Sequence record: MK327931.1
Strand: one strand, 5' to 3'
Source: Escherichia phage vB_EcoM_G17
Length of the DNA: 64,000 nucleotides
Notes under the pieces: model-generated
Seen by the model: the letters and a program-made list of their open reading frames with translations, nothing else
The model's database searches: none
Told to the model about the DNA's origin: nothing
Position numbers and translations under genes: made by a program
Part shown: positions 1-64,000 of the stretch, piece after piece
Layout: every line of letters begins with the position of its first letter
How positions within the stretch are numbered: the first letter of the stretch is position 1

Positions 1-182
1 AGATCAAATTCTTCAGTCCACCTTCTGTGCCCTTTGCTTTCATTGCAGATGATTTTATATTTTACATCTGGTTTAAAAGTTTCAGTACTGTCATCCCATG
101 CACCATAGTCAGTATATTCATCATTTTCATCTAACTCTGCTAGATGCCACATTAATTGTGGTAAAAAGATTTTAGATTTCAT
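1..182 (-). CDS. hypothetical protein, N-terminal part only (gene runs past window start)
   Basis: ATG at 182..180 with GGAG about 9 nt upstream; frame stays open to position 1. Confidence 0.4.
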   Translation of the reverse strand, partial: MKSKIFLPQLMWHLAELDENDEYTDYGAWDDSTETFKPDVKYKIICNESKGHRRWTEEFD

Positions 183-193
183 TTATTTTCTCC

Positions 194-221
194 AAAAAAA
201 AGGACTTGAATACTCAAGTCC
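194..221 (-). terminator. rho-independent terminator-like hairpin after HNH gene
   Basis: 8-bp stem GGACTTGA/TCAAGTCC (202-209 / 214-221) followed on minus strand by a T8 run (A-run 194-201 on plus). Confidence 0.5.
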
Positions 222-234
222 CTATAATATCATA

Positions 235-846
235 TCAATCATGTTTATTCAATTTCTTCTGTTCTTTTTTCAAAGCTTTCATATGACGACCAAACTCTCG
301 AACATGCCATAGATGATCGGTTTCCCATAATTCTTGACGTAACCTACGTTCTTCTAGTAGTTTCGACTTGTCAATGTTATTTTTCTTTTTTTGTACATTA
401 AAGAAATTATTCATATGTTCTTGGAGAAGATTACGACCTTTAACTTTCTCAAGAAACTCATCAACTGTTTCAGTTTTATTCGAACGTAGTTGATTACATC
501 TGGAGCACATAGTATTAAAGTTTGACTCTAAATCAGGTCCACCCTTAGATGCCAGATGATTATGGTCAACTGTCATTAAAACTTCATAAAGACCACATAC
601 AGCATATACATTTAAATGTGGTTTACCATATACTGGATCAGAACATAATGAACGTTCAATGCGTACTTCAGTAGCTTCAATCCCACATGCCACGCATTTT
701 GGATTCTTAACAAAAGTAAGAACTTTTTGTGGGAAATATCGAAAAGTAATACCATTTAAAGTGTAGCGTTTCATCTTAGTACTTCGTTGATTTAATTCGT
801 CAAGAAGTGATAATTTTGTCGTATAGTAAACATGATATTTGTTCAT
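235..846 (-). CDS. HNH-family endonuclease (free-standing, homing-endonuclease-like)
   Basis: Motif VDHNHLASKGGPDLESNFNTMCSRCNQ (D-H-N...N...C..C) plus upstream CxxC pair; start moved to Met16 of track ORF (AAGGAA SD, 1 nt after upstream stop); track start 891 overlaps the upstream gene. Confidence 0.6.
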   Translation of the reverse strand: MNKYHVYYTTKLSLLDELNQRSTKMKRYTLNGITFRYFPQKVLTFVKNPKCVACGIEATEVRIERSLCSDPVYGKPHLNVYAVCGLYEVLMTVDHNHLASKGGPDLESNFNTMCSRCNQLRSNKTETVDEFLEKVKGRNLLQEHMNNFFNVQKKKNNIDKSKLLEERRLRQELWETDHLWHVREFGRHMKALKKEQKKLNKHD

Positions 847-847
847 T

Positions 848-1156
848 TTATTCCTTGATATTGATTTTAATATCTTTACCTTGTAAATCACGAATAGTTT
901 TAATCAATGCGTCGTGTTTTAAAGCACATTCATTGTAGACTGCATCCCAACGAGTAAGTACTTTAAGAATTTCTGCACCATCATAACCTTTAAAACCATT
1001 TTTGTCAATCATAATTTTTTGTGGTAGAGGTGTATCATCATCACATCTTTCTAACAGAATTTCTTGTTTAATTGGTGCGGGGGATTGTAGTTTTACTTGC
1101 TCGGCACACCCACTTATAATTAAAAAAGAAATCATTGGAACTAATAATTTTTTCAT
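848..1156 (-). CDS. outer-membrane lipoprotein, putative o-spanin (Rz1-like)
   Basis: Signal peptide with lipobox IISGC; ATGA overlap with the upstream TM/coiled-coil gene; arrangement like T4 pseT.3/pseT.2 separated spanins. Confidence 0.5.
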   Translation of the reverse strand: MKKLLVPMISFLIISGCAEQVKLQSPAPIKQEILLERCDDDTPLPQKIMIDKNGFKGYDGAEILKVLTRWDAVYNECALKHDALIKTIRDLQGKDIKINIKE

Positions 1157-1527
1157 TTGAATTTATTCCTCGCTGCTTGAGAATTTTGTTTTAGTTCATT
1201 CAGTACTTTTACACCATCTTCATCTAAACATACATTCTTATAAACTTCACGTTCTACAATAAAAGGAACCTTTGTTTCAATAACTTTAGCATTATCTTCC
1301 ATGATTTTTTTAGTTTCAAGGTAATTTTTTGCATTTTCTTGTTGCATTTTATCCAAGGCGGTATCAACTTTTTTAGCTATTTGTTGCTCTATGCTTTGTT
1401 GATATCCACTGTAATAAGTATTAGCTTCCCAACCAGCATAAGCTGAACCGCCAATTAATAATACAAAAGAAATTGGTTTCCAAAATGGAATAAGAATTTT
1501 TGAAACAATTATTTCTAACATACTCAT
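1153..1527 (-). CDS. putative i-spanin (Rz-like), N-terminal TM anchor with charged helical periplasmic region
   Basis: Hydrophobic N-terminal segment (ILIPFWKPISFVLLIGGSAYAGW) then K/E/Q-rich region; immediately precedes lipoprotein gene. Confidence 0.5.
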   Translation of the reverse strand: MSMLEIIVSKILIPFWKPISFVLLIGGSAYAGWEANTYYSGYQQSIEQQIAKKVDTALDKMQQENAKNYLETKKIMEDNAKVIETKVPFIVEREVYKNVCLDEDGVKVLNELKQNSQAARNKFK

Positions 1528-1580
1528 AATAATATCTCCTATAGTTGATGATATTATTTAGAGTATACAATTGTATAGTT

Positions 1581-2000
1581 TTACAACATTTTTTGAATAT
1601 GTTCTACTAGTTCATACAGCTTCGTTTCATTATTCTCGAACTTTTCATCAACTTCAACATTGAATTTTTCTTCTAGTTCCATGACCATTTCAATCCAATC
1701 AAGCCAATCAAAATTGAATTTTTCTTCGACTTCCAATTTAGTAAGATTGAAGTTCGCTGATACCTCATTCTCTGATGTATCACAGTAACGAGTAGTGATG
1801 AATTTGACAATTTCTTTTTCAACATCGTTTAATTCACGAGTTTGATATTCGGGCTGAAGATACCACCATTCTCCCTTATTAATAGATTCCAATTCTTGTT
1901 TGATTTCATGCATTACTTTATAACGGTCAGTACTTTTATCAATAGAATTTACTTCTTGGTTCAATACATGTAGTGCATTTTTAATACGTTCATTTAACAT
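1581..2000 (-). CDS. hypothetical protein with acyl-carrier-protein-like C-terminal motif lacking the phosphopantetheine serine
   Basis: NFDWLDWIEMVMELEEKFNVEVDE resembles ACP helix-II motif (DSLDxVELVMALEEEF) with Ser replaced by Trp. Confidence 0.5.
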   Translation of the reverse strand: MLNERIKNALHVLNQEVNSIDKSTDRYKVMHEIKQELESINKGEWWYLQPEYQTRELNDVEKEIVKFITTRYCDTSENEVSANFNLTKLEVEEKFNFDWLDWIEMVMELEEKFNVEVDEKFENNETKLYELVEHIQKML

Positions 2001-2013
2001 TTTATCACCTTAT

Positions 2014-2043
2014 AAAAAAAGAGAACTCCATATGAAGTTCTCT
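2014..2043 (-). terminator. rho-independent terminator-like hairpin
   Basis: 8-bp stem AGAGAACT/AGTTCTCT with 8-nt loop, followed on minus strand by T7. Confidence 0.5.
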
Positions 2044-2074
2044 GATTATACATAATTACTTTTTCTATGTCAAG

Positions 2075-4864
2075 TTATAAATCACGGAAACGATTTGGTG
2101 TGTTTAAGCGGTACATTGAGTATAATCCCAATCCACGCATAATCTCACCTGCCCAGAAACCAAAAAACATACCATTATCAGTACCTTCTCTAACTGCTGG
2201 ACTCCATGAACCATTCATTGGAGAACCTGGACTTACAATAACATAGTTCTTTTGAAGTTCGAGAACTAAGTTATCAGCGAGTGTTGTTAGACCTTCTATT
2301 TTACATCCAGCCAATCCAGCAGCACAAGCCCCAGCTAACCACAACCCACACATATGACCTGTAAAGTCCCAATCTGGACCTTCAACTGTGCCATCTTTAT
2401 TGAAGATTGTTGGTGAACGACCATCATTATCTTTTTGAAATTGAATTAAAAAGTGAATCCAATTCTCACAAAATTCAACAAGATCTGCTGGTGGTTCAAT
2501 TCCTCTCTCTGCGAGTTCTTGCCATGCTCTGGCAGCCCCAAAGAACGCACGTGGTTCATACCCACTCCATGCTTGATCACCCCAATGTAGCATAGTAAAT
2601 GTATCTGGTTCACCATATTTTAAGTTATCCCAGCGGTTCCAAACATATGCTTGTGCACATGGACCAACAGTACCGAATTGTTGAGTAAACCATGTTTGAG
2701 AATCTTTCATAAAGCTTAACATGTTGCCTAAACGTGTGTTATCAACTGGTTGGTCTTTAAAACAATATATCACAGGATATTGATAACCTGGATACGGTAA
2801 ACCACGCCATCCTGAATACTGGTTCGCATACGGGTCAGTGATGTTAGAAAATGGTATTGTTCCTGGTGTGTAATGCAATGAGTTTAACAAATAATCCTTG
2901 ATTACACAATCCCCTAACTGTGCAGTATATGGTGATTCACCTGCAATTGTTATTGAAAATGTCATAGTATAGTCATCACCGTCAGCATCCGTGTATAATT
3001 CTGGAATGTCATTAATACAATACCAATCAATTATTGCAGCAACACCATCTACTGGGGTTGTATCAGGTAAAATAGTAATATCTTCTAGTTCACTATAAAC
3101 TGGTGCATCTGGTCTTGGGTCAGAACTTGGATGATTTGGCTGATACCCAGATAAACGTAATGTATCGGAACTTAGTGTGATTGTAGTCCATTCCCCGTGT
3201 GTTGCAGGAATCATCCACCACCATCTCCAACCATTATCATCTACAATTCTTATATTGTAATCATCTTCATATGAACGATAGGTAAAAGATTTAACTTCAG
3301 ACTTATTTGTTGCTAATAGCCAAAATCCAATAACAGCACCATCATCTTCACCACAAACTAACTGATTAATGGTATCGCGGCGTGTAACTAATATATCAGT
3401 ACTATATATCATTTCGGACGTAGCTGCACCATAAGGAACAACAATTCTACTATCAGCAATTATATAAGGGGAACCATCTGCTTTCTTTTCTCTAACAAAT
3501 GCACTTAAAGGTGTTAATGAATGTGTGATATTTTGGTCTTTACTTTCCGGTAAGCCACAACGATAACGAACAACATCATGGTCATTTTTTGTTTTTGACA
3601 ATTCCAGTACTGGTTTAAATGATAACGGCTTACCATCATCACATACACCACCATAGTCTACAAGTAATTTAGAATCAGCATTGACCCTGAACCAAATAGC
3701 TTGTTGTTCCATAGTACTTTGTGCACTTTGGTCTTGCCTGATAGTAATATATCCTAGAGAATTTCTACCAAACTTAGCAATAGCATCACTAGGATAAAAA
3801 TATTCATAGGAAATACCATCAGTGAATGGTGTGGTTACAATTGTACTTTGTCTGAAAAATTTATCTCTGGAGTCAATATCACCATAAGCATAACACGTTA
3901 GTAGTGAACATTTCCAACCCAAATAATGTTTTCTTTCTTTTGTTATTTTATATAACAAATAAGAAGCATCACTAAACCATAATTCTGCATCTGATGCGTT
4001 ATCAGCAAATTCCAAATCAATTGGAACATGAAGAGGGCGGTTGTGTTGCATTTCATTTCGTTGAATTATCACACCACCATATTCTACTGGTTGACGATTT
4101 GCAAAATTTAATTTATATACACCATTAATTGTTGTATTCTTTAATTGAACAGTTCCTTTTTCCGATTCGTCAAAACCTTCTGCTAAAATATTACCATCCC
4201 AGTCGATTTTTCTACCCATGAAATCGATAATCCAGTCAACATCATATTGTTCACCTGGTGTATCCCAATCAACACTACCATCTGGTAATAATGCTTTTAC
4301 TGACGCATTTATTTGGTTCCATGCTAAAGCACCTTTGAATGCAAATGTTACTTTATCCAAGAACTGACCATAATAAGGTGCACCATGTGGTATTTTACAT
4401 TGTCCATTTGTAAATGTAAATTCTACACCCTTGAAACCACCATGTGTAGGCCATCCATCATCAGCTAAAGGCCAGTTAGCCAATATAGGTTCTTTGGCAT
4501 TAACTATCCAGTTACATTGTAGTGGTGTAGGTGGATCTGGTAATTCACGTCCAGCATAAAAGTACTGATGATATGCGTCCCAATACCACTTTGCCTTATC
4601 TAAAAACATTGGATCATTTGTTGCCAGATACGCATAAATGTATCCTAAAATTAATAGACTTTGACCTTCTGTTGTCCCGTCACCGTTTGGTTGACCTTCC
4701 ATTGCAGAATAGTTAATAAAATGACGGTTGTTCGCCAAAACACCCTGATTATTCACCACATAATGTTGTACTGTTGGATCTATAGTATCACCAGTATTTC
4801 TTTCAATAAACTTATGATGCCCATAAAGAAGTTGTACTATATTATCAATATTATTGTTTAACAT
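2075..4864 (-). CDS. large Trp-rich protein (929 aa), possibly a virion-associated glycan-binding or glycan-degrading protein (tailspike/depolymerase-like)
   Basis: Uninterrupted 2.8 kb ORF adjacent to tail-fibre module; many aromatic/Trp motifs (WYWDAY, DGWPTHGG, HWGDQAWSGYEP) typical of carbohydrate-active domains; function inferred only. Confidence 0.7.
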   Translation of the reverse strand: MLNNNIDNIVQLLYGHHKFIERNTGDTIDPTVQHYVVNNQGVLANNRHFINYSAMEGQPNGDGTTEGQSLLILGYIYAYLATNDPMFLDKAKWYWDAYHQYFYAGRELPDPPTPLQCNWIVNAKEPILANWPLADDGWPTHGGFKGVEFTFTNGQCKIPHGAPYYGQFLDKVTFAFKGALAWNQINASVKALLPDGSVDWDTPGEQYDVDWIIDFMGRKIDWDGNILAEGFDESEKGTVQLKNTTINGVYKLNFANRQPVEYGGVIIQRNEMQHNRPLHVPIDLEFADNASDAELWFSDASYLLYKITKERKHYLGWKCSLLTCYAYGDIDSRDKFFRQSTIVTTPFTDGISYEYFYPSDAIAKFGRNSLGYITIRQDQSAQSTMEQQAIWFRVNADSKLLVDYGGVCDDGKPLSFKPVLELSKTKNDHDVVRYRCGLPESKDQNITHSLTPLSAFVREKKADGSPYIIADSRIVVPYGAATSEMIYSTDILVTRRDTINQLVCGEDDGAVIGFWLLATNKSEVKSFTYRSYEDDYNIRIVDDNGWRWWWMIPATHGEWTTITLSSDTLRLSGYQPNHPSSDPRPDAPVYSELEDITILPDTTPVDGVAAIIDWYCINDIPELYTDADGDDYTMTFSITIAGESPYTAQLGDCVIKDYLLNSLHYTPGTIPFSNITDPYANQYSGWRGLPYPGYQYPVIYCFKDQPVDNTRLGNMLSFMKDSQTWFTQQFGTVGPCAQAYVWNRWDNLKYGEPDTFTMLHWGDQAWSGYEPRAFFGAARAWQELAERGIEPPADLVEFCENWIHFLIQFQKDNDGRSPTIFNKDGTVEGPDWDFTGHMCGLWLAGACAAGLAGCKIEGLTTLADNLVLELQKNYVIVSPGSPMNGSWSPAVREGTDNGMFFGFWAGEIMRGLGLYSMYRLNTPNRFRDL

Positions 4865-4865
4865 G

Positions 4866-5402
4866 TCATACTCCTGCTCTAATCAATGCACCGTACCATG
4901 TAACTCCTTTATCGTATGTTTCTAATGAAATAATATCTTTTTCACCAATTTCATAAGAAAGAACAACTGGTCTATTATATGACCATTTAACATTAGATCC
5001 CCAATTAACGAGGTTAGACCCTGTTTGCTGAGTTAATAGGATAGTAATTGAATAAACTTCAGTAGGAGCAGCACCAATAGCAATAGTGGTATTTCTGTCA
5101 GATAAATTAATATTAAAAACTGTATTACCTGATAGGGGATTAATTAAAATATTATTAGAACTCAATACATTATATAATTTGTTACTAGCACTATCATACA
5201 ATGTTACCCATTCTGTTTCATGATTCTCATTAGTAGCTTTAGCTTTTATTTTTACATTATTTTCGGAAGAAGTCATTCCAGTCCAGCCAGAAATAATAAA
5301 AGAACTGTTTTTATTTGTTCCAAATGATGCAATTACTGAATCACTAAGAGAACTATCTTCACCGTCAATAGATCCGAGTACTGACAATGTTAAAACCATC
5401 AT
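4866..5402 (-). CDS. hypothetical beta-rich structural-type protein (possibly the 3' part of a frameshifted gene)
   Basis: ORF with Ser/Asn/Thr-rich composition; starts ATGATG inside the end of ORF 5365..5565 in another frame. Confidence 0.5.
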   Translation of the reverse strand: MMVLTLSVLGSIDGEDSSLSDSVIASFGTNKNSSFIISGWTGMTSSENNVKIKAKATNENHETEWVTLYDSASNKLYNVLSSNNILINPLSGNTVFNINLSDRNTTIAIGAAPTEVYSITILLTQQTGSNLVNWGSNVKWSYNRPVVLSYEIGEKDIISLETYDKGVTWYGALIRAGV

Positions 5403-5565
5403 TTTTAATGTCTACACCAGTTGCACCTGAAAAATTATTTTGAAATTTAATAACTCCGGTAGTGTGGATATCTGTGAAAATTTGTTGTGCCATACTTAAT
5501 CCTTGCGTTAATTTATATTGAGTATTTATTGAGTATAATGGCATTTTTAGTACCATTATACTCAT
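5365..5565 (-). CDS. hypothetical protein (possibly the 5' part of a frameshifted gene continuing in 4866..5402)
   Basis: 66-aa ORF whose last 38 nt overlap the start of the next ORF; overlap contains an A-rich AAAAATGATGG stretch. Confidence 0.4.
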   Translation of the reverse strand: MSIMVLKMPLYSINTQYKLTQGLSMAQQIFTDIHTTGVIKFQNNFSGATGVDIKNDGFNIVSTRIY

Positions 5566-5570
5566 GTATG

Positions 5571-6803
5571 TTACTTATACCATTGCATTTCTCTGATATC
5601 AATGATAATTTTTGATGCTAATTTAATGTTTGGTTTTTTGGGAAGTACTGATTTCTTATATAGAACATCACGAATGTATTGTACTTTATCATCGAAATAT
5701 TCTAATACTTCTTCATACTTCCACTTACCATTACGAATATCCATCAACATTTGTGCATCAGGTCGTTTAACTTGAATAATTCCACTCTGTAAAGCTTCTT
5801 CTGCACTATTCAAAAGTCTAATTGTGTGCATAGCATGTTTACAATCGTATCCGTGTTGTGATTCTAAAACAGCACGTTTGGCATTACGATTTTCTTTCCA
5901 TTTATGATAACTTTTCCTATTCTCACTATTCTCCTGATATTCTTTTTCGTTAAATTTTACAATTAGTTCTGGTTTGGTTTTCAACTCTTCAGTACTACGT
6001 TCTTTTGAAAAATAACGCAATGAACCATCATGGTTAATAGTGCTTTCATTAGGATTCTTAACAATCGCAAAAATGTTTTCTCCGTAATGAATTAGTTCAT
6101 AACCATTATTAAAATTCAATAAATTGAAATCACGATCAAGAATTTTTTCAGTAGTGTAGTTATGCACTAATCTTACGAAATGATATTGCTTTAATGGATT
6201 TTTCGAAACTAACTGCAATGATGTATCACGCATATATTTTTCAAAATCAATCTTTTTAGCATTAAATGGATGTAAGTTGGATGTATCTAAACGTTCAACA
6301 AGATACTGTGGGAATGAATCATACATCCACGCAAGAACCTCATCGACAGGGTGTTCTTCTAAAATCTCATTTAATCGTTTTTCAGCAATACGCTCTTTAT
6401 CCATCCAACCGTGATGATTTGTCATACGCTTAATCTGATTATATGCATATCCAGTGTATGAAAATGCAATCTTGGAACTAAGAAGTTTTTGGTTAAATGA
6501 ACGAAGATAGTCATAAATTTCAGTACTTTCCACAATGTGTTCAGGTTCAACCCAAAGTGATTCAAGAATATTAGGGTTAGCTTCAGTGTATAATTTTAAA
6601 TACTGATTCAACTCATAGAATTTAGTATCTTCTTCGCTTTTGTCAGCTACCTCTTTGACCTTATAGAAGGGTGTAAGAATAAATTCTTTATTAGCAAGAA
6701 AAATACCACGATAATCAGTATCACTTTCCGGTGTACTGGTTCCGTAGGCTTGTGACCCAGCCAAGTGTTTCACTATTGTTTGTTCAATATATTGGTTATT
6801 CAT
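5571..6803 (-). CDS. DNA polymerase beta-superfamily nucleotidyltransferase (predicted)
   Basis: N-terminal GSQAYGTSTPESDTDYRG matches the hG[GS]...DxD nucleotidyltransferase signature. Confidence 0.55.
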   Translation of the reverse strand: MNNQYIEQTIVKHLAGSQAYGTSTPESDTDYRGIFLANKEFILTPFYKVKEVADKSEEDTKFYELNQYLKLYTEANPNILESLWVEPEHIVESTEIYDYLRSFNQKLLSSKIAFSYTGYAYNQIKRMTNHHGWMDKERIAEKRLNEILEEHPVDEVLAWMYDSFPQYLVERLDTSNLHPFNAKKIDFEKYMRDTSLQLVSKNPLKQYHFVRLVHNYTTEKILDRDFNLLNFNNGYELIHYGENIFAIVKNPNESTINHDGSLRYFSKERSTEELKTKPELIVKFNEKEYQENSENRKSYHKWKENRNAKRAVLESQHGYDCKHAMHTIRLLNSAEEALQSGIIQVKRPDAQMLMDIRNGKWKYEEVLEYFDDKVQYIRDVLYKKSVLPKKPNIKLASKIIIDIREMQWYK

Positions 6804-7201
6804 AGATAAATTGTTAACTCCTTTAAGAAACCATTATAATAACGATTAAAGTCATGTTCTAATGTTTTATAATCATCAAAACTAAAACCTAAATTGATAA
6901 TTGTATCTTCTTGAAAGAAAGTTTCTTCATTCATACATTCAATAGGTTCGTAATTAATTCCACCTTTGAAAACTTTTGTAAAAAACATTCCATCATTATT
7001 AATTTCAACATACATAAAATTATTTTCTGGGTCACGAGGACAGACGATATTCAGTGAACTATTTCCACTTGTATTGTACTCATAAGAAATTATATCAAAA
7101 GAATCAATACCATAACACTTAGATTTTTCTTTATCGCCAAATACTTTTCTATCTGTACTCATATTGCGTATAGTGCTATAGATATCATCAACTGTAGTCA
7201 T
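6800..7201 (-). CDS. hypothetical protein
   Basis: ORF co-oriented with and overlapping flanking genes by 4 nt. Confidence 0.5.
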   Translation of the reverse strand: MTTVDDIYSTIRNMSTDRKVFGDKEKSKCYGIDSFDIISYEYNTSGNSSLNIVCPRDPENNFMYVEINNDGMFFTKVFKGGINYEPIECMNEETFFQEDTIINLGFSFDDYKTLEHDFNRYYNGFLKELTIYL

Positions 7202-7203
7202 AG

Positions 7204-7713
7204 TTAACCACCATACTTTGACTTGTATGTTTCAAGTGATAAAGATATACGATTTTGCTTTTTAATTCTTTCATCAATATCCTTTGAATTCTTCACACTT
7301 CGGTATACGTCAGCTAATAAATTATAATCTTCTTTATTTGAGCTATGCTGTGTCCAACCTATGTCTGTTTTAATACGAACATTTGCTTTATTTGACGAGT
7401 AAAAGAAACTGAAACCATTTGACCCATCAAAAATATCAAAAGTATCTACCCAATCACCATAAGGAAAACTCATCGGGACTGACTCGTGGTCGATTGTGAT
7501 ATCCGATAAATTTTTTGAACAGTACTTCGCAAAGTGATAAACAATTGGATCACATTTAGATAATTCATATTTGTATTCAATGATAGTTTTTCTATTAGCA
7601 TCATTGATAGCATATTCTTTCATCAATGGGCTTTTTTTGATGATAAGAGTCCACAGAAACGATTCTAATCCGGTTTCATCAACTTTTTGTTTCTTTTTGA
7701 AAAATGAAATCAT
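7204..7713 (-). CDS. hypothetical protein, member of a 3-gene tandem paralog set
   Basis: Shares motif KSPxxK..xxDxxRKxxIExKYxLSK with 7710..8231 and 8238..8804. Confidence 0.55.
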   Translation of the reverse strand: MISFFKKKQKVDETGLESFLWTLIIKKSPLMKEYAINDANRKTIIEYKYELSKCDPIVYHFAKYCSKNLSDITIDHESVPMSFPYGDWVDTFDIFDGSNGFSFFYSSNKANVRIKTDIGWTQHSSNKEDYNLLADVYRSVKNSKDIDERIKKQNRISLSLETYKSKYGG

Positions 7714-8231
7714 TTATATAAACCCTTAATTTTCTGTCTATTATGTATATCATTTTGCTGGATTTTCAATTTAGTAAGGTTGTTTCTTACACCTTCAACT
7801 CCACGCATTATTTGTAACATAATTAGTGATTCGTCATATGTTAGTACATTGCTATTATTATCGATATATACTTTCACTCCACTTTCAAGATAATCATTTT
7901 CTTTGGAGTTAAAGTTTCTAATAGCAAACTTAACGCCATTTGATGTATCACTGAAAACATATCGTTCCGCACCGTAGAATGTTTTTCCACGAAATAAACC
8001 GCCGTCTTCCCACTTCCAACGACTAGATTCATAATCATTAACGTAATCAATGATTAAAGAAAGTAAAGGGTGTTTGCTCAATTTATATTTTGCATCTAAC
8101 AGGATACGTCTATCATTATCTGTGGTGATAATATCCTTTAGTGAGTAGCTTTTAGATATAATTTTAAAGATAATTTCATGCCAAATTAAAGTACTGTTTT
8201 GTTTTCCAACTGATCCAAAAAACATATCCAT
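7710..8231 (-). CDS. hypothetical protein, tandem paralog
   Basis: Paralog motif KSYSLKDIITTDNDRRILLDAKYKLSK; 4-nt overlap with neighbour. Confidence 0.55.
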   Translation of the reverse strand: MDMFFGSVGKQNSTLIWHEIIFKIISKSYSLKDIITTDNDRRILLDAKYKLSKHPLLSLIIDYVNDYESSRWKWEDGGLFRGKTFYGAERYVFSDTSNGVKFAIRNFNSKENDYLESGVKVYIDNNSNVLTYDESLIMLQIMRGVEGVRNNLTKLKIQQNDIHNRQKIKGLYK

Positions 8232-8237
8232 TCCTCA

Positions 8238-8804
8238 TTAGTATAAATCAGTAATGTCTTTGTATGCATTAATCTGTTTTTGTTGTAATGAAAGTTCATT
8301 GAGTTTAGTTACCATTTTATCTACACCAACACGTGTATAGAAAATAATAAATGAATCTAAATTGCCTAGAGTAATTCTTGAACTGAAATTTGAAAGTTTT
8401 CTTGCATAAACATAAATTTCTTCTTCACTTGGTAAACGTTTCTCAATCGGCCAGCTTTCCACACCATTCGGCTCATAATCGATTTCAAATTCAACTCCCA
8501 TCACTGTGTCTTGAATGAGATCCGTATATGAACCACCGTAAAAATACTCTCTTGGTTTGGCTCTCCAACGAGGACTAAATGGGTCAGATGCGTATTCTTT
8601 TACAAATTTGTAAAAGGACATTTTACTGAGCATATACTTCATCTCAATTAGTGCTTTGCGGTCATCATCAGTTTTAAACTCTGCTTTGAGCGATGGACTT
8701 TTACACAGTAACTTAACTAAATTGATGTACATCTTTAATGTACGTTGTTCTTTCATTTCTTTGATTTTGTGACGTTTTGGTGGCGGTAATAAAGATTTGA
8801 CCAT
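8238..8804 (-). CDS. hypothetical protein, tandem paralog
   Basis: Paralog motif KSPSLKAEFKTDDDRKALIEMKYMLSK. Confidence 0.55.
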   Translation of the reverse strand: MVKSLLPPPKRHKIKEMKEQRTLKMYINLVKLLCKSPSLKAEFKTDDDRKALIEMKYMLSKMSFYKFVKEYASDPFSPRWRAKPREYFYGGSYTDLIQDTVMGVEFEIDYEPNGVESWPIEKRLPSEEEIYVYARKLSNFSSRITLGNLDSFIIFYTRVGVDKMVTKLNELSLQQKQINAYKDITDLY

Positions 8805-8836
8805 AATTTCCTCCTATTTTTATTCAATTATACACA

Positions 8837-8867
8837 TAAAAGAAAAGCCCGTCAATAGACGAGCTTT
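8837..8867 (-). terminator. terminator-like hairpin after tail-fibre genes (imperfect)
   Basis: Stem AAAGCCCGTC/GACGAGCTTT with one mismatch, followed on minus strand by a U-rich tract. Confidence 0.35.
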
Positions 8868-8871
8868 AAAT

Positions 8872-11601
8872 TTATTTCCAACGTGTACCTGGACCTGATG
8901 GTACACCAGTACTGGCAGGTATCGCTGAACCACGTTTCGTTGTACTTGGACGATATGTCAAAAAACGAGTTACTTTTTCTGTATCAATTGAAGTTATTCC
9001 TGAAGTTCCAGTAACTATCTTACCAATGTAAGTGCTAGTTAAAGATTCATCAATTGTTTCAGTACTAATAACATATGACGCTTTCTTAGTATTCCTGTTC
9101 ATTTGTATATACAAATAGAACGTAGTATTAGCTGGGTTACTTTTTACAGTACTTAAATCAACACTTTGTATAGGTAGTCTGTCGAAAATTCCACCTAAAA
9201 ACACCGGAACTTCACGTGTAAAGTACACTGAGAATCCTTGTGCAACGTCTTGTGATACTACCACAATCTTTTCTTTAACGCTACCATTTCCACTAATTAA
9301 ACCATCCATTTCAGCAGATGTTGTACCAAAAACGCTGAATACAGATTTGGTTTGATAGTCAGAATCTTGAAAATTGTAATATCCAAAACCAACACCAGGA
9401 ATAACACCATGTTGATATGCTGCACCAAGTTGGATGTAACTAGATGATAAAAAACGATTTGATGTTATGACACCATCTACTGTTTTAGCTATCATCATCT
9501 TAAATTGTGCATTACCTGGTTGTGAAAATTGATGAACAGCATCAACACCAATGTAACCAAATCCTGAATATTTTGCAACTGTTAGACCAGTACAACGTTT
9601 CATATATGCTTCAGTAATAATTCCTGTAACAGAACTAAGTGTCTCATATCTAGTACTTACCAATGTAGCTGAAGTTATGTTAGATCCAGATAATACAACA
9701 TCAACTTCGGCATAGATTGCATAACCTTGGTTATTGTTAAGATTATATGCTGAAACTACTGCAATGGATTTAGAAAAAGTATTATCAGGTACATAATATA
9801 ATACAATTTGTCCAGATAGTGTACCAACAATGCCAGAGTTTCCTAGATTAGCAAAAATATCTTGTTTTAATGATTCTAATACCGTTGGTTCTATTGTATA
9901 TGTTTCATCAAATTCTAAAGTATCTGGGTTTAATAATCCACCACTTGTTTTATATACACCTTCAATGAATGATGTTCCATAACATCTAACACTACCATCG
10001 GTATCAACAAGAGAAATCATAGCAGTGTATGTAAAATCATCACCTATTTGTTTACGATTAGATTGTGGTGCAAAACCATTTAATGTAGTATTATTTTGAA
10101 CTGAGTTATATTGATATGTTGGTTGTGAGCCTATTTCAGAAAAAACAGTATTATTATAATTATATGTTACATCATCATACGTACCAGAACATGCTAATAA
10201 TATTTTTCTATTATCGATGAAACGTACACCTAATAGGTTTGCACCAACAGCACTACCAAAAACTGGTAAAACGTTTGCATTTATAACGTTACTTGCGGAT
10301 CTAGTACTAGCAACCCATGAATCAAACGGTGTACCACTAACCTTATATCGTTGTAGACCATAAAATTCAGTTGAACTCCATCTAAATTTAGATGCAAATA
10401 CTAAACCATCTTTGGTTTGACATAAACCACCTGCGTTTCCTAATACACCAGCAGCAGTTGTCCCAGTAAAGTTGACCATATTGATTTCAAATGGGTTAGA
10501 AACTTGAAATCCATTATCATATGAAACTGTAGCAGGAGCACGAGCAGAACCATCTAGTGACATAGATTTTGAGTTTATATTATAAACAAAACTGATACCA
10601 GTACCATACACTGTTGAAATATATAAAGGTGTAACCATTCTATGGGTTGGGTATAAAGTTACACGTATTTTGGATAAATCAGTACTAACGTTTGCTTGTA
10701 TATTAAAGTCTGTATAATCCGAAAATTCTACACGTGAGACTGGTGATGTAACTTCGAATAATGAATCCGAGCTAGTACCAACACTATATAATCTATCAAA
10801 CACTCTTATGTTATTAGATGCAGAATAACTTGTATTTCGAACAGTTTGCCCTGATAATCCAGTAACTTTTGTTAATGATGCCATTGAGCTTGCTTTCACA
10901 TCACTTAGCTCTACTGTATAAATTGAAAGTGCTAATCCTAAATTAGAAACACTTTTATCTTTACACCAAATATATACTTTTGTTCCAACAATATGAGTAT
11001 ATATAGGCATATCATTACCAAAAGAAGTACTTGGTACTTTAGCATGAATATGTGATACTTCGTTGAATGTACCATTAGTTATAGTAAAAATATAATTATC
11101 TTCTGTACTTAAACATCCAAGCATTTCATAACCATTAGAGCCAATAAAATACTTAATATTCTCTGTACTACTCATAATTGAAGGTTTATACATTGAATTG
11201 GTTGAAATAACACTTTCTTGTGAAATCATGGTTATATTTCTGATTTCTCGTATAAATGAATAATAAAAACCTTTAGTACTACCATTGGTTCCGCTACGCA
11301 GAACAACGGCGGTTCCATCATCTTCAATAATTGTTGGCTGAACTACTTGGTCACTTGACATAGGTGTAGCACCTTCATACGACCCACTTACGTTTAATGG
11401 CAAGTAATCCATTTCTCCTACACGTGATATAGGCAACATATCTAAAATACTTTGAACTTCTGAACGCTTATATATTGGATATTGAACAATTCCAGTATTG
11501 GCATTCGGTGAGGTTCCATTAAAAGTACGCATAGCGTACCTTTGTCCAATTGCCAAGTTCCCAAGGATCTCGGCACTTCCTATAATTCGTTTTGATGACA
11601 T
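8872..11601 (-). CDS. tail fibre / receptor-binding protein, paralog 1
   Basis: About 910 aa, Ser/Thr/Gly/Asn-rich; N-terminus (PISxxGxxxYLPxxVSG) and C-terminal ~70 aa (VxRFxTYRPSxTxxGSxxPxSTGxPSxxGT) shared with 12217..14913; start set at Met31 of track ORF (AAGGA SD, 16 nt after upstream stop). Confidence 0.7.
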   Translation of the reverse strand: MSSKRIIGSAEILGNLAIGQRYAMRTFNGTSPNANTGIVQYPIYKRSEVQSILDMLPISRVGEMDYLPLNVSGSYEGATPMSSDQVVQPTIIEDDGTAVVLRSGTNGSTKGFYYSFIREIRNITMISQESVISTNSMYKPSIMSSTENIKYFIGSNGYEMLGCLSTEDNYIFTITNGTFNEVSHIHAKVPSTSFGNDMPIYTHIVGTKVYIWCKDKSVSNLGLALSIYTVELSDVKASSMASLTKVTGLSGQTVRNTSYSASNNIRVFDRLYSVGTSSDSLFEVTSPVSRVEFSDYTDFNIQANVSTDLSKIRVTLYPTHRMVTPLYISTVYGTGISFVYNINSKSMSLDGSARAPATVSYDNGFQVSNPFEINMVNFTGTTAAGVLGNAGGLCQTKDGLVFASKFRWSSTEFYGLQRYKVSGTPFDSWVASTRSASNVINANVLPVFGSAVGANLLGVRFIDNRKILLACSGTYDDVTYNYNNTVFSEIGSQPTYQYNSVQNNTTLNGFAPQSNRKQIGDDFTYTAMISLVDTDGSVRCYGTSFIEGVYKTSGGLLNPDTLEFDETYTIEPTVLESLKQDIFANLGNSGIVGTLSGQIVLYYVPDNTFSKSIAVVSAYNLNNNQGYAIYAEVDVVLSGSNITSATLVSTRYETLSSVTGIITEAYMKRCTGLTVAKYSGFGYIGVDAVHQFSQPGNAQFKMMIAKTVDGVITSNRFLSSSYIQLGAAYQHGVIPGVGFGYYNFQDSDYQTKSVFSVFGTTSAEMDGLISGNGSVKEKIVVVSQDVAQGFSVYFTREVPVFLGGIFDRLPIQSVDLSTVKSNPANTTFYLYIQMNRNTKKASYVISTETIDESLTSTYIGKIVTGTSGITSIDTEKVTRFLTYRPSTTKRGSAIPASTGVPSGPGTRWK

Positions 11602-11617
11602 CTTTCTTTTCCTTAAT

Positions 11618-12205
11618 TTACCAACCAATTGTACCAGTTTCTGATGGTTTTCCAGTACTGACTGGGAATGAAGAACCTTTTTGTGTAACACTAGGTCTAT
11701 ATGTACTAAATCTGGATACTTTATTAATGTTTATATTTGTAATACCACTTGTACCAACGGTCAGTGTTCCAATAAACATTATAATTTCAGATTCTTGTAT
11801 TTGTGTTGGTGATATTTTATAAATTGGTTCACCGAGAACTAACGTTGCATATACATATTGTGTTTGTGTTCCAGATGAAACAGTTGAAGCAAAAATAGAA
11901 ACTGCTGGAAATTTATAAAGATAACCACCAATAAATGATGGTATCTGTCTATTAAATGTAAGACTATAGCCTGATGAAGTAATATTTAGACTAGCGTCAT
12001 CATACAATTCTCCGTATTGTGTAAGTGGTAATCCATTGACAATAAAGTTAACTTCATCTTTGGTAATAGAGGGGAATGTACATTCCCCATTTGAATTTGT
12101 TGGGTAATAAGTCATATTATTACCTAATACACCAAGTCCAGTACTTTTACCCTGTACTGTAACTTGTTGCATTGCCTTAAGGTCTGCTCTTATTTTAAAT
12201 GCCAT
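11618..12205 (-). CDS. short tail-fibre-related protein sharing the conserved C-terminal domain
   Basis: 195 aa; C-terminus KVSRFSTYRPSVTQKGSSFPVSTGKPSETGTIGW aligns with the C-termini of both long fibre proteins. Confidence 0.6.
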   Translation of the reverse strand: MAFKIRADLKAMQQVTVQGKSTGLGVLGNNMTYYPTNSNGECTFPSITKDEVNFIVNGLPLTQYGELYDDASLNITSSGYSLTFNRQIPSFIGGYLYKFPAVSIFASTVSSGTQTQYVYATLVLGEPIYKISPTQIQESEIIMFIGTLTVGTSGITNININKVSRFSTYRPSVTQKGSSFPVSTGKPSETGTIGW

Positions 12206-12216
12206 TATGTAATCCT

Positions 12217-14913
12217 TTACCAGTTTATGGTTCCTGTTTGTGATGGTAGACCGTAGCTAACTGGGAACGATGAACCTGCTGATTCAAGTGAAGCACCAAA
12301 TATATCTAAACGTGAACGTTTTTGTATATTAATAGTTTCGATTTGAATTGCGTTAGTTTGAATAGTACCTATCCAAAAAATATTATATGCAGTTGTTCCT
12401 GTTTCGGAAATAACATCAGTAGTTATGTAGTAGTTTGCCAACCCTTGTTCTAATTTAACATATACATAAAATGTTGTATTTGCTGGATTAGATTTTATAG
12501 TTCTCAAATCAATATTTGAAACTGGTAGTGTAAAAGACTTACCTGATAGTATAACTGGTGTTTCCTCTGTAAAATAAACAATAAACCCTTGAGCAACGTC
12601 TTGTGATACTACGTTAATTGGGCTACCTTGTGGAGTCCAGTTATTATAGTCGGCTATCGTTGTTCCATATTTTTGAAATGACATTTTATTTGTATAATCC
12701 AGTGGATCAAAAATACCAAATCCAATACCAGGCAACGCAGTGGGTTGTCTTCCTTGTTCATAACTGGCATGAGAACCAGTAATAACAAAACTTGTAAATT
12801 GTGCAGTTGATTTAGTTACATATGCTCTAAATTGATGAGTTGCTGTATTTCCTATTGTTGGATGTGTTAATGGGTCAGAACCACCAATGAAGTAGAATGA
12901 ACCACCATCATAAATTGTTAACCCAACAGAAGAAGATGCAATCGAACCATTACCATTAGGTGTAAAGTTTTCACCATATGTATTTTCTAGTACTAAACGC
13001 TTAAAGGTAATAGATGTTATATTTCCAACTCTAGTATTAACGTTAACTTCAGCAATTCTAATATAGTTTTTATAGTCATTTGTTATAGTACTCAACATAA
13101 CAAAAGCCGGAATGTCAGTTTGTTGTGGAACAAATAATGTCATATCACGATAAGCTTGTGAAGATAAGTTCCAGTCACTTAGAACTTTAGCATATTCTGT
13201 ATTTCTAAAGTTATCTAGAACTGATTGTGTAACACTAATAACACCAGTACCATTTAAGTTTTTATCATATGAAAATGATTGTGAATAACGTTGACCAACC
13301 ATAAAAATACCGCCATTAGTTGTTACAGTTGAACCTGAAATACTACTAATGAAAATTCTATTATTGGCATTATCATCTACATAACCACGTTCAGTTGTAG
13401 GTTCATAACCTTGTATGGTTCCTAAAGATAATGATTTAAATGTAAAATTAGGAGTACTTTTATGAACTGCATATGATGGTCTAAACCCACCACTACCAGA
13501 CGCACGTGAATATTGTTTAGTACTATTATCTGGTAACAACTCCACACCATTAATAAATGAACCAACTGCTGAACCAAAGGATGGTCTAACAACTCCACCT
13601 TTAAAATCAGTTGATTGTACTGCACGAACGTTAATCATACTATAAACAATTTGTATAGGAAACTTTGCTTTTTGCATAAGTAATGGTTCTGCTAAGTTTG
13701 GACACACAGTACAAAAAGCTTCACCTGAACTTAAGTAAAAATAAGAACTATAAATGTTTCTTGCATTAGCATGATTATATAATGGATCATTATTTAAAAC
13801 GTTACCTGTAGGCACTAATGCAGAACCAGTATTGGTTATAACCAATGGTGCTTGATATGAACCTATGTCATTCCCAGCGTCTAGGGTGCATTGTTTAGTA
13901 CTCATATTAAATGCAAAGCTGTAGCTATGTTGTGGTCGGGCATTATATGTCGCCATTGTAAACCATGCATCACCATTCATTCTAAAACGAAAGTTCTGTG
14001 TTCCTGGTTGCTGTGCAACATACAAATCAATGGATGTCATATAAATCCCAATACCACGTAGGTTTTGTGGTACATACACATAAGGCTTATCTGCTATATT
14101 AGTTGAAGTTACTTGATTAGTAATAACCATGTTATTCTGTGCAGAATAAGTTGTATTATAGAATGTTTTTGTAGTCCATCCTGTAATACGAGTTGCCGTA
14201 TATGTTCCATTGCTAATATTATATACAACTCGGACAACAACTAACTGTAGTTGGTTATTTTCATTAAGAACACTAAAGACATAGATTGAACCATCTTCAG
14301 CCATCATTGCAAATTCTATACCACCTTCAGGGCAAATATCTGCTTGATTTACAAAAAAACCAGTATGTAATTTATCATCTAATGTACCATTAGTAATAGA
14401 AATAAACAATCCATTAGTACTGTTAGAAGTGTCTACATATCTACCGAGTAAAATATTTGGATCAGTATTGTATAAGCCAATTGCGACGCGATTTGAACCG
14501 AAAAAACCAGGCTTGTATTGACGACTGGTGTTAATTGTACGGCTCATGTCATCAACTGATAATGCGTTAGCCAAATATGAATAATATAATCCCTCAACAC
14601 TACCGTTTGTACCACTACGTAATAATACGAGTGTACCATCGTTTTCTAATAAAATTTTATTTCTACGTTGGGACTGGTTTTCAGATGCACCATTGAAATC
14701 ACCAGATACACCAGCAGGAAGATAGTTTTGTGACCCATAATGGGAAATTGGCATCATACTGACGATATCTAGTACTTCATCTCTTGAATAAGTATCTAGC
14801 TCCATATTGCCATTAGCATCAAATACTTGATCATTGATACCTTGTATTGTTCTTTTACCATTAACTGTCACATTATGTGTGACATCCAAGCCACCATATA
14901 TTTTCTTTGACAT
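12217..14913 (-). CDS. tail fibre / receptor-binding protein, paralog 2
   Basis: 898 aa; same composition and shared termini as paralog 1; AAGGGA SD upstream; TATAAATA motif 35 nt upstream. Confidence 0.7.
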   Translation of the reverse strand: MSKKIYGGLDVTHNVTVNGKRTIQGINDQVFDANGNMELDTYSRDEVLDIVSMMPISHYGSQNYLPAGVSGDFNGASENQSQRRNKILLENDGTLVLLRSGTNGSVEGLYYSYLANALSVDDMSRTINTSRQYKPGFFGSNRVAIGLYNTDPNILLGRYVDTSNSTNGLFISITNGTLDDKLHTGFFVNQADICPEGGIEFAMMAEDGSIYVFSVLNENNQLQLVVVRVVYNISNGTYTATRITGWTTKTFYNTTYSAQNNMVITNQVTSTNIADKPYVYVPQNLRGIGIYMTSIDLYVAQQPGTQNFRFRMNGDAWFTMATYNARPQHSYSFAFNMSTKQCTLDAGNDIGSYQAPLVITNTGSALVPTGNVLNNDPLYNHANARNIYSSYFYLSSGEAFCTVCPNLAEPLLMQKAKFPIQIVYSMINVRAVQSTDFKGGVVRPSFGSAVGSFINGVELLPDNSTKQYSRASGSGGFRPSYAVHKSTPNFTFKSLSLGTIQGYEPTTERGYVDDNANNRIFISSISGSTVTTNGGIFMVGQRYSQSFSYDKNLNGTGVISVTQSVLDNFRNTEYAKVLSDWNLSSQAYRDMTLFVPQQTDIPAFVMLSTITNDYKNYIRIAEVNVNTRVGNITSITFKRLVLENTYGENFTPNGNGSIASSSVGLTIYDGGSFYFIGGSDPLTHPTIGNTATHQFRAYVTKSTAQFTSFVITGSHASYEQGRQPTALPGIGFGIFDPLDYTNKMSFQKYGTTIADYNNWTPQGSPINVVSQDVAQGFIVYFTEETPVILSGKSFTLPVSNIDLRTIKSNPANTTFYVYVKLEQGLANYYITTDVISETGTTAYNIFWIGTIQTNAIQIETINIQKRSRLDIFGASLESAGSSFPVSYGLPSQTGTINW

Positions 14914-14947
14914 TATATATCCCTTATAAATTAGATATTAGTTAATG

Positions 14948-14955
14948 TATTTATA
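14948..14955 (-). promoter_or_regulatory. T4-type late-promoter-like TATAAATA element upstream of the tail-fibre operon
   Basis: Exact TATAAATA on coding strand about 35 nt upstream of the start at 14913, just after the nrdG terminator; only clear copy seen in the window. Confidence 0.4.
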
Positions 14956-14960
14956 TACAT

Positions 14961-14986
14961 AACAAAAAAGCACCCAATGGGTGCTT
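14961..14986 (-). terminator. rho-independent terminator after nrdG
   Basis: Stem AAGCACCCA/TGGGTGCTT (14968-14986) followed on minus strand by a T-rich run. Confidence 0.55.
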
Positions 14987-14989
14987 ATG

Positions 14990-15460
14990 TTAAAAATCTT
15001 TATTTTTATATAGTATTCTTTGATTATTTGAACCACGGAAAGGTAATTTTAAATTCTTTTCGGACTCGATAAACTTACCATCAACTAATACATCTAAGTA
15101 CTGAAGTATATCTTTAGCATGATTTTTCATAATCTCATCTAAAGTATACCCACTCCAGCACCAAATAGTTTTACTAGGATAAGTTTCTTTAACTACTTTG
15201 CATAGATTTAAAACTTCATCTATATTCTTTTTCATTAATGGATCGCCGCCTAGAAGTGACAAACCACTAACATATGGTTTTTTTAGTTCCTGTAGTATAA
15301 TCTCAACTGTTTCAGTACTGAACTCTTGTCCACTTCGGTAGTCCCATGCTTCTTCATTGAAGCAACCATCACATCCGTGCGAACACCCACTAACAAATAA
15401 AGAGCAGCGAACGCCCTCTCCATTTACTAAATCATCCTTGATTATCGTCTGGTAATTCAT
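14990..15460 (-). CDS. nrdG: anaerobic ribonucleoside-triphosphate reductase activating protein (radical SAM)
   Basis: Collinear with E. coli/T4 NrdG as recalled: VNGEGVRCSLFVSGCSHGCDGCFN, LSLLGGDPL, WCWSGYTLDE, VLVDGKF. Confidence 0.9.
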   Translation of the reverse strand: MNYQTIIKDDLVNGEGVRCSLFVSGCSHGCDGCFNEEAWDYRSGQEFSTETVEIILQELKKPYVSGLSLLGGDPLMKKNIDEVLNLCKVVKETYPSKTIWCWSGYTLDEIMKNHAKDILQYLDVLVDGKFIESEKNLKLPFRGSNNQRILYKNKDF

Positions 15461-15764
15461 CTAATATTGCACTCACTATTTCGACAAGAACATCGCCGTG
15501 ACATGATTTTGGTTTACAGAAACAACCAAGGCGTTTCCCTGCGAGTTCAAGTAATTCATCAATCTTAACTTCTCCACAAGAAATACGTTCAATAATGTAT
15601 TCTCTGAATTTTTCAATTGATTCTTCTCTTGTACTAACAATGAATTCGGCTTTAGTTTGTTTATCTTTAATATGGGTAAATGGGTTTCCCCATTTAGACC
15701 CACGTCCAATATACACATCATACGGTTCTTTGTATTTGTTAACCACAATTGGCTTTAAATCCAT
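15432..15764 (-). CDS. hypothetical protein with YIGRGSKWGNPF and CFCxPxxCHGD motifs
   Basis: 110-aa ORF between nrdD and nrdG; motifs as stated; family assignment not verified. Confidence 0.5.
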   Translation of the reverse strand: MDLKPIVVNKYKEPYDVYIGRGSKWGNPFTHIKDKQTKAEFIVSTREESIEKFREYIIERISCGEVKIDELLELAGKRLGCFCKPKSCHGDVLVEIVSAILDELPDDNQG

Positions 15765-15772
15765 AATTTACC

Positions 15773-17641
15773 TTATTTGTGCTGAATACGCTCACAACAC
15801 TCTTGTTGTTTGCCTTTATTGAATCCACGCGAAGAAGGATTACCCAAGTAACCAGAAACACGACGAATCACTGAGATTGTCTTCTCATTACGATTATCAC
15901 ATACCGGACAGTGGAAACCATGTTTATCTACACTGAACTCACCCTGGAAGCCACATTCATAACAATGGTCAACTGGTTGGTTAATACCAAAATATGGTAT
16001 CTTAGTGTACGCATAGTTAACTAATGTTTCAAGTGCTTGAATGTTGTTTGCTAAGTTTGGAGATTCAACATAACTGATGTTTCCACCGTTACTTAGGTAA
16101 GCAAACCCTTCTTCATAACTCCATTTATCAAATGGAGAACTTTCTACCCATACTGGTTGATGGAAGGAATTTGTGATGTAATCACGTTTTAGTACTGAAG
16201 GATATTTTGCTTCAATGCAACGTGCAAATTTATAACAAAGCGACTCTGCTGGAGTTCCATATAGACTAAAAGCAATATTACTTTCTTTTTTGAACTCATC
16301 ACATTTTACTTTCATATAATTCAGTACTGACATACAAAACTCCTTACTGATAGAACCAGTGAGGATTTCTGAACATTCAACAAGACCAACATAACCAATA
16401 CTAATACTAGCATAACCATTGTAAAATAGCTTGTCAATGGTTTCTTCTGCACCTAAACGTGCTAATGCACCTTCCATGAACAAAATTGGATTCTGCTTCG
16501 CTTTAGTGCCTTTTAAACGCTCCACACGGTTCATCTGAGCACGATATGCAATATTCATGTGCTCGTCTATCTTATCAAAAAACTCTCCATCAGAAGCACT
16601 CTCAAGAGCAATTAGAGGTAAATTGATAGAAACTACGCCTAAATTGAAACGACCGTTGTATTGTTCATTTCCATTTGAATCTTCCCATTTTCCTAAGAAT
16701 GAACGACAGCCCATCGGTGTTACAGCAGTACTACTACTTCCAGTCACTTTGTGATTTAATGGAACTGAAACAAAGTCTGGGTAGATTCGTTTTGATGCAC
16801 AACGCATAGCTAACTGTTTAAGGTCATAATTACTATCATTGGTATTCATGTTTATACCATCTTGTAAAAAGAAAATTACTTTAGGAAACACTGGAGTAAT
16901 CTTATCTTTACCTAAACCATTCTCATGAACTTTTAAGTACTGTTCAGTGATTAATTTACCAAATTTAGAAGTATTAAGCCCTAAACTAAGAGAAATGAAT
17001 GCAGCTTGTCCATTAGTGCTAATCATTGAATTAGTCTGGTAAAGTAATGTTTGACATCCATCGTATACTTCTTTTCGTAATTCTTCTTCAATGAACTCAT
17101 CACTTAGATTATATTTCTTTTGTTTTTCTAACAGCTTATCCCATGACTTTTGGACGTAAGGTTCAAGACCAACGTCAATATGAGCCAACGATTGTCCACC
17201 GTACTGGGAACTGGCAACAGCTTGGACAATTTGTGTCAGTACTGTGCAAGCTACACTGAAACTTTTTGGTTCTTCAATTTTAGCACAACCAATAGTGAAG
17301 CCGTTTTTAAGCATATCAGGATAGTTAACCAAGCAACAATTGGTCAATGGGCTAATATAGTAATCTAAATCATGAATATGACCATATCCATCATTATGCC
17401 ATTGCATTAACTCGGTGGGAATAACATCTTGTGAATAATGCTTAGATAGAATACCTGCTAGTAAATCTCTATGTGTATTGACGCATTTTGCATCTTTATT
17501 AGCGTTTTCATTAGTAAGATCAGTATTACTCTGATTTAGGAAATTTGTTACATCGGTATATAATTTATCTAATTGCATTGTACATTCCTTGTATTTTGAA
17601 ATCATCTGGGGGTGAAGATATTTAATATCACCAGACAACAT
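15773..17641 (-). CDS. nrdD: anaerobic ribonucleoside-triphosphate reductase (class III, glycyl-radical enzyme)
   Basis: 622 aa; C-terminal glycyl-radical motif RVSGYLG and Cys cluster (CYECGFQ...CPVCDN); directly upstream of nrdG. Confidence 0.9.
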   Translation of the reverse strand: MLSGDIKYLHPQMISKYKECTMQLDKLYTDVTNFLNQSNTDLTNENANKDAKCVNTHRDLLAGILSKHYSQDVIPTELMQWHNDGYGHIHDLDYYISPLTNCCLVNYPDMLKNGFTIGCAKIEEPKSFSVACTVLTQIVQAVASSQYGGQSLAHIDVGLEPYVQKSWDKLLEKQKKYNLSDEFIEEELRKEVYDGCQTLLYQTNSMISTNGQAAFISLSLGLNTSKFGKLITEQYLKVHENGLGKDKITPVFPKVIFFLQDGINMNTNDSNYDLKQLAMRCASKRIYPDFVSVPLNHKVTGSSSTAVTPMGCRSFLGKWEDSNGNEQYNGRFNLGVVSINLPLIALESASDGEFFDKIDEHMNIAYRAQMNRVERLKGTKAKQNPILFMEGALARLGAEETIDKLFYNGYASISIGYVGLVECSEILTGSISKEFCMSVLNYMKVKCDEFKKESNIAFSLYGTPAESLCYKFARCIEAKYPSVLKRDYITNSFHQPVWVESSPFDKWSYEEGFAYLSNGGNISYVESPNLANNIQALETLVNYAYTKIPYFGINQPVDHCYECGFQGEFSVDKHGFHCPVCDNRNEKTISVIRRVSGYLGNPSSRGFNKGKQQECCERIQHK

Positions 17642-17666
17642 TATAGCGTCAGAACAGGTTATTTCT

Positions 17667-17682
17667 CTTGACCTATATCAAG
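17667..17682 (-). promoter_or_regulatory. inverted repeat upstream of nrdD (possible operator or 5'-UTR hairpin)
   Basis: CTTGA-N6-TCAAG about 30 nt upstream of the nrdD start; core TTGAC-N4-ATCAA is one mismatch from the FNR half-site consensus TTGAT-N4-ATCAA. Confidence 0.2.
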
Positions 17683-17716
17683 GAAAAGTCACATTGCTTT
17701 TTATTTGCACAAATAG

Positions 17717-17744
17717 AAAAAGCACCACAAGGGTGCTTTTAAAG
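17717..17744. terminator. bidirectional terminator-like hairpin
   Basis: Stem AAAAGCACC/GGTGCTTTT with 5-nt loop, A-rich on one side and T-rich on the other. Confidence 0.5.
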
Positions 17745-17841
17745 TACTGCTAATATAACAACTGCCCAAATTAGCAGTAATACATTGGTTGGTGCGGAAA
17801 AAAGCATATATGCAGCAAGTGCACTGCAACCTATGACAAGT

Positions 17842-18078
17842 TTAGCTAGTCTCATCTGGACTCCATGTAATAGTTACTGTGAACGTCCCTTCTTGAAAAC
17901 CAAACTCATCTTGTGGGATTTGTTCAGCTAATGGGTTAAATCTTGAATCGAAGGCTTCATGCACATCTCTCTGAATATCATAGAGACTTTCACCATCGTA
18001 TTCTTTTTTAAAGATTTCATTCTGCATTGATACGTAACGACCCTCGTATTCTGTCTGGATAGCCATCAAATAGTTCAA
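17842..18078 (-). CDS. hypothetical protein (start probably internal)
   Basis: ORF; track start overlaps upstream gene by 62 nt. Confidence 0.4.
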   Translation of the reverse strand: MNYLMAIQTEYEGRYVSMQNEIFKKEYDGESLYDIQRDVHEAFDSRFNPLAEQIPQDEFGFQEGTFTVTITWSPDETS

Positions 18079-18427
18079 TAAGTTGGTTTAACGCATAAGA
18101 ACTGAAGAATGGATTATTCTTTGCAATTTCTATTCGTTTTTCAATATCCATTAATATAATCTCTGGTCTACTGAAATTACCTTTACGTCTATATGTTAGT
18201 AAACGCTCTTTGTGTCCGTTGAACTGAAATTCAAAATATGTTGATGATGTATAATCACTTCCATCAGGAATCGGAATTGAGAAATCAACATTGTACTTAT
18301 AACCAAATGCAAAAAAATAACCACCATCTTCGAACGGTATAGTTGTATCATTTAGGTGGAAATCTATTTCATCTCCTAATATATCAAATATCTTGGTACT
18401 TAGAGACATAAAATCATCGGCTAACAT
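18017..18427 (-). CDS. hypothetical protein
   Basis: ORF co-oriented in dense minus-strand array. Confidence 0.5.
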   Translation of the reverse strand: MLADDFMSLSTKIFDILGDEIDFHLNDTTIPFEDGGYFFAFGYKYNVDFSIPIPDGSDYTSSTYFEFQFNGHKERLLTYRRKGNFSRPEIILMDIEKRIEIAKNNPFFSSYALNQLIELFDGYPDRIRGSLRINAE

Positions 18428-18437
18428 TTTTTTTACC

Positions 18438-18656
18438 TTATTTTATAACTCGACAGTAGTACTGAATAATGTAAGGAAATAATGGATTATTCACGTATGT
18501 AGCGAAATTAGCTATTGTAACTTTTTTATAGTACGAATTATGAATTGTTATAAGAGTGTGGGGATCTATTGATTCTCTATTAGAGAGTTCAACATAACGC
18601 CCACACTTCATATAAGCCTTACCATAATAATCGTAAATTATGTCATATTTTTCCAT
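18438..18656 (-). CDS. hypothetical protein
   Basis: 72-aa ORF abutting neighbours. Confidence 0.4.
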   Translation of the reverse strand: MEKYDIIYDYYGKAYMKCGRYVELSNRESIDPHTLITIHNSYYKKVTIANFATYVNNPLFPYIIQYYCRVIK

Positions 18657-19016
18657 TTATTCTGGATCTTTGTTTTTATCAACTGTGTTGTTTTTATTTA
18701 AATCAATTTGTAAAGCCATTGCAGCTTCAGCATTTTCTTCATGTGTGCCATTGAATTTATACCCATTCTTAATGAGATTCACTGTGTAGTACTTATTGTA
18801 AAGAAATGCCCACACGACCATTGCAATTGTACCCACAATCCAAAATGACACTGCGTTGAGGATGAAGTAAATTACAAATGCACCGATGAACGTAATAAAG
18901 TCACCACGAAACAATGCAGGGAATGGTCCAAAGAATAGTGTTGTCCATGAGAATCCAAAGAAACCATCTTTGCGTTGTCCTACATTTTCATTTTTTAAAG
19001 AAATAGTTTTAGCCAT
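18657..19016 (-). CDS. membrane protein (two predicted TM segments)
   Basis: Hydrophobic stretches FFGFSWTTLFFGPFPALF and FITFIGAFVIYFILNAVSFWIVGTIAMVVWAFL. Confidence 0.5.
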   Translation of the reverse strand: MAKTISLKNENVGQRKDGFFGFSWTTLFFGPFPALFRGDFITFIGAFVIYFILNAVSFWIVGTIAMVVWAFLYNKYYTVNLIKNGYKFNGTHEENAEAAMALQIDLNKNNTVDKNKDPE

Positions 19017-19025
19017 TTTAATCTC

Positions 19026-19250
19026 CTACTTATTATTTGGGTTTGGTATACAGTACACATATACTAGATTACTAAAGTGTTCAGTACTGGAATATTTTGC
19101 TAACTCAGTAATGTGAAAGTTCTTGTCATAAAACCTTCCACTATTGAATGTTGTTATTTGGCAACAATGTATAGGTCTGAAAATATAATAATAAAATATA
19201 TCATTTTCAACTACAACAGTATGGTTTGTATAACGCTCGATTTTCTTCAT
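19026..19250 (-). CDS. hypothetical protein
   Basis: 74-aa ORF. Confidence 0.35.
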   Translation of the reverse strand: MKKIERYTNHTVVVENDIFYYYIFRPIHCCQITTFNSGRFYDKNFHITELAKYSSTEHFSNLVYVYCIPNPNNK

Positions 19251-19615
19251 GTGTGGATAATTTCCTTAACCCCGTATTCCATAATTGCTAATGTGCAAAT
19301 TTCACATGGTTTGGCAGGTACAGGAATTCCATCTTTACTTATCCGTGCAATCAGTAAAGTATGAACATCAGCACGAGCAGCCAGTAAACATGAAATTTCA
19401 GCATGAAGAAACTCACCTTGCGGTCGCCCAGCACGAATGGCGAAACCCTTCTGTACTGGGTGAGTCTGTGTATAAGAATTTGTGCGAGTTGCCAGTACTC
19501 GACCTTTTTTATCCAGTGCACGAGCAATCACACGATACCGCTTGTAGTTCCCTACTTGCTCAATAGGTGGCATCCGGCGTAATTCTTCAACAAGTTTCTC
19601 CAATTTACTATTCAT
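19247..19615 (-). CDS. cytidine/deoxycytidylate-deaminase-fold zinc-dependent deaminase (small)
   Basis: Zinc motifs HAE (FLHAEISCLL) and PCxxC (AKPCEICTLAI) with typical spacing; locally higher GC. Confidence 0.55.
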   Translation of the reverse strand: MNSKLEKLVEELRRMPPIEQVGNYKRYRVIARALDKKGRVLATRTNSYTQTHPVQKGFAIRAGRPQGEFLHAEISCLLAARADVHTLLIARISKDGIPVPAKPCEICTLAIMEYGVKEIIHT

Positions 19616-20238
19616 AAGTCTAAGTCTATACCCTTTTCAAGTGATTTTTCTAGAACCCAAAGTTTACATTCTTCACTCTCCAAATGTATCTTTGCCTCTT
19701 GCTGTTCTCCTATTGTACAAGACTTTATGAATGCACGCAAGGCTTGGATTGTATTTTTTAAATTTTTTATGTCATCGATGATTTTTTCTTTGGTTTCTTC
19801 ATCGATTACACATGAACTCCAACTGTGTCGTTCCTCCCAAACTGTTTTAGCGGGATTATATATTGATTGTGATGCATTGAATGAATGTATTTTATGAAAT
19901 TTATCATCTGCTTCCTGTTGGGTATAATCCCCATATGTGTTCAGAACATTTTTGTATAATTCATCAATGGCCTCTTCATACGTATCACCACCACAATCCA
20001 ATTGATAATCATGTGCTTGTACCCATTCGTCGTCTTGCTCAATATACATTGGTGAAAGAAATTCTACCCAAAATTGAGTCTTTGTATTCAATGCTTTGAA
20101 ATCTTCAATTCGATTTGTCATTGGACACACATCATGAGGTTCAATATCAATCCTAGCTGGAACCATATCTTTGTTTATGAATTTAGGATGACCCAAAATC
20201 CACCAGTACTTTTCCGATGTAGTCATAGTAATCTCCAA
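19612..20238 (-). CDS. hypothetical protein
   Basis: 208-aa ORF, 4-nt overlap with neighbour. Confidence 0.5.
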   Translation of the reverse strand: MEITMTTSEKYWWILGHPKFINKDMVPARIDIEPHDVCPMTNRIEDFKALNTKTQFWVEFLSPMYIEQDDEWVQAHDYQLDCGGDTYEEAIDELYKNVLNTYGDYTQQEADDKFHKIHSFNASQSIYNPAKTVWEERHSWSSCVIDEETKEKIIDDIKNLKNTIQALRAFIKSCTIGEQQEAKIHLESEECKLWVLEKSLEKGIDLDL

Positions 20239-20272
20239 TTAAAAAGTACTGCACACGATGGCAGTACTGATG

Positions 20273-20632
20273 TTAAACGTAACGTTTCTTTTTATAATCA
20301 TACCCTACTGCTTTGTAAAAGTCAAACAAAGAAGCATGTTCAAATGTAGGTAATAGATCATATGGGTGCTGATAGTTCGCAATACCAACAATAGCCATCA
20401 TTGATTCAGCAGTTCTTACGTTATCACTATCCCATTCATCTAAACGCCAAAGTGAGCAAAGTACCTCTCGTTCATGTTGCTTACCCAGAAAGAATCCAGC
20501 TTCACGGTCACGAAATGCACCTACACTGACAGTACTTTTGTACCAGTCTTTTTCACCATATAATGGCATACGGATAATATGTTTTTCTTTAGCTTCTCCA
20601 AAGCGATGAAGAAATGCTACATAATCACTCAT
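20273..20632 (-). CDS. hypothetical protein
   Basis: 119-aa ORF. Confidence 0.5.
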   Translation of the reverse strand: MSDYVAFLHRFGEAKEKHIIRMPLYGEKDWYKSTVSVGAFRDREAGFFLGKQHEREVLCSLWRLDEWDSDNVRTAESMMAIVGIANYQHPYDLLPTFEHASLFDFYKAVGYDYKKKRYV

Positions 20633-20799
20633 AATTTATAACCCATTACAGGTTTGGTATGATCCGGTTCGTAAGACTTTTCAGTACTGAACCCTCTGAA
20701 ATTTCCACGTCCTGGATTTGGACAAGCCATCCCTTGTATTGAATGCTTACCCTTATCTTTGCCACAATTTTTACATTTGTAGCCAATTACTTCTTTCAT
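20629..20799 (-). CDS. small zinc-ribbon-like protein (56 aa), not in ORF track
   Basis: Hand-translated MKEVIGYKCKNCGKDKGKHSIQGMACPNPG...; AAGGA SD 7 nt upstream; ATGA overlaps with both flanking genes. Confidence 0.45.
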   Translation of the reverse strand: MKEVIGYKCKNCGKDKGKHSIQGMACPNPGRGNFRGFSTEKSYEPDHTKPVMGYKL

Positions 20800-21044
20800 T
20801 GTGCATCCTTCGGAACAGTATTAAGACGTTTGCGATTCACAATCTTCCTGCACATGAGGTTAAGATCTTGCCCATGACGCATAGTATGACATGCGTATAG
20901 TGTTCCTTGATGATTTAGTTTTGTTAAACCTTGACGGATGATTTCAGCATCCATCTCATCAACTTTAGGAGCACAACCACAGAGAATAATGGATACAAAT
21001 ATTGTTAATGTAATGAATATATTTTTCATGATATTTTTTCTCAT
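20796..21044 (-). CDS. small lipoprotein
   Basis: Signal peptide with lipobox (IILCGC). Confidence 0.45.
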   Translation of the reverse strand: MRKNIMKNIFITLTIFVSIILCGCAPKVDEMDAEIIRQGLTKLNHQGTLYACHTMRHGQDLNLMCRKIVNRKRLNTVPKDAQ

Positions 21045-21421
21045 TTAGTAAAACACGAATTATTACTGATAAGTTCATCAAGTACTTTTTGTACTTCGAT
21101 AGAATTAATATCAACTTTGTAATAATTATAGTTTTTAACTCTAAAATGTTCTTTTGATATATCAACTTTAAATTCAATAATATCAAGATTACCAATAAAA
21201 TCAGACTTATCAGTTCTTAAATCCAAAATACCTAATTCCGGTTTTTGTGGTTTACATAAAATCAAACCAAATTTATTTTCTTCAAATGCCTGATTAAACA
21301 TATCATAATAATCACTAATAACAAATCTAATATTATCAGTGCTTAACTTTCCTGATTTTCCTTTTTTATAAACAGAAACAATGTTTAGTTCAAAGGTTTT
21401 ACCAAAGCGTGTGATTTTCAT
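21041..21421 (-). CDS. hypothetical protein
   Basis: 126-aa ORF, 4-nt overlaps. Confidence 0.5.
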   Translation of the reverse strand: MKITRFGKTFELNIVSVYKKGKSGKLSTDNIRFVISDYYDMFNQAFEENKFGLILCKPQKPELGILDLRTDKSDFIGNLDIIEFKVDISKEHFRVKNYNYYKVDINSIEVQKVLDELISNNSCFTK

Positions 21422-22389
21422 TTTGGGCTATAACCACTTTTAATTTTAGAAATTACTTTCTTCTCGAAGAACTTACGTGCTTCTTCAATAGTTTCGAATT
21501 CTTCACCATCTGTAGTACTGGTTTTACCAATAGCACCGTACTCAATAATTACTTCACACACTGGAGCATTCAATTCAATATTATAGAATTTGTTTGAAGA
21601 ACCGTGAACATATTCCAAATGTACATTATCAGGAATGTTCTGTACATAATCATAGTTCTTGAAGATAATATCAATCATATTTTCTTCGCCGCGATCAGGA
21701 AATAGTTCAGTATTATTCAGTACTAAACGCTGTGCAGCACGGAACATATCAAAATATTGTTCGCCTTTTTTCAGTTCTTTTGTATCAGAACAGAAATGAC
21801 CATAGTATTCTACATAATCATTCCAAGGATAAATTCCTTCATCAGCAGTTTCAGACACGTAAGTTTCATCTTGTGGAACTTTAAAACCACGAGTTTTTGG
21901 ATGAGAAATTAAGCACAGTGAAATATTATGACCGATATCTGAATCATCAGTAATACTACCACCAACCATATGAACAACATTTTTAATACTTTCAAAATCT
22001 ACATCTTCAATTTCATGATACATTAAATGTTCTTCAATATTACTTACTAGTAATGAATTACCATTTCCGGCATCGAATTCAAAAATGAAAAGTTCTACAC
22101 AATCTTCTTCTTTCATTTCAATAGTATCACTGAGTTTAATATACTCATTTTTTAATTGTTCAATATTTTCATGAGAACCAAAACTATAACGTGAACTGAT
22201 ATAACTACTACCGTCCAACCATCCCATATCCCAAGGTTCTTCTGACATGTATTCTGAGCTATAGAAATCAGTCAAATCATCTCTCTGAGTACAAACCGTA
22301 AGAGAACGAACATTACTAAGACCTTGAACTTCAAGATTCAGTACTGTAGTATTGCCAATTTTTTGTTCAGAAATAATTTTAGTTTTCAT
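21418..22389 (-). CDS. hypothetical protein with WGR-like C-terminal domain
   Basis: C-terminus SSNKFYNIELNAPVCEVIIEYGAIGKTSTTDGEEFETIEEARKFFEKKVISKIKSGY resembles the WGR fold pattern (motif recalled from memory). Confidence 0.5.
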   Translation of the reverse strand: MKTKIISEQKIGNTTVLNLEVQGLSNVRSLTVCTQRDDLTDFYSSEYMSEEPWDMGWLDGSSYISSRYSFGSHENIEQLKNEYIKLSDTIEMKEEDCVELFIFEFDAGNGNSLLVSNIEEHLMYHEIEDVDFESIKNVVHMVGGSITDDSDIGHNISLCLISHPKTRGFKVPQDETYVSETADEGIYPWNDYVEYYGHFCSDTKELKKGEQYFDMFRAAQRLVLNNTELFPDRGEENMIDIIFKNYDYVQNIPDNVHLEYVHGSSNKFYNIELNAPVCEVIIEYGAIGKTSTTDGEEFETIEEARKFFEKKVISKIKSGYSPK

Positions 22390-22602
22390 TTAAAATACCT
22401 ATTGAATTGATTTACGCCATTTGGCTAGTTTAACATTCATGTAAGTAACTCACGTTCCATCTCTTCTGAACTCATATTATCGCATTACAAAGCGAACATG
22501 TCAAGTGCACAAATGCAAAGATCTACAGCTTCACCTTTGACACCATCTTTACCTGCTTCTTTATATGATAACCCATCACGGATGTTCATATTTCATATCA
22601 TC

Positions 22603-23253
22603 CTACTTTTTCGATTGGAACAATGCAATCTGTACGCGTGTAATGAACTCACGCTCTACTTCTTCAGCACTGTGTCCTTCATATTGTGTCTTGAAAAGTT
22701 CCATTGCTTTTAGTGCCATCTGTACAGAAATGTCTGTAATACTTTCAGTACTGGTACTTTCAAATACATTTTTGAGGCTTAGTTCATCATCACTAACATC
22801 ATCAACTTCAACTGGGTTGTTGTTTTGTTCATCAATGTAACGTAAAGCTTTGTACTCTGCTTTTGTTAGATTTTCATACCAACGTGGGTGGTGGAACAAA
22901 TCATGCATTGTAACTTTTGCTGCTTCCATGAGAAGTAATAGCTCTTCATTTCTGCGAATATGTTTTTCTTCACCTTTATGATTTTTGTAAGTATATGCAC
23001 AACGCATAATGGCTAATCGAACTTCACCTGCTTTGGTGATAGTGTATGAATGTATTGCATTATCATAATCACTTTCCCATTTCTGACCAGCATATTCGTA
23101 CCAAAGTTCATTAGTTTCCCATTTAATGAAATCAAATTCTAACAAACTGTCAATCAACTTAGCCAAATTACCACTGTACTCACGGCTAATGATATTGAAA
23201 CCACCATTGTACTTTGCAAGGTACAGAATCTTTTCTTGAGTTACATTTTTCAT
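22603..23253 (-). CDS. hypothetical protein
   Basis: 216-aa ORF. Confidence 0.5.
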   Translation of the reverse strand: MKNVTQEKILYLAKYNGGFNIISREYSGNLAKLIDSLLEFDFIKWETNELWYEYAGQKWESDYDNAIHSYTITKAGEVRLAIMRCAYTYKNHKGEEKHIRRNEELLLLMEAAKVTMHDLFHHPRWYENLTKAEYKALRYIDEQNNNPVEVDDVSDDELSLKNVFESTSTESITDISVQMALKAMELFKTQYEGHSAEEVEREFITRVQIALFQSKK

Positions 23254-23591
23254 TACATGTAATCCTTGATGTATTTTAGCAGTTTAGATTTCTCTTCGGT
23301 ACTTAATGATTTCTTGTTCATTAAGTGTTTCATTTCTTGACGTTCAATTTCTTCACATCTTTTAGATTCAGCTTCAATTCGTGTATTATATTCTTCGTCA
23401 GTTTCTTCTCTGGTCCAAATTACATTGTATCCATGAAAACCGCCGTAACCACTGTCTGGTGAAAGACTAATGTGACCGTTATATTCAGCACGATACTTAT
23501 TAAGAGTGTCAATAAAGGTATCAATGCCACACGGTTCAATTTCAATATAACCAATCACTACAGTAACGTCAATTTTGTTCATAAAGTTCAC
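23253..23591 (-). CDS. hypothetical protein
   Basis: 112-aa ORF, start/stop overlap with neighbour. Confidence 0.5.
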   Translation of the reverse strand: MNFMNKIDVTVVIGYIEIEPCGIDTFIDTLNKYRAEYNGHISLSPDSGYGGFHGYNVIWTREETDEEYNTRIEAESKRCEEIERQEMKHLMNKKSLSTEEKSKLLKYIKDYM

Positions 23592-23609
23592 CTATAAAAT
23601 TAGGGAGCA

Positions 23610-24167
23610 TTAGCTCCCTTTGTATTGATGTTTACGTTTAGTACTGTATTTCCAGCCAGTACTATGTCTTGTTCTGATATCGTCCCAATACGATGGTAAT
23701 GAACGCATCTTACGTCTTCCACGTATATCAGGTTCCCCCTCATCCTTCAGTACTGCACAAGCCATACGACGCTCTTGTTGTGTCTTAGGACGCTTGTATC
23801 GGGAGTGGTTATGTTTGTACATATACGAACGCTTATGTCGCCATTCCGTATCACGAGCTTTACGTTTATGTTCCCAGTACTCATTATAGAGTATCATGTA
23901 TTCACCCATAAGTAAATCAGGAGATACAAGTAATCCTTTTTCAGTACAAAGATAATAACCCACAAACTTTTCTGGAAACATTTCGTAATAGAAACGGTTC
24001 TTCCAAAATGTTTCACGATTCTTTTTGTTGAATTCAGCTAAATCGAATTTCATCTTACTGTGGAAACGGTCTATACCGTCATGTTCCGCAATGTACTCTA
24101 ACAGATTATCAATAATCTCAACTTTACCAGAATCGTGATACAACGTAAATGTTTGGTCAAAAAACAT
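23610..24167 (-). CDS. hypothetical protein with strongly basic C-terminal tail
   Basis: 185 aa; C-terminal third rich in R/K/H; AAAGGAG SD upstream. Confidence 0.5.
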   Translation of the reverse strand: MFFDQTFTLYHDSGKVEIIDNLLEYIAEHDGIDRFHSKMKFDLAEFNKKNRETFWKNRFYYEMFPEKFVGYYLCTEKGLLVSPDLLMGEYMILYNEYWEHKRKARDTEWRHKRSYMYKHNHSRYKRPKTQQERRMACAVLKDEGEPDIRGRRKMRSLPSYWDDIRTRHSTGWKYSTKRKHQYKGS

Positions 24168-24261
24168 ATGAAATCTCCTTTAAGTTAAAATAACCTAATG
24201 GAAAGTCATTCTTCCTTTAATACATGTTCTCATGATTTGTTCCTTTTGTCAAGATATAGAT

Positions 24262-24289
24262 ATAAAAAATCCCTGCCAAAAGACAGGGA
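24262..24289 (-). terminator. rho-independent terminator-like hairpin
   Basis: Stem TCCCTG/CAGGGA with 8-nt loop, followed on minus strand by T6. Confidence 0.45.
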
Positions 24290-24393
24290 CGAAAAACTGA
24301 AATAACACATGGAGTTCTTTTTAATTTAATAAAAAGTATTATTATTCTTATAAAAGTATTTATTAAGAACTCCACAATATGTCTTCAAATGAA

Positions 24394-24582
24394 TCAAAAA
24401 CCTTTCTGAGCTACTAGTTCACGGTACTGTGCACGAGTTAGTACACCTTGTTTGCGTAGAGCTTGAAGACCGGATAGGGTTTCACTCTTACGTTGTTCGT
24501 ACATACGTTGTTCTTTAGATTGAATAACTTTCTCTTTCTTAACTTTTGCTACTGGTTCTTTTTTCTTAGGTTGTTTAGCCAT
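24394..24582 (-). CDS. small basic protein
   Basis: 62 aa, Lys-rich N-terminus. Confidence 0.4.
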   Translation of the reverse strand: MAKQPKKKEPVAKVKKEKVIQSKEQRMYEQRKSETLSGLQALRKQGVLTRAQYRELVAQKGF

Positions 24583-24650
24583 TTTATATCTCCTTCTGTA
24601 TTATGATAACAACATTATATCATGTATGGGACATAATGTCCCATACAATA

Positions 24651-26090
24651 TTACATATTTTCTTCAGCAAATTCTGCAAGTGGTGAACGAACAACACCTT
24701 CTAGTTCGATGACACGACAACCTGCCCAATCTTTAAACTTCTCAGTTACATATGTCAAACCACTGTTAACAGGACTAATAAACTTACTGTCAATCTGACT
24801 CAAGTTACCCATAATTACTACTTTACAGTTTAATCCTGCTCGTGTCAAGATTGTTTTGGCTTGTGCAGGTGTAATGTTTTGGAATTCATCAACTACTAGA
24901 ATAGTGTTGGTGAATGAACGTCCACGTACAAAGTTTAGTGCTTTAAATTGAATAACATTACGTTTCATAATCTCTTCAATACTACCTTGAGGGTTAGCAT
25001 CATCTTTATGAAGAAACTCTAACGCGTCAATTGCGGCTCCACAGAATGGAATCACTTTTTCTGCTTCTGAACCTGGCAAGAAACCAATATCTTCAAACTG
25101 TGAGTCTTGAGTTTTAGAGAAGATGATTCGGTCGTATTTACGTTTTTCCAGTACTAATTCTAATGCAGTCGCAATCGTAATTAGTGTTTTACCAGTACCA
25201 GCAGAACCTAGCAGTACTGTTAGATGTACATCAGGATCGAGAATACTGTTGATGGCGAGTGCTTGTTGGATATTCTTTGCTTTAATATCCCATACTTTAG
25301 CACGTAAAGCTACTGATTGTCCAATATCTTGGAATACCAAAATATCTTCTGGTGTTAGTGTTCCATCATCTTCCTCAATTGCTGATTGACCTTCGTACAC
25401 AAATAATACGTCTGCATCATCATATAGATAATCCCCGATGCATAGATTTTGTGGGAGCAAATGCTCAATCAAGCTTTTGGAAATGTAATGATACAAACGA
25501 CGACCAACTTGTTCGGATTGAATATTAGTATTGGTTAAGTTGCTATATACTTCCCAAAAATTGATTTCCAAATGGTGTTGACCAATGTGAATCAAATCAC
25601 TATCACCAATAACAATATCATGGCGATAATCTTGTACCTCGACACCATAACTTAGTGCTTTGATACGCATGTTGATATCACGAGTTACCAGTACTGATTC
25701 TGTTGCTAAAGCTACCAGAATGATTTTATCATCAGGTACTGTGCTTTTGAGAAGGGTTTGAACTTTCTCTTCTGAACCTTTAGTACGAATTAGTGCTTCA
25801 GCTTCTTCGTTTGTAATAACAAACAATTTGCTATCAGGATTCATATTGGTATGAACATCAGCAATATTAACACCAGTACTACTAATCTCATCATGTGATG
25901 CATCTGCAATAATTGCTTCAATGTTACGAATAGCAACACGAGCATCGCGTGAAACATCTACATTACGACTCTTAATTGAATCCAATTCTTCCAGTACTGT
26001 AAATGGTAGAATGATTGCAGCACCATCAAAAGCAATAGATGCATTAGGGTCAGATAGTAGTACGTTTGTGTCAATTGTATATTTTTTCAT
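24651..26090 (-). CDS. phoH: PhoH-like ATPase with N-terminal PIN-like domain
   Basis: Walker A LLGSAGTGKTLITIA; overall PhoH/YlaK-type architecture. Confidence 0.85.
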   Translation of the reverse strand: MKKYTIDTNVLLSDPNASIAFDGAAIILPFTVLEELDSIKSRNVDVSRDARVAIRNIEAIIADASHDEISSTGVNIADVHTNMNPDSKLFVITNEEAEALIRTKGSEEKVQTLLKSTVPDDKIILVALATESVLVTRDINMRIKALSYGVEVQDYRHDIVIGDSDLIHIGQHHLEINFWEVYSNLTNTNIQSEQVGRRLYHYISKSLIEHLLPQNLCIGDYLYDDADVLFVYEGQSAIEEDDGTLTPEDILVFQDIGQSVALRAKVWDIKAKNIQQALAINSILDPDVHLTVLLGSAGTGKTLITIATALELVLEKRKYDRIIFSKTQDSQFEDIGFLPGSEAEKVIPFCGAAIDALEFLHKDDANPQGSIEEIMKRNVIQFKALNFVRGRSFTNTILVVDEFQNITPAQAKTILTRAGLNCKVVIMGNLSQIDSKFISPVNSGLTYVTEKFKDWAGCRVIELEGVVRSPLAEFAEENM

Positions 26091-26150
26091 AAAACATCCT
26101 TGAGTTATGAGTACATCCTTGTACTCGACTAATGTTATTGACTCGGATTA

Positions 26151-26453
26151 TTACATATTTGGTTCGTATTCAACATAGCAACGTGAACCTCGAACCTTTT
26201 CTTCCCAGCACTCCTGGTAAACAAGTTGACCAATTGAAACTGGTTCTCTTGATAGTCCATTACGTACTTCACCATTTTGGGTTTTATACATAAATGAACA
26301 TTTGGACTCGCTACATTGTCCTAAACTAACAACTTCTGCGGTATTGTAGTGAATGTTGGTACGCTTAGTGTTCTCGTGATACTGTCCGAACCAAAGAACT
26401 CCTGCACCTAACAGAACAGTACAAATAAGACTTTTGATGTGTGTTTGAATCAT
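26151..26453 (-). CDS. membrane-anchored Cys-rich small protein
   Basis: N-terminal hydrophobic helix (LICTVLLGAGVLWF) then soluble domain with five Cys. Confidence 0.45.
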   Translation of the reverse strand: MIQTHIKSLICTVLLGAGVLWFGQYHENTKRTNIHYNTAEVVSLGQCSESKCSFMYKTQNGEVRNGLSREPVSIGQLVYQECWEEKVRGSRCYVEYEPNM

Positions 26454-26770
26454 AATGAGTTAAATCCATTGTTTAAGTATGTTTCAATATTAATTTTACC
26501 AACAGGATTACTACTGTGAACAAAGTACTCAAACGGTTCTTTAATATTATTATCAAACATATAATCAATAAGAAACTTAGCAAAAGAATATCCAGTCTTT
26601 TCGTCTTCGCTCACATCACCCAAGTCATGGTCGAATGATACAAATGCTGGAATTCCATTTTCAATAACATATTCACATGCACTTTTAAAGTCACGACATA
26701 CCACCATATCTTGGTTTGGATAATATAGATTTGCATCACGAATATCATCCAAAAACATTGAGTAAGACAT
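26450..26770 (-). CDS. stand-alone receiver (REC)-like domain protein
   Basis: Acidic residues spaced as in CheY-type receivers: FLDDIRD ... FVSFDHDLGD ... FVHSSNPVGK; ATGA-coupled to Nudix gene. Confidence 0.4.
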   Translation of the reverse strand: MSYSMFLDDIRDANLYYPNQDMVVCRDFKSACEYVIENGIPAFVSFDHDLGDVSEDEKTGYSFAKFLIDYMFDNNIKEPFEYFVHSSNPVGKINIETYLNNGFNSL

Positions 26771-26779
26771 GTTAAACTC

Positions 26780-27331
26780 CTATAGATAACTAATTAGTAA
26801 GTTTTCTTTTTGAACCAGATACTCCAATTCTTGTTTTGCTGTACCGATGAAGTTCTGTGTCATAAGATTATTATATCCCGCTTCTCGATTTTGTCCCTTA
26901 GAATAACGAGAAATATGACATAAATTTACACCAGCAACTTCTGCACTTGCATGTTTAGCATTAGTGTATCCATCTCTAATGTGTTTCAACTCGTCATAGG
27001 TTACTTCATAGCTAAAACTGTGACTGTTTGCACCTGGGTAAATTTCAAAAGTTTTGAGTGGTCGAAGATGGGAAACAAAAATATTGTAATCCATTTCTTC
27101 TTGAACTTCACGACGCAACGCATCTTCTAGTGAGATATCAGTACTTTCTACGGTTCCACCACATCCACCAAGAAGACCATCCCATCGTAATTGCAGTAAT
27201 ACTAAATTTACTTCTGGTATATCATTCAACTCATAGTTTTTGTAAGGGTTGCATTTTCTTGCAAAGAAATAACAAAATACAAAATTTGCACGTGTGCCAT
27301 ATTCACCAAAGGGAACTTCTTTAACACTCAT
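26780..27331 (-). CDS. Nudix hydrolase
   Basis: Nudix box GGCGGTVESTDISLEDALRREVQEEMDY (Gx5Ex7REUxEExGU pattern). Confidence 0.75.
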   Translation of the reverse strand: MSVKEVPFGEYGTRANFVFCYFFARKCNPYKNYELNDIPEVNLVLLQLRWDGLLGGCGGTVESTDISLEDALRREVQEEMDYNIFVSHLRPLKTFEIYPGANSHSFSYEVTYDELKHIRDGYTNAKHASAEVAGVNLCHISRYSKGQNREAGYNNLMTQNFIGTAKQELEYLVQKENLLISYL

Positions 27332-28086
27332 TTCATACGTTCCTTAATTATAGTCTCTAGATGCGGTATTGCTTTGGTTGCTGGCTTGATAACTTTTTCA
27401 TTAAACAAAAAATCATTATCATTTTTACGAATGTTAACATTAACACTATAACATGGTAATGCTGCTGCTAATCTCGACCATACCAGTACTGTATCGCTAC
27501 TACCAATTACAATAACTGTATCATTTTCATTAAGAGATTTCAACACATTATTTCGTTCTTCGTAAATTGGTAAGCGAATACCATCAACATAACGATGATA
27601 TTCTCCAATCATTACTACATTTGGTTTAGCAAAAACATCATGTTTTGGTATGTATGGTTCGTATCCGCAGTTAATAACATTATAATCATCGGAATTGATA
27701 CTATAATTTTCAATAACTTCGCACAAGTTTCCATGAAGTTTAAGCTCATGACCACCAATACGAGTATAAAGATCGTCCATGTTAGAAGTCATATGAAGGA
27801 AGCAATCACCATATTGATCTTCTAACGATTTTATAAAATAATGCATTGCATTCGGTTCGCATTGTCCCAATTTTACACGTAATGTATTATAGAAAGAATG
27901 AACAACATGATATTTTGTAGTTAAACTAGCAATGTTACATACATCATTAATTTTAAATGTATCCCACAAACCATCATCAAATCGAAAAGGTTCCATACCA
28001 CTTTCAACAGAAAGTCCTGCACCTGATATAATCAGTAATCGCTTTTTACCTTCATTGCTTATAAATTTTTCTGATATCATATTCAA
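27328..28086 (-). CDS. Sir2-family (sirtuin-like) NAD-dependent enzyme
   Basis: Rossmann motif ISGAGLSVESGMEPFR and TSNMDDLYTRIGGHELKLHG, matching sirtuin GAGIS...GIPxFR and TQNIDxLH...LHG. Confidence 0.75.
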   Translation of the reverse strand: MNMISEKFISNEGKKRLLIISGAGLSVESGMEPFRFDDGLWDTFKINDVCNIASLTTKYHVVHSFYNTLRVKLGQCEPNAMHYFIKSLEDQYGDCFLHMTSNMDDLYTRIGGHELKLHGNLCEVIENYSINSDDYNVINCGYEPYIPKHDVFAKPNVVMIGEYHRYVDGIRLPIYEERNNVLKSLNENDTVIVIGSSDTVLVWSRLAAALPCYSVNVNIRKNDNDFLFNEKVIKPATKAIPHLETIIKERMK

Positions 28087-28283
28087 TCCTTATAAAAAAC
28101 AATTAAATATATTGATAATAACAGAATGATTCCAATATGATAGGCATACATAAAATTATTATCTTTGTGATAACCATTGGATTTCAAGTCCCTATATAAG
28201 CATTTAGCATTGTTATAAATTACAACAATAGAAAAAACTATAAAAAAACTCAAAACCCATTCATAAATTGTGTATGCCATCAT
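28083..28283 (-). CDS. small membrane protein (two TM helices)
   Basis: 66 aa, two hydrophobic segments; ATGA overlap with Sir2 gene. Confidence 0.45.
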   Translation of the reverse strand: MMAYTIYEWVLSFFIVFSIVVIYNNAKCLYRDLKSNGYHKDNNFMYAYHIGIILLLSIYLIVFYKD

Positions 28284-28310
28284 CTATTCTCTCTTATAAT
28301 ATTAGTACTT

Positions 28311-28904
28311 TTAATATTTTAAAACATCAAACTCTTCGCTTACGCTTGTTACATTATCACTAACAATTTTAAAAATTGATTTGATACGTTCGTGTAGTGG
28401 TTTTTTAGATTCGTTCTCAACTTCAATATATGCTTGCATTGCTGCAATTGCATGATATGTCCCACTACCTACTGCGGTAATTCTTGTTTTAGGTTGTAGT
28501 ACTGAAAAGTCTTCTTGAACTTCATAGATTGTATGATTGTGGAGAATGATAAATTGTCCACCTCCTACATCTTGTGATGCATCTCGTGCACCCCATTCTT
28601 CTTTAAACATTTGACGAATAATTGGAATAACTTTAAGAACCAAATATTGTGAAAATGTTTGACTAGCATCTTGTTCAGGTAAATTAAGGTTATAATTTAA
28701 CAACTGACCCATACGAAATGATGTAGTATAACCCAATGCCATTACTTCTTTAGTTCTAGTTAGTCCATCATCATGTAACTTGATAAATTCTTTCTCGAAT
28801 ACCTTTGGCTCAGTTTGAACAGTTTTTGTAAATCCATTGCTTCCTAACTTATCCCCAGCAATAAAAGAACTTACTCCGTCAGTGTGTGCAATAATACAGG
28901 TCAT
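28311..28904 (-). CDS. HslV/proteasome-beta-like Ntn-hydrolase peptidase
   Basis: Start at Met24 of track ORF gives MTCIIAHTDGVSSFIAGDKLGSNG (Thr after Met, as in HslV TTIVSV...IAGDGQ) and ITAVGSGTYHAIAAMQA (HslV AIGSGGxYAxAAA); GGAG SD and ATGA overlap with upstream gene. Confidence 0.65.
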   Translation of the reverse strand: MTCIIAHTDGVSSFIAGDKLGSNGFTKTVQTEPKVFEKEFIKLHDDGLTRTKEVMALGYTTSFRMGQLLNYNLNLPEQDASQTFSQYLVLKVIPIIRQMFKEEWGARDASQDVGGGQFIILHNHTIYEVQEDFSVLQPKTRITAVGSGTYHAIAAMQAYIEVENESKKPLHERIKSIFKIVSDNVTSVSEEFDVLKY

Positions 28905-29161
28905 AAAATAGCTCCAATTGCAAATAATGTTGTGTATAAGATATAAATTAGTGCTCCTAACAACATTAGGCACACCAAGTATGAAGTTGATAGTACATAA
29001 TAAATTATTGCTTCGAATTTTGAATTGAACTTCATTGTAGTTGAATCAATAAAGCCATTACGATAATCTTTGTAAATGAAAACTGTTAGAAAAATAACTG
29101 TAGCATACATTACTACAGTAGCATAAAAAATAATAGATGTCAAGTTTTGGATGTTTGTCAT
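28901..29161 (-). CDS. small membrane protein
   Basis: 86 aa, three hydrophobic segments. Confidence 0.45.
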   Translation of the reverse strand: MTNIQNLTSIIFYATVVMYATVIFLTVFIYKDYRNGFIDSTTMKFNSKFEAIIYYVLSTSYLVCLMLLGALIYILYTTLFAIGAIL

Positions 29162-29231
29162 AGTTATATAATCTCAATATAATTAATAACAAAGGAAGTA
29201 CATCATAATCATCCTGTTATTTTAATTATTT

Positions 29232-29855
29232 TTATTGTTTGACTGAACCGTAAAAAACCAGTTCTGGTTTTGTTAATATTACAACATCTTCACCACGAGA
29301 ACGACTAACTCTAAATAGAACTTCTGGTGGGATTCCATTTGCTGCATATAGTGAAAAAAGGAAACCTACCTTTGTTGCCATTTCTTCGGTAAAAGTTGAT
29401 AACTGTCTTACAGACACAAATGAATTATCACCATCAGTAACATTACTTTTAATCGAAATGTTATGAAGACCCAGTACTGAGCGATTTGTCATATATCGCT
29501 TTTCGGGAGATACACTAAAGAATACCACAGTACATGCTGAATTGCAATACCTAGAAACAATTAAATTTATCCCATTGTCTCTAACAAAGTTTGCCATTCG
29601 AATACCTGCATCAAAATCACCACCAGGAGATGTAATTGTGATGGTATCATAGTGTTCTTTATCATACAACTCTATCATACGCTTGAGTGACCCATCTGTA
29701 ATATCTGATATGAAATATACATTTCGGGTTTCAGGATTATACTTTATCACATTTTTACTTTCAATACCAGCACTGGCTGGAAAATTTATTAACAATAGAA
29801 ACATTGCTGCTTGTATCACTTCAAGCCATAGTCTTTTCATATAACAAGTCCTCAA
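29232..29855 (-). CDS. secreted ClpP/S49-fold serine peptidase-like protein
   Basis: N-terminal signal peptide (LLLINFPASAG); ITSPGGDFDAGIRMANF...NSACTVVF parallels ClpP INSPGGxVxAG...AASMGA. Confidence 0.55.
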   Translation of the reverse strand: MRTCYMKRLWLEVIQAAMFLLLINFPASAGIESKNVIKYNPETRNVYFISDITDGSLKRMIELYDKEHYDTITITSPGGDFDAGIRMANFVRDNGINLIVSRYCNSACTVVFFSVSPEKRYMTNRSVLGLHNISIKSNVTDGDNSFVSVRQLSTFTEEMATKVGFLFSLYAANGIPPEVLFRVSRSRGEDVVILTKPELVFYGSVKQ

Positions 29856-30065
29856 TTTTGTTTAGGAAGATATAAATAATATAGTACTTAAACACTTAAG
29901 TCAAACTTTTTCTGTACTTAACTCAAATTTTTAAAAATAAAACTTAAGGTGTACAGTTTATAACAGATCATATCATACCACTGATGTTTTGTCAACTAGT
30001 TCATGGTGCATCTGATGTAAAAAACAAATATATTTCATACTTATATTTAAAAAAGGAAATAAAAT

Positions 30066-30443
30066 ATGAAAGCTATCGCAGCACAAGGTAAACTACCATT
30101 CAATATCGGCGGGTTTTGTGTAACCGCAGCTAATATAAACGGTGAATTGAAATATAACTTGAACATCTTTAATCAACGTTCTAGTTGTGTTTACGATCTC
30201 ATTGATACTGATTTTAATGTTTATCGTTTTGTAACTATCACTAGTTATGATAAAGATAAAATTAGATTAGATGCATCTAAAACAGCATTGGAAATTGCAC
30301 CAACTCTAGCCAAAAATACTTTTTGTATTAAGATTGACGATAGTGCATTTGCTGAATCATTCCAGTTTCATAAAATTAAATTGAGTACTGGGGCGATGAA
30401 ATATCACCCTTGGGATTTGTATTATTGCAACCTCCCAGGTTAA
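30066..30443 (+). CDS. hypothetical protein (only convincing plus-strand gene)
   Basis: AGGAAA SD 8 nt upstream; 210-bp AT-rich upstream region; strong terminator immediately downstream. Confidence 0.6.
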   Translation: MKAIAAQGKLPFNIGGFCVTAANINGELKYNLNIFNQRSSCVYDLIDTDFNVYRFVTITSYDKDKIRLDASKTALEIAPTLAKNTFCIKIDDSAFAESFQFHKIKLSTGAMKYHPWDLYYCNLPG

Positions 30444-30444
30444 C

Positions 30445-30476
30445 AAAAAAGGAGCCTTGTGGCTCCTTTTTTTATT
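30445..30476. terminator. bidirectional rho-independent terminator
   Basis: Stem AAAAAAGGAGCC/GGCTCCTTTTTT with TTGT loop, A-run and T-run flanks. Confidence 0.75.
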
Positions 30477-30729
30477 CTACAGTATTAAGCTTCTGACAAA
30501 TCATATCAGCTTCTACTCGGTCTTTATAATAAATGGTAAATCCAAATCTACTTGTTACCCTTTTCTCACTACGGTGTATACAGTTTACAATATAGTACTT
30601 ATTATTTTGTGCAGAAAAACGAACTTCATAATTTCGAAAAGAAGTATTAGGTTCATCCATAGCAACTATATATAACATAAAAATAAAAAACACTGTTATT
30701 AGAAAAGCAATAATAATTATTACTGTCAT
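30472..30729 (-). CDS. small membrane protein
   Basis: 85 aa, N-terminal hydrophobic helix. Confidence 0.45.
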   Translation of the reverse strand: MTVIIIIAFLITVFFIFMLYIVAMDEPNTSFRNYEVRFSAQNNKYYIVNCIHRSEKRVTSRFGFTIYYKDRVEADMICQKLNTVE

Positions 30730-31217
30730 TTATCAAGACCCTTATCATAAATGCAATTAACAATAATTCCAGCATCTTCCAGTACTTTAATAGCTTCTGG
30801 TGGTGTACGAGGATAATTTTTGAGATAAATTACACGTGAAATCCCACTACCTGCGATCAACTTAGAACAAGTATAACATGGTTGTAGTGTTGTGTAAAGA
30901 GTAGCACCTTGACGTTCAGTAGGAGAACTATAGAGTAAAGCGTTCATTTCAGCATGGATTTCATGAATATTACTCCACTCATGATGTTCATGCTTTGCTT
31001 CATCACTAACCCAGTCTTGAAAACGTCCATCATTGACTAAGTGTTGATTCACATCACAACAATTTGGTTGTTTTGATGGAGTACCATTGTATCCAGTACT
31101 CAATACTCGGTTATTTTTAACAATAACACAACCAACTTTTTGTGAAATACATTTACTTTCCTCAGCAACTACTTCTGCTATCTTCAACCAAGTCGTATGT
31201 TTCATTATAAGCTCCAA
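30726..31217 (-). CDS. cd: dCMP deaminase
   Basis: Zinc motifs HAEMNAL and PCYTCSKLI; T4 cd-like length. Confidence 0.85.
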   Translation of the reverse strand: MELIMKHTTWLKIAEVVAEESKCISQKVGCVIVKNNRVLSTGYNGTPSKQPNCCDVNQHLVNDGRFQDWVSDEAKHEHHEWSNIHEIHAEMNALLYSSPTERQGATLYTTLQPCYTCSKLIAGSGISRVIYLKNYPRTPPEAIKVLEDAGIIVNCIYDKGLDK

Positions 31218-31686
31218 TACTTAACAATGCGTTTTTACACAAATCATGAATTTTCATAACTCGAATATAGTTTAACACATCTGTTTCATTAATTTCAAAT
31301 GGTTTATCTGCATATGTAGACCACGTTTGATTTAATTCAATAACAAATGTAATTTTATCTGTATCCATAATATTATCACAAAATCTACGAAAATCTTGCT
31401 CTTCATCGGAAAGTCTGAAATTTAAATCATTTTTTAAACCATTAACTGTGAAGCAAATACCAGTACTGTAACCGATGCAAATATCTTCAATATCATATAA
31501 TCCATAAATTAATTTAGAGATAAACGTGCTATATTTGTTTCTATGATAATAGTTTAATATTTCTTGTTTAATATTAATTTCAATATCAGTAGTTTTTTGT
31601 AATGTAAGTTTAATTAATTCTAATGTCTTGATTATGTTATCTAACCAGATATTAGTATCATCTATACTTAGGTGTGTGTATTTCAT
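31162..31686 (-). CDS. hypothetical protein
   Basis: 174-aa ORF. Confidence 0.5.
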   Translation of the reverse strand: MKYTHLSIDDTNIWLDNIIKTLELIKLTLQKTTDIEINIKQEILNYYHRNKYSTFISKLIYGLYDIEDICIGYSTGICFTVNGLKNDLNFRLSDEEQDFRRFCDNIMDTDKITFVIELNQTWSTYADKPFEINETDVLNYIRVMKIHDLCKNALLSIGAYNETYDLVEDSRSSC

Positions 31687-32212
31687 TATGTCCCTCTAGA
31701 TTCCAATCATCAACGAGTTTAGAACAAACTTCCATATGATTATAGTACTTTTCATCCAATACATACGGTTTATTATGATATTGTCGTACATCAGTGAATA
31801 TATCATAATTTCTATATATGAATGACATATTTTTATGCATTAATTCTATAGTTTTCCAAATTTTCTCAATATCATATAGAATTGTTTCTAATGACAAACC
31901 TGTTAACTTGGAAATTCTTTCAACTTTAAACCCTGATAACATCATAGTACTGTTGTGTTTAGTTAAGTAACTATATCCAATAGAACTATGTATTAACTCA
32001 ATACTATCAGTGTATGTGATTGTTTTTAGAAATGATTTTATATTTCTATTAAACCAATACCACTTTTTGTTTTTATTATAACAACTATACCATTTCTTCA
32101 ATATATCAATTGCTTCAGAATTAATTTTTAAAGCAAATTCATCAATTAAAAACATATGATGGTAAAAAATATCACTTTGTTCTTCAGTTAAATTATATTG
32201 CTGCATATTCAC
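31658..32212 (-). CDS. hypothetical protein
   Basis: 184-aa ORF. Confidence 0.5.
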   Translation of the reverse strand: MNMQQYNLTEEQSDIFYHHMFLIDEFALKINSEAIDILKKWYSCYNKNKKWYWFNRNIKSFLKTITYTDSIELIHSSIGYSYLTKHNSTMMLSGFKVERISKLTGLSLETILYDIEKIWKTIELMHKNMSFIYRNYDIFTDVRQYHNKPYVLDEKYYNHMEVCSKLVDDWNLEGHNEIHTPKYR

Positions 32213-32290
32213 CTACCCTAGTAACAATGATTCCTTGGGTATTTAGCTCATATAGATCAAAATATGATCAATGGAAAATTGATATACAGC

Positions 32291-32322
32291 AATAAAAATA
32301 GGAATCCCATGATAGGATTCCT
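32291..32322 (-). terminator. rho-independent terminator-like hairpin
   Basis: Stem AGGAATCC/GGATTCCT with 7-nt loop, followed on minus strand by a T-rich tract. Confidence 0.5.
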
Positions 32323-32332
32323 TTTCACAATA

Positions 32333-32779
32333 TTATTTTTGATATGGGGTGTACTGATATTTTTCACAATCAGAAACAGTTAGAACACCTTCATCATAAC
32401 CATATTGAAGTACAAGGTCAAATGCTTTATCAACCATAGCAACAACATCTTTATAACGAACAATCTTATGAGATTGATTCTCAACTGCTTTCATAATCCC
32501 CATTAGCAACCAGCGACCTTCATCGGTGTGTAATTTAGCAAAGCGTGGACGCTTTGTCGCTGCCATAATATCAGTCCATTCAGCTTTAAAAATGTGTGGA
32601 CGTTTTGGAATATCATATAGTGTAGTAGGGAAAGTTACATTATTTTTCTTCATTGCTTCTGCTTGTGCTGCACGATAGCCCTGACGATATAATGGATGCT
32701 GCATTTTTAGCTGTTCAGCACTTAGAACTACTTTTGCTTTGTATGCGTCATAACCATCTTTATATTGTGCATTGGACAT
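32333..32779 (-). CDS. hypothetical protein
   Basis: 148-aa ORF. Confidence 0.5.
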   Translation of the reverse strand: MSNAQYKDGYDAYKAKVVLSAEQLKMQHPLYRQGYRAAQAEAMKKNNVTFPTTLYDIPKRPHIFKAEWTDIMAATKRPRFAKLHTDEGRWLLMGIMKAVENQSHKIVRYKDVVAMVDKAFDLVLQYGYDEGVLTVSDCEKYQYTPYQK

Positions 32780-32780
32780 A

Positions 32781-33098
32781 TTATTCTTTTACCTCATCAG
32801 TTTGAATGTATTTTTTGTCAGAGAATGTACCGTGTTCTTTACGCACAGCTTCTGCATGTTGAACCGCATCAACTGGATTAATGTTCTTTTTAATTAGTAC
32901 TTCATTCATTAATTCAAGTACAATTGCAAAACCATTCAGCACACGCTCAGATTCATCTACATTTTTTAATTCAAGTGCTACTGCACTAATTTGATCGAAC
33001 GCAACATTAATAAAATCGGAATCTTCTAATACATTTGCTACTTCCGTATTATTACGTACTAGTACTTTCATATAATCTCCACAAAGATGATGCCCCAT
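32781..33098 (-). CDS. hypothetical protein
   Basis: 105-aa ORF. Confidence 0.45.
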   Translation of the reverse strand: MGHHLCGDYMKVLVRNNTEVANVLEDSDFINVAFDQISAVALELKNVDESERVLNGFAIVLELMNEVLIKKNINPVDAVQHAEAVRKEHGTFSDKKYIQTDEVKE

Positions 33099-33119
33099 AT
33101 TGAGGCATCAAAATCTATC

Positions 33120-33815
33120 TTACACCCACTCTTCTACACCACCGCGACGCTTAACTAAGTACTTGCCTTCTTCGTTACGTGGACCAAGAATAATACCATC
33201 AATGAAACCATGTTCACCATATTCAAGTGCTTCTTCTGCATTTAACCACAAATCGCGGTCAGCATCTTTTAGTAATTGTTCATGTGATACACCTACAGCT
33301 TCTGCAATTTCTTTGGTCAACAATGTATTCAGTGCATCAGAATGTTGTAGGGAAATCTTCTGGTCTGTAATTAGACCTTGTGTACCAGAACTTACTTGGT
33401 GACACATGAAGTATGAGCGTTTACCACCTAAACGGAAACCTTTAGTCCCAATAACAGATTGTGTATAGCAACCCATTGATGCTGCATAGCCCATTACTAC
33501 AGTGCGAATTGGCGAAATACAAGACTTAGCAACATCTGCAATACCCAAACCTGCGTGTACTGAACCACCCGGTGAACTAATGTAGAATGTAATAGGGGAA
33601 TCACCTTGTGAGTCTAACCATACCAATTGTTGTTTGATGATATGTGCCATTTGATCATTGAAATCAGTATCAAGGAAAATGATACGGTCTTGCATCATAC
33701 GAGATGCTAGATCATATGTACGTTCTGAACCATTAACTTTCTCAACTACGTAAGGAATAGAAATGTTACGTACTTCGCCATTAGCATAACCACCAAACAT
33801 GAATTGTTCAACCAT
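33120..33815 (-). CDS. clpP: ATP-dependent Clp protease proteolytic subunit
   Basis: Collinear with ClpP: ISSPGGSVHAG, catalytic Ser in GYAASMG, His in MCHQ. Confidence 0.85.
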   Translation of the reverse strand: MVEQFMFGGYANGEVRNISIPYVVEKVNGSERTYDLASRMMQDRIIFLDTDFNDQMAHIIKQQLVWLDSQGDSPITFYISSPGGSVHAGLGIADVAKSCISPIRTVVMGYAASMGCYTQSVIGTKGFRLGGKRSYFMCHQVSSGTQGLITDQKISLQHSDALNTLLTKEIAEAVGVSHEQLLKDADRDLWLNAEEALEYGEHGFIDGIILGPRNEEGKYLVKRRGGVEEWV

Positions 33816-33879
33816 TATTAATTTCCTCTATTATTTCGTTGTTGTGAGTATTATATCACTAAGATTTAAAATGTCCAAA

Positions 33880-34320
33880 CTATTTTACTGGAATATTTGA
33901 AAAGAAATCAGTCATCCAATACGCCGTCTCTTTGTTGAATAATACTGGATCAAACTTAAGTAACTCAACATGACTTGTATCATACACGCTTGTATCGGTA
34001 ATGTCAAACAAAGTTTTAGTACTGAATAGTGGATTACTCACTAGAAAGTAGTAATCAGCAGTAGTGCTAATGTCATCATAAAACACACCGTCATACCATC
34101 CATCATCATATACATAAACAGAATCGTCATGAAGATAGTAAACTTCTATATGTAAACTCAAGTTCTTCATGGTTTCAATCATTTTTGCCGTATGAGGATT
34201 TAACTTATTGACATTTTCAAACACATAAGAGTGTTTTTTATTCATATCAACAAATGAAAATATTCGTACTGAACGTATATTCATATTACTCCAAATAAAC
34301 AAGTGAATTAATGAAATCAT
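33880..34320 (-). CDS. hypothetical protein
   Basis: 146-aa ORF. Confidence 0.5.
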   Translation of the reverse strand: MISLIHLFIWSNMNIRSVRIFSFVDMNKKHSYVFENVNKLNPHTAKMIETMKNLSLHIEVYYLHDDSVYVYDDGWYDGVFYDDISTTADYYFLVSNPLFSTKTLFDITDTSVYDTSHVELLKFDPVLFNKETAYWMTDFFSNIPVK

Positions 34321-34669
34321 ATTTCAATTTATCATCAACATAATTCAAATCAACTTTAATCATCGGAGCATGGGAACGTATAGACAGTGTTTCCATAAAG
34401 TACTGATTAAGTTTGTATGTATGGAAAAGATGAATATCTCGTTTCAATACCACCATTACTTCCCCGAACAGATCACAGAGTTCAACTTCAGTGTTAGTTG
34501 GGTCAAACCCATAACGATTCTTTAATGTACGTGGTTCTTTATTTCGATAATAATGCACAGCTTTATTACTATTCACTAACAAGTGATGATATGCATTACT
34601 ATAAACTGAGCAAATAACTCGGCTTGGATAATTGGTATATTCTGGCAGTTCAAAATAAATTAATGACAC
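34286..34669 (-). CDS. hypothetical protein
   Basis: 127-aa ORF. Confidence 0.45.
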   Translation of the reverse strand: MSLIYFELPEYTNYPSRVICSVYSNAYHHLLVNSNKAVHYYRNKEPRTLKNRYGFDPTNTEVELCDLFGEVMVVLKRDIHLFHTYKLNQYFMETLSIRSHAPMIKVDLNYVDDKLKYDFINSLVYLE

Positions 34670-34681
34670 AATATCCTCTCA

Positions 34682-35485
34682 TTAAATTTCAAATACAAAT
34701 TTAGGATTGTAATCAAAATTCTCACAAGCTCCACTGTATGATTCATAGCCTCGTGGATTACAAATGATACGTGTCTTACCAATGTGGTAGTCAAAACTAC
34801 TATGAACATGACCATGAATCCAAACATCAGCACCCAAATCTTCAATGTACTGATCCATATCGGAACAGTAACAACCATTCAGTGAATCATTTTTATATTT
34901 TGGTGAAACACTTTGATAACTTGGTGCGTGATGGGTAACCACGATGACCTTGAAATCATTATCATGCATAAAGCGAACTGTGTCAATAGAATTTTTGATA
35001 AATTGTTTATCTTTGTGATGCATAAACTCAGTATCATCTGGTGTCAGTTTCTTACGCCAAGGCTCTGATGTTGTTCCATGACGGATATGTTTGTAATCGT
35101 TCATCTTCAGACGAGCATCAAACTTCGTCAAAGAATTACCTTTATCGAAGTCTGTCCACAGAGTACTACCAACAAGCAGTACTCCGTCCAGCCATACAAA
35201 TTTGTTTTGCAAAAAGATGAAATTTGGAATCTCATCTTGCATATCGGACAGTACTTTATGCGTTTTGTGGATATTGGAACCATAATATTCATGATTGCCA
35301 GGAACCAGTACTACATTCTTAAACTGCTTACATAGTGATTCTATACCAGTACGGTAACGACTGCGTTTAACTTCATCGAAGTCCCCAGCAATAATCAGTA
35401 CTGTATCACTGTAATCACCACTATGGAGGTAATCAGTCCCACCGTGTACATCAGATGTTACAACAAATTTCATAATCACCTCCAA
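34682..35485 (-). CDS. calcineurin-like metallophosphoesterase
   Basis: Motifs VTSDVHGG, IIAGDFD, VPGNHEYYG, VVTHHAP, HGHVH. Confidence 0.75.
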   Translation of the reverse strand: MEVIMKFVVTSDVHGGTDYLHSGDYSDTVLIIAGDFDEVKRSRYRTGIESLCKQFKNVVLVPGNHEYYGSNIHKTHKVLSDMQDEIPNFIFLQNKFVWLDGVLLVGSTLWTDFDKGNSLTKFDARLKMNDYKHIRHGTTSEPWRKKLTPDDTEFMHHKDKQFIKNSIDTVRFMHDNDFKVIVVTHHAPSYQSVSPKYKNDSLNGCYCSDMDQYIEDLGADVWIHGHVHSSFDYHIGKTRIICNPRGYESYSGACENFDYNPKFVFEI

Positions 35486-35492
35486 TAAATGG

Positions 35493-36911
35493 TTAACCTA
35501 ATGCGTCAATAATACTGTTTGAGAACACTTCAACAGCACTCTCACGAATTTCTAAGATACGAGTATAATCATCACAAGTGTTTTTGTCAAATCTAAATTC
35601 AATAAACACTGGTAAGAACAGTGATGGCTCACCAGTACGCTTGTCGAATACAATGTCATTACACTCAACTGTAACCACTTTACCAATAAGTTCTTGCATT
35701 CTTTCCCAAATGGTTTTAAATGTCCATTCAGCATCTTTCTCTTTGATACCAGTACCCACATTAACTTTCAATGAACCACAAGCACTTTCCAGTTGTAAAG
35801 AACCTAGGCTTCCTTTACGTTTACCTTCACCTTCATTGAAACCAACAATACGTAAGTCCAGTTGCATTTTCAATTTCATTTTCAACTGCTTAGGTGAAGT
35901 ATGAGATTTCCAGATACCATCTTCACATTTCAGTACTGAACCCTCTTCACCTTCGTTCATTAGTTCACTATTGTACTCAAATGCTTCTTTGATGTTTAGA
36001 ACTTTACGGAATCCAACCATACGAACAAAATCACTATTGAGTTCGTTAATTGCATCTACTAAGATCTCGCGACGTTCTTTACGTTTTACATCCCATACAC
36101 CTTCACAAAATGCATCATATGGAACAACATCCCATAGAACGAATACAGTACGCATTGCTTCATTCTGACTGATGCTATCTTTACCAGCTTTCTGAATTAT
36201 ACCGTTGCCAGTAGTGCGTGGGAGAATGGTTTCTCCATCATTGTCCAGTACTACACCTTCCCCCATAAAGACTACACCACTACTAAAACGTTCATCTTTA
36301 CTTTGGATGATGTGAGCAAGACCTGCCATCTCACCATCACGACAACCCAGGAAGTCGTATAGTTTACCATTACGGGATGTAGAAGTTAATGAACCATTAA
36401 TGACAACGTGGTTTAAGTACTGACCATCCATTTTCACTTCTGATATAGCGTAACCATAATCTTTGAAGTTGATGTTCTTTGCAGTCTTTTTGTCAATCAA
36501 AGAACAACGCATATATGGTTCGTCTTTGATGAATCCTTTACCAAACACATCATTGCAGTTCTTCTCCTGAATACCACAATCAAGGTTCTTAGTGAGCATT
36601 CTACGTAGAACTTCCTGATCATCTTCAGATACAGAACCCAGTACTGAAGCAATGAAATCACGCCCCGCATTTCCTGTCACATCACGCTTGTAAATGCATT
36701 CTAGCTTATCAATTGCTTCATCTAACGTCATATGTTGATATACGTCATCAGCGGCAGGGAGCTTCTTATAGCCACTAACGATAGAAGGGTCTAGAGTATA
36801 TTTCAGTACTTTTTGTAAAGTTACATTATCTTTATTTTGTTCAAGAATAGCCTTTTTGCCCAGAGTACTGCTAGTATTTTTAATGCTTTCAAGAATTGCT
36901 AAAATGCTCAT
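35493..36911 (-). CDS. ATP-dependent DNA ligase (T4 gp30-like)
   Basis: Adenylation motif I KMDGQ; N-terminus and DQEVLRRMLTKNLDCG resemble T4 DNA ligase as recalled. Confidence 0.85.
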   Translation of the reverse strand: MSILAILESIKNTSSTLGKKAILEQNKDNVTLQKVLKYTLDPSIVSGYKKLPAADDVYQHMTLDEAIDKLECIYKRDVTGNAGRDFIASVLGSVSEDDQEVLRRMLTKNLDCGIQEKNCNDVFGKGFIKDEPYMRCSLIDKKTAKNINFKDYGYAISEVKMDGQYLNHVVINGSLTSTSRNGKLYDFLGCRDGEMAGLAHIIQSKDERFSSGVVFMGEGVVLDNDGETILPRTTGNGIIQKAGKDSISQNEAMRTVFVLWDVVPYDAFCEGVWDVKRKERREILVDAINELNSDFVRMVGFRKVLNIKEAFEYNSELMNEGEEGSVLKCEDGIWKSHTSPKQLKMKLKMQLDLRIVGFNEGEGKRKGSLGSLQLESACGSLKVNVGTGIKEKDAEWTFKTIWERMQELIGKVVTVECNDIVFDKRTGEPSLFLPVFIEFRFDKNTCDDYTRILEIRESAVEVFSNSIIDALG

Positions 36912-36922
36912 TGTATATTCCT

Positions 36923-38125
36923 TTATAGATAATACTTTCCAATATAAAGTGGATTACTAATTGATAGTTGAACGTGACATGGTTTGTCTTGGTAGTAACG
37001 AGTGCTTGATGTTTTGCGTTCATTTGGTGGGAAGAATGGGGAACGATAGCCATTCCATGTACTAAATGATGAGTGTTCATTAATATCAACATCCATTACC
37101 ATAATCCCATTATCATCAATTTGAACTGGATATGCACTAAAGCGTTCAAATTTATCATTATAATGGATATTATAATCTCCACTACGCCCATAATAACTAC
37201 GCGTTGTATTATTACTTACACCAAAAAATACGCGATATGTTTGTTCATTATCTTTAGTCATAAATGGTACGTTCTCGTTGAAACGTCCATTATTCATAAG
37301 ATCATCAACATTTATTTCTTCGTATTTAATTTTAAGGTCTTTTGCTTTAAATGATTTATTGTGTACCAGTACTGGAATGTTAGATTCACCTAATGGGTTA
37401 TGTCTGTTTGTTCTATAGCTTTGCCAAAATTCATTAGCAAGTTTAATTTCTTCATCTGCCGTAGTCTTCTTATTCAAGAGTGCACGAGGTTCAAGATTGT
37501 AATTATCCAAACGTTGATTCAATGCATAAGTTCCACGAGTACTGTTAAAAAGTAAATGATAAACTGAACTTTTGTCGGGATATGCAAATTCTTTAGTTTT
37601 CTTTATACAAATTGCATGTACTTTACCGCAGTAATAGTAATCTTCTTTAAGATAAGTGAAACCATCACCAACTTTAAGACCTGCTACAGTTTCTTTTTGT
37701 TGTTCTTTTTTATTTTCTTTTTCAACTAACTTAGCAAACGTTTTTGTTTTACCATTAATTAATTCTAAGTTATTGTTGAAAAACATTGGGTCTACAAAAA
37801 CACCTTTGATTATATCGTTATTGATAATTAAATCATTCATGTTTTTTGCACTAATCATAAATTCAAATCCTTCTGGGTGACGGATCGTGAAATATGTTTC
37901 TCGTGCATGAGTTGTTAATTTATCAACTACACAAAATCCCGTAGTTGGAACGTTGTCAATATATAACGATGGAAGATTGTTCTTCTTTGCCCAGTACTCT
38001 GCTCTCTCTTTCTTTGTTTCAAACGCTTTTGTATGTGATTTTGTTGCATCGATAATAAAACCATCAACTTGGTTGTGGTTTACATAGGAACGTGCAACAA
38101 ATAACTTCTCTGGAAAATCCATCAA
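36923..38125 (-). CDS. hypothetical protein
   Basis: 400-aa ORF. Confidence 0.55.
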   Translation of the reverse strand: MMDFPEKLFVARSYVNHNQVDGFIIDATKSHTKAFETKKERAEYWAKKNNLPSLYIDNVPTTGFCVVDKLTTHARETYFTIRHPEGFEFMISAKNMNDLIINNDIIKGVFVDPMFFNNNLELINGKTKTFAKLVEKENKKEQQKETVAGLKVGDGFTYLKEDYYYCGKVHAICIKKTKEFAYPDKSSVYHLLFNSTRGTYALNQRLDNYNLEPRALLNKKTTADEEIKLANEFWQSYRTNRHNPLGESNIPVLVHNKSFKAKDLKIKYEEINVDDLMNNGRFNENVPFMTKDNEQTYRVFFGVSNNTTRSYYGRSGDYNIHYNDKFERFSAYPVQIDDNGIMVMDVDINEHSSFSTWNGYRSPFFPPNERKTSSTRYYQDKPCHVQLSISNPLYIGKYYL

Positions 38126-38541
38126 ATTGTCCTCATTGTGCTGATTGCTTTTAATGTGTCAAACAATGCACCATATTTTACTTGCATTAGTTGATCACCA
38201 GCAGGAAGATTCATACGCATAACAGCCATGTCTTCAATCATTTCAGACGTACACAGTACTGCTACACAGGTAATAGCATCATTCAATCCAGCTTCATTGA
38301 ATTTGGCAAACGGAACTTTTCCCTGTTTGCTAAGGTTGTTATAATAAGAATTTAACTTATCATGTCCACCAGCATTTAGTACTACAATAGTTTCGTGTTC
38401 ATAGTACCATTCATCAATAATAGTACTGAAAGCAGTACCTTCATATTCTTTAATTAGTTTAACACCAGCATGGAATGCTTGAATACCAGCTTGGACACCT
38501 TGGCAGTACATATTAGTTAAGCAATACAATTTCATTTCCAT
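38122..38541 (-). CDS. hypothetical protein
   Basis: 139-aa ORF. Confidence 0.5.
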   Translation of the reverse strand: MEMKLYCLTNMYCQGVQAGIQAFHAGVKLIKEYEGTAFSTIIDEWYYEHETIVVLNAGGHDKLNSYYNNLSKQGKVPFAKFNEAGLNDAITCVAVLCTSEMIEDMAVMRMNLPAGDQLMQVKYGALFDTLKAISTMRTI

Positions 38542-38759
38542 ACCTCTTGTTTTTCTACGTAGCCTTTCCCATCACAGTGTGGACAAGCATAAAAGCTGCG
38601 GTAATCTTCTGACGGTACTTGTTGTGTTCCATTACATGTAGGACATACTTTACGTGCACCAGAAATAATACGTTCATGGTGTTCAGCTTGTTTAGCTGAA
38701 TCAAAAATACGACCATCTTCAGTTTGGTATTTTTCTACCATAACTTGAATTACTTTCAT
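38532..38759 (-). CDS. zinc-ribbon protein
   Basis: CPTCNG ... CPHCDG (two CxxC pairs). Confidence 0.5.
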   Translation of the reverse strand: MKVIQVMVEKYQTEDGRIFDSAKQAEHHERIISGARKVCPTCNGTQQVPSEDYRSFYACPHCDGKGYVEKQEVWK

Positions 38760-38769
38760 TTCTATTTCC

Positions 38770-39039
38770 TTATAAAAATGTTAAATCTTCAGTACTTAAT
38801 TGTGATAATTTACCATCATATTCTATTTCAACATATACATCTTGGTCATAAACAGCAACTACACGTTTAATAACTCCAACCTTCACGACATTCTTTTTGT
38901 AGTTGAACTCAACTGAACAACCAATAAGTTTATTTGATAGAATCTCACGTATTTGATTTGCATGGTCTTTTAGGATAGAATTAATAGATTTTTTCATAAT
39001 ATATCTATCATTCAAATATTTTTTAACTACATCATGCAT
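38770..39039 (-). CDS. hypothetical protein (small dispersed paralog family)
   Basis: 89 aa; internal LIGCSVEF motif resembling other ~90-aa ORFs here. Confidence 0.45.
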   Translation of the reverse strand: MHDVVKKYLNDRYIMKKSINSILKDHANQIREILSNKLIGCSVEFNYKKNVVKVGVIKRVVAVYDQDVYVEIEYDGKLSQLSTEDLTFL

Positions 39040-39044
39040 AATTA

Positions 39045-39803
39045 TTACCTTTTGAAACGATTGAATGAGTACTCATCTTTTTCTTTACGTAAGTATCTCA
39101 TCCCACCACTTTGTGGAGTAGCGAGAGTTAAGTCACCCGTCAAGAACTGACTATCAATCCAAATGCGATTACCGTAAATGAGTGGGTCTGTAACTGCTGT
39201 ATGTCCACTAAAGACACAATGCACTCCATCTAACTTAGGTGCATAATATGTATTATTAGTTCTACAATAATCGAATGTTTTTCTATCCCACAAGCACTTA
39301 TCAATTATATCAGCACTAAGTGATTTTGTCCCATTAACAAATCGTTCCCATGTTGTATATTCCAACGGAACTCCAGCATGAACTAACCCAATCTTCAATC
39401 CTCGGTGATTGATTTGGATAATCATAGGGAGATCCTTTAAGTACTGACGAAAGAATTGAATGCCTGTTCCTCCAACTTCATCAAGGAATTTATCACCACC
39501 ATTACTTATCCAACAATGATACCAATCTCGAAGTGTTTCCGAATCAACGCACATCATCTCATGATTACCCGCAATCATGTAACGATTTTCTCCGAACAAA
39601 AATTCAAAAAGGAGCTTTGAATTTTGTTCTCCACGGTCGATAATATCACCTACACTGAAAACATAATCATTGTGTGTAATACCAAATTCTTTCACTGTAG
39701 CATCCCATAGTTTACCATTACCATGCAAATCACCTACAATGTATAAATCTTTATCATCAGGTACAGTTACTTCTAAGAAGTGTTTCATTATTACTCCAAC
39801 CAT
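39045..39803 (-). CDS. Ser/Thr protein phosphatase (lambda-PPase-like metallophosphatase)
   Basis: Motifs GDLHGNG, VGDIIDRGEQ, AGNHEMM. Confidence 0.8.
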   Translation of the reverse strand: MVGVIMKHFLEVTVPDDKDLYIVGDLHGNGKLWDATVKEFGITHNDYVFSVGDIIDRGEQNSKLLFEFLFGENRYMIAGNHEMMCVDSETLRDWYHCWISNGGDKFLDEVGGTGIQFFRQYLKDLPMIIQINHRGLKIGLVHAGVPLEYTTWERFVNGTKSLSADIIDKCLWDRKTFDYCRTNNTYYAPKLDGVHCVFSGHTAVTDPLIYGNRIWIDSQFLTGDLTLATPQSGGMRYLRKEKDEYSFNRFKR

Positions 39804-40042
39804 ATAATATTAGTGTGTTTAGTAACTTGTGTTCCAGCAAAAGAACCATCTTTAAGATAAGTATTAATTTTAAAACGCCATTCACCACCACTAATATACA
39901 TATCAGTAATAATATACTTTCCATACCCTCTGGAGTTTATTAATCGTACTTCTTGACCAATATATTTTGGCTTCAGATCATTTATAAAATCATCAGCCAA
40001 AGACATAAGATATCGCAAATGTGATAAGTCAGTGTTGAACAT
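39791..40042 (-). CDS. hypothetical protein (small paralog family)
   Basis: 83 aa; LKPKYIGQEVRLI motif. Confidence 0.45.
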   Translation of the reverse strand: MFNTDLSHLRYLMSLADDFINDLKPKYIGQEVRLINSRGYGKYIITDMYISGGEWRFKINTYLKDGSFAGTQVTKHTNIIWLE

Positions 40043-40257
40043 TATTTCTTTCTCTTATATTTGTTAATAATATCTTGGGTAAGTGAAATAAAAATATATA
40101 CTAATGTTACAGGCCAAATAATAGCCATCAGTGCTGCTGTTTGGAGATTCATGATAATCATGATTTCATCTTTAAAACAACCCCAATTAAGTACTAGAAA
40201 GTTGGTTATAAATGTAACAAATGCTACAAAACCATATATTGCAAAAAATGTTATCAT
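40042..40257 (-). CDS. small membrane protein
   Basis: 71 aa, two hydrophobic segments. Confidence 0.4.
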   Translation of the reverse strand: MITFFAIYGFVAFVTFITNFLVLNWGCFKDEIMIIMNLQTAALMAIIWPVTLVYIFISLTQDIINKYKRKK

Positions 40258-40259
40258 AA

Positions 40260-40589
40260 TTATTCCTCATCATCCACTAAAACAAGATAATCCAAACTTA
40301 ACTCGGTATCTATGTAACAATCACAATTCAAGTACTCAATTTCAGCACCTATAGTTCTCCCATTCTTAAATATCTCAATGATTTTCATTCTAGTATTGGG
40401 ATTAATGTGTTCAATGTCGTATTCGTATTCAGGGTCAATATACTCACTTGTCATACGTTTGATGTATTGTTCCGAATATCGTACAGTTTTACCTATAAGA
40501 TCATTACTCAACGTCTGATAAAAATCATCTTGAATTTTGAATAATGACCTATAAAAAATATTATGTTGAATTAGTGGTTTCATTGACAT
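40260..40589 (-). CDS. hypothetical protein (small paralog family)
   Basis: 109 aa; LIGKTVRY motif. Confidence 0.45.
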   Translation of the reverse strand: MSMKPLIQHNIFYRSLFKIQDDFYQTLSNDLIGKTVRYSEQYIKRMTSEYIDPEYEYDIEHINPNTRMKIIEIFKNGRTIGAEIEYLNCDCYIDTELSLDYLVLVDDEE

Positions 40590-41230
40590 TAATCACAACT
40601 TCCAGACGATGAACTTGAATCAGAACTAGAGCTATCATAGGAACAAGAATCAGAGGAAGAACTGCTGTGACGGCTATAATCACTGTAATCATCATTGTTG
40701 TAGATTGGTGATGTTACGATTGCTGCTGCGGTCGCTGCCGTTGCAATTTGTGCAGTATGGTCATGAACACCTAGTTGTGGTTCATCCTTAGATTTACCTT
40801 TGTTCTTACCTTTAGTGTAACGAGCTTTCTTTGCAGTTTTAGTATTTTTCTGTACTTTAGGAGCTTTTGGTTTCACATCTTCAACGACTGGAACTACATT
40901 CACTACAACTTTAGGATCAGTTTCTTCAAGTGTATTATACACTTTAACTTGCATTTGAACTTCAACTTCTTTAACTTCTTCTTTAACTTCTTCTTTAACT
41001 TCTGGAATAACTGTTTCTGGTGCTGGAGTGATTTTATCAAGTTCTTTAGTAATAAAGAAGCTTGTATTTTTCTCACCTAGCATAACAAGAAGACCAATGG
41101 CAATCACTGGACTTAGTACTGTACCAAGTACTACATAACCTAGAACACTTCGGTTATAGTTATATGCAAGCATACCAGAAATAATAATACCGATTACATA
41201 TGCACTGCTAAGAATAATTGGGGTTAACAT
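40589..41230 (-). CDS. membrane protein with EVKEE repeats and Ser/Asp-rich C-terminal tail
   Basis: Two N-terminal TM segments; tandem 15-nt DNA repeats near 40960-41010; C-terminal SSSSSDSCSYDSSSSDSSSSSGSCD. Confidence 0.5.
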   Translation of the reverse strand: MLTPIILSSAYVIGIIISGMLAYNYNRSVLGYVVLGTVLSPVIAIGLLVMLGEKNTSFFITKELDKITPAPETVIPEVKEEVKEEVKEVEVQMQVKVYNTLEETDPKVVVNVVPVVEDVKPKAPKVQKNTKTAKKARYTKGKNKGKSKDEPQLGVHDHTAQIATAATAAAIVTSPIYNNDDYSDYSRHSSSSSDSCSYDSSSSDSSSSSGSCD

Positions 41231-41534
41231 ATTCTACTCCTTTGTATATAAATTTACTAACTTCTTCGATGTATAAAGACAACCCTGAACGTTCATTTAG
41301 AACTAACCAAGCACCAAAACCACATCGAATCTCGGATATATGAAACTCTTCTACACTATAAATTGAATACGCGTTAAATGGACATATTTCATCAGATATA
41401 CTTACCACATAGTTATTATTAATTGAATCTAACACCTGGGTATTGTATAAATTATTAGTACTGAAAATCTGCATTAACGAGCTAGAAAGCATCTCGGTTG
41501 TCTTTTCTAATATTGTTAAAAACGAACCATTCAC
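41208..41534 (-). CDS. hypothetical protein
   Basis: 108-aa ORF. Confidence 0.4.
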   Translation of the reverse strand: MNGSFLTILEKTTEMLSSSLMQIFSTNNLYNTQVLDSINNNYVVSISDEICPFNAYSIYSVEEFHISEIRCGFGAWLVLNERSGLSLYIEEVSKFIYKGVEYVNPNYS

Positions 41535-41591
41535 TTCAACTTCTCCCTATTGGTGATGTAATCAAATTATATCACCGAATTCTGATACGTC

Positions 41592-41897
41592 TCATGATAT
41601 TCGCATTTCATCTATATATAATGAACATGATTCAGAATTATCGTCTAAACTTAAACCTAAATCGACCATCAAACCGCAATGCGTTCCCCAGAATTTCTTT
41701 ATGTATAGTTTTTTGCTATTATTACCTAAATCATAAACATATTCATTTTTAAATATACTTTTTAATTCTTCACATATACATTTTATTATCTTCATTACTT
41801 GATTATGATATTCGTATGGTATTCCATCAAGTTCGTTAATTATTAATGCAAAACCATCATCATAGTACTTAAGTTTATTGAATGTTTGTATATCCAT
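41592..41897 (-). CDS. hypothetical protein
   Basis: 101-aa ORF. Confidence 0.45.
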   Translation of the reverse strand: MDIQTFNKLKYYDDGFALIINELDGIPYEYHNQVMKIIKCICEELKSIFKNEYVYDLGNNSKKLYIKKFWGTHCGLMVDLGLSLDDNSESCSLYIDEMRIS

Positions 41898-42194
41898 TTA
41901 ATATATAATCTCACTAGCTTCTATTGTGTAGACACCATCATCAGTCATTAATCTAACTGCAACTTTAATATTATTAGACATTCGTGTAACTATCAATCCA
42001 ATAATTACACCATTCTTTAAAGTACCGTTATGGTATCTTACTTGTACTTTAGTTTTGTTATCAATTAGGTATCTTCGAATTTGATGAATTTCAGTTCTAA
42101 ACAGTTCTAAATAAACTTCACTATATTCCTTATCTGAACCGTCTGAACACCAGTACAATAAATTTACTTGTTCAAATAATTTTTTTATATTCAT
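41898..42194 (-). CDS. hypothetical protein (small paralog family)
   Basis: 98-aa ORF. Confidence 0.45.
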   Translation of the reverse strand: MNIKKLFEQVNLLYWCSDGSDKEYSEVYLELFRTEIHQIRRYLIDNKTKVQVRYHNGTLKNGVIIGLIVTRMSNNIKVAVRLMTDDGVYTIEASEIIY

Positions 42195-42550
42195 AAAAAT
42201 CTCACAGATTTAATATTACTGGTTACATGATTTACCCAAGTGTTATCGAACTTGTAAACAATTGTATTAAGTGATTTATGAAAATTAACCTCGCACACTA
42301 ATGCCTTGGAACCATTGATTGTACAGACCGTGGATGGTAAGTTGTTTGCTAATATCTCTTTTTCATCTAAACATAGTGAACTAATACAATCATAATAGAG
42401 AGGTTCAAGAACTTTTTCAGTACTGAGAAATTCAAAAGAAAGATCATCTATTAGTTTTATGTAATCGAATAAATTATGATAATATTCATTCATTGCAGAT
42501 CCTTTTAAATTTAGCATTATTAGAATATGTATATGAATGACCGAAATCAT
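42191..42550 (-). CDS. hypothetical protein
   Basis: 119-aa ORF. Confidence 0.4.
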   Translation of the reverse strand: MISVIHIHILIMLNLKGSAMNEYYHNLFDYIKLIDDLSFEFLSTEKVLEPLYYDCISSLCLDEKEILANNLPSTVCTINGSKALVCEVNFHKSLNTIVYKFDNTWVNHVTSNIKSVRFL

Positions 42551-42740
42551 TTACACCATGTACATTTAGTACACCGTCACTGAAATAAATTCGATCAATA
42601 GTGAGTTCACGTTTATAATCCCAATCATCATACCAGCACAGAACACGAATACCTTTGTACTTTGTAGTTAAATCATTTTCTAATATAGTCAAGTAATCAA
42701 TATGACTTTTGAATATCTCTAAGTCCTGCTCAAACATCAT
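42486..42740 (-). CDS. hypothetical protein (small paralog family)
   Basis: 84 aa; LTTKYKGIRVLCW motif. Confidence 0.4.
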   Translation of the reverse strand: MMFEQDLEIFKSHIDYLTILENDLTTKYKGIRVLCWYDDWDYKRELTIDRIYFSDGVLNVHGVNDFGHSYTYSNNAKFKRICNE

Positions 42741-42997
42741 TGTTCCTCGTATAATTCTATATCATCAACACCAACTTGGCGAATTGCAGTACTTCTGTTG
42801 AATGTATTTTTTTCAAACAAACATACTGTTAAACGTATTTCACACTTCAATGCACTATAATAAATCATATCAATAACACCATATGTTTCATACATTTCTA
42901 CGTATACATTTCGACCTAAATACTTTTCTTCTAAATCAGTAATTAGACTATTGATAAGATTACCTATCTGTGTTATATCTGTGTGAAATTTATCCAT
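42737..42997 (-). CDS. hypothetical protein (small paralog family)
   Basis: 86 aa; LEEKYLGRNVYV motif. Confidence 0.45.
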   Translation of the reverse strand: MDKFHTDITQIGNLINSLITDLEEKYLGRNVYVEMYETYGVIDMIYYSALKCEIRLTVCLFEKNTFNRSTAIRQVGVDDIELYEEQ

Positions 42998-43184
42998 TAT
43001 AATAAACCTCTCACATAAAACATTGATGAAAATAGATAATCATCAGTACTGGAATTTAGTAGTTTATCAAAACTATAATTTTTATGCTTATTTTCATACA
43101 AAGACAATCTATAGTATCGTTCTATATTTTCTAAGTAGTCTTTTTGTAATAACATCTGTGTTGTTACATTCACTATAATGTACC

Positions 43185-43219
43185 TTAAAAGAAAAAGGGA
43201 CCAATATATGATCCCTTTT
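43185..43219 (-). terminator. weak terminator-like hairpin after polynucleotide kinase gene
   Basis: AT-rich stem AAAAGGGA/TCCCTTTT with 11-nt loop and U-rich flank. Confidence 0.3.
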
Positions 43220-43222
43220 GTA

Positions 43223-44155
43223 TTAGAAATTTCCTTCAGCCACTTGGAAAACTTTCAACCCAAGTAGCTTACGCCACATGAATACAACTTGATCGCGGTC
43301 ATCATATACCTTTTTAACATCGTAATGATCAACCACATTTTTCATGTACAGGTCGAATTTTACAACATCATCAGGACGTTTATCATCGATATCTCGCATA
43401 AACAATGCATCGTAAGGAACACCCCAATTCTTAAGCCACTGTTCGGTATCAGCACGACACCCTTCAGTACGCCCACTCATGACGATAATCTTGCGTTTAT
43501 GAAAAACTGCTTCAGCGATAATAGACAAAATAACTTCTTCATCAGGTGTATCCTGAAGAACAGTACTTTCATCGTAAGGATTACGACCCCATTTATGAGC
43601 AAGAGTTCCATCGATATCAACGATGATAGCAGCTTCGCGTGAATTACCATAGTAACCAATGTGTAATGCCTTACTATAATAGTACGTATCTGCCATTGTG
43701 TCAATGATATCATCTTGTACTGAACGCTCACGCTGGAGGTTATATTTCTTACAAAGTTTTACGAACTCTTTAATCTTAAAGAATTCATGAACATCTGCAC
43801 CACGGTCTTCATTAGGTACAAAATCATCATAGAAGTTCTTTTCTTTGTAATCATAACCATTATCTTTAGCCCATACTTTCCAGAGATTACGGAAATGTTG
43901 TTTAAGGTTTGTATCGGATATGATGATGTTCCAACCATTCTCTGCTGCTGAATTTGCTGCACTGAACTGTAAATTAGTTACGTACTGCTCATTAGCATCG
44001 TTGAATTTGTAAGCATCATGTGACCCAGCCATAGATTCACGAATATCATCACGGTTGATGTTGATAGTCTTGGATTTGGCATTTTTAATTTCTTGAACTG
44101 CCCATGTGGTTTTACCACACCCAGGTAATCCAACTGTTAGTGTAATAGTTGGCAT
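43223..44155 (-). CDS. pseT: polynucleotide 5'-kinase / 3'-phosphatase (T4 Pnk-like)
   Basis: N-terminal P-loop LTVGLPGCGKTTWA and C-terminal HAD-type phosphatase motif IVDIDGTLA. Confidence 0.85.
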   Translation of the reverse strand: MPTITLTVGLPGCGKTTWAVQEIKNAKSKTININRDDIRESMAGSHDAYKFNDANEQYVTNLQFSAANSAAENGWNIIISDTNLKQHFRNLWKVWAKDNGYDYKEKNFYDDFVPNEDRGADVHEFFKIKEFVKLCKKYNLQRERSVQDDIIDTMADTYYYSKALHIGYYGNSREAAIIVDIDGTLAHKWGRNPYDESTVLQDTPDEEVILSIIAEAVFHKRKIIVMSGRTEGCRADTEQWLKNWGVPYDALFMRDIDDKRPDDVVKFDLYMKNVVDHYDVKKVYDDRDQVVFMWRKLLGLKVFQVAEGNF

Positions 44156-44167
44156 TATTACTCCTTG

Positions 44168-44482
44168 TTACTCAATGAATTCTACATCTTCGAGTTTGTG
44201 CCATCCTCTTGAAAGGTTTCTTGTTCCGTTATTGTATTCAGTGTATACAAAGCATTCACCATTTACTAAATTACCAATAGCAGTACGCGATACTTTAACA
44301 TCAAGAATTATAGTACTGAACCATTCTCTGATTGTATGATCCCAGCATTTAACTTTACATCCAATCAATGTTTTCTTAAAATCGAAAACGTAATCTTCGA
44401 CCATTGATTCGACAGATTCTATTAGTTCCTTTTCAATGTACTTTAACTTTTCGATCCTCTCAAATGCAAGTTCTTTATTCAT
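44168..44482 (-). CDS. hypothetical protein (small paralog family)
   Basis: 104 aa; LIGCKVKCW motif. Confidence 0.45.
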   Translation of the reverse strand: MNKELAFERIEKLKYIEKELIESVESMVEDYVFDFKKTLIGCKVKCWDHTIREWFSTIILDVKVSRTAIGNLVNGECFVYTEYNNGTRNLSRGWHKLEDVEFIE

Positions 44483-44488
44483 ATGTCC

Positions 44489-44743
44489 TCAATTATCTAG
44501 AACATCCACTATCAAACAAGCTTCAATAACGAAACAATCATCTAATTCAAAGAGTAATTGATAGTCATCAGAAAACTTCACTTTAGTAATGTAAGCACTT
44601 TCAATTCCACCACTATGATAAGAACTATATAAAATACATTTACCTGTATATTCCTTACGGATACGACTAAATTCTTCATATAAATGAGTAATAAACGTAT
44701 CCGCAGTTTTGTTGTAGTATTTTAGGTCACTTACTGTGCTCAT
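44489..44743 (-). CDS. hypothetical protein
   Basis: 84-aa ORF. Confidence 0.4.
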   Translation of the reverse strand: MSTVSDLKYYNKTADTFITHLYEEFSRIRKEYTGKCILYSSYHSGGIESAYITKVKFSDDYQLLFELDDCFVIEACLIVDVLDN

Positions 44744-44957
44744 TAACTTTTCCTACTCCAAATCGTTTGGAGATTTTCACAAGTACAGATTCATCACAAC
44801 GAATACTAGCAGTATCATTGGATGAACTGTACTTTAATGGGGTCCACTGTAATTGAGATTCTTCTAGGAACTTGATACATCTGAAGTAATCTTTCAGAGA
44901 AAGAAATTTAACTACTGACATATCCTGAACAATACTATGCTGAACTTCAACTTTCAT
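44727..44957 (-). CDS. hypothetical protein
   Basis: 76-aa ORF. Confidence 0.35.
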   Translation of the reverse strand: MKVEVQHSIVQDMSVVKFLSLKDYFRCIKFLEESQLQWTPLKYSSSNDTASIRCDESVLVKISKRFGVGKVNEHSK

Positions 44958-44966
44958 ATGAACTCC

Positions 44967-45224
44967 TTATAGTGGATCAAATTTATTTTCACGTTTCGAT
45001 GTATAGCGAGTTACATCATGTATTCTCGGCTTAACACCTTTTGGTTTCCTTTTCTTCTTGTATTCAGTACTACTACATCCGAAGGTATTCTCGATTCGTT
45101 TCTTACTTATCTTCACACCTTTCATTGAGCGTTTGTGCTGTAATTCATCGATTTCTTCTTGTATTTTCCTGAACTCAGTCGGAGAAAGGGAACCGTCATT
45201 TTTATACTTAGGTTTAGCCATCAC
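44967..45224 (-). CDS. small basic protein
   Basis: 85 aa with KKKRKPKGVKP stretch. Confidence 0.4.
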   Translation of the reverse strand: MMAKPKYKNDGSLSPTEFRKIQEEIDELQHKRSMKGVKISKKRIENTFGCSSTEYKKKRKPKGVKPRIHDVTRYTSKRENKFDPL

Positions 45225-45251
45225 TTCTCCTTGTGCTTAGGCTAGATAGTA

Positions 45252-46394
45252 CTAAAAATCCTTTAGTACAATTTTCATGTATTTTATAAGAGTCTCTTTG
45301 TAATCAACTTTCTTATTGTTATACATTGCAAAGGCCAAGCCCTGACGATTCAGTTCATTAGTTAAACACTCCTGAACCTTCATTGCGAATTCCTTTCGCT
45401 CCAAGTGCTTGTGTTCCTTGACGAAGCTTTCTACTTCATCTTGTAATGCATTATAGCACGAAAATACCAATTGTTCCATTCTTAATATCTTTTGCATAGC
45501 ATATTCATCAGTACTGAACAATTGTTTTAAATCATCACTTGAACCATTTAATACTGCTTCATATAAATGAGAATCAATAATAATACTATCTTTTGTAAGA
45601 TGTAATGAACTGTACCAGTCAGTCTTTATTTTACACATTGTCCCATTATTTAGGATGCACACAAAACCCTCAATATCAAGCATTTTATGAACTTCCTCCA
45701 CGCTTTCACGGAAGGTATTTCGTACCGGAAAAGTGTGATGAATATCTTTTCCAGTCATATTAGTACTGTACTGTGCAAGACATGGAAACTTATCACGTAG
45801 TGCTTTACCACATAGCAACTCACCACTCACACGATGACGAACGTTCAGTACAAACAGTTGTTCTACCTGATATGGTAATACAATTCGGTACTCTGGGCTT
45901 GTATACTCCATATTAACTGTGTAACCTAAACGTTCCGCTTCGTCGATGTACTGATACAAATTCTGGTTCTCGTTAATAAGTCGAGTACTGTTAATCGCAT
46001 GGTCAGAATACAATGCAGTATGTGATTTACAACGAATCTCACCATCATTATCACGGTAAGTACTGATAATCGAACCATCCAACTTAGGCATCACTACCGC
46101 AATGTCATCGCATGTGGTGTTAGCAGGGAACATTGTAGCAGGATTCTCGTAAGCATTGAAGAACTTTTTCATTGTACGTGCTGCACAACGTATCATTTCA
46201 CCTTCTTCATCAATTTCCCACATAGAGCCACGGGTTTCCAACGCATTTGGTTGCATGAAATCAGTGTATGATGCTAGACGATAACTGAATACACGATACG
46301 TGCCACCAGCAGGACTTTTATGATCCACATAAAAGAATGCATCGTTTGTATTACATAAGTGCATTAAATCTTCATATATTTGCAAAAGGGTCAT
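45252..46394 (-). CDS. rnlA: RNA ligase 1 (T4 Rnl1-like)
   Basis: Closely parallels T4 Rnl1 as recalled: FFYVDHKSPAGGTYRVFSYRLASYTDF, ALETRGSMWEI, KKFFNAYENP, lysine motif PKLDGSI. Confidence 0.85.
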   Translation of the reverse strand: MTLLQIYEDLMHLCNTNDAFFYVDHKSPAGGTYRVFSYRLASYTDFMQPNALETRGSMWEIDEEGEMIRCAARTMKKFFNAYENPATMFPANTTCDDIAVVMPKLDGSIISTYRDNDGEIRCKSHTALYSDHAINSTRLINENQNLYQYIDEAERLGYTVNMEYTSPEYRIVLPYQVEQLFVLNVRHRVSGELLCGKALRDKFPCLAQYSTNMTGKDIHHTFPVRNTFRESVEEVHKMLDIEGFVCILNNGTMCKIKTDWYSSLHLTKDSIIIDSHLYEAVLNGSSDDLKQLFSTDEYAMQKILRMEQLVFSCYNALQDEVESFVKEHKHLERKEFAMKVQECLTNELNRQGLAFAMYNNKKVDYKETLIKYMKIVLKDF

Positions 46395-46699
46395 TTTATT
46401 ACCTCTATATCTACATCAGTTCCATAATATGATATTAATCCATCATCAGATTCACACTGAATAGACAACTCAGATTCATAGTATGTTACTTTATTCACTG
46501 TTAGTACTTGTTCTTCAATTACTCCAGAAAAATAATTCATCTCACGTACACGAACTTTAGTTCCTTTAGGTAGTTCATCTGAGATTTTTCGAACAAGATC
46601 ATAAGCAGCCTGTTCAAGTGTGTACAGTAATTGTAATCTATCTTGAATATTCATATTATTTCCACCAACTGGTATCACGTCCATTAGACAAAGATTCAT
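46391..46699 (-). CDS. hypothetical protein
   Basis: 102-aa ORF, ATGA overlap with rnlA. Confidence 0.45.
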   Translation of the reverse strand: MNLCLMDVIPVGGNNMNIQDRLQLLYTLEQAAYDLVRKISDELPKGTKVRVREMNYFSGVIEEQVLTVNKVTYYESELSIQCESDDGLISYYGTDVDIEVIK

Positions 46700-47345
46700 T
46701 GTACTGATGCCTAAAATTAGTTTTTGGATTATTGTTCATAGTACTAATAAAATCAAATTTAACATTCTCTTGAATATATTTTTTAACACTATCTTTAAAT
46801 TTAATAGTACTGAAGTCTAAATCTAGATGTTCATACAATACCGGATGACAAAACTCATGTGTACGCAACGCTGGCATGGTATCCTTAATGTATTGCACAG
46901 TGTTAATCATTGCATTGTATTCCGGCATAGCACGCATCATCATTAGCTGAAAGTGTTCTTCCTCTGACATTGACTCATCCAAATCAATAACGACTTCATC
47001 ATTTTTAGAGTCATAAACTTTAATGGTACTCTTGGTTGGATCAAGCATAGCCCACTCTGGATACAGGCATGTTTTCCAAAAAGGATTATTGCACTGAAAC
47101 ATACTAATGAGATTTTGATCTTTATCAAAAATAGCAAATCCAAGATCCGAACTTGGTTGTACTTCACATACACAAATATCGTAAGACGAGTCTTCAGTAC
47201 TGAGTGAACCAACTACATTTGATATATGTGAATATGGAGTTTCTCTTGACTCCAACTGAAATGTACTTTCAATTCGATTGATTTGTGGATGTAATGTAAT
47301 TACACCCCTTAGTACATATAAAATTCTATCTAAATCTTTAATCAA
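46656..47345 (-). CDS. hypothetical protein
   Basis: 229-aa ORF. Confidence 0.5.
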   Translation of the reverse strand: MIKDLDRILYVLRGVITLHPQINRIESTFQLESRETPYSHISNVVGSLSTEDSSYDICVCEVQPSSDLGFAIFDKDQNLISMFQCNNPFWKTCLYPEWAMLDPTKSTIKVYDSKNDEVVIDLDESMSEEEHFQLMMMRAMPEYNAMINTVQYIKDTMPALRTHEFCHPVLYEHLDLDFSTIKFKDSVKKYIQENVKFDFISTMNNNPKTNFRHQYNESLSNGRDTSWWK

Positions 47346-47920
47346 AATTCTATCCCCGTATCAGTTAATTTCGTTCCGTCCATGTACTTAACAGTTATTT
47401 CAATGCGTCGATCAGTACTCAATTTTTGAAGATCATTGTAGTACAATTTAAATTCTTCAAAGAACTCAAGTGGTGGAATATCGTATAAAGTACTAATCTG
47501 GAAGTGCTCAGGTAATCCAAATTCCAATATATCAATCTTAGGCATAAGTCCATCGGCTGCTGCACCTTCTGGAGTACTGCTATCTGCTACATAAAACATA
47601 GAATTACCATGACGCTGGATAACGAATATGCAATCATCTTCACTTACATAAATCATATTTCCAAGGTATGGATCGTTATCACACCAATTATCATGGACGA
47701 GTTGTTCAACTTGAAGTAAATCTTTTATAATTCCCTGACCACTATCGTCAACTAGAATATGTAAACCAGAACAATCTTTGCTCAACCAGCGGTATCTTGC
47801 ATCACATCCTGATTCCATAAATGGATATTTTGAAAAATCCATATCAGTACCATTATAAAACCAATCGTACCACTCATTACGCATACTAATCAGCTTAGTA
47901 CTTAATTCTAATACATTCAT
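47342..47920 (-). CDS. hypothetical protein, FQxSTLxD-motif paralog family
   Basis: C-terminal HFQISTLYDIPPLEFF shared with 62456..63007 and 63069..63650. Confidence 0.5.
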   Translation of the reverse strand: MNVLELSTKLISMRNEWYDWFYNGTDMDFSKYPFMESGCDARYRWLSKDCSGLHILVDDSGQGIIKDLLQVEQLVHDNWCDNDPYLGNMIYVSEDDCIFVIQRHGNSMFYVADSSTPEGAAADGLMPKIDILEFGLPEHFQISTLYDIPPLEFFEEFKLYYNDLQKLSTDRRIEITVKYMDGTKLTDTGIEF

Positions 47921-47927
47921 TTTAGTT

Positions 47928-48230
47928 TTATCCTCTTAATTTAATAGTACTGGCTGGATATTCTACAAAAGTATTATCTGGTAATCCTATACAGTAATAA
48001 GGTAAATACCCCATCTTTATATTAATACCAATTAAAATTCCTGTTTTATATGAAGTATTAATTCCATAGTAATCGTCTATATCAACAGCAAGTCCATATA
48101 ATGATATGTTACAATCCTTGATGTATCGGTCAAACATTTTATACATTGATGGATATAAAGTTCCATTGGATTGTCTCACCAAATCAGCCAACATTTTGAT
48201 AGTACTGTTAATTAAATCTATACTGAACAT
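47928..48230 (-). CDS. hypothetical protein
   Basis: 100-aa ORF. Confidence 0.45.
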   Translation of the reverse strand: MFSIDLINSTIKMLADLVRQSNGTLYPSMYKMFDRYIKDCNISLYGLAVDIDDYYGINTSYKTGILIGINIKMGYLPYYCIGLPDNTFVEYPASTIKLRG

Positions 48231-48274
48231 CTTTGTACCTGCGAAAAAAGACCAGCAAACGCTGGCCTAAGAAT

Positions 48275-48556
48275 TTAAATTATTTCATAAAGACAATATA
48301 CACCATCAACGCCAGCATCAGGAAAATCAACATAGAAATTCACACTAACAGTGTCGTAATCTATATCAGTGATTCGTCCGGTTTTACCTACACTTTTTAC
48401 AAATATATCAGACCCAAGATACACAAACTCGAACTCGTCAGCATACTCTTTTATGATATCTGCGAACCTACAACCACACCTAGGTTCTGTGTTAATAATT
48501 TCAAGATATAATGTAATATATTGTTCGTATGTCCATGTGTGTAGATAAAAATCCAT
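48275..48556 (-). CDS. hypothetical protein
   Basis: 93-aa ORF. Confidence 0.45.
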   Translation of the reverse strand: MDFYLHTWTYEQYITLYLEIINTEPRCGCRFADIIKEYADEFEFVYLGSDIFVKSVGKTGRITDIDYDTVSVNFYVDFPDAGVDGVYCLYEII

Positions 48557-48566
48557 AGAAGTTTCC

Positions 48567-49304
48567 TTAGAAATATATCATACCCATCAATTCAGAATCG
48601 GCGGGGCGAGTATAACCTTGCTTCTTAACTTTAAAATAGAATGATTCATGCTCTTCTAAATTATAACGTTTTTTCAAGCAACGAGTGTATGTCTGACAAT
48701 TTGGGTGAACCCATTCATAAATGTGAATGCCATTTTCGTCATAACCATTTATACTACAACGATTTCCTTCATGCTTCATGAAGTTTTTACTTTTTTCAGT
48801 AAATTCTTTCACTGTAGTTGTATATGGGGATTTGTATTCAAAAGGAACTTCAGTCATACGAAAATAATAGTATTCTTCGTCTTCATCATATCCCAAGAGC
48901 ACTGTGTTAGTTTCACGTACATTGTAATGATTCTTACTTTTTAATTCATTTTCGTATATATCTTTCAGTACTTCTGCAAAAACTTCCTCGCTTGATGCAT
49001 TAGGATTAGATACACCTGATACTCGGCGTTCAATAATAAAATCAGTGAATTTACGGTCTTCGGCAATATCTTCGTTCATATAAAGACTAACAAACTTATC
49101 CTTATATGTCTTTACACTATATTGCTTACTTTGCACTTCACTATAAACATCTGCTAACATATTCTCCTGACCACACTGCACACCACTTACAGAATAAGCA
49201 CATGCATGTTCAGCCATTACTGATGTTAACATTTGGAAATTTGCCATGTTTAATTCATTCGCCATCTCTGTAGCGAAACGGATACGGTCAAGCATTTCAC
49301 ACAC
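48567..49304 (-). CDS. hypothetical protein
   Basis: 245-aa ORF. Confidence 0.5.
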   Translation of the reverse strand: MCEMLDRIRFATEMANELNMANFQMLTSVMAEHACAYSVSGVQCGQENMLADVYSEVQSKQYSVKTYKDKFVSLYMNEDIAEDRKFTDFIIERRVSGVSNPNASSEEVFAEVLKDIYENELKSKNHYNVRETNTVLLGYDEDEEYYYFRMTEVPFEYKSPYTTTVKEFTEKSKNFMKHEGNRCSINGYDENGIHIYEWVHPNCQTYTRCLKKRYNLEEHESFYFKVKKQGYTRPADSELMGMIYF

Positions 49305-49353
49305 TCCTTGTGTTAATTATTGTTCCTTACCCATTATTATATCATGAATTAAA

Positions 49354-49650
49354 CTATTGTCCCTGTTTATAGCAATAAAGATTCTCTAATTTAAAATCTA
49401 CTAGATCACATTCAGAACGTACTCGATTCTTGTTCCAGAATAAAATACGAATCCTTTCATAATCACGATAAACACTAATAATGCTTCTGTGCTTGGATTT
49501 GTAGTAATCCTGTACTATCCCCAGATACACAGTCCTCAATAAAGACTTAGTTGGATAGGGCATATTCTGTGCTGACGTGATATCGTAAATCATCTTCATT
49601 GTTTCAGCAACAAGTACTTCATTTGTTCTCATTGTAATCCTTACATACAC
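49354..49650 (-). CDS. hypothetical protein (track start is GTG; true start probably an internal ATG)
   Basis: 98-aa ORF. Confidence 0.4.
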   Translation of the reverse strand: MYVRITMRTNEVLVAETMKMIYDITSAQNMPYPTKSLLRTVYLGIVQDYYKSKHRSIISVYRDYERIRILFWNKNRVRSECDLVDFKLENLYCYKQGQ

Positions 49651-49795
49651 TATGTAAAGTAAATCCTAATCCAACACCGACAAATGGAAATAGTAAATTG
49701 ATATACCAAGTATTAATTGATGAAAGTAAACAAATCCCACATACTGTCAGTACTGCCAATGAAAAAAGACTCCAGATAAAAAATACTGCTCTCAT
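49619..49795 (-). CDS. small hydrophobic protein (58 aa, two TM segments), not in ORF track
   Basis: Hand-translated MRAVFFIWSLFSLAVLTVCGICLLSSINTWYINLLFPFVGVGLGFTLHSVCKDYNENK; GAGGT SD about 10 nt upstream; ATGA overlap with upstream gene stop. Confidence 0.4.
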   Translation of the reverse strand: MRAVFFIWSLFSLAVLTVCGICLLSSINTWYINLLFPFVGVGLGFTLHSVCKDYNENK

Positions 49796-50082
49796 AAAAA
49801 TGTTACCTCATCAAATGAAAAGTTTAAGTACGTTGTTGAATCTTGGTCTAAAGTATGAATAGTAATATGACCATTGAAATAAAAAGAAACATCAACTATT
49901 TGAAGTTTTGGGTATTTTCTAGTACTGAAATACCTTCCTACTACTAAGTCAGAAAACATATTTCTGTATTCTTGTGTTACGTTTTTGTATAGGTTATGTA
50001 GAGCACTTTCTTGTGAATCGAAAGTAATGGAATAATCTTTCACCAATATAGCATATGTTTTCTGCATTAAAATGATATTCAT
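49792..50082 (-). CDS. hypothetical protein, tandem ~90-aa paralog array
   Basis: 96 aa; similar size and composition to 50079..51937 ORFs. Confidence 0.45.
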   Translation of the reverse strand: MNIILMQKTYAILVKDYSITFDSQESALHNLYKNVTQEYRNMFSDLVVGRYFSTRKYPKLQIVDVSFYFNGHITIHTLDQDSTTYLNFSFDEVTFL

Positions 50083-50342
50083 AAATCTCCTAATATCTCA
50101 AAAATTATTGATATTGGGTATACTGGGTTATCAGATGAAGTAACACATACTATTAGTACGTTTTTTCCAGGTGCTACATCCTTTACCGTGAAATTAATAT
50201 TATTAAGAATCAGTGATTTACCAATATAATGCTCTTTCAATAATTCAACAAAATAATCCAGTACTGGATTATCTGCACTATATGATAACTCAGTACTTGA
50301 TATCATTTTATATGTATGAACTATTAGTTCAGCTTTAGTCAT
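50079..50342 (-). CDS. hypothetical protein, tandem ~90-aa paralog array
   Basis: Start moved to Met42 of track ORF (avoids swallowing the zinc-ribbon ORF); LKEHYIGKSLIL motif. Confidence 0.45.
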   Translation of the reverse strand: MTKAELIVHTYKMISSTELSYSADNPVLDYFVELLKEHYIGKSLILNNINFTVKDVAPGKNVLIVCVTSSDNPVYPISIIFEILGDL

Positions 50343-50535
50343 GAACACGCTCACAATTAAGGCAATAAATGCACTCAATGTCAGGTCGCCATGATTTATC
50401 AAAATCTTTGTGTTGTTCTTCGGTGTATTCCGCATCATCATTAATAGGGAAGAAATCACCAGCACCAGTCGCCCAGTCTGAATCTAAACGGAAACGAGCT
50501 AATTGAGTACTGTTACAATATGGACATTTATTCAA
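50335..50535 (-). CDS. zinc-ribbon protein
   Basis: 66 aa; CPYC ... CIYCLNC. Confidence 0.45.
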   Translation of the reverse strand: MNKCPYCNSTQLARFRLDSDWATGAGDFFPINDDAEYTEEQHKDFDKSWRPDIECIYCLNCERVHD

Positions 50536-50812
50536 AATTTATTCCTTCTAACTGATATACGTTTAATGAAAATGACCCACTATTATTATCGCATCTGAAA
50601 CACAGTGTTAAAGAACCATTAAAACTAACTACATCCGTACAGATACATTTTTCACCATTGGATATGATAGATTTTCCTATATATAAATCTCTTACTATAG
50701 TACGGTAATGTTGCCATAAAAAATAATACACACTTTCATAGTACTCATCTTTTACATATGATAAGTATAAGAATTTATAAAATACTTGTATTTCCTTTAA
50801 GTTGTTTTTCAT
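50528..50812 (-). CDS. hypothetical protein, tandem ~90-aa paralog array
   Basis: N-terminal EIQVFYKFLYLSY and DLYIGKSIIS motifs. Confidence 0.5.
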   Translation of the reverse strand: MKNNLKEIQVFYKFLYLSYVKDEYYESVYYFLWQHYRTIVRDLYIGKSIISNGEKCICTDVVSFNGSLTLCFRCDNNSGSFSLNVYQLEGINFE

Positions 50813-51086
50813 TCTTCAATTCCAGTAAATTTACACCAATCCAATCAACATCACTATCAGTACTTAATTCCAATCGTAGCTTACCGCTATGACTAACAAT
50901 ATCGCGGAATTTGTATATTTTATTATCACGAACTATACACAAATCATGGTAATATTCATGTAATTCATCCAAAAACTTTATCCATACCGAACGATAGATT
51001 TCACTGTAGAGATATTCTCCAGCATCAACCGTAGCGTATTGGATATACAAAAATTTGTATGTGAATTGTATATCATTTAATAACAT
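50775..51086 (-). CDS. hypothetical protein, tandem ~90-aa paralog array
   Basis: N-terminal LNDIQFTYKFLYIQY. Confidence 0.5.
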   Translation of the reverse strand: MLLNDIQFTYKFLYIQYATVDAGEYLYSEIYRSVWIKFLDELHEYYHDLCIVRDNKIYKFRDIVSHSGKLRLELSTDSDVDWIGVNLLELKNEKQLKGNTSIL

Positions 51087-51096
51087 ATGTAACCTC

Positions 51097-51408
51097 TTAT
51101 AAATTCACCAACTTCACAACTTTAATCTCGATAAATCCCCTATCGGTTATTTCCTGAAATTGAACATGGATTATACCATTATATGATTGCACACCATAGA
51201 AATCGAATTTATCATTTCCATCGATAAAAGTACTGTAATTCTTTTTTATATATTCACCTACTGAATCTAAGTACTCAATATATAAATCAATAAATGGTTG
51301 TTCTTTGGATCGGTTATGTGAACCTATGTTGTTACTAACAAGGTATACATCATACAAATCATATAGGATCTTATAAGTGAATTGTATATCATTTAAATTT
51401 AATCCCAA
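51097..51408 (-). CDS. hypothetical protein, tandem ~90-aa paralog array
   Basis: N-terminal LNDIQFTYKILYDLY. Confidence 0.5.
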   Translation of the reverse strand: MGLNLNDIQFTYKILYDLYDVYLVSNNIGSHNRSKEQPFIDLYIEYLDSVGEYIKKNYSTFIDGNDKFDFYGVQSYNGIIHVQFQEITDRGFIEIKVVKLVNL

Positions 51409-51665
51409 GGGAATATCTCCAACGGAATACTGGTAAATCCAAAATCAGTGTAGTACTGAACCTCAACTTTACCATCACGTCTAATGATTATATCAGAAAA
51501 TTCTGCATGGTCATCACCAATAATAACAGTACTGAATTTTTTTTTAATCTTACCACGAATCGTATGAATCATTTCAGTGCATGTGTCTTCTAGACTAGGG
51601 CTATCATTGTCGTGTGCTAAATCTCGAATAATCTTGTATGTTAGTAGGAAATCTTTATAATTCAT
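51399..51665 (-). CDS. hypothetical protein, tandem ~90-aa paralog array
   Basis: N-terminal DFLLTYKIIRDL. Confidence 0.5.
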   Translation of the reverse strand: MNYKDFLLTYKIIRDLAHDNDSPSLEDTCTEMIHTIRGKIKKKFSTVIIGDDHAEFSDIIIRRDGKVEVQYYTDFGFTSIPLEIFPWD

Positions 51666-51937
51666 ATGTCCACCAAATCTATACTATATCTTTCATTAGT
51701 ATTACTATCTATAAATGATAGTACTAATTTACCACCAAAACTATTAACTTGTTCTATCTTCTGTTTTTTACCACGAATGATTATCTCACTATTAACAAAA
51801 TATTCACGTATCATTATTAAGTGATTAATCCAGATAGTATGAGTGAATGTGTTTTCTCGTATTGTATTGAGATATCTTCCATTGTGATGTAAATCAAACA
51901 AAACACTGTATGTATATTGTAGAACTTTATAATTCAT
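51662..51937 (-). CDS. hypothetical protein, tandem ~90-aa paralog array
   Basis: N-terminal YKVLQYTYSVLFDL. Confidence 0.5.
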   Translation of the reverse strand: MNYKVLQYTYSVLFDLHHNGRYLNTIRENTFTHTIWINHLIMIREYFVNSEIIIRGKKQKIEQVNSFGGKLVLSFIDSNTNERYSIDLVDI

Positions 51938-51983
51938 ATATCCCCTTACAAAAATAGCCCGAACTTATGTCGGGCTATGTACA

Positions 51984-52598
51984 TTATTCATCGTCGTCAT
52001 CGTCATCTAGATCGATATAGATACTATCATCACCATCATCAAAGTACTCCACAATAACTCCTGGAATATTAAGGGCAGTAAACATTGCATCATATTTCTC
52101 ATCAGATGGAATCAAAACAAATTCGTCAATGTTTTGAACTTCTGGCATTTTATCTTCGGGGATACCCATATCAACAAGTGACTGAATAATCTTTTCTTTG
52201 AATTCTAAAAACTTCTCTTCAGATTCAAAATCCATAATAAGCTGTGCAACATATCCTTCATCGTTACCGAATGAAATTGACATTTGTGCATCAGTACCGA
52301 CATAGCACCAAACACGTTTACCTGTGTGCTGCTCAATAAAGTTTTGAATCTGTAACACAATGTCATGGCGAGAACTGTTAGCAATGTTGTTAAGATTTTC
52401 TACACCAGCATTAATTCCAGTACTGTCATTTGTTTCTTCAAATTCACCATAATCACCCAATACATACTGTACACCTTCATGATGTAATGCATATGCATAG
52501 TCAAGGTCAGCGAGTGAATCGCACTTTCCACGGATCGGACGTAGGGAAAGACCTAAGCGAAGATAACGGAAGTATGTATTAGTATTTGTATTTGTCAA
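51984..52598 (-). CDS. acidic protein with poly-Asp C-terminus
   Basis: Start set at TTG (AAGGAG SD 7 nt upstream) after upstream gene stop; C-terminus YFDDGDDSIYIDLDDDDDDE. Confidence 0.45.
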   Translation of the reverse strand: MTNTNTNTYFRYLRLGLSLRPIRGKCDSLADLDYAYALHHEGVQYVLGDYGEFEETNDSTGINAGVENLNNIANSSRHDIVLQIQNFIEQHTGKRVWCYVGTDAQMSISFGNDEGYVAQLIMDFESEEKFLEFKEKIIQSLVDMGIPEDKMPEVQNIDEFVLIPSDEKYDAMFTALNIPGVIVEYFDDGDDSIYIDLDDDDDDE

Positions 52599-52878
52599 CG
52601 TAATGCTCCTTAACAATATAAAAGTAGTTGCTGTTATTGTCAAAAAAGATAACCATCCCTTTATAGACATTTACACCAATTTTGATTTCACATATGTTAT
52701 TTGATTTACTCGCTTCAGTCAATAACATTTTGTGCTCTTTACTGAAAGTGTGGAACAGTGGTTTGACATGCCACATTTCGATACCATCCAGTACTGAAAA
52801 TTTTTCACTAAATTTAATCATTGATTCTTGTAAAAAATATCCTGTAAGATTTATTTCATCACACATGCAAGTTTCCAA
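52579..52878 (-). CDS. hypothetical protein
   Basis: 99-aa ORF. Confidence 0.45.
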   Translation of the reverse strand: METCMCDEINLTGYFLQESMIKFSEKFSVLDGIEMWHVKPLFHTFSKEHKMLLTEASKSNNICEIKIGVNVYKGMVIFFDNNSNYFYIVKEHYVDKYKY

Positions 52879-53152
52879 GAAAATTAATCACATCTGCATG
52901 TGATAATGTATCATTACCTTCTAGTACATTAATGATAAACGGCACTTGACGATATAGTTCAGCCAGGAATTGTACCTCATCAGATGTGTAAGAATATCCC
53001 ATAGGAACAACCTGTGCAGTCCAGTTTCCTAGAGTTTTGTTAGCAATAATTGCAACTACAGTATTACCTTTGTATTCAACATGGATGGAACGAAATCCTG
53101 ATTGCTCATTTTGATCCCAAAGTACTGGATTGGTTTTGAACAGTACTGACAT
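52859..53152 (-). CDS. hypothetical protein
   Basis: 97-aa ORF. Confidence 0.45.
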   Translation of the reverse strand: MSVLFKTNPVLWDQNEQSGFRSIHVEYKGNTVVAIIANKTLGNWTAQVVPMGYSYTSDEVQFLAELYRQVPFIINVLEGNDTLSHADVINFLGNLHV

Positions 53153-53154
53153 AA

Positions 53155-53688
53155 TTATTTCCTCATGTATTTTATAACGTCTTCAAATAATTGTATTTTT
53201 AAGTCCTCGTCATTTCCAGGTAAAAACTCACGAAAACTATCAAAATCTTCATTTTTTGCGAAGTTACGCATTTGTGTTGAGCTATATTGACTTACATTAC
53301 GGTCAATACCTGCCTGAATTGCTTTTATACTACAAAAATTATACAACTTACCATTGTACATGTCAAGAGTTTTTTGAAAAGAATCAATACGGTCAGAACC
53401 ACAAATGAAAAGAACATCTAAGTACTTTCCATCCAGTTCTCTCATTATATCAAATAGATTGTCTTCTGTGTAGATGTTCTCTTGCACTGAAGGATAGAAT
53501 CCCTCTGTATAATACATTTTTAGTTCAGGTGGGAGTGGGTTTTTTATATTGTCAGTACTGGTGCTTAGATATATTTTTAAATCAGCATTGTACTGTTCTT
53601 GTAATGTTTTGGCCTTTTCAAAAACTAAACCATGTCCACGATGTACAGGATTAATACGACCAAACGTTAATACACATGTTTCTTTCAT
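53155..53688 (-). CDS. HxGH-type nucleotidyltransferase (cytidylyltransferase superfamily; NMN adenylyltransferase- or PPAT-like)
   Basis: N-terminal FGRINPVHRGH (HxGH) and downstream SSTQMR (ISSTxxR-like). Confidence 0.65.
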   Translation of the reverse strand: MKETCVLTFGRINPVHRGHGLVFEKAKTLQEQYNADLKIYLSTSTDNIKNPLPPELKMYYTEGFYPSVQENIYTEDNLFDIMRELDGKYLDVLFICGSDRIDSFQKTLDMYNGKLYNFCSIKAIQAGIDRNVSQYSSTQMRNFAKNEDFDSFREFLPGNDEDLKIQLFEDVIKYMRK

Positions 53689-54206
53689 AAATTCTTCATC
53701 ACCAATCCGAGAGATTTAAGATAATTAATTTTAGCAGTGGTTAAGTACTTATCCAGTACTATCAGACACGAAGGAAATGGTGCTGAATCTGTTTTCTTAT
53801 CGGGTTCTTCTGGTATACCAAATCGTAATCTTCCCTTAATAAAACAAATACAATCACATATTTTAGCAGCATAATCCTGAAAAGCAATTGTGTCGGTTCT
53901 TGAGGGTACAAGAATAACTACAGTTGCCCCGTTATTATATGCATCTACTGCTTTAGATAACCAAGTTTTCAAATCACTGTATGGTGGATTCAACCAAACT
54001 ATATTATTTCCCCAATCCTGTGATAGTGAATCATCTTCTGGAGTGAAAAAATTATCACACAATGCAGTCTCATCAACACAAGCAGCATCAAGTGTAAATC
54101 CCCATAACTCATCCAAATCTTCAAAGAAATCTTTGGGAGTTGTCCAGTTATCTTTTCCAGTACTGAAATGTACTGAATGTTTTTTCGAAGCATCCTTCTT
54201 CGACAT
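53685..54206 (-). CDS. DNA N6-adenine methyltransferase (phage Dam-like family)
   Basis: Catalytic NPPYS motif with WTTP, LDAA and TVVILVPSRTDT context. Confidence 0.7.
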   Translation of the reverse strand: MSKKDASKKHSVHFSTGKDNWTTPKDFFEDLDELWGFTLDAACVDETALCDNFFTPEDDSLSQDWGNNIVWLNPPYSDLKTWLSKAVDAYNNGATVVILVPSRTDTIAFQDYAAKICDCICFIKGRLRFGIPEEPDKKTDSAPFPSCLIVLDKYLTTAKINYLKSLGLVMKNL

Positions 54207-54222
54207 TATATAATTCCTTTTG

Positions 54223-54843
54223 TTAGAGACAGTTGTGTACTATCTTATCAAAAGTACTACTGTCAATGTTATATTCATATAAAAATTTAAAATGTGAACC
54301 GTAACGCATCATCAGATTAAACTCTTCTTCAGTATTGAACTTGTAATCATGAATAGTCTCAGGGGTACATTTTAAACCCAAGAACTCTATAATTTCAGAT
54401 GTTACATCATATCCTGAATTGAAGTATTTAACCCAAACACATTTTCCTTGTGGGTTGTATTTTCTATATTCTCCTTCTAGTTCTCCTTTAATAATATGAG
54501 CCTTAACACTTATTGAATTATTACTATATCTTTCTTCAAAATAATTACCATACTGGGCTTTTGATATTGTTGGTTTTTGAGTAGGAAGTAATTTAACTGA
54601 AGTTACTTCAATTCCATTTTGTAATTCCTTTATATAAGAAATGCATCCTTTTTCTTTAATAACCACATATCCAGTAAAGATATCTTCGTCTTGTGATTGA
54701 TTAATGCAATCATCAAAATTCAAAGTTTTATAAGTAACAGTTTTTTCTTTTCTAATAAATGCCATCATTATTCCTATGGAAACATCAATGAATATACGTG
54801 ACGTTGATTGCATCAACATCAGTAGAATTATCATGCTACGCAT
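54223..54843 (-). CDS. hypothetical protein (true start probably an internal Met)
   Basis: 206-aa ORF with Met-rich hydrophobic N-terminal extension. Confidence 0.5.
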   Translation of the reverse strand: MRSMIILLMLMQSTSRIFIDVSIGIMMAFIRKEKTVTYKTLNFDDCINQSQDEDIFTGYVVIKEKGCISYIKELQNGIEVTSVKLLPTQKPTISKAQYGNYFEERYSNNSISVKAHIIKGELEGEYRKYNPQGKCVWVKYFNSGYDVTSEIIEFLGLKCTPETIHDYKFNTEEEFNLMMRYGSHFKFLYEYNIDSSTFDKIVHNCL

Positions 54844-55384
54844 GTCTAATTCTACACAAGTACTATTTTCTTTTAATTAATATTGACGGGGTTTGCTTGA
54901 GCATATTTCATCCCCCCGCAGGGGAAAGAACAAAAAAATTTGACGCTGGTGGCCTTCACATAGTTCATATCACGAATTCTCTTACGAGACGAAAGCGGGT
55001 TGCTCTGTTTCTCTCTATCGCGGTTCTTGTAGCAACGGTCGTCGGTCTTAAACATCCCGACACATAATACAAATACCATATGACCAGTACTTGTATTTGA
55101 TTTCACAAAATTTGGACGCAACTATATTGTATAATTCCGACCGCATATTTCTTATGAAATCTCCCTTAGATAATTGGTAAGGTGCGATCCTTATATGTCT
55201 ATCGAGGAACTCTCTTTATCCTATTGGAGTTCTTTATACAGCCGCATTGCCGTGAGTGGTTCAAACTATGCCATCATCTAACGGGTTTCATCTGCTGTTC
55301 GTACTGAAAGGACTACTCATCTACCCTCTACATTTTCGAGTGGATTAGGCTTTTAATCATTTCCTTATGGGAACCTTTCAGGAT

Positions 55385-55420
55385 TAAAAAAAGGTGACTA
55401 ACATATTATGTTGTCACCTT
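55385..55420 (-). terminator. rho-independent terminator
   Basis: Long stem AAGGTGAC(t)AACAT/ATGTTGTCACCTT followed on minus strand by T7. Confidence 0.65.
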
Positions 55421-55448
55421 ATATTATATCATTAACTTATCATTTGTC

Positions 55449-56303
55449 TCAGTTATATTCGGTTTTTTCTGTGAAATTTGTTAGTATATCAACACTAAAA
55501 CTTCGAATAACCTCAATCCTGCTTGGCATGAAACGATGTTTATTTTTAATATACAACTCATCATCTTCAATAAAAGACGTAAAAATAAATGTCATATCTT
55601 CACGTGGAATTTGTAAAATATCACACATTTCATTTGCCGATGCTACTGGTGAATCGTTGTAGTACTGAGAGTATGCACTAGATTGGCGACCGATTATAAT
55701 AGAATTTCTGATTAGAAAATTACTACAGTACTGAAAATCTTTGTAGTACTTTTCAATAATGTAAGGCATAAGTGCTTCTTTCACGTCTTCATAACCATTA
55801 GTACTATCAATTGCTATACAGTAATCTTCACGTTCTTTTTTCTCATGATGGTAATCATAAACATACTCAAAGAATGAATTTTTATTTAATGAATCATTTA
55901 AACCAACTGACCCACTATAGTATGATTTTCTATCATTCATTCGATCATCTGGGCATGATGCATACATAGAAGTGTCATGTGATGATGTACCAATATAAAT
56001 TTTCTTAGTAATATGATTATACGCTATGTAATCATAATCTTGAACTCCAGTCAGCATTAACTGGAACATTAAATCATCAGGAACATCAATTAACGGGTAC
56101 TCAAACTTCGAATATCTACTGCGGCAGAAGTTCTTTTCAAATGCTCGGTATGCGATAAAATCTTTTAGATTTTTACAAGATTCATGTTCATGAGCACTAC
56201 TGCTACGTACATTGACATTAGTCGATGTGCAATATCCATCCGAATCTTCGGTGAAGTTACCAGCATAATCCTTATTGTAGTCAACGATTAGATAAAGTTT
56301 CAT
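55449..56303 (-). CDS. hypothetical protein
   Basis: 284-aa ORF. Confidence 0.55.
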   Translation of the reverse strand: MKLYLIVDYNKDYAGNFTEDSDGYCTSTNVNVRSSSAHEHESCKNLKDFIAYRAFEKNFCRSRYSKFEYPLIDVPDDLMFQLMLTGVQDYDYIAYNHITKKIYIGTSSHDTSMYASCPDDRMNDRKSYYSGSVGLNDSLNKNSFFEYVYDYHHEKKEREDYCIAIDSTNGYEDVKEALMPYIIEKYYKDFQYCSNFLIRNSIIIGRQSSAYSQYYNDSPVASANEMCDILQIPREDMTFIFTSFIEDDELYIKNKHRFMPSRIEVIRSFSVDILTNFTEKTEYN

Positions 56304-56355
56304 ACATCTCCAGACAAAAAAAAGGACGAGATAACAAATCCCGTCCTTTGGTTTA

Positions 56356-56661
56356 TTAGTGACTTGCCCAGCAGTAAACAGGACGTAGATTTTCCATTGG
56401 ATTTACTTCAGGCTTCAGTACTGTTACACGTACTTCATATGGAGTTCCATCTGCGTGATGGAATGTTTCATAATGAATACTTTCAATAAATGTTTCGTAT
56501 TCTTCTTGTGAACGTGAACGTACTGATGATGAATATTTCTTTTTAGAATCTGCTTTAAGTGTAACACTAACTAGTTCTGATTCCTCACCTTCTTCAAGTT
56601 TGTTGAAATCGAACTCTGGTACACCTTCAAACATATCAAATTTCATTCCATTGTCTTCCAT
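56356..56661 (-). CDS. hypothetical acidic protein
   Basis: 101-aa ORF, Glu/Asp-rich. Confidence 0.45.
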   Translation of the reverse strand: MEDNGMKFDMFEGVPEFDFNKLEEGEESELVSVTLKADSKKKYSSSVRSRSQEEYETFIESIHYETFHHADGTPYEVRVTVLKPEVNPMENLRPVYCWASH

Positions 56662-56710
56662 TTTTAAATTCCTTTTATATAATGTTAATTAGATATTTTT
56701 AATAAGCAGA

Positions 56711-57097
56711 TTAGATTGTGTCATACTGTAGTGTTCCGTGACGGAATTTTTCAAGTCGTGCTAGAACTTCTTTTCGTTCAACAATTTCTGGAACATCTTC
56801 TTGTAGTTGATCACAAACTTCAACAATGAAGTCCCAATCACTCTCACAACTTTGTCGTACCGCCTCAATTGTTTTCCAATCAGTACTGATATCACCATCA
56901 GCATTTTGATATACAGGCCAAACTTTTCCATAATCAGCAATGGATTTGTCATTTAGAATACGAATGGCATTGAAAATCTGACCAGTACTGAAGTGTTTTG
57001 TATTCTTCATATCTTCTAAACAGCATAGCTTTGGCTCACCTTTTACTTCAATGAGTAAAACACCACCAATTGCTTTTAGGACTGAACTTGTATTCAT
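56711..57097 (-). CDS. hypothetical protein
   Basis: 128-aa ORF. Confidence 0.5.
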   Translation of the reverse strand: MNTSSVLKAIGGVLLIEVKGEPKLCCLEDMKNTKHFSTGQIFNAIRILNDKSIADYGKVWPVYQNADGDISTDWKTIEAVRQSCESDWDFIVEVCDQLQEDVPEIVERKEVLARLEKFRHGTLQYDTI

Positions 57098-57169
57098 CTA
57101 TATCTCCGTTATCAAAAAAAAGATGTGAACATTATATCACAAGAATCTAATATGTTCACATTATTTTCA

Positions 57170-57463
57170 TTAGATTTTAATAATATTGTACCAGTTATCA
57201 AAATCCTCAATTGCTAGAATGAACATATTTTCATCATTGAAATCTAAAATATGTTCATTGTATAGGTAACTAATGTACTTGTTTTTGCATAGTCTAGCAT
57301 TCATTAGTAACATTTCTACTGCACGTTCATAAGAACAAGGAACAAGGTATAACTTAGTACCATCTTGGTGAATAATTTCCTCAGCACCATGTGGTATAAA
57401 ACGTTCTGCTGTATGTGGAATATACGGCTTAGTTTTAAAAATAATTTTGAATTTAGTATCCAT
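57170..57463 (-). CDS. hypothetical protein
   Basis: 97-aa ORF. Confidence 0.45.
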   Translation of the reverse strand: MDTKFKIIFKTKPYIPHTAERFIPHGAEEIIHQDGTKLYLVPCSYERAVEMLLMNARLCKNKYISYLYNEHILDFNDENMFILAIEDFDNWYNIIKI

Positions 57464-57479
57464 ACCAAATCCTCCAGAT

Positions 57480-58328
57480 TTATAATGTTTCTTTTATGTT
57501 ATGTAACATAGTATTAACTATGCACATCTTACCACCTAACTTGTAGTAATATTCTAACTTATTAATAATATTACTTTTTAATATATCAAATATTTGATAT
57601 TCATTTGGATCGAAACTAAGTTCGAATTGGAATGTATATAAATTGTTAAAGAGGTGAACTAATGATGCATCTGGTGATTCCATTGTAACTGTATATTTTT
57701 CACGATAACCAGTACTAATCACTACTTCGGATATATCACCTTTCATGTATATGTCAATATTGTACATCATTGGTCTGCCTGTGGCAATATCTTTCATGCG
57801 AAAGAATGCAGTACTACGATATACAATGCCTTCTGAAACCTGTTCTTGTATAGTGATATTTGAAACTTCACTCTCTTGGAATTTGGACTCGAATGAATGA
57901 GTGTAATTTGTTTTTTCATTATCCGTGTGCATAGTACATGTGTATTTTCCAAAATCATCTCTAGATGTATATGATTTATCACTGCTAGTTTTATAGAACG
58001 AAACACCATTAATATGTTGTTCTTTATACATCATCGTGTCATGGGATTTGTAGTATGAACAATTAGGTGTTGAAAGAGATTCAAACTTGTTCACGTCATG
58101 ACAGTAAGAAATAGAAGAATCGCTATACATTACTACATCACGAATTGCAACTTCTTTTGTAAAACCTTTTTTGACGGAAATTTGAAAGTCATTGTATGGG
58201 AAGATTGTATATCCATCGTATGCATCTGATGTACTGATACCAAATGGTGTAGTAGAATTCAGAAATTCGTTGATATGTTCAAGTACTGAATACTTTTTAA
58301 AATTAAGAAAATCTGAAATATCTAACAT
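57480..58328 (-). CDS. hypothetical protein
   Basis: Track start is TTG at 58334; ATG two codons in has GAGGA SD 8 nt upstream. Confidence 0.55.
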   Translation of the reverse strand: MLDISDFLNFKKYSVLEHINEFLNSTTPFGISTSDAYDGYTIFPYNDFQISVKKGFTKEVAIRDVVMYSDSSISYCHDVNKFESLSTPNCSYYKSHDTMMYKEQHINGVSFYKTSSDKSYTSRDDFGKYTCTMHTDNEKTNYTHSFESKFQESEVSNITIQEQVSEGIVYRSTAFFRMKDIATGRPMMYNIDIYMKGDISEVVISTGYREKYTVTMESPDASLVHLFNNLYTFQFELSFDPNEYQIFDILKSNIINKLEYYYKLGGKMCIVNTMLHNIKETL

Positions 58329-58350
58329 ATACAATCCTCATAAATTTAGA

Positions 58351-58379
58351 CAAAAAATTAGTCGAGAATAAATCTCGAC
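58351..58379 (-). terminator. rho-independent terminator-like hairpin
   Basis: Stem GTCGAGA/TCTCGAC with 5-nt loop, followed on minus strand by T6. Confidence 0.45.
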
Positions 58380-58489
58380 TTGTGTTTTACTTTACCATTT
58401 TTCATTTCTTTTTTACGATCCACATGTGTCTGAGGCTTGTTAAACTCATTCATGTGTTTCTGTACGAAATTGTTTACTTTCTTAGCCAT
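58358..58489 (-). CDS. small basic protein (43 aa), not in ORF track
   Basis: Hand-translated MAKKVNNFVQKHMNEFNKPQTHVDRKKEMKNGKVKHKSRFILD; GGAG SD 8 nt upstream; starts 3 nt after upstream stop. Confidence 0.4.
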   Translation of the reverse strand: MAKKVNNFVQKHMNEFNKPQTHVDRKKEMKNGKVKHKSRFILD

Positions 58490-58491
58490 AC

Positions 58492-58965
58492 TTACTCCAA
58501 ACTGGGATCTTTAACTGTTAGACTTTCTATGTCACTCGCATAAAGAACTACATTGGATTGATTTTCAGACACTTTAAAGTCGTGATAACTGTCTTTGACG
58601 ATAAAATTATCTAATATAAACCCTTTACTACAGCACATCATAATTTTATCATCTTTGATTGTGTAGGTGTTTTTCTTTTTACGTACTTCAGATTGTGGCG
58701 TAATACTATCGTTATTACGAATAACACAATCAATATATTGTTCATTTGTACTCATAGGCATACCCATGATAAACGAGTTTTCAGTACTGATTGTTAGTAT
58801 AAAAACGTTAGTATTTGGGTTGTGAAAAAAATCATGCATTGTCTTGCTACACAAAAATAGACATTGAATAATGTCCTTCACATTAAACATTATATCATGA
58901 ACTTTGAATGCGTCCAACTCTAAAATGTCATCAATTTTCCCATTTTCAACAGTTTTAATCTCCAT
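58492..58965 (-). CDS. hypothetical protein
   Basis: 157-aa ORF. Confidence 0.5.
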   Translation of the reverse strand: MEIKTVENGKIDDILELDAFKVHDIMFNVKDIIQCLFLCSKTMHDFFHNPNTNVFILTISTENSFIMGMPMSTNEQYIDCVIRNNDSITPQSEVRKKKNTYTIKDDKIMMCCSKGFILDNFIVKDSYHDFKVSENQSNVVLYASDIESLTVKDPSLE

Positions 58966-59007
58966 GATCTATCCTTGATCTTCTAATGCACTCCATGTGC
59001 GTTTTTA

Positions 59008-59505
59008 TTAAGTCACTGCATTATACTTCTCTATAGCATTAGTAATATTTAATATAGCTTCAGGAACCATTTCTTTATTGTATTCACGTTTTAAATTTTC
59101 CATTTTCTTAATAATTTCCAAGAAAAATGGCAAAATACATGAAGTATCTGTAAAATTACATGAGTACAAAGTACTCATTTGAAATAATTCACCTGAATCA
59201 ATATTAAGAGATTTGTATTCCTTAACAATGTTTTCGTTTGTATTGAAAATATGAAATACTGTTCCCATGTGATGAAGATATACACCATTCTCATTTTGAA
59301 TATGGCATGGTGTGATTACAATAGCAGTGTTGTCAATATTATTTACTATTGATAAACGTAGACTATGTAAACCTAAAATAACAGTACAATCACTTGAACT
59401 GCTTTGAATTTGGTCAGCAGTTTGTGTAACACTTGTAATATTTTCCCCATCAAGACAACTCTTGATTTTATCAAATGAATTTTTCATTGATTTAGTTAGA
59501 TACAT
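59008..59505 (-). CDS. hypothetical protein
   Basis: 165-aa ORF. Confidence 0.5.
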   Translation of the reverse strand: MYLTKSMKNSFDKIKSCLDGENITSVTQTADQIQSSSSDCTVILGLHSLRLSIVNNIDNTAIVITPCHIQNENGVYLHHMGTVFHIFNTNENIVKEYKSLNIDSGELFQMSTLYSCNFTDTSCILPFFLEIIKKMENLKREYNKEMVPEAILNITNAIEKYNAVT

Positions 59506-59909
59506 TTATGAACACCTTCGAAATATTTGATTAATGATTTTATCATATCGCTACTAATGCCATGTAAGTCAACACCTAAACACTCGTATTGAAAAAAATC
59601 AATATCCTCCAGTGTGTTTAGATCAATTTCCACCTTATCATGACCCAACGAATTCATAATAACGTTTTTATCATTAATTGTCAAGAAAGTTTTTTTATCT
59701 GAACCTAAAAAGATTTTTACATGTTTTTTTGGCATTACATCATAAGATAAAGATTGTGAACCATAAATGTATATGCCTTCCATTGAACCAATATCTATAA
59801 AATATAGACGAATCCCTTTGTGGTATTTTGACTCCTTAGTGATCGCCTCTATTAGTTCATCTGTGGTTGTTAACCTTGTTTCTTTCTTCTCTAAATTGCT
59901 CAAATGCAT
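59496..59909 (-). CDS. hypothetical protein
   Basis: 137-aa ORF. Confidence 0.5.
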   Translation of the reverse strand: MHLSNLEKKETRLTTTDELIEAITKESKYHKGIRLYFIDIGSMEGIYIYGSQSLSYDVMPKKHVKIFLGSDKKTFLTINDKNVIMNSLGHDKVEIDLNTLEDIDFFQYECLGVDLHGISSDMIKSLIKYFEGVHKCI

Positions 59910-60330
59910 AAAATAATACCTTGATCATTTGTAATGTTTCTGACATTACATCAGCAGAAAATTGAACATCAGTGTATTTTACCATAGTACTTTGAGTAAA
60001 GAAAGTAGCTTCAATATCTTCAAGGTCAAATGGTTCATCAAATAAATTAGTACTGAACATATCAGTTTTTTTCTTATAAGTCAACATAAACTTAGCACTG
60101 TATCTCAATACAATTTCATCTTTACTTACTAAAATTCGTGCAATGTTCTGTCTACCCAGTGTTGTAATGTTAACATTAAACGTATTCTTTCGTGCCTCAA
60201 CAATATCAACGAAATAACCATCACCTTGGTAAACGTTATGACGAACTTCTAATCCTTGTTGAACTGTATTGAACAGTGCGTCCTGGATAAAATAATTTGC
60301 AGTATCGATGTTTCCTAAAATATCTAACAT
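59857..60330 (-). CDS. hypothetical protein
   Basis: 157-aa ORF. Confidence 0.45.
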   Translation of the reverse strand: MLDILGNIDTANYFIQDALFNTVQQGLEVRHNVYQGDGYFVDIVEARKNTFNVNITTLGRQNIARILVSKDEIVLRYSAKFMLTYKKKTDMFSTNLFDEPFDLEDIEATFFTQSTMVKYTDVQFSADVMSETLQMIKVLFYAFEQFREERNKVNNHR

Positions 60331-60860
60331 AACTTCTCCTTTATAGCTGTCATATTTAGAAGAAATTCAGTAAGCAATTCCTCCGTAACATGCTCTGTAT
60401 ACCAGAATATCACAATATCTTTTGAAAGTCGTGTATTCATAAAAATATCTACTAACTCTTTGTAGAACTCTAGTGTTTCGAGATTTGTGAGAATTAACGA
60501 GTACTGAAAGAGTAATTCTTCCGTTAGATTAAATTCTGGATAAAGTAAATCATTGAACTCATGTGATGCAGTTTGAACTTTAATTTCTTTGAAGTTATTG
60601 GTTATACAACCGGAATAAATATTTCGGTGCAACTCTCTGTACAACGCAGCATAATCTATGAATTTTGCTTTAGGGTTAAAATCAAGAACACTTTCACCTT
60701 TATATGACAATCGGTGGAACGCCGAGAACATAGTCACTTCCCACGGTTGCTTAATATCTAGCTCAGTAATATCAATATTATTGGACAGAAGAACCGTAAA
60801 AATCTCACCAATCTTTAATAGTAACTTAGTACGTGCCAGTGCTACCATCGGGTCAGTCAT
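60324..60860 (-). CDS. hypothetical protein
   Basis: 178-aa ORF. Confidence 0.5.
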   Translation of the reverse strand: MTDPMVALARTKLLLKIGEIFTVLLSNNIDITELDIKQPWEVTMFSAFHRLSYKGESVLDFNPKAKFIDYAALYRELHRNIYSGCITNNFKEIKVQTASHEFNDLLYPEFNLTEELLFQYSLILTNLETLEFYKELVDIFMNTRLSKDIVIFWYTEHVTEELLTEFLLNMTAIKEKLC

Positions 60861-61273
60861 TATACACCTTCATATTCATCAAGAAAATCTTCGATAATCA
60901 TTTCAGCTTCATCCATATGCATAGCATCAACTTCAATGATGCGAACTTTAGATGCATCCCAAATCATAAAGCTAGGAACATTATCAGGCTCGTAGTCATT
61001 TTTGTACTGAACAGCATCATAACCTTGAGCAGTGCAATTCTCAATAAGTGAACGCCACTCATCATCACTGCCTAAATCTTCACACAGAAGCACGTTATCA
61101 ACATCAACTTCTAAGGTATGCAAGTATACTGTACATGCGTCTACTACGTTCAGTGGGCTTCTCAGCTTGCGTAATGCAGCTTCCAAAGCACTGTGTTTAC
61201 CTCCCATATGAAGACCACCATACGGGATATAAAAGTTATCAATTTTTACAGTACTCGCATGATACAGTTTCAT
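60860..61273 (-). CDS. hypothetical protein
   Basis: 137-aa ORF. Confidence 0.5.
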   Translation of the reverse strand: MKLYHASTVKIDNFYIPYGGLHMGGKHSALEAALRKLRSPLNVVDACTVYLHTLEVDVDNVLLCEDLGSDDEWRSLIENCTAQGYDAVQYKNDYEPDNVPSFMIWDASKVRIIEVDAMHMDEAEMIIEDFLDEYEGV

Positions 61274-61282
61274 ATTTCATTC

Positions 61283-61867
61283 CTATTTCAGTACTTTAGT
61301 CAATGCTTTCACAGCGGTTTCGAGTTGAGCATAGTCGTTAATTGTAAGGTAATGAATACCATGTGCCTTCATTTCAGCATCTATTTTACTATATAAATCA
61401 AACATGTCAAGGATATGATTGTATGCATATGAAGTATTTGAAACACACAATTCTTGGAACAAACGTTCTTCCAAGTCATTCACAACTTCTCCATGAATGT
61501 CAAGTACTACACCATCTTTGTAAGTGTAGTACTCTTCACTCCACTCTTCAGAAAGTCGGAACAGTAACGGATTCCCGCCGAACACTTCCATGTCATAGGA
61601 ATTTATCTCACTAAGTAGTGTTTCACCTGGTTCTGGTGTGAAGTCAAAATATGCGAGTGTTGTACCATCATAGTCCTTGAGTGATATACCAGTATGATTT
61701 AAGGTTACTTCACCATAATTATTATTCTTGAACTTGATTTTGATATTAATCTCAATGTATTTTATTGTCTCATCATCACTGAAATTGTAATCAACTTTAT
61801 ACTTTTTCCAAAGAAGTTTGATATCTTTGAAGTACTTTAATTTACTTTCAATTTCTTTAAAGTCCAT
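61283..61867 (-). CDS. hypothetical protein
   Basis: 194-aa ORF. Confidence 0.5.
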   Translation of the reverse strand: MDFKEIESKLKYFKDIKLLWKKYKVDYNFSDDETIKYIEINIKIKFKNNNYGEVTLNHTGISLKDYDGTTLAYFDFTPEPGETLLSEINSYDMEVFGGNPLLFRLSEEWSEEYYTYKDGVVLDIHGEVVNDLEERLFQELCVSNTSYAYNHILDMFDLYSKIDAEMKAHGIHYLTINDYAQLETAVKALTKVLK

Positions 61868-62459
61868 CTGGAACCACCATTTCTTGAATGTGCTTACATT
61901 TTATATTTGCCATATTGGTATGTAATATAATGCTGTGTTTACGCAATGATTTTACTTTGTAGCACTCATTGAGTACTGAAATAATTCCCCATAACTCTTC
62001 TACACTAATAGTGATAGGTTCACTTGTACTCAGTTGCATCAGTGCTGCTTGAACATCATCTTTGTTATTAATAGTGAACTGGATTCCTCTTTTGAGAATT
62101 TTAGTTTTTGGATTGTACTCAGCTAATACATCACCTTCTGGATAACCCTCATGAAGTAATAATGTTGTTTCAAAATCACCGCAGTTGAAGTTAATTTCAT
62201 CATAATCAGGTACACAAATGTTCCCTTCCCCGTACTCATTAGGTTCAGATTCTAGTGTTAAAATACGCTGAGTCTCATTGCTCAGGATGATAGAATCATT
62301 CCAGTACTGGGTAGTGAATGCTCTACGTTTCTTTTGAAAGCACATACTCGACATTGAACCATACTTCTTGTATATGGACTTCTTGAACTCAATAGCAGCA
62401 GGAGCCACCTTGATAACTTCACGAATTAAGTCAATAGCTTCTTGATAACTTTTTCTCAT
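61857..62459 (-). CDS. hypothetical protein
   Basis: 200-aa ORF. Confidence 0.5.
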   Translation of the reverse strand: MRKSYQEAIDLIREVIKVAPAAIEFKKSIYKKYGSMSSMCFQKKRRAFTTQYWNDSIILSNETQRILTLESEPNEYGEGNICVPDYDEINFNCGDFETTLLLHEGYPEGDVLAEYNPKTKILKRGIQFTINNKDDVQAALMQLSTSEPITISVEELWGIISVLNECYKVKSLRKHSIILHTNMANIKCKHIQEMVVPDGL

Positions 62460-63007
62460 TTATCGTATCCATATAAAATATGATCTAGTGTACTTTGTAC
62501 TTCTTCATGAAAGAATGAAGGGTAAACTTGTATCAATTTATCTTTAAGTTCAAGGGAATGGCATAGTTCTAATGTTTTGTAACAATCCTCGTACTGTGCC
62601 AGATCATGTAATGTACTTAACTGAAAATGTTGTTCTTCGGAGTACAATAAATCATAAACCATATTATCGGATAAAAGATTAGATTTGATTGAAGGATCAA
62701 GTACTGTCTGGTGGTGACCAACCCAAAAGATAGCTTTTGAGTTAATGTTATTACAACCCCATCCTTTCCCCATCTTTTGGTGAATAGCAAATACACAGGA
62801 ATCATACAAATTAATGCTCAGACGTTCTTCGTCTGCATGGATAGTTACACCATCAATAGATAGTGTATATTTGAAATCCATAGCCCCCTCACTTCGTGCA
62901 CGAGAACTAAAGACCAGATATCGATGAATTATGGTATTGATTTTATCTGTCCATCCATCAACACATTTGGATGCACATAATGTAAAAAGATCATGATTGT
63001 AGTTCAT
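62456..63007 (-). CDS. hypothetical protein, FQxSTLxD-motif paralog family
   Basis: C-terminal HFQLSTLHDLAQYED. Confidence 0.5.
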   Translation of the reverse strand: MNYNHDLFTLCASKCVDGWTDKINTIIHRYLVFSSRARSEGAMDFKYTLSIDGVTIHADEERLSINLYDSCVFAIHQKMGKGWGCNNINSKAIFWVGHHQTVLDPSIKSNLLSDNMVYDLLYSEEQHFQLSTLHDLAQYEDCYKTLELCHSLELKDKLIQVYPSFFHEEVQSTLDHILYGYDK

Positions 63008-63068
63008 AAAATTCTCCTTTAGGACAATGTATCATACAAAAATACCAGAGTCAACCCCTGGTACGAAT

Positions 63069-63650
63069 TTAATCCATCATAAGTGGGATAATTGCCCATA
63101 TCTTTTTCATAATCATATCTTCAGTAAAAACAAATGTTTTAGGAGCAGTATATGATATTGACACACCAAATGGAAGTTTGATTGCATCATCAATTATATT
63201 ATGAATATCAAACCATGTTTTAACATAATCATACGGTGGAAGTTCATGAATTGTACTTAACTGAAAGTAATTCTCTTCACCAAAATCACTATATTCAATT
63301 TCACAAATTTTAGTGAATTGATGATTCCATTTAGATATAATACTATTTTTATTATTGTACATAGTAGTTCTATGCATAAAACCATTTTTGCTAGTATGAT
63401 TTGATATTACGTTTTCTTCAATGTCAGTATCTATTTTAAAATTCATATCAAAGTTGTAGTACGGACTTGACGATTCTTTGAATTTTAAATGTAAATTGCG
63501 ATTGTTATTAATTTCAATTTCAATACAAAACACATCTGAATCAAAACGATTAAACTTGTAATCGTTATCTTCCGGTAGATTCTGTATTTTTTTCATAATA
63601 CTAAGCATAGGGTGTACTACACTTTTAATAAAATCATTTGTTATTTTCAT
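63069..63650 (-). CDS. hypothetical protein, FQxSTLxD-motif paralog family
   Basis: C-terminal YFQLSTIHELPPYDY. Confidence 0.5.
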   Translation of the reverse strand: MKITNDFIKSVVHPMLSIMKKIQNLPEDNDYKFNRFDSDVFCIEIEINNNRNLHLKFKESSSPYYNFDMNFKIDTDIEENVISNHTSKNGFMHRTTMYNNKNSIISKWNHQFTKICEIEYSDFGEENYFQLSTIHELPPYDYVKTWFDIHNIIDDAIKLPFGVSISYTAPKTFVFTEDMIMKKIWAIIPLMMD

Positions 63651-63966
63651 AGTATTCCTTTAGAACTTTATATGATTCAACAATACTATCTTGTGTATAA
63701 TTTGAACTATATACAACAGCACTTGTTTTAGTTGACCATAGATATGACATAAAGGTTATAACACTACTACATGGACTTAATGTATTGTTTTGAAATTCAA
63801 TTTCTTCAATGTTATCAGTACTGGTATAGATGAATTGGAAAGTACCCATTGATTTATTGGACAGCGATACTATAGTAGAATCCGTACCAGGACTATACAT
63901 GAATGTCTCATTACTAATTGAACTATCATTAGTATATGATGGTTTGGGAATATAAATCAAACGCAT
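63634..63966 (-). CDS. hypothetical protein
   Basis: 110-aa ORF. Confidence 0.45.
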   Translation of the reverse strand: MRLIYIPKPSYTNDSSISNETFMYSPGTDSTIVSLSNKSMGTFQFIYTSTDNIEEIEFQNNTLSPCSSVITFMSYLWSTKTSAVVYSSNYTQDSIVESYKVLKEYYENNK

Positions 63967-64000
63967 GATATCGCGTTCAAGACCTGACTTATTACTTTCC

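Follow-up and report, generated by a model that had tools for sequence, protein, structure and literature searches.

Known large RNA classes (>400 nt) with multiple pseudoknots are few in bacteria and phages, examples being rRNA, RNase P RNA, tmRNA, self-splicing introns, OLE, GOLLD, and ROOL; all of them have turned out to be central machines or long-standing puzzles. ROOL (RF03087) and GOLLD (RF01998), 'ornate' RNAs that phages and prophages often encode, share with the element examined here a size of several hundred nucleotides, many helices, pseudoknots, an association with phages, a transcription unit of their own (predicted for the element), and a non-coding nature. They are usually single-copy and located beside tRNA genes, whereas the element occurs in four to five diverged copies without an adjacent tRNA, and neither RNA matches it in sequence or structure even at E ≤ 10. 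Cryo-EM structures of both have been reported (PMC12286853). Similarly, tmRNA and RNase P RNA (350-400 nt) are comparable to the element in size and in having several pseudoknots, but no Rfam model of either matches it.

In PA5oct, a distant relative of the Rak2 group, RNA-seq uncovered four ORF-free, previously unannotated 'lncRNAs' of 236-619 nt (ncRNA001-004), two of which are highly expressed throughout infection (PMC7318152). These resemble the element in length, in lacking ORFs, and in having escaped annotation, but a covariance model of the element's 3' domain (R1), run with filters off on the ncRNA001, ncRNA002, and ncRNA004 regions, retrieved nothing (best score 12.7 bits). A published collection of over 10,000 candidate structured RNAs from viruses, which may include fragments of the jumbo-phage RNA, contains only motifs of 29-151 nt (PMC10690425), and our search of the published literature returned no description of the element's RNA.

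The element lies in a 64,000-nt stretch of Escherichia phage vB_EcoM_G17 (MK327931.1), referred to here as the window. Within the window, the minus strand carries 98 of the 99 ORFs that reach 80 aa, and positions 54843-55449 form the longest interval without such an ORF. An earlier note, made from the sequence alone, had described 54844-55448 as a non-coding, GC-richer island, and both observations hold: GC content is 0.382, compared with a mean of 0.333 (sd 0.030) for windows of the same size. Because this corresponds to z = 1.6 and 5.6% of same-size windows are equally GC-rich, the rise is genuine but modest and on its own not significant. It is more pronounced in the conserved core (54873-55353, 0.410) and in the 3' domain (54939-55101, 0.436), and the values for 200-nt windows rise to 0.40-0.44 inside the element, those in the flanks being 0.26-0.31. 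Single-sequence folding of the window RNA was unremarkable relative to shuffled sequences (minimum free energy z = -0.94), so that folding energy provides no evidence for an RNA at this site.

Upstream of the element on the minus strand is a gene for a 284-aa hypothetical protein without a Pfam match (55449-56303), which lies outside the RNA. Downstream follows a second minus-strand hypothetical gene (54223-54768), whose likely start is ATG 54768 or 54765, behind AGGA, rather than 54843; the left boundary of the island, drawn at 54844 in the earlier note, is thus probably further left. Next are a Dam methylase gene (53685-54206) and a cytidylyltransferase-like gene (53155-53688). The order cytidylyltransferase, Dam, hypothetical gene, gap, second hypothetical gene is syntenic across genera, as is the upstream gene in all of them, and the flanking genes are intact at the syntenic site in every genus, with the element intergenic. 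A hairpin, GUAGAAUUAGACAUGCGUAGCAUGAUAAUUCUAC, separates the module from the next gene (54822-54855, minus strand). At the same position other genera carry hairpins with the loop AACGNAGUGA, a motif that is absent from the window.

The element is conserved in 61-70 phage records, at identities from 100% down to 66%; distant genera align over the intergenic part only (66-76% identity), with the flanking genes beyond the blastn alignment. Both close and distant relatives thus retain it: it is found in six or more phage genera and in numerous metagenomic contigs, and its changes preserve structure. The RNA is present in every Rak2-like jumbo phage in four to five spaced copies: four in Asteriusvirus, including this phage, and five in Mimasvirus, Eneladusvirus, and relatives. 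Each paralogue occupies a conserved site and all copies of one genome are on the same strand. Neither blastn nor R1 detected a further copy within the window, an R1 match of 19.5 bits at 44054-44159 being noise. Among viral contigs, the listed matches to a loose 5'-domain pattern were mostly due to chance, although they included the fourth copy of phage 121Q.

In bacteria, absence was checked properly for E. coli genomes and plasmids. The element was found in 2 of 5426 E. coli genomes, at 72.6% identity, and a plasmid search returned no match. A GTDB pattern scan, which used a gap of N10-18 and was therefore narrower than the family's N17-21, gave 41 matches, all of them chance according to R1. 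The E. coli copy is complete (136 bits) and sits in an integrase-bearing island of ~10 kb, such as the ybaA-ffs island of LR-29-1, which retains the whole module beyond the RNA alone. A gene for a predicted membrane protein comes after this copy, and a terminator separates the RNA from three genes of the same orientation downstream of it. The island encodes DuOB, DUF488, and mSLOG/DUF4326 proteins resembling those of conflict systems, and the neighbouring island proteins have no jumbo-phage homologue. Nine of 11 related E. coli islands lack the RNA and hold only a decayed remnant. Such rarity, the mobile island, and the degree of divergence speak against host-derived DNA, one of the origins proposed in the earlier note.

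Evidence for an RNA comes from base pairing. A model of 83 base pairs in 17 helices, including three pseudoknots, was evaluated on 36 non-redundant homologues. Pairing was canonical in 95.6% of cases, compared with 38-44% in slid controls, a value to be read with the structure being partly derived from the same alignment. Changes on both sides were seen at 58 pairs (600 cells), which none of 500 shuffles reached; since many of the 36 sequences are orthologues, independent substitutions are fewer than these cell counts suggest. RNAalifold recovered 74 pairs, 46 of them compensatory, and the 3' domain alone was 94.7% paired (slid controls, 34-48%). The strand of the RNA is fixed by the excess of G-U over A-C combinations (247 versus 26), with 95.6% pairing when read on the minus and 88.0% on the plus strand.

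The minus-strand 5' domain (55348-55100) comprises P1 (55348-55338/55328-55321), P2 (55316-55312/55305-55301), P3 (55298-55294/55242-55238), P4 (55284-55281/55253-55250), P5 (55232-55227/55212-55207), P6 (55193-55190/55181-55178), and P7 (55160-55158/55102-55100); helices 1-9 of the model are 89-100% canonical and most have changed on both sides. In the 3' domain (55101-54939, minus strand), which scores 133.6 bits with R1 (E = 3.4e-25), we placed P8 (55097-55085/55078-55066), P9 (55062-55059/55044-55040), P10 (55022-55018/54975-54971), P11 (55015-55011/54995-54991), and P12 (54988-54986/54981-54979). Pseudoknot A (55036-54999) joins GUUGC at 55036-55032 to GCAAC at 55003-54999, crossing P10 and P11; it is 100% canonical, with one variable pair (C-G 24, U-A 10, A-U 1, G-C 1) and the remaining four invariant. 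Pseudoknot C (55221-55168) links GGA in the P5 loop (55221-55219) to UCU (55170-55168) and is 88.9% paired, with the variants AGC/GCU, UAC/GUA, AUC/GAU, AUA/UAU, CAC/GUG, and GAC/GUU. It overlaps the first base of the UAAGGGAG block (55168-55161), within which AAGGGA is invariant in all 36 sequences (columns A265-A270).

Pseudoknot B (55084-54964) pairs the P8 loop (55084-55079) with 54969-54964. All six of its pairs have changed on both sides while pairing is kept at 99.5%, with variants including UUCAUG/CAUGAA, AUUGUA/UACAAU, and UCGAAU/AUUCGA. This pairing could be intramolecular or intermolecular; in ROOL and GOLLD, covariation called 'pseudoknots' included intermolecular contacts, and the same could hold here.

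Conservation extends beyond the paired core. Depending on the paralogue, the module GUACAAUAUAGAUCCGUCCAAAAUU is found centrally or in the P12 loop, a relocation that resembles RNase P, in which types A and B swap peripheral elements. After the RNA, every copy carries a conserved 3' block (54925-54881, minus strand), even past strong terminators. The block consists of the G/C hairpin CCCCUGCGGGG (54925-54912), which changes from C to U only, so that G-U pairing is retained on the minus strand, followed by GGAUGAAA, a spacer, and CCCCGUCAAUA (54891-54881). The window contains just one occurrence of GGGGGGATGAAA. The partner of an invariant UCA at the 3' side could be a UGA at the 5' end or the UGA within GAUGAG. 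Several candidate features were discarded: a hammerhead-like GAUGAG...CGAA motif varies at positions that should be invariant and has no Rfam match; a likeness to the tmRNA 5' end involves the plus strand, which is the wrong one, and is present in two places; a long-range GAUGA/UCAUC helix does not covary; and the frame of a short peptide from GGGGGGAUGAAA is broken among homologues by a 1-nt indel.

A conserved promoter motif precedes the fold. The minus-strand sequence TGAGAC-N14-TGATATAAT (55451-55423) is wedged between the stop codon of the upstream gene and its terminator hairpin. It combines a -35-like element, TGAGAC (55451-55446; family consensus TG(A/G)A(A/C)(C/A)), with an extended -10, TGATATAAT (55431-55423; 10 of 12 matches in a scan, with TG before the hexamer), 17 nt further downstream. 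Among 98 distinct family members, 93 have a TATAAT-like -10 (TATAAT in 80, TATACT in nine, TACAAT in four), preceded by TG in 86 of these. The pattern TG[AG][AG]A[CT]-N12-14-TGnTATAAT occurs three times in the window, always on the minus strand, with 0.085 expected. The promoter has the features of the 'TGAAACG' class described for phages CBB and GAP32, in which TGAAAC(G) replaces TTGACA at -35 and the -10 is sigma70-like (PMC5259590).

Both transcript ends are placed from these signals and the U-tract. From the position of the -10, the start is predicted at about 55416, inside the 5' arm of the terminator hairpin (55420-55386, minus strand; 13 bp with one bulge, followed by U7). This hairpin is the intrinsic terminator of the upstream gene and persists in the syntenic copies of other genera, where its stem sequences differ (A1 columns 13-47). 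The strong terminator which the earlier note had seen at the right edge is thus real, but on the minus strand it marks the start of the element rather than its end. A predicted start within the terminator hairpin of the syntenic copy is awkward for an RNA gene. The presumed 3' end is CGUCAAA plus U7 (54945-54932), where a short GGC...GUC hairpin ahead of the U-tract gives this copy a weak terminator; at the corresponding point, other paralogues have a strong, separate hairpin-U7/8 terminator, in most of them immediately after the core. The primary transcript would accordingly be ~485 nt (55416-54932, minus strand), or ~455 nt if the mature RNA excludes the 5' hairpin.

Rfam 15 (4227 models, including ROOL, GOLLD, OLE, HEARO, RNase P, tmRNA, group I/II introns, 6S, and riboswitches) gave no match at the gathering threshold over the whole window. 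At E ≤ 10, positions 54700-55550 produced terminator-like and snoRNA noise (15-27 bits against cut-offs of 40-82), and the weak terminator-like matches were confined to the hairpin at 55420-55386. ARAGORN found neither tRNA nor tmRNA in the window, in line with the note, which had seen no cloverleaf or T-loop consensus by eye. A tmRNA was rejected in addition by the lack of a tRNA-like end and of a tag reading frame or any conserved frame. The suggestion of an intron or homing-endonuclease remnant did not survive: the element is intergenic, interrupts no gene, leaves its flanking genes intact, has its own promoter, is syntenic across genera, and matches no intron model.

The earlier proposal of a structured non-coding RNA draws strong support from the covarying helices, the G-U pairs specific to one strand, the conservation of the promoter, and the absence of any conserved ORF. 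We consider it almost certain that the locus holds a real structured RNA gene on the minus strand, running from about 55416 to 54932 and ~455-485 nt long. The RNA belongs to a family without an Rfam match and fits no known RNA family, with at least 13 helices locked by three pseudoknots and a predicted end at a hairpin and U-tract. It also appears to be an independent unit, since one copy, that of 121Q at 326.6 kb, is antisense to both adjacent genes, as is its orthologue, and most paralogues have a strong terminator.

With regard to function, we tentatively favour, at slightly below an even chance, a compactly folded RNA that acts in trans as a scaffold, as a ribonucleoprotein (RNP), or by self-assembly. 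Host RNA polymerase would produce it as a discrete, abundant early-to-middle transcript, and the folded particle might serve as a protein-binding scaffold or RNP, or might self-assemble in the manner of ROOL and GOLLD. The paralogue-specific pairing of pseudoknot B may keep each paralogue folding or pairing with itself only. Taken as a whole, the statement of a minus-strand RNA gene giving rise to a trans-acting particle is evenly balanced between right and wrong. A trans-acting role fails to explain the even spacing of the copies, the conserved block past the terminator in every copy, and the tight co-oriented downstream gene in 24 of 29 copies. A packaging signal, another of the note's candidates, is not suggested by four to five dispersed copies, which are unlike a single pac site.

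The alternative that fares best, although unlikely, is a replication-origin module, likewise among the note's candidates, in which the RNA, made from a middle-type promoter, acts as a primer or R-loop RNA and the four to five copies are origins of the 350 kb chromosome. Such an origin would comprise the RNA 3' end, the G-rich hairpin block, an AT-rich stretch, and the downstream hairpins, by analogy with ColE1 RNA II and its ori and pas hairpins or with the middle promoter and unwinding element of T4 oriF/oriG. This would account for the copies being on one strand, for the conserved post-terminator sequence, AT-rich DNA, and hairpins of the module, and for their distribution: in a 366 kb genome, the five copies are at 41, 108, 188, 270, and 333 kb, with gaps of 63-81 kb, and if points were placed at random on a circle, a minimum gap this large would have P = 3.6e-4. 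The copies are spread less evenly in fHe-Yen9-04 (minimum gap 44 kb, P about 0.02) and in 121Q, where they lie at about 90.5, 193, 248, and 327 kb (P = 0.05), and syntenic genomes are not independent observations in these statistics. The module as a whole is also what the E. coli island keeps, and the island could exploit the origin of a helper phage, whereas nine of 11 related islands no longer carry the RNA. Rak2-like phages have T4-like replication genes, and in T4 replication begins at several R-loop origins. Moreover, 11 of 18 promoters of the 'TGAAACG' class in CBB lie in a region containing DNA-synthesis genes (PMC5259590).

Against an origin, most paralogues have strong intrinsic terminators between the core and the block that follows, there is no inflection of the GC skew at the element, and the three-pseudoknot fold with its invariant unpaired bases far exceeds known primer RNAs; we know of none as elaborate. 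The likeness to ColE1, which is architectural only, includes a sigma70-type promoter about 500 nt upstream, a structured RNA of ~500 nt, a G-run/C-run near the RNA 3' end, and hairpins downstream, but RNA II is without a pseudoknotted core, and in the element terminators stand between the RNA and the downstream block. With T4 oriF/oriG, the element shares a T4-related myovirus background, a phage-specific promoter that differs from sigma70 in the -35, nearby AT-rich DNA, and several origins (here candidates) per genome. In contrast, T4 origin transcripts are short and unstructured, with the unwinding element directly after the promoter, unlike the arrangement here.

Rather less probable is a cis-acting leader, either a processive antiterminator like HK022 put/EAR or a very large riboswitch-like attenuator, which would let polymerase pass the following terminator into the downstream gene array, with each copy heading a transcription unit. 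The order promoter, RNA, terminator, and close co-oriented genes in 24 of 29 copies, found likewise upstream of the three co-oriented genes in the E. coli island, fits this arrangement. So does one paralogue group, in which the conserved CGUCAG belongs both to the RNA's terminal hairpin and to the stem of the terminator (GUCAG...CUGAC-U8), a layout of the expression-platform type. HK022 put/EAR is similarly encoded just after its promoter and before terminators, and cis-only action, which would require more than one copy per genome, would account for several copies on the coding strand. However, other paralogue groups have a terminator whose structure does not involve the RNA, and the orthologous copy with both immediate neighbours antisense is conserved. 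Known antiterminator RNAs, put/EAR included, measure 65-120 nt and put/EAR has no likeness to the element in sequence or structure; we know of no leader that comes near 450 nt and has three pseudoknots. Promoters and terminators are numerous elsewhere in the phage, so a leader would in addition serve few units.

We regard as quite improbable that the element is a conflict RNA, acting as decoy, sponge, or bait, with the island copy sensing or jamming Rak2-like phages, or that it is a selfish mobile module. The complete 136-bit copy among the conflict-like genes of an integrase island is what speaks for this, but its presence in so few E. coli genomes, with nine related islands keeping a decayed remnant only, does not. 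As for mobility, unsystematic inspection of the alignments revealed neither the target-site duplications nor the terminal repeats typical of mobile elements, and the phage positions are stably syntenic rather than scattered.

Small protein-coding genes missed by annotation are very improbable. Some GenBank records do annotate two to six small ORFs ('hypothetical proteins') under the matched region, and the gap itself contains open frames of 89 aa (plus strand) and 82 aa (minus strand). As the earlier note observed, these are short; neither has a Pfam match, and none of the 36 homologues revealed an ORF conserved in position or frame, their longest open frames (38-113 codons) falling in differing places and frames. 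Indels in the homologue alignment are not multiples of three, helices change in a compensatory manner, and thus no protein-coding gene with homologues is present. Finally, a chance GC fluctuation or decaying functionless DNA (an intron or homing-endonuclease remnant or a host scrap), with which the modest GC excess alone would agree, is next to negligible for an element that has a conserved promoter, is kept across genera and contigs, and matches no intron model.

Dozens of GenBank records now leave the gaps of ~600 bp that hold this element blank or fill them with spurious small ORFs. The RNA would add a class carried throughout the cultivable Rak2-like jumbo phage clade, whose hosts span E. 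coli, Klebsiella, Salmonella, Erwinia, Yersinia, Serratia, Cronobacter, Pectobacterium, and Xanthomonas. Its four to five anciently diverged paralogues offer rich covariation and a natural specificity experiment, and it is genetically tractable in phages of E. coli K-12. Its occurrence in an island suggests that it has a part in conflict between phage and host or between phage and satellite. A bolder and unlikely reading is that this large three-pseudoknot RNA class acts at the level of the chromosome, with its four to five evenly spaced, co-oriented modules (promoter, RNA, G-hairpin block, hairpins) as RNA-primed replication origins or domain organisers and the island having captured a complete one; if so, the island would amplify itself or bait the phage machinery during infection. 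More generally, the RNA makes it directly testable where and how replication of a 350 kb phage chromosome begins, and how the long one-directional gene arrays of jumbo phages are transcribed.

We analyzed gene content and base composition. The minus strand holds 98 of the 99 window ORFs of at least 80 aa, and 54843-55449 is the largest ORF-free gap. The GC-richer non-coding island that the earlier note had described in this dense gene array is thus real (GC of 0.382 for 54844-55448 versus 0.333 for the window). With a z score of 1.6, and with 5.6% of windows of this size equally GC-rich, the island's GC by itself is unremarkable; it reaches 0.41 in the conserved RNA core and 0.44 in the 3' domain. 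The downstream ORF as listed begins at 54843 without a Shine-Dalgarno sequence, and AGGA precedes ATG at 54768 or 54765. A start at one of the latter positions is more likely and would extend the non-coding interval to ~680 nt. Second and third in size among the window's ORF-free gaps are 24167-24651 (484 nt) and 17641-18017 (376 nt), which gave no Rfam match at the gathering threshold.

A protein-coding gap was rejected. The 36 non-redundant homologues share no coding frame (longest stop-free frames of 38-113 codons, differing in position and frame), their indels in the alignment are not in multiples of three, and the gap's two ORFs have no Pfam match. The bona fide protein gene with homologues, which the earlier note had named as one refuting case, was accordingly not found.

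The region matches Escherichia phage Sharanji at 100% identity and phage 121Q (genus Asteriusvirus) at 99.5%; both are Rak2-like jumbo myoviruses of ~350 kb. Blastn matches to it occur in 61-70 phage records, and the alignment with distant genera is confined to the non-coding part (66-76% identity) and does not extend into the flanking genes. These distant relatives include Salmonella phages Munch and 7t3, Klebsiella phage fENko-Kae01, Erwinia phages, Serratia phage BF, Yersinia phages fHe-Yen9-03 and fHe-Yen9-04, Cronobacter phage GAP32, Pectobacterium phage CBB, and Xanthomonas phages XbC2 and XaC1. All distant relatives show the same order of a cytidylyltransferase-like gene, a Dam methylase, a hypothetical gene, a gap of 605-740 nt, and another hypothetical gene; the top blastn match of fHe-Yen9-04 and XaC1 sat in another gene context. 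Most records leave the gap blank, and a few place small 'hypothetical proteins' there. The cytidylyltransferase-like gene of the window (53155-53688, minus strand, 177 aa) has weak PF01467 and PF06574 matches; its 121Q counterpart is called 'ribonucleotide reductase A', which is probably a mis-annotation.

Exact-pattern scans of IMG/VR and metagenome contigs, filtered with R1, a covariance model of the RNA's 3' domain (54939-55101), yielded ~100 distinct family members, nearly all from contigs 230-371 kb long or from fragments. RNAalifold, run on 36 non-redundant members aligned with MAFFT, predicted 74 pairs, with compensatory double changes in 46; a scan of column pairs for covariation contributed three pseudoknots as well as a helix closing around a variable insert. 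The final model, partly derived from the same alignment used for its test, comprises 17 helices and 83 pairs, of which 95.6% are canonical compared with 38-44% in a control with the 3' partners slid by 1-3 columns. Changes on both sides affected 58 pairs (600 cells), counts that include orthologues and hence observations that are not independent; none of 500 shuffles reached the observed values, and the 3' domain tested alone behaved the same. In one pseudoknot, the loop of helix P8 (55084-55079) pairs with a strand 110 nt downstream (54969-54964), with covariation at 6/6 pairs and 99.5% pairing. Since G-U exceed A-C combinations in the helices (247 versus 26), the minus strand of the window is the one that folds. 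The single-sequence folding energy was unremarkable (z = -0.94). Depending on the paralogue, a ~28-nt conserved module, GUACAAUAUAGAUCCGUCCAAAAUU, is found either within the central insert or within the loop of helix P12 (alignment columns 400-430 versus 567-597; for example, locus L005 versus L011, L022, and L044). The central placement is the commoner, and the two placements are as expected if position in the 3D fold outweighs position in the sequence.

Upstream sequence was sufficient in 98 distinct members; 93 of these carry a TATAAT-like -10 element, 86 of the 93 with an extended-10 TG, and a TG(A/G)AAC element lies 17 nt upstream. In the window, this family-wide motif reads TGAGAC-N14-TGATATAAT (55451-55423, minus strand). 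The pattern TG(A/G)(A/G)A(C/T)-N12-14-TGnTATAAT recurs on the minus strand at 45450-45478 and 41566-41594, two sites besides the RNA's own with 0.085 expected by chance, and TGnTATAAT has 14 minus-strand and two plus-strand occurrences. The RNA promoter belongs to the 'TGAAACG' class noted in CBB and GAP32, of which 11 of 18 in CBB lie within a region containing DNA-synthesis genes (PMC5259590).

The strong terminator placed by the earlier note at the gap's edge exists as a hairpin with U7 (55420-55386), but on the minus strand it marks the beginning of the element and belongs to the upstream gene. Only 67 nt (55386-55452, minus strand) pack the upstream stop codon, the RNA's -35 and -10, and this hairpin, at which the upstream gene's transcripts should end; in the syntenic copy, the predicted RNA start falls in the hairpin's 5' arm. 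At the other end, most paralogues have a strong hairpin-U7/8 terminator directly after a conserved ...AUCAUCGUCAG, and in the window copy this end shows no more than a short hairpin with U7 (54945-54932). Because both adjacent genes run antisense to the 121Q copy at ~326.6-326.9 kb, as they do at its orthologue, the module is able to stand alone as a transcription unit.

Even past strong terminators, every copy is followed by a sequence-conserved block, CCCCUGCGGGGGG-AUGAAA...CAAAUCUCGUCAGUA (window 54925-54881, minus strand). What comes next in other genera is AT-rich DNA, with one or two variable-stem hairpins bearing the conserved loop AACGNAGUGA (loci L002-L008, L011, L019, L023, L026, L108-L120, and others), then TTGAC, a short hairpin, and GGCAAT immediately ahead of the next gene. 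The motif is absent from the window; in these phages it may serve protein binding or regulation.

The window holds one copy (R1), and phage 121Q four (~90.5, 193.0, 247.7, and 326.6-326.9 kb; L299, L057, L054, and L029). For GAP32 and BF, pattern scans gave four copies each and blastn five places per record. Five copies each were present in fHe-Yen9-04 (L015, L112, H122, L011, L031) and in the 366 kb uncultivated genome UViG_3300012988_000001 (L035, L111, L053, L034, L043). Within each genome, every copy lies on the same strand. Paralogues cluster across genera by genomic position and not by genome; the duplications therefore took place before these genera diverged, and one copy was lost in Asteriusvirus. 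The missing copy is the one that other genera have ~40-50 kb upstream of the Dam-linked copy. Copies of the 366 kb genome lie at even intervals (gaps of 66.8, 80.2, 81.4, 63.2, and 74.7 kb; P = 3.6e-4 for the minimum gap of points on a circle), and spacing is less even in fHe-Yen9-04 and four-copy 121Q.

Among 5426 complete E. coli genomes, two carry the complete module (promoter, core, terminator, and G-hairpin block); a separate search of plasmids found no match. The copies in LR-29-1 (NZ_AP027515.1 3478938-3479618; L349:11800-12480) and EEC_W5 (NZ_CM130020.1 245139-245819) are identical, score 136 bits with R1, show 80.6% identity to the Eneladusvirus ~174.5 kb paralogue, and carry GUACAAUAUAGAUCCGUCCAAAAUU at both the central insert and the P12 loop. 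Their ~10 kb host island between ybaA and ffs encodes an IS3-split tyrosine integrase, a serine recombinase, and a DuOB-DUF488-mSLOG/DUF4326 trio; no jumbo-phage homologues of the island proteins adjoining the RNA were found. Nine other E. coli genomes, among them O68:H12 97.3 (L350:8920-9144), share a related island at this chromosomal position, in which just a decayed 3'-end remnant persists (71% identity over 144 nt). These islands keep the small upstream ORF, the promoter-like TGTGATATAT, and a hairpin-U terminator. As they have no RNA core, the RNA is cargo that this island family can do without.

None of 4227 Rfam families matched, and a tRNA/tmRNA search found none; the earlier note had likewise seen no tRNA by eye. 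R1 detected no homology to the regions of ncRNA001, 002, and 004 of the related phage PA5oct, whose ncRNAs were defined by RNA-seq (PMC7318152), and no description of this RNA was found in the literature searched. The nearest counterparts in kind are ROOL and GOLLD, two ornate RNAs associated with phages. As to function, we tentatively rank first a folded RNA that acts in trans as a discrete molecule (scaffold, RNP, or self-assembling). The module's architecture also recalls ColE1 RNA II with its origin and T4 R-loop origins, and an origin-associated RNA, ranked second, is unlikely. It likewise recalls put-type antitermination leaders; a cis-acting antitermination or attenuation leader is a doubtful third. 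Membership in any of these known systems, ROOL and GOLLD included, is not supported. A conflict decoy or mobile module appears improbable, and a coding or non-functional stretch highly so. The conserved post-terminator block, the even copy spacing, and the syntenic copy's predicted start inside a terminator hairpin are unaccounted for. Of the candidates first proposed for the island, a structured non-coding RNA is borne out by covarying pairs, the G-U excess, and the conserved promoter, and the locus is almost certainly a genuine structured-RNA gene, conserved and strand-specific, whose product belongs to a new family.
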